Source: Pseudobdellovibrionaceae bacterium
GTDB lineage: Bacteria > Bdellovibrionota > Bdellovibrionia > Bdellovibrionales > Bdellovibrionaceae
Direction: 5' to 3'
Assembly (NCBI GenBank): GCA_041288045.1
Contig: JBGGMM010000027.1
Location: 1 to 19,177, forward strand
Length of the DNA: 19,177 nucleotides
Shown: piece by piece, positions 1 through 19,177 of the stretch
Layout of the letters: each line of letters begins with the position of its first letter
Position numbering within the stretch: the first letter of the stretch is position 1
The notes under the pieces: generated by a model
Database searches by the model: none
What the model was told of the DNA's origin: nothing
Seen by the model: only the letters and a program-made list of their open reading frames with translations
Program-made: the position numbers and the translations under genes

Positions 1-32
1 GGTGAAGGAAAAAGAGAAAGGCACCCTAAGTC

Positions 33-464
33 CTAGAACTTGTTCTTACATTCCAGCTGAGTGTCGTAGACCTGCAGGCTGTGAGACATCATGCGCACGT
101 AAGTGGTATCATCGTAAACCGAGTGGACTGTGGTGTAGAGATCTTCACCCTTCGTCCCTCTCCAGGCCAGGGACTCGCCTCCCTGGTCATTGATGCCATC
201 ACTTTTGGATTCCACTTTGAATTGATATTTCATGATTTTTGGCTGATCTGAATTGTCATTCTCTGGATCGAGAAACACAAAGAAAGCCTGCAGATCCCGA
301 TTGATTCCGCGCTCAATGGTCAAACGAAAGGTCGCAGGTCGTGGCTTTCCCACATTAGCAGTGAAAGTTTTTTCACACACAGTGATCGCAGCCCGTCCCG
401 TATATGCATGTGACTGAGAAAACAAACCAATAAAAAATGCGACAAAAAGCAAAGCCCACTTCAT
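33..464 (-). CDS. Secreted hypothetical protein (143 aa)
   Basis: AGGAGG Shine-Dalgarno upstream of ATG (GAGGAGGTCCTATG); Sec-type signal peptide MKWALLFVAFFIGLFSQSHA; two Cys near the ends of the mature chain. Confidence 0.85.
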   Translation of the reverse strand: MKWALLFVAFFIGLFSQSHAYTGRAAITVCEKTFTANVGKPRPATFRLTIERGINRDLQAFFVFLDPENDNSDQPKIMKYQFKVESKSDGINDQGGESLAWRGTKGEDLYTTVHSVYDDTTYVRMMSHSLQVYDTQLECKNKF

Positions 465-596
465 AGGACCTCCTCAAAAATAACTTTGGCGGAGATTACC
501 ATGAGCTCAAGCCTTCCGGAACTGTCAAACCGAAGAACAGGAAAAAATGACTGGGTTTCAATTATCAACTGCTATCGAATTCATCGAACCAGAGCT

Positions 597-613
597 TGTT
601 TCATTCTGAGACA
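597..613. promoter_or_regulatory. Imperfect palindrome TGTTTCA-N3-TGAGACA, candidate transcription-factor site
   Basis: 6 of 7 positions form an inverted repeat; lies in the divergent intergenic region 465-730. Confidence 0.35.
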
Positions 614-730
614 TGCCATTTCCCCGATGACAGCTGCCTAACTTTTGATCGCCAAATCGCGCTGATTGCAATTCAAGCTCCGATATCAAGGCATAAAAAT
701 TGAAATCCAAAGGGCCGTGAGGTTATATAT

Positions 731-1249
731 ATGAAAACAAATCTTTTCTTGATCGCCATGGCTTTTTCTCTGACTGCAAATTTTGTATGGGCGGCTGATT
801 TCAGTAGCGCCTTTCGCCCGAAAGGTTCTGAAGGGCAAAACGGCTACAACAGCACCGAAAGAGGCAGTCCCCTTTATTGGGGAAACAACCCTGCCCTGGC
901 AAGGGATCCAAATCATGAAGTCATCGACCCATTTCGTGGAAATTTGACTCCAGCTCAAAAACAGGCAAACTTGGAAGCACAAGCAAGAGCCAAAGCAACG
1001 GTTGATCGCCTCAGACTCAAACAGCGAGGCGGAATCACGCCGAAAGCCGCAGGTATTTTGGGCGCTACTGCCGGAGTCGTTGGAGCTGGTGTGATGATTT
1101 ACAATTCAGACACTCTCCTCCAGATAGACACGGTGGAAAGCAGATGCTCAAATGAAAGTGAAAAGTGCAAAGGTCTAATGAAAGCTCTTGTAGATCAGGA
1201 AAATCACCAAGTGAATGACATTCCACTACAAGGGGACGCCTCCAAATAA
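731..1249 (+). CDS. Secreted or membrane-associated hypothetical protein (172 aa)
   Basis: GAGG RBS; signal peptide MKTNLFLIAMAFSLTANFVWA; Gly/Ala-rich hydrophobic stretch AAGILGATAGVVGAGVMIY followed by a C-x6-C pair. Confidence 0.85.
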   Translation: MKTNLFLIAMAFSLTANFVWAADFSSAFRPKGSEGQNGYNSTERGSPLYWGNNPALARDPNHEVIDPFRGNLTPAQKQANLEAQARAKATVDRLRLKQRGGITPKAAGILGATAGVVGAGVMIYNSDTLLQIDTVESRCSNESEKCKGLMKALVDQENHQVNDIPLQGDASK

Positions 1250-1330
1250 TGGTGATTATCGGTCTCTTCACTCCCTGACCTTTCGACAGGTCCAGAAGAC
1301 AAGCCCAAAGCCCTTTGGTAAGCTGAGCCT

Positions 1331-1816
1331 ATGGCACTACAGCGGATTTCCAAATGGATTTTGGGCTTTGTTTTTTTCATTATTGGCAGCTTAGCCCAAG
1401 CTGGAAATTCAGGCCCAGACCGAGTGGTCGTCTTTAAAAGCAAAGAAAAAGACCTTCTCAGCTCGAGCTTTCGCGTCGGCCTTCGCTCCACAGCTGATGA
1501 AATCATGAAAGATCCCGAAAAATTTTGGTCCTCTCGCCAGCAGCGAAAAGTGATCGACTCTCTCAACAAGAAAAGCAGCAAAGAAGATCCCTCGGCAGTT
1601 GAAATCCGCTACGTGCAAATTGAATCCTATGAAGTGAAAAAGAAAGAGCACGAATTCGAAGTGAAAACCAAGCTCGTCGAAAAGACATCTGGTCTACTGA
1701 AGGCCAATGACGAAATCCTCAAGCAGATTCAAAACATTCCCACAGGAGCCGAAGGAAAAGTTGTCTTCGTCATTTTGTTCTTTCAGCCACCACCAAAAAA
1801 AAGGAGCGGCCCTTGA
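1331..1816 (+). CDS. Secreted hypothetical protein (161 aa)
   Basis: Signal peptide-like N-terminus ending LAQA; stop codon overlaps the next start (TTGA). Confidence 0.8.
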   Translation: MALQRISKWILGFVFFIIGSLAQAGNSGPDRVVVFKSKEKDLLSSSFRVGLRSTADEIMKDPEKFWSSRQQRKVIDSLNKKSSKEDPSAVEIRYVQIESYEVKKKEHEFEVKTKLVEKTSGLLKANDEILKQIQNIPTGAEGKVVFVILFFQPPPKKRSGP

Positions 1817-3210
1817 AAGCAGGCCTCGCTCTTTTGCTCTCGTCTTTTCTTGGCTTGAATTCAGCACTGGCTTCACCTGTCGATGCTTGCGATCGCAATG
1901 GCATTCCAGGACCTGTGTCCTTGCTTGATAAAAGCGAAACTGTTCAAAAAATTTTAACGGCCGAGCTCTTGCCCACTCCTTTTCAATATGCTTGTCCGAA
2001 AGGGGCTCGGCAAGAAGAGATCCCAAAGGGTCTGCAAACCACAATTCCTCGCTATGACCTTCAGGGAAATGACGGGCATCGGCTCCTCTCTCATCTCGCA
2101 CAGAGTCTCAATTCCAAATTAGAGAAAAATAAAGATCTCAATCAATACATGCTTGGTTGCATCGATCCAAGTTCAGGAACTGTGACCTGCGCTCAAGAAG
2201 TGATTAAAGGAATCAAAGAAGTCAATTCAGCGGCTCGCCAGCACCGCGCTTATTCTCAAGCCTTGGACCCAGACGCTCCCCTCAAAGCCGGATCGATTTC
2301 CCTGCCTGACCACACTTTCAAATTTCAGAAATGGGAAAATTACAGCACAAAAGAAATGGAGAATGCGAAAACATTCGCAAATCTCATCAAGCAAGAAGTC
2401 CAAAAAAAGATTCCCAAGGGAAATTCAGATAAAAACTTGATGGCAAAATCCATGACCATCATTCAATCTCATGAGAATTCAGAATACAAAACTCTCATGG
2501 AAAATTACAGAATTCTTCAATTTCTTTCCTCTGAAAATCCCACAGCCAAAGAGATTCGACACTCCTTTCTGCGTATGGAAGCCAATCGCCAAATGCAGGA
2601 ATCAAAATCAAAAAATTTTGAAGCTGATCTCAATCCCAAAGCCAAAGAGATCGACACCGATCCCCTCTGGATCTTACTTGCAGACCCTGTCGAGACTGAA
2701 AAATTTCTGATTCAAAATCCTCAGTATTGCACTTTGGCCACGGCAATGCTGCAACAACTGACCAATCAGAAAGAAAAAATGAAACAATGGGTCTCCATCG
2801 GACTCATTGCCGGCACATTTGTCGCGCCTCATCTGGTAGGGGGTGCCTATGTGTTTCTACGAGCCGGCGCGGGAGCTGCTGCGGCACAAACGGCTGCAAC
2901 TGCCACACGACTGGGAGCGAACTCTGCAGTCTCCCTTTACTGGGCCAAGGATCCTCTTGCACATTATATGGATATGAAAAGATCTGTCGCTCTGGGGCCA
3001 CTGGGTGAGGATGCAACACAAACCCTGGAGTCTGTCTCAACAGCCAAAGAAAAATTTGACGACGCCCTTTACTTTCAACTCCCCAGCAGCCTCGTCGTTG
3101 GCGGCGCCCTCGGAGCCACTCAAAATATCGCCAGCCAAGCTTTTTTCAAGGTTGTCTCTCAATTGGGAAAAGCAAGAGCCCCGGCAGCAGCCACTTTCCG
3201 AGGAAATTAG
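1813..3210 (+). CDS. Hypothetical exported protein with C-terminal hydrophobic Gly/Ala-rich segments (465 aa)
   Basis: Long ORF; TTG start coupled to the upstream stop with AGGAG upstream; signal peptide MKAGLALLLSSFLGLNSALA; hydrophobic segments near 2788-2943 and 3079-3135. Confidence 0.85.
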   Translation: MKAGLALLLSSFLGLNSALASPVDACDRNGIPGPVSLLDKSETVQKILTAELLPTPFQYACPKGARQEEIPKGLQTTIPRYDLQGNDGHRLLSHLAQSLNSKLEKNKDLNQYMLGCIDPSSGTVTCAQEVIKGIKEVNSAARQHRAYSQALDPDAPLKAGSISLPDHTFKFQKWENYSTKEMENAKTFANLIKQEVQKKIPKGNSDKNLMAKSMTIIQSHENSEYKTLMENYRILQFLSSENPTAKEIRHSFLRMEANRQMQESKSKNFEADLNPKAKEIDTDPLWILLADPVETEKFLIQNPQYCTLATAMLQQLTNQKEKMKQWVSIGLIAGTFVAPHLVGGAYVFLRAGAGAAAAQTAATATRLGANSAVSLYWAKDPLAHYMDMKRSVALGPLGEDATQTLESVSTAKEKFDDALYFQLPSSLVVGGALGATQNIASQAFFKVVSQLGKARAPAAATFRGN

Positions 3211-3222
3211 ATCTTCGAGACT

Positions 3223-3507
3223 TTAAAACAATTCCGATTCCCAGCCGCCTTCGCTGTCTTCGCTTCCCCATGAATCATCGAGGTGAGAGTCTCGGTCTTC
3301 GCTCTCGTCCCAACCGCCCTGGCTGGATTCATATTCTGACCATTTGCAGTCTGAATGAATAAGGTCGTCAAATTCGAGATCCTCACAGGCCTGAGCGGGA
3401 ATAGGATCGAGATGTTGAGAGCCTTTGCTCTTGCCCTTGGCTTGGGCCACGGCAGCTGCCGCCAAAAAGATCAAAAGAACGCCAAAAGCCAATTTCGATT
3501 TTGTCAT
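3223..3507 (-). CDS. Small secreted acidic protein (94 aa; start revised from 3657)
   Basis: GGAGGT SD precedes the ATG at 3507; signal peptide MTKSKLAFGVLLIFLAAAAVAQA; D/E/S/W-rich tail. Confidence 0.8.
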   Translation of the reverse strand: MTKSKLAFGVLLIFLAAAAVAQAKGKSKGSQHLDPIPAQACEDLEFDDLIHSDCKWSEYESSQGGWDESEDRDSHLDDSWGSEDSEGGWESELF

Positions 3508-3686
3508 AGAACCTCCAGATGGGGCTCGGAACATAGCTGAGGCCTTCAGGTCTGCCAAGTGAATCCCTGTCCAATCTTTAAACAGGCCTGTCTTTTTTTT
3601 AGAAGCACTGCCTGAGAGTGGAAATTTTTCGGAAAACTGATTAGATTTGGCTTTCAAATTCAGATTTCAAAATTCCTGGAGGATTT

Positions 3687-3923
3687 ATGAAACGCGCACT
3701 TACTTTTTTGGCCCTGACAATTTCGGCATCTTCTGTTTTCGCTTATCCAAACGCAATTCAGTGCAATGCGACTGAAGAATGCCCTGTGGTTTCTGAAAGC
3801 TACAAAAAGGCCCGCAAGGTCTGCAATCAGTCTCTGATGATGACAGTTCCTGTTTATCAACAGCAGGAAGATGGCAACAATAAGCACCTTGGCTACACTT
3901 GCGTTCAGTTTAGCGGCAATTAA
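3687..3923 (+). CDS. Small secreted four-cysteine protein (78 aa)
   Basis: GGAGG SD; signal peptide MKRALTFLALTISASSVFA; 4 Cys in the mature part. Confidence 0.85.
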   Translation: MKRALTFLALTISASSVFAYPNAIQCNATEECPVVSESYKKARKVCNQSLMMTVPVYQQQEDGNNKHLGYTCVQFSGN

Positions 3924-3934
3924 TTTTTTTTCTG

Positions 3935-3965
3935 TTGGCTTGCTAGGATCTGACTGGCAAGCCGA
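3935..3965 (+). terminator. Stem-loop downstream of the 78-aa gene, possible terminator
   Basis: TTGGCTTGCTAG-7 nt-CTGGCAAGCCGA (12 bp with G-U pairs); the T-run lies about 14 nt downstream, so the geometry is not canonical. Confidence 0.4.
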
Positions 3966-4076
3966 GCTTCATCAGTCTCTTTTTTTCTTTACAATCCCGA
4001 CCTCGCTCCAAGCATTGCTAAAAAAATTGGCTTCCCCTTGAGTTCATCTGCAAAGCATGGGAACCTAAAAGCAATC

Positions 4077-4544
4077 ATGATCCCTTTTGAAGCCAAATTA
4101 AAATCCACTCCTGTTGAGCACATTTTGACTCTGAGCGGTCCATTGGATGAAAGCGCCGAGCTTCCCAAATTGAAAGAGAAAAAAAATATCCGTGTGCATT
4201 TGGGCCGACTGACACACGTCAGTTCGCATGGAATCAAGATCTGGTGCAAATGGCTGCTTGAACATGACCAATGGCCAGCCATTTTGCTGGAGGAATGCCC
4301 ACATCTGTTTGTGCGAAATTTTTCAAGCCTGAAGGGCTTTCTCACCCCCAATGTCAGCGTGCTTTCTTTTTACGTCCCTTTTTACAGTGAAGCGACGGAT
4401 GAAGCCAAAGACGTTTTGTTTTTACGCGAGAGAGAGTTCAAAAAAGATGGCAGCTTGAACATTCCAAAGGTCATGGACAGCCGGGGCCAAGCGATGGAAA
4501 TGGATGTCATTGAAGCTAAGTACTTCTCCTTTCTCAAGCCGTGA
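4077..4544 (+). CDS. STAS-like (anti-anti-sigma-type) protein, copy 1, lacking the Cys motifs
   Basis: LTLSGPLD...LGRLTHVSSHGIKIW resembles the STAS beta-strand and the phospho-Ser loop (SpoIIAA-type DSSG); paralogous to 11501-11995. ATG 4077 preferred over TTG 4038. Confidence 0.7.
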   Translation: MIPFEAKLKSTPVEHILTLSGPLDESAELPKLKEKKNIRVHLGRLTHVSSHGIKIWCKWLLEHDQWPAILLEECPHLFVRNFSSLKGFLTPNVSVLSFYVPFYSEATDEAKDVLFLREREFKKDGSLNIPKVMDSRGQAMEMDVIEAKYFSFLKP

Positions 4545-5395
4545 AAACCGTTCTTGACCTTTACTCACATCTTTTCACTTCCACTCAGCTCAAAGCTTTT
4601 CAAAGTTTTTTCCAGCAAGTACAGGTTCTTAAAATTCCAGAGGACCTGCAATTGCTCCAGCAAGCCGAACCCAGAACCACAGTCGTCATCATTGAGAAAA
4701 TGTCGCCCTATCTGGCAATGAAAATGATGGAAAGAGGATTTGCTCATTGCCTTTCCCCCGAAAGAGAGGACTTCAGGCAGGAGCTTTTGGCTTCGTGTCT
4801 ACTGCTCTTGAAACCAAGACTTCTGCTGGCCAGTCCATCGCCATTTTTTCTCAGCAGCTTGGCCTCTTCAAGTGAGGATTTAGAGAAATTTCCGCCGCTT
4901 TTGACATTCCCCGTTCGCTGGAGCCGAGAGAAGCCTGCATTTCTTGAAGCCCTGGGAAAATATTTGCAACAACAGAAAAAAACTCAAGCCATTGAGCCTT
5001 TGATTCATCAAATCGCCGATGAACTTTTCGCTAACGCGATTGCAGCAGCAGAAAAATCAACAAAACAAGAATCCATTGCAACAACGGGCGCTCCCATCCG
5101 TTTTTTCTGCGCAGTTGATGAAAAAAGTTTGATGCTGGGCTGTGAGGATTCTTTCGGGACTTTGGACCGGAAGTCTCTTTTGGCGCATTTGTCTCGGATT
5201 TACTCGTCTGAAACGACAGCCCCGAACCTCGATGAAGGTGCCACTGGCCTAGGCCTGAAGCTGGTCATTGATAATTCTGCCAGCGTTTCGGTTTATTGCA
5301 AAAAAGAAACACAAACCATCGTTGCCTGCACTTTGCTCCTGAAAGGCATTCGAGCCAATGCCAAGCCAAATAAGCATTTTCATTTGATGATTTGA
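4541..5395 (+). CDS. RsbW/SpoIIAB-like GHKL ATPase (putative Ser kinase/anti-sigma), copy 1
   Basis: N-box IADELFANAI, G1-like GCEDSFGTL, G2 GATGLGLKLV; no recognisable H-box; GTGA overlap with the upstream stop. Confidence 0.75.
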   Translation: MKTVLDLYSHLFTSTQLKAFQSFFQQVQVLKIPEDLQLLQQAEPRTTVVIIEKMSPYLAMKMMERGFAHCLSPEREDFRQELLASCLLLLKPRLLLASPSPFFLSSLASSSEDLEKFPPLLTFPVRWSREKPAFLEALGKYLQQQKKTQAIEPLIHQIADELFANAIAAAEKSTKQESIATTGAPIRFFCAVDEKSLMLGCEDSFGTLDRKSLLAHLSRIYSSETTAPNLDEGATGLGLKLVIDNSASVSVYCKKETQTIVACTLLLKGIRANAKPNKHFHLMI

Positions 5396-8300
5396 ATTCA
5401 GTTCTGAAGCTCTTTTTCCGAAAGGAATTCGGGAGTTTCGCACACATGAGTATCGCTGCATCTCAAAAATCCCGACCTTCGATTTCAATTCCTGATGTTG
5501 AGATTTTAAGTCTTCTCGGTGAAGGCCGACAAAGCTATGTTTACAAAGCCCGGAAAGGCAGCCAGCTTTTGGCGGTCAAAATTCAAAAAATACGCGACCC
5601 CAATTTGCAAAAATCGGAAGCCATCCACTTTAAAAGAGAAGCCGCTTTTCTTTCTTCGCTCCGCGATCCAGGTCTGCCAGAAATTTTCGATGTTGGTGAG
5701 ATCAACGACACTGCCTTTTTTATTGAGCAGTACATCGAAGGCACCAATCTTCGACAGATTCTCGATCGAAAACAAATGCCGGCCTCTCAGATTGTTTCAC
5801 TGGCGAAAGAACTCAGCCGGGTGTTTGTTAAAATCCACCGGCATGGGCTTGTGCACCGGGATATCAAATCCAAAAATATTCTTATCGACTCTTCGGGAAA
5901 ACCCTATCTGATCGATTTCGGTTTGGCTCAGAGAGCAGACCCGAAAAAAACCACTGAAGAAATGTCAGGCACATTTCTTTATAGCTCTCCCGAACAAGCC
6001 GGAGTGATCGATCGGGCGATCGATGCCAGAAGCGACCTTTACTCTTTTGGTGTCGTTCTGTTTGAATGCGCCACCGGTCAAGTGCCCTTTCAATCCACCA
6101 ATCTCGCTGAGCTTGTGAAAATGCATGCCACGCAAAAACCAAAGTGCATTCGCGAAAGCCGTCCGGATTTGCCTCTGGCTCTGGATGCCATCATTCAAAA
6201 ACTTTTGGCCAAAGATCCCGATGACCGCTACCCCTCAGCCGAGAGCCTCTTGTTGGATTTGGAAAATTTCTCTGAAATCGAAAGAGATCTCAGCAATGGA
6301 CAATCCTTTGTTTTGGGAACTGAAGATCCGCTCGAGGTTTTTCATGACTCAGGTCACTTGGTCGGTCGACGGGAAGAACTTTCCCAGATTTTAAAATCCT
6401 GGGAAAGAGTGCAGACCCAGGGTGGCACTGTGCTGATGGTTGAGGGGAATTCCGGAATGGGAAAGACCCGCTTGATCCGAGAGCTGATGAAAGTTGCGCA
6501 AGCCGAAGGAGCTTTGATTCTCAACGGGAAATGCAGTCAAGGGGGAAATCCCCTTCCCTTTTCACCACTTCGAGAAGCAGTTGAAAGTTATCTCTACCGA
6601 TCAAAGAAATTTTCGCCCACTGAAAAAAATGAAAGCGACCTTCGCTTTTTGGCGGCAGTTGGCGAAAATGCTTCTCTGTTAAAAAATTTAACCCCGAAAC
6701 TAAAAGAACTTCTTGCTGACAAGGCCGGATCCGAAGCTTCTACCCACGCCAGCCTAGATCAATTTTATTCGGTGCTGGTCGACTTTCTTTTGGCCCTGCC
6801 GCGAGAGTTCGGCAAAGTGGTGCTGTTTATCGATGACGTTCAGTGGCTCGATGATGCCACACGAACGATCTTCACTTATCTGCAAGACCGCCTGGCACAA
6901 AGCAAAATGCTGATTGTCTGCACCAGCCGCAATGAACAAGAAAGTTCACAAGGCCTTGAGACTTTCAAAAAAGAAGTAAAGAAAATCCTCAGTGCCCAGT
7001 TTTCCCTAAAAGCCTTCAGTGACAAAGAGACTGAAGAACTGATTTCATTGCAACTGGGCGGACAAAAAATTTCGCAAGAATTGGTTCAACAAATTCAAAC
7101 TCGCAGCGGCGGAAATCCCTTTGCCGTAGGAGAGTTTGTCAGATCCTTGATGGATGCCGGATTTCTCACTCCGTCTTGGGGGACTTGGAAATTGGATCAA
7201 GCTGGCCTTCAGCAGACCGAGCTTTCTCAAAACGTCATTGATCTTGTTTTGAAACGAGCGGCTTCTTTGAACTCTCAGACCAAATCCCTGCTTTCAACGG
7301 CAGGCCTTTGGGGACCGAAATTTCCAATTTCTGTCATGGCAGAAATCTGCGAATTGACCCCGAAAGCCAAAGCCATTTGCATTGCTGAGGCTTTGCAGGC
7401 CCACTTGATTGAGCCCACCAATCATTCCGATGAGTTTTCTTTCATTCATGACCGTGTTCAAGAGGCCTTTGCGGCTTCTTTGAGTCCAGAGCAAAAAACA
7501 AAAATCCATCAACAAATGGCTGAATGTTTGGAGCGACAGCGTTCTTCTGATGATGAGTATGTCTATGAGCTTGCTGATCATTACAGATTGGGATTGACAG
7601 CTAAAAATCCGCAGAGAGTTTTTGAAACCCATGTTCAAGCCGGAAAAAAAGCTCTATCCGAATTTGCCGCAGATGAGGCCTTTCATTATTTCTTAAGAGC
7701 GCAAGACTTTGCCCTGGAAAAAAATCTGCCCATGAATTTGGAATTTAAAAATTTGCGGGCCGAATCCTGCGTTTTGATCGGCCGCTATGCAGAGGCTTTG
7801 CAACTCTTGCATGAAATTCTTGAAAATTCAAAAGAGCCCATTGCTCGAGCCAAAGTCCACAACCGTCTGGCTCGACTCTATCAATTTCGAAGAGAAATCA
7901 AAAAGTCCTGGTCGCACGCTCTGGAAGGTCTGGATGAATTGGGGCTTCGAAAAAAAGGCCGTCCGATTCGCAACGCACTTCGCATTTTATTTGATATTTT
8001 TCGCGGCGTTTTGATGGATCAACTGTCGATTCATCTGAAACCTGCCCGTGGCGAAATGCTCGAAAAACATCAGATCTCGACAGAGCTTTATGAAGTCGGC
8101 GGAGTGACGGCTTATTTCCTGAATGACCCAATCAAATTTCTCTCGGTCATGCCACCGAGCATTTATCCCGCCATGCGAATCGGGATCTCAAAAGAATTGG
8201 CTATTGCCTATGCTGCTTTCTCCGGCGGGCTTGGCGTGTTGGGTTTTAAGAAATTAGCTCAGCAGTACGTCAAGAAAAGCCTGGCTGTGGCCACTCAGAT

Positions 8301-10656
8301 CGGTGATCCCTTTGTCACTGTTCGCTCCAAGCTCTTAGGCATTTACTGTCAGCAATTTGCCGGAGAGTGGACGGAAGCCCGCAAGAACATTGCTGAAGTT
8401 TTACAAAATCAAAGCCGTTATTTAGAGGGCAACGATTTTATGAATGCCACTTATGGCGGCACCAGTTGCATGACCATGCTCTCAGGACATCAGAATGAAA
8501 GTCTCAGAGCCATGGAAAAGGCCATCGATTTTCTGGGACGAGTGGAGCCCGATGAAGAGCGAAGGCAGGGCCACCCGTTTCTGAGCACACTTTTACAGAT
8601 CTATCCTGGTTTTGGTCGATTGGCCGAAGCCTCGATCTACCTGAAAGCAATTCAAAAAATTGTCCAATCCTCTCCAGATGATATTTGCGGAGGCCTTGGA
8701 TTCAACGGCTCTTTGCTTGGTTTTTACTATGAGACTAAGGAAACCAGCCACCTCATCGATGAAGCCATTGAAAGAGGTCAAAAAATCACTCCAGTGCATC
8801 CACCACTTTGCATGCCCCATTTTAAATTTTTCTACGTTTTTGCTGCCTATGCGAGATTCAATCAGTATTTTCTGGCCAGCACGGAATCCGAAAAACAAAT
8901 CGCCTATCAAAAACTGATTCTGCAGTGGAAAGAGCTTCGCTATGCTGGTCGAATGCCCAGCTGGACGCCGATTCGAGCTCACGCACTGGTGATCGAAGGC
9001 ATCATTGCCAGTATTGCTGGCAATGGGAAAAAAGCTCACTGGGCTTTTTCAAAAGCTCTTCTCTGGGCTGAAAAACATGATCTACCCCTGGTGCAATATG
9101 AAGTCTATCGTCACAAAGCTCATCTGCTGCAAAGCCAAGCCCATCAGGAACAGGCACTTCTTTCTGCCCAGCTCGCATTGAAAATCGCTCTTCAATACAA
9201 TTGGCAGCAAAAAATCACATGGATTCAACAAGAGTTTGGAATCGAGCCCCAGTCATTCAACTCTTCCCAAGAGCCGACAAACGGATTGTCTTTGAGCAGC
9301 TCACACGTTTCAAACACTTCCTTGGGGCGAAACCTTAGACGGGATCAGCAATTGAGCAGTTTGATTCAGATTTGCATGCACTCAATCGGACTGACTGACG
9401 TCAAGGATCAAGCTCGGCAACTTCTGGATGATATCATCGAATTCTTTGGCGCTGACCGTGGCTTTATTTTCTTGAACCCAAATGCGGACATTCAAAAAAG
9501 TGAATTTCTGTTGGGCCGAACGATGAATCAGGGCGAGCTTTTACAAGCCGAAAATTTTAGCACAAAAGCCATCAGCCGAGCTTATGAATTAAAAGCTCCT
9601 TTTATTCTCAACCATGATAACACCGACAATCCTGATACTTCAGAAAGTGTCATTTCCTTTCAGCTTCGAAGTATTTTGGTCGCACCTCTGATTTTTCGGG
9701 AACAAGTGGTAGGTTTGATTTACTTGGATAATAAAGTGGTCAAGGGACTTTTCCAGGAAAGAGATAAGCTTTTTATTTCATCTGCCGCCAATATCTTGGC
9801 CGCTGCCATCGAAGCTGCCCGCAGCGTGAAAGTTGAGCTTGAGAAAAAAGATCTTGAAAGAGATTTGCAGCTCACTGGCGCTGTTCAAGGTCTTCTGCTT
9901 CCGCAGGAGAGTCATTTTCAATCCGGGTCCTGCCAGGTCAGCGGTTATTTCAAATCAGCCGCTCAAGCAGGAGGAGATTGGTGGTGGTCCGAGACCCTGC
10001 CAGATGGCTCTTTGCTGGTCTTTTTAGGAGATGTGACTGGACATGGGGCCGCCAGCGCCATGGTGACAGCGATTGTCGCTGGCATCTATTACACGGTTCG
10101 AAACACCCTTCTCACTGAAGAGGTCTTTCAAAAACAGCCAAAAGATTTTGATCCACTTTCAGCGATCGAACAGTTTTTGTATTTAGCAGATCAAAACCTC
10201 AGTTCGCATGTTGAAGGACAGTTTTTCATGGCCTATACGGCCCTTCATTTGAGCACGACCAACGAATTAACCCTTTGGGGAGCCGGCTCCCCGCCGGTGA
10301 TTTGTGTCACCGAAGAGGAAGTGTCGCCAGAAAACATCATTTGCTATGGCCATCTTTTGGGCTCTGGCAAAGTGGGAGAGAATCAGAGACTCACTAAAAG
10401 CACATTTAGGGGTCGTTTGCTGCTTTATTCGGACGGTTTGCTCGAAGTTCCCGTGAGCGCCAATCGACTTTTCAGTGAAAACAGCTTGGCTCGGATGACA
10501 TCTTCAAGAAAAGACCAGGAACTTTTGGTTTTTCAAAAAGAAGTGGCTTCCAAGGTCGAGGAAAATTTAAAAATCAGTGCTTTGAAAGATGACGTGAGTT
10601 TCGTTATGATTGACAATAGAAACATTCAAATCATTAGCCAAAAGAAAGTATCATGA
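5392..10656 (+). CDS. Multidomain signalling protein: Hanks-type Ser/Thr kinase + STAND-type (AAA_16-like) ATPase + helical/TPR-like region + GAF + SpoIIE/RsbU-type PP2C phosphatase
   Basis: Kinase: LGEGRQSYV, LAVK, HRDIKSKN, DFG, GTFLYSSPEQ, DLYSFG. ATPase: Walker A GNSGMGKT (6445-6468), Walker B LFIDDVQWLD, GGNP motif. GAF: LRSILVAPLIFREQVVGLIYLDN. PP2C: AGGDWW, GDVTGHG, YSDGL, DDVSF. Alternative start ATG 5446 with GGGAG upstream. Confidence 0.93.
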   Translation: MNSVLKLFFRKEFGSFAHMSIAASQKSRPSISIPDVEILSLLGEGRQSYVYKARKGSQLLAVKIQKIRDPNLQKSEAIHFKREAAFLSSLRDPGLPEIFDVGEINDTAFFIEQYIEGTNLRQILDRKQMPASQIVSLAKELSRVFVKIHRHGLVHRDIKSKNILIDSSGKPYLIDFGLAQRADPKKTTEEMSGTFLYSSPEQAGVIDRAIDARSDLYSFGVVLFECATGQVPFQSTNLAELVKMHATQKPKCIRESRPDLPLALDAIIQKLLAKDPDDRYPSAESLLLDLENFSEIERDLSNGQSFVLGTEDPLEVFHDSGHLVGRREELSQILKSWERVQTQGGTVLMVEGNSGMGKTRLIRELMKVAQAEGALILNGKCSQGGNPLPFSPLREAVESYLYRSKKFSPTEKNESDLRFLAAVGENASLLKNLTPKLKELLADKAGSEASTHASLDQFYSVLVDFLLALPREFGKVVLFIDDVQWLDDATRTIFTYLQDRLAQSKMLIVCTSRNEQESSQGLETFKKEVKKILSAQFSLKAFSDKETEELISLQLGGQKISQELVQQIQTRSGGNPFAVGEFVRSLMDAGFLTPSWGTWKLDQAGLQQTELSQNVIDLVLKRAASLNSQTKSLLSTAGLWGPKFPISVMAEICELTPKAKAICIAEALQAHLIEPTNHSDEFSFIHDRVQEAFAASLSPEQKTKIHQQMAECLERQRSSDDEYVYELADHYRLGLTAKNPQRVFETHVQAGKKALSEFAADEAFHYFLRAQDFALEKNLPMNLEFKNLRAESCVLIGRYAEALQLLHEILENSKEPIARAKVHNRLARLYQFRREIKKSWSHALEGLDELGLRKKGRPIRNALRILFDIFRGVLMDQLSIHLKPARGEMLEKHQISTELYEVGGVTAYFLNDPIKFLSVMPPSIYPAMRIGISKELAIAYAAFSGGLGVLGFKKLAQQYVKKSLAVATQIGDPFVTVRSKLLGIYCQQFAGEWTEARKNIAEVLQNQSRYLEGNDFMNATYGGTSCMTMLSGHQNESLRAMEKAIDFLGRVEPDEERRQGHPFLSTLLQIYPGFGRLAEASIYLKAIQKIVQSSPDDICGGLGFNGSLLGFYYETKETSHLIDEAIERGQKITPVHPPLCMPHFKFFYVFAAYARFNQYFLASTESEKQIAYQKLILQWKELRYAGRMPSWTPIRAHALVIEGIIASIAGNGKKAHWAFSKALLWAEKHDLPLVQYEVYRHKAHLLQSQAHQEQALLSAQLALKIALQYNWQQKITWIQQEFGIEPQSFNSSQEPTNGLSLSSSHVSNTSLGRNLRRDQQLSSLIQICMHSIGLTDVKDQARQLLDDIIEFFGADRGFIFLNPNADIQKSEFLLGRTMNQGELLQAENFSTKAISRAYELKAPFILNHDNTDNPDTSESVISFQLRSILVAPLIFREQVVGLIYLDNKVVKGLFQERDKLFISSAANILAAAIEAARSVKVELEKKDLERDLQLTGAVQGLLLPQESHFQSGSCQVSGYFKSAAQAGGDWWWSETLPDGSLLVFLGDVTGHGAASAMVTAIVAGIYYTVRNTLLTEEVFQKQPKDFDPLSAIEQFLYLADQNLSSHVEGQFFMAYTALHLSTTNELTLWGAGSPPVICVTEEEVSPENIICYGHLLGSGKVGENQRLTKSTFRGRLLLYSDGLLEVPVSANRLFSENSLARMTSSRKDQELLVFQKEVASKVEENLKISALKDDVSFVMIDNRNIQIISQKKVS

Positions 10657-11516
10657 GGCCAGTTCAAATGATTCCCAGTTTAGAAATTTTCGAGCTTACA
10701 ACGGCAGATGACCCCTCGAATTTAAATACAACAGCCCCGATCGTGGTCTGTGATTCACTGGGTTCCGAGTACGTACTTTCGCTTTTTTCTCGTTCCAAAA
10801 TTCAGCACATCATCCAAAAATCCAATCTCAATCACCAATCTGAAATTCAGATTTCAGCGACGATGCTGCAGTCACCAGATCAATTTCGCCAGTTTCCTCT
10901 CTCGACAATTCTCGGTGTTCACAATCCGACTTCTGATTCCGAAGCTCAATTGGCCGAAGTCAACCACCAGCTCTCGCATCCGGACGAAAAATCTTTGGTG
11001 CTGGATCAAATTGAAAAGTGGGTGGCTGAATCCAATCACCAAAGATCCATTGCCAATGATGTTCGCTTGATCGCCGATGAACTGATTTCCAATTCGATTT
11101 TCAATGCACCCTATGTTGATTTTGAAAATTCTTTTTCAGGTCCCACTCGAGATAAAAATAAAATCTCGATTGATCCGGCAAAAAAACCTCGGGTTTTCAT
11201 CGGCCGTGATCACGACCGCTTGATCGTCGGCTGCCAGGATTTTTATGGAACTCTGAATGTCAACCGAGTGATTGAGCGCATCCGCATCTGCTATGAGTCT
11301 AATCCCGGGCAAGTGATGAATTTTGGGACCGGAGGCGCAGGCATTGGCTCGTTCATGGTCTTTGATTCTTGCTCAAGTCTCTACATCGCTGTGGAAGTTG
11401 GCGTTTCGACGACGATCTGCTGTGCTCTCCCTTTGAAAATGTCGGCAGTTCGCCGCAAGAAAATCCCGAAGAATCTGCATATCTCATCTGAGGAGTCCAA
11501 ATGGAAGCAAAAGTAA
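10653..11516 (+). CDS. RsbW/SpoIIAB-like GHKL ATPase (putative Ser kinase/anti-sigma), copy 2
   Basis: IADELISNSIFNAP, GCQDFYGTL, GAGIGSFMV; C-terminal PKNLHI matches PNKHFHL of copy 1; ATGA overlap with the upstream stop. Confidence 0.78.
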   Translation: MRPVQMIPSLEIFELTTADDPSNLNTTAPIVVCDSLGSEYVLSLFSRSKIQHIIQKSNLNHQSEIQISATMLQSPDQFRQFPLSTILGVHNPTSDSEAQLAEVNHQLSHPDEKSLVLDQIEKWVAESNHQRSIANDVRLIADELISNSIFNAPYVDFENSFSGPTRDKNKISIDPAKKPRVFIGRDHDRLIVGCQDFYGTLNVNRVIERIRICYESNPGQVMNFGTGGAGIGSFMVFDSCSSLYIAVEVGVSTTICCALPLKMSAVRRKKIPKNLHISSEESKWKQK

Positions 11517-11995
11517 TCTCCACGCTTCAAGATCTCAATCTCAATGTTTCCATCAAGGGTCAAATCACAGCCGAATCGGATCTACCCACTCTTCAACAGA
11601 TGCCTATTGAAAAATTGGTTTTCAATGTCGAAGGAATTGAATACATCAATTCTGGCGGAGTGAGAAAATGGATTCTCTGGATGGAACAAGCCAAAAGTCT
11701 TTTTCCTCAGGCCACCTTTCGCTTTGAGGGAGTGCCTTCAGTTTTGATCAAGCAAGCGGCCACCATTCAAAATTTTCTACCGCCCGGATCCTCCATTGAC
11801 TCTTTCACAGTCCCCTACTTTTGCGAAAGCTGCTCCACCAGCTGCGAAAAAACCTTTCGCAAAGGTCAAGACTTCAAGCTCCCCGTCGACCGCCAAGCCT
11901 TTATTAAAATCCTCACAAGCGCCACTTGCCCCACCTGCAAAGGCCCACTTGAAATCGACGCTATCCCGGAACACTACGTGCTCTCGATCAACTAA
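11501..11995 (+). CDS. STAS-like protein with C-terminal CxxC...CxxC putative zinc ribbon, copy 2
   Basis: VSIKGQIT...VEGIEYINSGGVRKW (Ser51 in the STAS phospho-loop position); CESC at 11822 and CPTC at 11927; GAGGAG SD inside the upstream gene. Confidence 0.78.
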   Translation: MEAKVISTLQDLNLNVSIKGQITAESDLPTLQQMPIEKLVFNVEGIEYINSGGVRKWILWMEQAKSLFPQATFRFEGVPSVLIKQAATIQNFLPPGSSIDSFTVPYFCESCSTSCEKTFRKGQDFKLPVDRQAFIKILTSATCPTCKGPLEIDAIPEHYVLSIN

Positions 11996-12249
11996 GGCAC
12001 GGGCCGCCTTGCAATCCCGTATCTCGGGGAGGCACCGCAGTTAAGAAATATTCAAAAAAACTATTTGACTTGGTTTTTGACTTTCTAATTTTCGATTAGA
12101 GAGCAGATTTTCGTGATTTTGGATTTTCTAAAATTTTCTTTGTGATCACTCGGGGGCGAAGGTCTTATGGCTTTTACGATTTCATTTTCTAGACACTCTC
12201 TTGCTCTTTGAAAAAGCTCTCAAAAAACTCATGTTAGAACTCTTTCACT

Positions 12250-12753
12250 ATGAAACAAAAAATCGACTCCAAAATAAAAAACATGAAATCATTCGGTGGT
12301 GAGCTTCTGAAGGGAAAAAGAAAAGCAAAAAGGCCGCTTTCTACCAAGCAGCCATTGCATCTGATCTTGAAAGCCTGTGAGAAATTAGTTTTTCCTCCAG
12401 GTAATCTCTCTTTGGAAAAACTCATTCACAATCAGGCTCGGAAATTTAATGTGAAAATTTATGAGCTTGCCATCAATTGGAGCCACATTCATACGATCAT
12501 CAAGATCAAAGAGCGAGAGAACTACAACCAGTTCATTCGCTCTCTTTGCTCAATTCTGGCTGCAAAAGTCAGGGCGAAAAAACCTCACTTGAAAACTCTT
12601 TTCACCCTTCGCCCCTTTACTCGCATCATTTCATGGGGTCGGGACTTTAAATCTTTGTTGAATTACCTCATCATCAATCAAATGGAAGCTCGAGGTCTGA
12701 TGTCTAGACCGAAAAAGAAATCTCGAGCGCGAACTTCCTTACAAATAATATAA
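12250..12753 (+). mobile_element. Y1 HUH transposase (IS200/IS605 TnpA or REP-associated tyrosine transposase-like), 167 aa
   Basis: HLIL strand, HUH motif SHIHTII, C-terminal helix LLNYLIIN carrying the candidate catalytic Tyr; very basic; no tnpB adjacent. Confidence 0.75.
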
Positions 12754-12783
12754 ATATCCGTCCGTGGTCGCATTCACCATTAT

Positions 12784-13221
12784 TTATGAAGCGAACTCCT
12801 TCAAGAACTCTCCGTAGCCTTCTTTTTCCAGATCCTCTTTAGGGATGAATCGCAGGGCCGCCGAGTTCATGCAGTAGCGAAGACCGCTTGGCGCTGGGCC
12901 ATCGTTAAATAAGTGTCCCAGGTGGCAATTGCCTTTTTTGCTTCGCACTTCGGTTCTGGACATCGAGAATTTTTGGTCGTTTTTTTCGACGAGGTTTTCT
13001 TTTTTTAATGGCTTGGTGAAACTGGGCCAACCTGTTCCGGATTCGAATTTATCTTTTGAACTGAAAAGCGGTTCGCCTGAAATCAAATCCACATAAATGC
13101 CTTCGCGGTGGTTGTCCCAGTACAGATTGCGAAATGGCGGCTCAGTTCCATCTCTCTGAGTGACTTCGAATTGCAAATCTGTGAGCCCTGATGCTGAATG
13201 TGATTTTTCATCCTTGTTCAT
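12784..13221 (-). CDS. msrB: Peptide-methionine (R)-S-oxide reductase MsrB
   Basis: [38 protein letters not shown] motifs; AGGAGG SD before ATG 13221. Confidence 0.97.
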
Positions 13222-13307
13222 TGGCAAATCCTCCTGCACTGATGATTTTAGCAAAGGTGATGCCGAAATGAATTTTCCTTGAAAGCTTTTCCTGTTATTG
13301 AGAATTC

Positions 13308-13625
13308 ATGAGCTTAAAAAATTACTTCACATCATTAAAGCAAAAACTTGAAAACTCTGACGTGATTCAAAATGATGGTAAAGATGAAAATGGTTTTTAC
13401 CTACCCACAAGAACTGTCTTGCTTCGTCATTTGCAGCTTCTCACAGATTTACACGACAAGCCCCTGGCTCAGGACCGCGTTCGAGATTCGTGGAATTTTG
13501 TCATTCAACACATTCCGCCGGAGTGGTTGGTTTTGACTGAATCGCAAAAAACGGAACTGCAAAAAATTTTGAAACCGAAAACTCAATCTTCCGATTCAGA
13601 AACTGATTCTGATTCCGATTCTTGA
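13308..13625 (+). CDS. Hypothetical cytoplasmic protein (105 aa)
   Basis: ATG-initiated ORF divergent from msrB with plausible helical composition; Ser/Asp tail. Confidence 0.75.
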   Translation: MSLKNYFTSLKQKLENSDVIQNDGKDENGFYLPTRTVLLRHLQLLTDLHDKPLAQDRVRDSWNFVIQHIPPEWLVLTESQKTELQKILKPKTQSSDSETDSDSDS

Positions 13626-13816
13626 TCTGCCGCATTGCCCTCTTTCAAAGACTCTGAATGCTTTCGGAATTTTTCATTCTCGAGAATTTTTTGATTGAGA
13701 CTGGCCTGAAGAAATTGAATTTTTTCTTTGAGTCGACTGCGCTCTTCGGCATTTGAATCTGCCGACGCGACTGACTTTAAATTCTGAGATTTGGAATCTT
13801 TTGATTGAGAGCCCAT
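13583..13816 (-). CDS. Hypothetical small coiled-coil protein (77 aa)
   Basis: Coiled-coil-like EERSRLKEKIQFLQASLNQKILENEKF; candidate promoter immediately upstream; overlaps the convergent gene by 43 nt. Confidence 0.5.
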   Translation of the reverse strand: MGSQSKDSKSQNLKSVASADSNAEERSRLKEKIQFLQASLNQKILENEKFRKHSESLKEGNAADQESESESVSESED

Positions 13817-13827
13817 ACCTTAGTTTT

Positions 13828-13857
13828 AGGTTAAGATATGCTAGCACTCCTTGTCAA
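13828..13857 (-). promoter_or_regulatory. Candidate sigma70-type promoter for the 77-aa ORF
   Basis: On the minus strand TTGACA (13857-13852), 18 nt spacer, TAACCT (13833-13828). Confidence 0.45.
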
Positions 13858-14339
13858 ATTTCTTTTGTTTTTTGTCGGCAAAATTTCCTGAGAGAAGATA
13901 ACAATTGAAAACTGCTGAGGGGCTTTGAAATAAAATCATCGAAGCCAGTTTCAAATGCCAATTTTCGCACCACCTGCTGGCAATCCGCTGTCACAGCAAT
14001 GATGGGTTTTTTATAACCTTTGTGTCTGAGGTGCGCAGCTGCGGTGATTCCATCCAAAACCGGCATGTGTAGATCCATGAGGACAGCATCAAAATCCCCA
14101 CGCAGCGCCTTGTCGATAGCTTCCAGACCATTGATGGCAAACTCGACCTGCGCTCCTGTCTTTTGCAAAAAGAGACTTTCCAGAGTGCGATTGTCCTGAA
14201 TGTCATCGACAACCAAAAACCGGCTCCCATTGAAGTTGGATGTGTCCTTTTGTCTGATCTCGGCCAATCTGCCTCCTGAATCGTTCCAAGCTGCCCGAGA
14301 GAGGCGATGAGCCGCGCCAGGAACCAGCTTCGCTTTCAC
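13854..14339 (-). CDS. Stand-alone response regulator receiver-domain protein
   Basis: LVVDD, LMDLHMPVLDG (phosphoacceptor Asp), PIIAVTA, FISKP; true start uncertain. Confidence 0.9.
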   Translation of the reverse strand: MKAKLVPGAAHRLSRAAWNDSGGRLAEIRQKDTSNFNGSRFLVVDDIQDNRTLESLFLQKTGAQVEFAINGLEAIDKALRGDFDAVLMDLHMPVLDGITAAAHLRHKGYKKPIIAVTADCQQVVRKLAFETGFDDFISKPLSSFQLLSSLRKFCRQKTKEI

Positions 14340-14465
14340 TTAGCGAAGCTCGTGCCGAAATGAGCCTATGACTGTAAGGGCTACAAGAAAGGAGTTCAAA
14401 AGTTGACGGACCTCGATTGGCAAAGCTATGGGAAACATTCTTTATCACTTTGAAGGAGGCCCTTT

Positions 14466-14786
14466 ATGAAAAATTTATTCTTCATCTTCACATTGCTCTT
14501 AGGCTTGAGCTTTTTCTCAGTGGCACATGCAGATTATGCCACCACTCCTCAGCCAGTTCCCCAGCCACAACCTCTGCATTATGGAGCCTACCCTTATCCA
14601 GCTCCCGCTCCTTATCCTGTGTTCCCAGTTCCTGCTGCGCACGTGACATGCTTTGCCCAAGGATTGGCCAATGGAGCTTTGTACTATGGAGTTGGTTACA
14701 ACATTTACGCAGCCAACCAATGGGCCCTCTATGCCTGCAACTCCAGTGGGCAGTATTGCCAGCTCGTCGGCTGTCGCTATTATTAA
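14466..14786 (+). CDS. Small secreted Pro/Tyr-rich protein with a four-Cys C-terminal domain
   Basis: AGGAGG SD; signal peptide ending VAHA; PQPVPQPQP and YPYPAPAPYP linker; C...ALYAC...C...C domain. Confidence 0.85.
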   Translation: MKNLFFIFTLLLGLSFFSVAHADYATTPQPVPQPQPLHYGAYPYPAPAPYPVFPVPAAHVTCFAQGLANGALYYGVGYNIYAANQWALYACNSSGQYCQLVGCRYY

Positions 14787-14787
14787 T

Positions 14788-14817
14788 TTGAAGACGCAGC
14801 CCTGAATTCGCTATAGT
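14788..14817 (+). promoter_or_regulatory. Candidate sigma70-type promoter for the receiver/MFS genes
   Basis: TTGAAG (14788-14793), 18 nt spacer, TATAGT (14812-14817). Confidence 0.45.
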
Positions 14818-14823
14818 GGAGTG

Positions 14824-15207
14824 ATGTCGCCAGGAAAACTCCGTCACTCCATTCTTATCGTCGACGACGATCTGCTTTTACTTGAAACCGTTGTTGAACT
14901 TTTTCAAGGTGAAGGCTGGACCGTTTATCAAGCTAGCACCGTGAAAGAGGCCATGCGGATTTTGAAAGAAATCACAGTGGATGTGATTTTATCAGATATT
15001 CGCATGCCCACAGAAGGTGGCTTTGAATTGGCGACACAGACTCGAGACCTTCGAGCTGAAAATAAAAATGTCCATCTTTTTTTCATGACCGGTTTTACCG
15101 ATTATCCAGAATCTGTGCTTCTCTCGCTAGGAGCTCGGGGAATCATTTACAAACCTTTTCACCCGGGTGAGCTGCTAGAAAAAATCACCGGGGTTCTCAA
15201 AAAATAA
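14824..15207 (+). CDS. CheY-like single-domain response regulator
   Basis: ILIVDDD, ILSDIRMPTEGG, FMTG, IYKPF; start is ATG 14824 or GTG 14821. Confidence 0.92.
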   Translation: MSPGKLRHSILIVDDDLLLLETVVELFQGEGWTVYQASTVKEAMRILKEITVDVILSDIRMPTEGGFELATQTRDLRAENKNVHLFFMTGFTDYPESVLLSLGARGIIYKPFHPGELLEKITGVLKK

Positions 15208-15218
15208 AAGGCCCCCTC

Positions 15219-16448
15219 ATGCGATCCGCATTTCGAGAATTTCGTTCTGTGATCAATCTCACCGTCTTGGTGGCTGGTCTCGGCTATTTTGTGGATCTTT
15301 TTGATATCACTCTTTTTGGAGTGGTTCGAGTGAGCTCCCTCGTGGATTTGGGAGTCACTCAGCCCGAAGAAATTTTAAATCAGGGCCTTTTCATCTACAA
15401 CTGCCAGATGGCGGGAATGATGATTGGTGGACTTCTGTGGGGAATTCTTGCGGATCGAAAGGGCCGTCTGTCAGTGATGTTTGGCTCCATTCTTCTGTAT
15501 TCGATCGCCAATCTTGCCAACGCTTTTGTCACTGATGTTTCAGGCTACGCTCTTTGCCGGTTCTTTGGTGGCTTAGGACTTGCTGGAGAATTGGGGGCAG
15601 CAATCACTCTGGTCGCAGAGTCTTTACCCAAAGAAAAACGCGGCTTGGGAACCACTGTTGTCGCCACTCTTGGAATGCTGGGGATTGTGGCAGCTGCACT
15701 GATTGCGCAACAAGTTCCCTGGAAATGGGCTTATCTCATTGGCGGAGTGATGGGACTTTTGCTTTTGTTCACTCGCTTTCGAATTTCAGAATCAGCCCTG
15801 TTTCAAAAAAAGGCGACAGCTGCCGCCATCAACCCACTGCTGCTGCTGACGAAAAAAAGATTCCCTCGCTATTTGGCCTGCATTCTGATTGGCACTCCGA
15901 TTTATTTCACCACCGGAATTCTTTTGACCTTTGCACCTGAGCTGACCAAGGGCCTTGATGTCAAAGGCGTGGTCACAGCAGGCAACGCCATTCTTTTTGG
16001 CTCTTTGGGATTGTCATTAGGGGATCTTCTGTCGGGACTTCTGAGCCAGTGGCTGAAAAGCCGAAAAAAAGCCATCGCGCTTTGTTTGATCAGTGGTTTT
16101 GCATTGATGCTGATCTATGGGCTGGTTCCTGCTCTGAGCAGCGAGACGATTTATTTTCTCAATTTCTGCATTGGCCTCACAGTCGGATACTGGGCCGTTT
16201 TGATCACCATGGCGGCCGAACAGTTTGGAACCAATATTCGGGCCACTGTCGCCACCACAGTTCCCAACTTTGTGCGAGGCTCGGCAGTTTTCGCAGCCAG
16301 TGGATTTGCCGCTTTGAAAAATCACCTCTCAGTCCCTAGCGCCGCTCTCTTGGTTGGCAGCATTTGCTTTGGCCTGGCGCTTCTTTCGCTCACTCTGTTG
16401 GATGAGACTTTCCACCGCGATTTGGATTTTGAAGAGTCCTCTCTTTAA
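15219..16448 (+). CDS. MFS transporter
   Basis: About 12 hydrophobic segments; MFS motif A GILADRKGRL, RFFGGLGLAGE, AESLPKEKRG, AEQFGTNIRAT. Confidence 0.93.
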   Translation: MRSAFREFRSVINLTVLVAGLGYFVDLFDITLFGVVRVSSLVDLGVTQPEEILNQGLFIYNCQMAGMMIGGLLWGILADRKGRLSVMFGSILLYSIANLANAFVTDVSGYALCRFFGGLGLAGELGAAITLVAESLPKEKRGLGTTVVATLGMLGIVAAALIAQQVPWKWAYLIGGVMGLLLLFTRFRISESALFQKKATAAAINPLLLLTKKRFPRYLACILIGTPIYFTTGILLTFAPELTKGLDVKGVVTAGNAILFGSLGLSLGDLLSGLLSQWLKSRKKAIALCLISGFALMLIYGLVPALSSETIYFLNFCIGLTVGYWAVLITMAAEQFGTNIRATVATTVPNFVRGSAVFAASGFAALKNHLSVPSAALLVGSICFGLALLSLTLLDETFHRDLDFEESSL

Positions 16449-17674
16449 GGGGGAGACACTTTCCAAATCGAACCTCCATCAGTGGCGATGTAAAGATCCC
16501 CATCAGGACTCTGCACCAGCGAGCGCATGCGGGCCGATGGAAGATTCGCAAACGAAGTTCCAACCAAAGCCCCTGATGCATTCAAGTGCAGAACTTGCAG
16601 CTTTCCACTTCCCATAATTCCCACCAAGAGATTGCCATTCCAATTCTTCCACTGAGATCCAGTGATGTAAGTGCAAGGACCCATCCCGGCTGAATCCGCA
16701 TTTCTTAAAAGTGGACTCATGGCTGTCGGAAAGGCTTCTAGATCGGTCATCGAAGTCAGCCTTCCTTCGAGATTGTTTGAAATGTATCCACAATAATTAT
16801 CTGCACAGCTCACTCCGGCTTGAGGCTTCGGATCCCAGCCTCCATTACCACCGGCTGTCAGCACTGTGACCTCATCACTGTGACCAGGCCCGTGCTCTGA
16901 GATGGTGACGCTGCCATTTTGTGGATGAAAAGAAATCCCCTGCACATTGCGGTGGCCATAGGTAAAAATCCTTGGATCGCCCCCACTCGGAGTCTGATTT
17001 GCCGCAACTGCTGCTCCATTGCGATCCACTCGAAGCACTTTGCCACCAAGCTTTTTTAAATCTTGGGGAAGAGATCCGTTGTGATTGTCACCTGTGGTGA
17101 CATAAAGAAACCCGTCGGGTCCAAAGCGAATGCGACCTCCACTGTGAGAGCCAGCCCCGCCCCAGGAATTCCCAGAATTCTTAAATGGAATGTCGTTGAT
17201 AATGTCCGTTCGACTGGTCACTGTTGAAAACTGAGAATCCAAAACCAGTTTCACCACTCGGTTGGTCGAGGGACTGGAAAGCTTTGACGGCATGTACACA
17301 TAGAGTGTTCGATTGCTGGCAAAATCAGGATCCAACGCCAATCCATTCATTCCCGACTGTCCTTGACAGAAAAAATCCGAAGCGACAACGGCAGATCCAG
17401 AAGAGCCAAAAATTCTTTTGATCTGACCATTGCTTCTTCGAACCGAGAGACCTCGGCATTTTTCAGTGAAGAAAACCTGCCCATCGCCGGCAAAAGCCAA
17501 ATCCCAAGGATTATTGAGACCGGTCATAAAATCACTGCGGACGAGCTCTGGGGCTTCGGCTGAAAGATTGCCGTCATCGTCATTGTCACTGGCGAGCGCA
17601 CTGGCATCTTCTTCCCGACAGGCCGGAAGCAAAAAACTCAGACAAAGAATCATGAATGTAAAATGGGCTTTCAT
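16445..17674 (-). CDS. PQQ-dependent glucose/sorbosone (aldose sugar) dehydrogenase family lipoprotein
   Basis: GLNNPWDLAF, GLALDPDF, HSGGRIRFGPDGFLYVTTGD, GKVLR, YGHRNVQG, EHGP..DE; lipobox LPAC; GGAGG SD before ATG 17674. Confidence 0.92.
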   Translation of the reverse strand: MKAHFTFMILCLSFLLPACREEDASALASDNDDDGNLSAEAPELVRSDFMTGLNNPWDLAFAGDGQVFFTEKCRGLSVRRSNGQIKRIFGSSGSAVVASDFFCQGQSGMNGLALDPDFASNRTLYVYMPSKLSSPSTNRVVKLVLDSQFSTVTSRTDIINDIPFKNSGNSWGGAGSHSGGRIRFGPDGFLYVTTGDNHNGSLPQDLKKLGGKVLRVDRNGAAVAANQTPSGGDPRIFTYGHRNVQGISFHPQNGSVTISEHGPGHSDEVTVLTAGGNGGWDPKPQAGVSCADNYCGYISNNLEGRLTSMTDLEAFPTAMSPLLRNADSAGMGPCTYITGSQWKNWNGNLLVGIMGSGKLQVLHLNASGALVGTSFANLPSARMRSLVQSPDGDLYIATDGGSIWKVSPP

Positions 17675-17907
17675 AAAGACCTCCAAAACACTTCAAATCC
17701 AATCACAGCCCTTTGGATCTTCATAGAGAAAAAACCGAGAAAGAAATCCTTGAGCCTCGCGGCGAATTTTCTCTTTTCAAAATACAAATTGGCGCAAACG
17801 ATCATGTGATCCCTTGTTTTTTAAAACAGGCCCTCGCAACTTTCTTTGCATCTCAATGTAAAGTGCTAGCGTTGGAAATAGCACTCACTGAAGAGGGAGG
17901 AAATCCT

Positions 17908-18210
17908 ATGGATTATGAAGATCAATACGAACAAGAATTGATTCACCGGCGAACCCCTGGTTTTTTTCTGGGATGCGCCTATGGATTGATTGCAGGATCA
18001 GTTCTCACTTTTTTAATGGACCCGGTCCGAGGTCGCAGACGAAGAGCCCTTTTGCGAGATCAGGCCATTCATTTACAGAAAATCTCGCAGCGTTATTGGC
18101 ATCAGAAGGCAATTCACTTTCGCAATTTGCAAAAGGGCTGGGAGGCTCGCTCGACCAAATCACAATCCCCGTCTTCGTCGGATTCCTATATCAATCCAAA
18201 TGATTTTTAG
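17908..18210 (+). CDS. YtxH-like small membrane-anchored protein (100 aa; start revised from 17713)
   Basis: GGGAGG SD before ATG 17908; GFFLGCAYGLIAGSVLTFLMDPVRGRRRRALLRD matches the YtxH pattern of a hydrophobic helix followed by P-x-x-G and basic residues. Confidence 0.8.
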   Translation: MDYEDQYEQELIHRRTPGFFLGCAYGLIAGSVLTFLMDPVRGRRRRALLRDQAIHLQKISQRYWHQKAIHFRNLQKGWEARSTKSQSPSSSDSYINPNDF

Positions 18211-18273
18211 TTCGATCCAGAAAAGGGACAGATGAGCCATCCCCCCAGGTCTCTCTGCGAATTTCTGAGATCA

Positions 18274-18311
18274 AAATCAAAAGCCGACTTTTTTAAGTCG
18301 GCTTTTGATTT
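18274..18311. terminator. Bidirectional intrinsic terminator
   Basis: Perfect 17-bp inverted repeat AAATCAAAAGCCGACTT-TTTT-AAGTCGGCTTTTGATTT between convergent genes. Confidence 0.85.
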
Positions 18312-18339
18312 CGACAGGATCATAAACAGTCGGATTATC

Positions 18340-18519
18340 TTATCTGTTCATTGATCCTGATGAAGGAACGTCTTGTTGGCCTCTTTGAGATTGATCACTT
18401 TGTTGACCAACTTGACCCTTTTGATTTGAGATATCAGCGTTTTTTGAATCTGTTGTTCCAAATTGATCGCTGTTTGATTTTGGTGCCTGATTCTGTTGGT
18501 TTTGATTTTGAGTTGCCAT
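18340..18519 (-). CDS. Small Gln/Asn/Ser-rich hydrophilic protein (59 aa), not in the ORF track
   Basis: AGGAGGT SD, then ATG at 18519; MATQNQNQQNQAPKSNSDQFGTTDSKNADISNQKGQVGQQSDQSQRGQQDVPSSGSMNR*; ends just before the terminator. Confidence 0.75.
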   Translation of the reverse strand: MATQNQNQQNQAPKSNSDQFGTTDSKNADISNQKGQVGQQSDQSQRGQQDVPSSGSMNR

Positions 18520-18780
18520 AAGGACCTCCTAAAAGTTGTGAAAAAAGAACCTGTGCTGGGGTGATCCTGTCTCACCTTGATCTTTTCTTTATGCATTTCC
18601 CATGCAAGCCAAACAAGCTCATAAGCCAAGCTTATTCTTGTTCTTATTTTTCGAAGTGGAACTCTGACTCTAAATCCGCCAATTGACAGGGTCAGACTTC
18701 CCGGAAGAATCATTGATAAATGACAGCTCTTCATTTTTCACAATTTTGATTAAAATAAAACAGAAATCAGGAGGTGAAGC

Positions 18781-18909
18781 ATGTCTGAAAATGCAGTGAA
18801 CAAGCAGAAAGAGCCATCTGGTCCCGTATCCAAGACACCCTCACAAAAACCCAAACCTCAACAGGATCAGGAACCAACAATAATTGAAGGCGGCTCCAGC
18901 GAAGATTGA
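18781..18909 (+). CDS. Small hydrophilic protein (42 aa), not in the ORF track
   Basis: AGGAGGTGA SD directly upstream; MSENAVNKQKEPSGPVSKTPSQKPKPQQDQEPTIIEGGSSED*; hairpin starts right after the stop. Confidence 0.65.
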   Translation: MSENAVNKQKEPSGPVSKTPSQKPKPQQDQEPTIIEGGSSED

Positions 18910-18975
18910 ATTTGAGCTTCTGTGAAAACCAAATCTCACAGAAGCTCAAATGCCAGAGAAAAAATATTTTTCTCT
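18910..18975. terminator. Two tandem hairpins between convergent genes
   Basis: ATTTGAGCTTCTGTGA-10 nt-TCACAGAAGCTCAAAT (16 bp, 18910-18951), then AGAGAAAAA-ATA-TTTTTCTCT (18955-18975). Confidence 0.6.
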
Positions 18976-19177
18976 AGCTATTCATTCGGCGTGAAGAAGA
19001 TTGACTGGATTTGCTGCTCTTTGCTGAAGATCGGTCGCGAGATCCGACATTTTGTGAGCGGGCTGATGATGCCGAGCTTCGAGTGAATTCAGCACTTAAC
19101 TCCGGAGCAATTCCCTGGGCCATCACTCGCAATTCATTCTGCACATCTTGAACACCATTGACGTTTTCAGCAAGATC
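18974..19177 (-). CDS. 3' end of a BON-domain (OsmY-like) protein, truncated by the window edge
   Basis: Open frame from the window end reads DLAENVNGVQDVQNELRV, typical of a BON-domain C-terminus, then a Ser/Arg-rich tail to TAG at 18976-18974. Confidence 0.75.
   Translation of the reverse strand, partial: DLAENVNGVQDVQNELRVMAQGIAPELSAEFTRSSASSARSQNVGSRDRSSAKSSKSSQSSSRRMNS

Follow-up and report, generated by a model that had tools for sequence, protein, structure and literature searches.

Genes, start codons and junctions

Five open reading frames lie on the + strand of the window, the whole stretch of 19,177 nucleotides analysed here, in the order STAS-A, GHKL-A, hub, GHKL-B, STAS-B, as an earlier note on this DNA had described. 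The host is a predatory-type soil bacterium. The features are as follows.

4077..4544, + strand: STAS-A, 155 aa (ORF and family alignment; fold predicted through its family)
4541..5395, + strand: GHKL-A, 284 aa, clade-A kinase of RsbW/SpoIIAB type (homology, weak HATPase_c_2 match)
5446..10656, + strand: hub, 1736 aa from ATG 5446 (1754 aa from TTG 5392) (Pfam, motifs)
~5500–6234, + strand: Hanks kinase of the hub (Pfam Pkinase)
~6358–6918, + strand: STAND/AAA_16 domain of the hub (Pfam)
between STAND and GAF, + strand: helical/TPR-like region of the hub (weak TPR matches)
~9406–9810, + strand: GAF domain of the hub (Pfam)
10000–10614, + strand: PP2C/SpoIIE domain of the hub (Pfam PF07228)
10668..11516, + strand: GHKL-B, 282 aa from ATG 10668 (287 aa from ATG 10653) (model, family rows)
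11501..11995, + strand: STAS-B, 164 aa (model, family alignment)

It had also been claimed that each gene overlaps the next. The strings concerned (GTGA 4541–4544, TTGA 5392–5395, ATGA 10653–10656 and a 16-nt overlap at 11501–11516) are all in the sequence, but the start codons of the hub and GHKL-B, on which two of the four overlaps rest, are doubtful. The 4-nt overlap of STAS-A and GHKL-A is real and conserved: among same-strand STAS-to-kinase junctions listed for other loci, 20 of 25 have the same gap of −4. For the hub, ATG 5446 has a GGGAG 10 nt upstream and TTG 5392 has no comparable site; the former is more probably the start, which would leave a 50-nt gap after GHKL-A and no overlap. 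Similarly, for GHKL-B the more probable start is ATG 10668 rather than ATG 10653, as a GAGG lies 9 nt upstream, Met6 is nearly invariant (147 rows) and the database copy has 282 aa; this would place an 11-nt gap behind the hub instead of an overlap. Run X1, which is probably the source sample, has contigs that span the GHKL-A/hub and hub/GHKL-B junctions, with no joints listed. Promoter and terminator scans gave chance levels (6 against 8.2 and 13 against 12.3, respectively), and a repeat search gave only short chance matches.

Folds, catalytic residues and a modelled complex

The assignment of STAS and GHKL folds to the four flanking proteins is borne out by models of GHKL-B and STAS-B, and for the A members through their families. 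GHKL-B is modelled (pLDDT 93.6) as an N-terminal alpha/beta domain followed by a SpoIIAB-like Bergerat fold. The model matches SpoIIAB with Z 11.8 (rmsd 3.2, 139 aligned), followed by SiaB (Z 11.5), UsfX (11.3), LvrC (10.8) and RsbW (10.2), whereas the next match, a histidine-kinase domain, reaches only 6.9; the top Foldseek match is LvrC. In the model, the Bergerat fold is closest to those of anti-sigma kinases. STAS-B (pLDDT 97.2) matches SpoIIAA with Z 10.8 (rmsd 2.9, 101 aligned) and RsbV with 10.1. Its STAS fold spans residues ~1–102 and is followed by a C-terminal extension with two CxxC pairs, a putative zinc ribbon; STAS-A has an extension that lacks these cysteines. Both proteins carry ~55 C-terminal residues beyond a STAS-only protein (~110 aa). 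The flanking pairs are indeed diverged paralogues: the STAS proteins share 23% identity over 125 columns (E 2e-12) and the kinases 26% over 168 columns (E 4e-15).

All four flanking proteins fall short of the Pfam cut-offs for STAS and HATPase and of every NCBIfam cut-off. GHKL-A scores 13.7 bits (E 0.062) against the HATPase_c_2 cut-off of 27.4, GHKL-B has no match to it, and only 9 of 147 kinase-family rows match at E <= 0.01. Likewise, Pfam STAS matches neither STAS-A nor STAS-B, and 2 of 86 family rows at E <= 0.01. A sequence search of GHKL-B or its alignment against solved structures gave nothing meaningful. The STAS family profile does align with RsbV (6m36_B, E 0.0025), placing Ser51 of STAS-B on the RsbV D-S motif. 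Ser51 is the sole invariant column of the family (86/86 rows). The phospho-acceptor of STAS-A is predicted to be Ser50 in V-S-S-H-G; the residue before the acceptor is mostly N in the family and S in STAS-A.

Among the kinases, every family row (286 of 286) has E143, N147, D196 and G199 (287-aa numbering), and 285 have G232. GHKL-A, by homology alone a predicted RsbW/SpoIIAB-type kinase, keeps the set E161, N165, D203, G206 and G238, which includes the N-box Glu that we take to be the catalytic base of such kinases. It lacks ~11 residues after the N-box, among them an Arg kept in the other 14 rows. Both members of the A pair depart from their families at conserved positions. Profile comparison of the kinase N-terminal domain with REC was negative each time, in four cropped and in two full versions (hhalign probability <1%); Atlas structure rows with REC-bearing clusters give TM 0.74 over 248–261 residues. 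Covariation among 286 kinase rows is weak, its one suggestion being a packing of the C-terminal K-N-L-H strand against the N-terminal domain.

The complex check proposed for GHKL and STAS proteins was run for the GHKL-B/STAS-B pair. With ATP and Mg the complex scored 0.93, the best of three controls scoring 0.01; the score mark used is one that 116 of 157 solved complexes attain, as do 2 of 215 mismatched pairs. At least 96% of contacts are common to the runs, with a partner pLDDT of at least 90. In the model Ser51 contacts E143 and G229–G232, that is, it sits in the kinase site, and GHKL-B residues 166–168, the equivalent of the loop lost from GHKL-A, contact STAS-B. The docking may reflect memory of solved complexes of this kind.

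For the hub, the proposed kinase-STAND-GAF-PP2C architecture is confirmed by four Pfam domains at or over cut-off, in order (Pkinase, AAA_16, GAF and SpoIIE), the TPR matches being weak. SpoIIE (PF07228) scores 68.5 bits against a cut-off of 25. The catalytic motifs of the kinase, STAND and PP2C domains are present and conserved in 20 rows, and the metal-binding residues D1511, D1529, D1663, D1715 and D1716 are invariant in 20 hubs. The folds, catalytic residues, invariant serine and complex model together support the triad of PP2C phosphatase, RsbW-type kinase and STAS protein that the earlier note recognised.

Clades and gene neighbourhoods

The A and B kinases fall into separate clades in a quick tree (20 rows with support 99 and 21 rows with support 98), and members of both are spread over many genomes. 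The suggested duplication is thus not supported as an event in place, and we reject a local duplication because the clades are old and separate. Nor is the mirror-ordered five-gene layout conserved. It recurs in 0 of 157 related loci, none of which even has a hub co-linear with a family kinase on the same strand. A- and B-clade kinases are found within 3 kb of each other, with no hub present, in 11 of 23 other B loci, and where the clades co-occur they are convergent, divergent or scattered but never mirrored about a hub. In the same-genus genome G002 the hub is on the opposite strand, a STAS-GHKL-B-STAS block lies 3 kb from it, and ~20 kb separate GHKL-A from GHKL-B. The mirror order as a conserved layout is therefore largely refuted, and it is in itself of little weight.

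The kinase-STAS pairing does recur. The family is large (2645 representatives at E <= 0.001), and of 127 family kinases, the window included, 105 have a STAS gene next to them (clade A 24/29, clade B 19/24, others 62/74). Outside clades A and B, 34 of the 74 family kinases have a PP2C gene no more than 3 kb away; within clade A, four loci (L346, L347, L348, L350) have PP2C genes other than the hub at that distance. Hub homologues co-occur with switch genes elsewhere to some extent, as had been asked: of 26 PP2C-ended hubs, 7 have switch genes no more than 3 kb away, and these 7 are spread over several branches of the hub tree, as against 0 of 13 hubs with a complete end of another kind, although the linked loci are mutually related and the counts overstate their independence. 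Related genomes also hold hubs with histidine-kinase-like outputs. In a metagenome scan with the hub alignment, 77 of the 80 loci among the matches listed held a kinase only and the other three had no switch genes; the scan tells little, as the hub patterns caught generic kinases. A literature search on Bdellovibrionota partner switching and kinase-STAND-GAF-PP2C proteins, covering mainly papers outside subscription journals, showed no description of the family among the records listed. The passages of PMC7159879 and PMC2887360, and a term search of PMC10120452, yielded nothing specific.

With moderate confidence, we interpret these genes as a partner-switch locus that is driven by phosphorylation and put together from mobile parts. 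In this scheme each GHKL protein would bind ATP, phosphorylate a STAS-like partner on Ser50 (A) or Ser51 (B) and then let go; fold and docking of the B pair come from models and the chemistry from analogy with SpoIIAB and RsbW. Triggering of the kinase-STAND-TPR-GAF sensor arm would cause the hub PP2C domain to strip the phosphate, upon which kinase and STAS protein would rebind and the output flip. The hub would be one among several interchangeable PP2C inputs of this Bdellovibrionota family, and the mirror look would arise because clade A has the order STAS-kinase and clade B kinase-STAS, with the hub between them in this genome. The locus itself probably does not encode the output, which may, by analogy with SiaABCD, be a non-sigma target. 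There is no sigma gene among the scanned proteins of the window; elsewhere in the genome there are four sigma-70 region-2 matches. Against this interpretation, the DNA fetched shows no switch gene for 19 of the 26 PP2C-ended hubs, among them L173, the nearest in the tree (38% identity); most other clade-A (22/28) and clade-B (17/23) kinases have no PP2C gene within 3 kb, some flanks being short; other PP2C genes of the genome (C119, C227 and the weak C9) could act in the hub's place; and both A-pair members deviate as described.

An unlikely alternative is that these genes adjoin by chance in a variable region. The hub would then have other substrates (for example, it may regulate itself, or lipid or secondary-metabolite genes in other genomes), and phosphatases elsewhere would serve the switches. 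The uniqueness of the five-gene order to this genome, a multi-copy IS200-like element 255 nt downstream and the frequent position of hub relatives beside lipid or secondary-metabolite genes are in its favour. It fits less well with the gaps of at most 50 nt on either side of the hub, with the 7/26 and 0/13 counts above, or with a 301-genome sample in which clade A is present in 8 of the 21 genomes that have a complete PP2C-ended hub as against 18 of the other 279, kin not being independent.

It is similarly improbable that Bdellovibrionota use a sigma-independent two-channel partner switch, in which clades A and B would form one four-protein unit with cross-talk, the STAS-B zinc ribbon could sense redox or metal, an NLR-like hub detecting a molecule derived from prey or phage could plug in as phosphatase input, and the eroded GHKL-A would be an activator or decoy. 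If so, the window would be the sole place with all five parts in one operon.

A two-tier cascade like RsbS-RsbT-RsbU-RsbV-RsbW, in which GHKL-A, on release from STAS-A, would bind the hub and activate it to act only on STAS-B, seems to us doubtful. The first three gene types and their order match rsbS-rsbT-rsbU as the cited passages give them, clade-A kinases occur near hub-type genes (L199, L200, L206, L339; for clade B only L035), and the Arg-bearing loop missing from GHKL-A corresponds to residues that contact STAS-B in the model. However, A and B cassettes occur together without a hub in the 11 loci noted above, the RsbU N-terminal family is absent among the hub Pfam matches (best 25 of 28), and an A-type STAS gene follows a B-type kinase in five loci (L034, L035, L038, L077, L133), which blurs the tiers. 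Least probable is the first reading, a symmetry selected by design through duplication, in which two switches, parallel or antagonistic, would answer to one sensor: the genes are tightly packed and, in the 301-genome sample, clade A is also found in 6 of the 8 other genomes with clade B, but the clades are old and separate and are never mirrored around a hub, which in G002 is on the other strand.

If the hub dephosphorylates these STAS proteins, as in the partner-switch interpretation that we favour, this would provide a substrate for the widespread, unexplained giant kinase-STAND-GAF-PP2C class and define a large signalling family, missed by Pfam, in predatory bacteria. With its five proteins, the locus also lends itself to a compact in vitro study of how far paralogous switches are insulated from each other or cross-talk.

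Relationship to known systems

The earlier remark that no characterised system with this symmetric two-switch layout is known was too strong. The B. subtilis sigB operon is rsbR-rsbS-rsbT-rsbU-rsbV-rsbW-sigB-rsbX (PMC11821858, PMC8256260), of which, in the passages cited, rsbS-rsbT-rsbU-rsbV-rsbW encode STAS, kinase, phosphatase, STAS and kinase (PMC11821858). The two loci share a phosphatase gene between two STAS/kinase pairs, the conserved serine and the same folds, with RsbW, RsbV and RsbS among the top matches. As far as the operon is described there, the present locus differs in its reversed second pair and in having no sigma, RsbR-like or RsbX-like gene; its phosphatase bears the kinase-STAND-TPR-GAF arm, its kinases an extra N-terminal domain and its STAS proteins a C-terminal extension. 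In the SpoIIE-SpoIIAB-SpoIIAA system (PDB 1l0o, 1tid), SpoIIAB is the best fold match of GHKL-B and SpoIIAA is among the best for STAS-B, and the B-pair model has the same docking of the serine in the kinase. Identity is ~12%, however, and the present proteins have extra domains, no known sigma target and a phosphatase without an evident membrane anchor.

Pseudomonas SiaABCD, according to the portion of the source available, is a single switch of PP2C, kinase and STAS-like protein, in which SiaC is phosphorylated on Thr68 and the operon partner is a diguanylate cyclase rather than a sigma factor (10.1101/674879). SiaB and SiaC match here with Z 11.5 and 8.0 (PDB 6kko), whereas the acceptor here is a predicted Ser, there are two switches and no output gene is visible at the locus. 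Leptospira LvrC (~295 aa), in the passages cited, resembles GHKL-B in having an N-terminal domain and an RsbW-like Bergerat domain, but that N-terminal domain is a canonical REC domain phosphorylated on D53 (PMC13269768; PDB 9qih), and the REC profile comparisons were negative here.

The hub has the same architecture, in order, as Leptospira LIC12324, listed as 'PK, AAA_16, GAF, SpoIIE' (PMC5100919, in part), and its front end is that of the cyanobacterial HstK-type kinase-GAF-histidine kinase proteins (PMC2176072, in part), which have a histidine kinase as output instead of PP2C. The passages on LIC12324 and the HstK-type proteins give no substrate or switch partner. Both two switches around one phosphatase and the hub architecture are, in these sources, already known, from rsbS-T-U-V-W and LIC12324 respectively, and the locus is best read as a Bdellovibrionota variant of well-known bacterial partner switching.

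Gene layout and genomic setting

Five plus-strand open reading frames lie in the order claimed by the earlier note, with further reading frames on either side:

3687-3923, plus strand: 78-aa open reading frame directly 5′ of STAS-A, with a signal-peptide-like N-terminus and four cysteines
4077..4544, plus strand: STAS-A, switch protein
4541..5395, plus strand: GHKL-A, RsbW/SpoIIAB-type kinase
5446..10656, plus strand: hub, kinase-STAND-GAF-PP2C protein
10668..11516, plus strand: GHKL-B, RsbW/SpoIIAB-type kinase
11501..11995, plus strand: STAS-B, switch protein
12250-12753, plus strand: IS200/IS605-like Y1 transposase, 255 nt 3′ of STAS-B
12784-13254, minus strand: MsrB
13854-14339, minus strand: single-domain response regulator
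14821-15207, plus strand: single-domain response regulator

All four junction strings reported earlier were found in the sequence, while the claim that each gene overlaps the next probably fails at two of the four junctions, where better start codons are available. For the hub this is ATG 5446 (GGGAG 10 nt 5′ of it), leaving a gap of 50 nt, and for GHKL-B it is ATG 10668 (GAGG 9 nt 5′ of it), leaving 11 nt; the latter start corresponds to Met6, almost invariant in 147 rows, and the database copy is 282 aa long. The 4-nt overlap of STAS-A and GHKL-A is kept, and the same gap of −4 occurs in 20 of the 25 junctions listed for other loci. This tight packing suggests that the five genes form one operon and would be transcribed together. 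Their GC content (0.456-0.467) matches that of the genome (0.465; assembly 2.9 Mb, completeness 83%), so base composition gives no hint that foreign DNA was inserted recently; relatives of the window's proteins come from Bdellovibrionota.

An 11-nt exact repeat at 3993-4003 (5′ of STAS-A) and 5468-5478 (near the hub start) is probably due to chance. The genome has four more near-full copies of the transposase, 85-90% identical at the amino-acid level, along with several partial copies, and read depth is ~fivefold higher at this element.

Folds and conserved residues

The genes are real and their families correctly assigned. Searches of Pfam and NCBIfam gave no family for either kinase, although theirs has 2645 representatives at E ≤ 0.001 and matches in 32 of 41 kin genomes, own included. 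The GHKL fold is borne out by the GHKL-B model (pLDDT 93.6), which is closest to SpoIIAB (Z 11.8, rmsd 3.2, 139 aligned), with further matches to SiaB (Z 11.5), UsfX (11.3), LvrC (10.8), RsbW (10.2) and Rv1364c (10.1); histidine-kinase domains come next below these anti-sigma-type kinases, at a Z of only 6.9. E143, N147, D196 and G199 (287-aa numbering) are kept in 286/286 family rows. Residues 1-95 make up a small domain of their own, of uncertain type: REC-bearing proteins are among the structure neighbours, but profile comparisons with REC were negative. GHKL-A retains the catalytic residues and lacks ~11 residues after the N-box, among them an Arg present in the other 14 rows of the clade alignment.

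Elsewhere in the genome, a 497-aa protein fuses a cyclic-nucleotide-binding domain to the same kinase family (contig C77, L003:6228-7721), and many genomes of the kin have family matches 480-510 aa long. A third cassette, HAMP-PP2C-kinase-STAS (C119, L001:3159-6352), has response regulators and a PAS-Hpt kinase as its neighbours, and a fourth STAS-like gene is solitary (C89, L002:486-953).

A STAS fold was likewise recovered, the STAS-B model (pLDDT 97.2) matching the YchM STAS domain (Z 11.1), SpoIIAA (10.8) and RsbV (10.1). Ser51, the predicted phospho-acceptor, is the sole invariant column in 86 aligned rows (of 113 family proteins collected) and lines up with the D-S motif of RsbV; in STAS-A a Ser replaces the almost invariant Asn that precedes the acceptor serine. 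The STAS proteins carry ~55 residues beyond the fold, and this C-terminal extension holds two CxxC pairs in STAS-B and 27/86 rows and none in STAS-A.

For the one pair modelled, GHKL-B with ATP, Mg and STAS-B, the predicted complex scored 0.93 and the best of three controls 0.01, on a scale whose mark is attained by 116/157 solved complexes and 2/215 mismatched pairs. At least 96% of contacts are common between runs and partner pLDDT is at least 90. In the model Ser51 contacts E143 and G229-G232, and residues 153-155 of the STAS-B extension contact kinase residues 131-132 and 265-266. Since similar complexes have already been solved, the model indicates likeness to these rather than binding in the cell.

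The hub has Pkinase, AAA_16, GAF and SpoIIE domains above the Pfam cut-off. Its kinase residues K45, E65, HRD and DFG, both Walker motifs and five PP2C aspartates are conserved in 20 aligned hubs, and a table in PMC5100919 gives the same architecture for Leptospira LIC12324. STAND-region matches are patchy: 37/301 genomes of the order and 19/182 of the family (own included in both), and 3/7 in the genus. Among 48 annotated hubs the output end is PP2C in 26, complete but non-PP2C in 13 (histidine-kinase-like in the 10 of these whose ends were listed) and incomplete or split in 9; the output end is swappable.

Recurring neighbourhoods

The flanking pairs had been taken as a duplication. A quickly built tree of 114 rows (duplicates and rows < 230 aa removed) places GHKL-A in clade A (20 rows, support 99) and GHKL-B in a different one, clade B (21 rows, support 98), and the STAS tree likewise splits STAS-A from STAS-B. 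In clade A the STAS gene precedes the kinase gene, and in clade B it mostly follows it; the most frequent layout of the family, PP2C-kinase-STAS, is that on C119. An A kinase lies ≤ 3 kb from the B kinase in 11 of 23 other B loci, all without a hub, in convergent (L037, L064-L067, L076), divergent (L068-L070, L079) or mixed (L071) orientation. In the 301-genome sample, clade A is also present in 6/8 other clade-B genomes, and a B match at E ≤ 1e-60 is missing from 20/26 of the other genomes with clade A. In five loci (L034, L035, L038, L077, L133) the STAS gene after a B-type kinase is of A type, which hints at cross-pairing between clades.

Switch genes lie ≤ 3 kb from 7/26 PP2C-ended hubs (L035, L191, L193, L194, L195, L199, L200; at least four hub-tree branches) versus 0/13 hubs with a complete non-PP2C end, counts drawn from partly related loci with flanks of uneven length; two incomplete hubs (L206, L339) are also so linked. 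That hub and switches were juxtaposed by chance is an unlikely reading. The DNA fetched around the other 19/26, including the nearest hub (L173), held no switch gene. Other PP2C genes lie ≤ 3 kb from four clade-A and six clade-B loci, so the phosphatase slot looks interchangeable, with the hub as one filler.

Lipid or secondary-metabolite genes often adjoin PP2C-ended hubs (L035, L174, L177, L178, L181, L187, L192; not in the window): fatty-acid hydroxylase, desaturase, AurF-like oxygenase, ACP-aminotransferase, phosphopantetheinyl transferase and halogenase-like genes, with DUF2306 in three loci.

Proposed switch and known systems

From the folds, residues, B-pair docking model and recurring neighbourhoods, we consider it probable that each kinase phosphorylates its own STAS partner, that the hub would remove the phosphate once its sensor arm is triggered, and that the ensuing partner exchange would flip an output encoded away from the locus. 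The scan of the window's proteins turned up no sigma factor; the genome has four sigma-70 region-2 matches elsewhere. A cascade like RsbS-T-U-V-W shares the placing of a phosphatase between two switches and is slightly less likely still than chance juxtaposition. A mirror design under selection is very improbable: the five-gene order did not recur, a hub and a family kinase standing in line on one strand in 0/157 loci (around family kinases or hubs, including a few duplicates, three own-genome loci and some short ones). The mirror order results from placement of the hub between an A cassette and a B cassette, and the symmetry, confined to one genome, is put together from old parts.

Our literature search found no paper on this Bdellovibrionota kinase/STAS family, for which the additions worth keeping are that A and B cassettes recurrently pair and that switch genes are linked to hubs ending in PP2C. 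The triad of PP2C, kinase and STAS protein is itself textbook, as outlined in PMC8256260, and SiaABCD (10.1101/674879) is a known switch whose partner is not a sigma factor. The cyanobacterial switch clusters covered in PMC13712970 have 35 gene orders, so order is labile in this class. A phosphatase placed between two switches is already known from B. subtilis, for which PMC11821858 gives the order rsbR rsbS rsbT rsbU rsbV rsbW sigB rsbX and has RsbT activating RsbU, RsbS being a STAS protein and RsbT a kinase in the description in PMC9237128.
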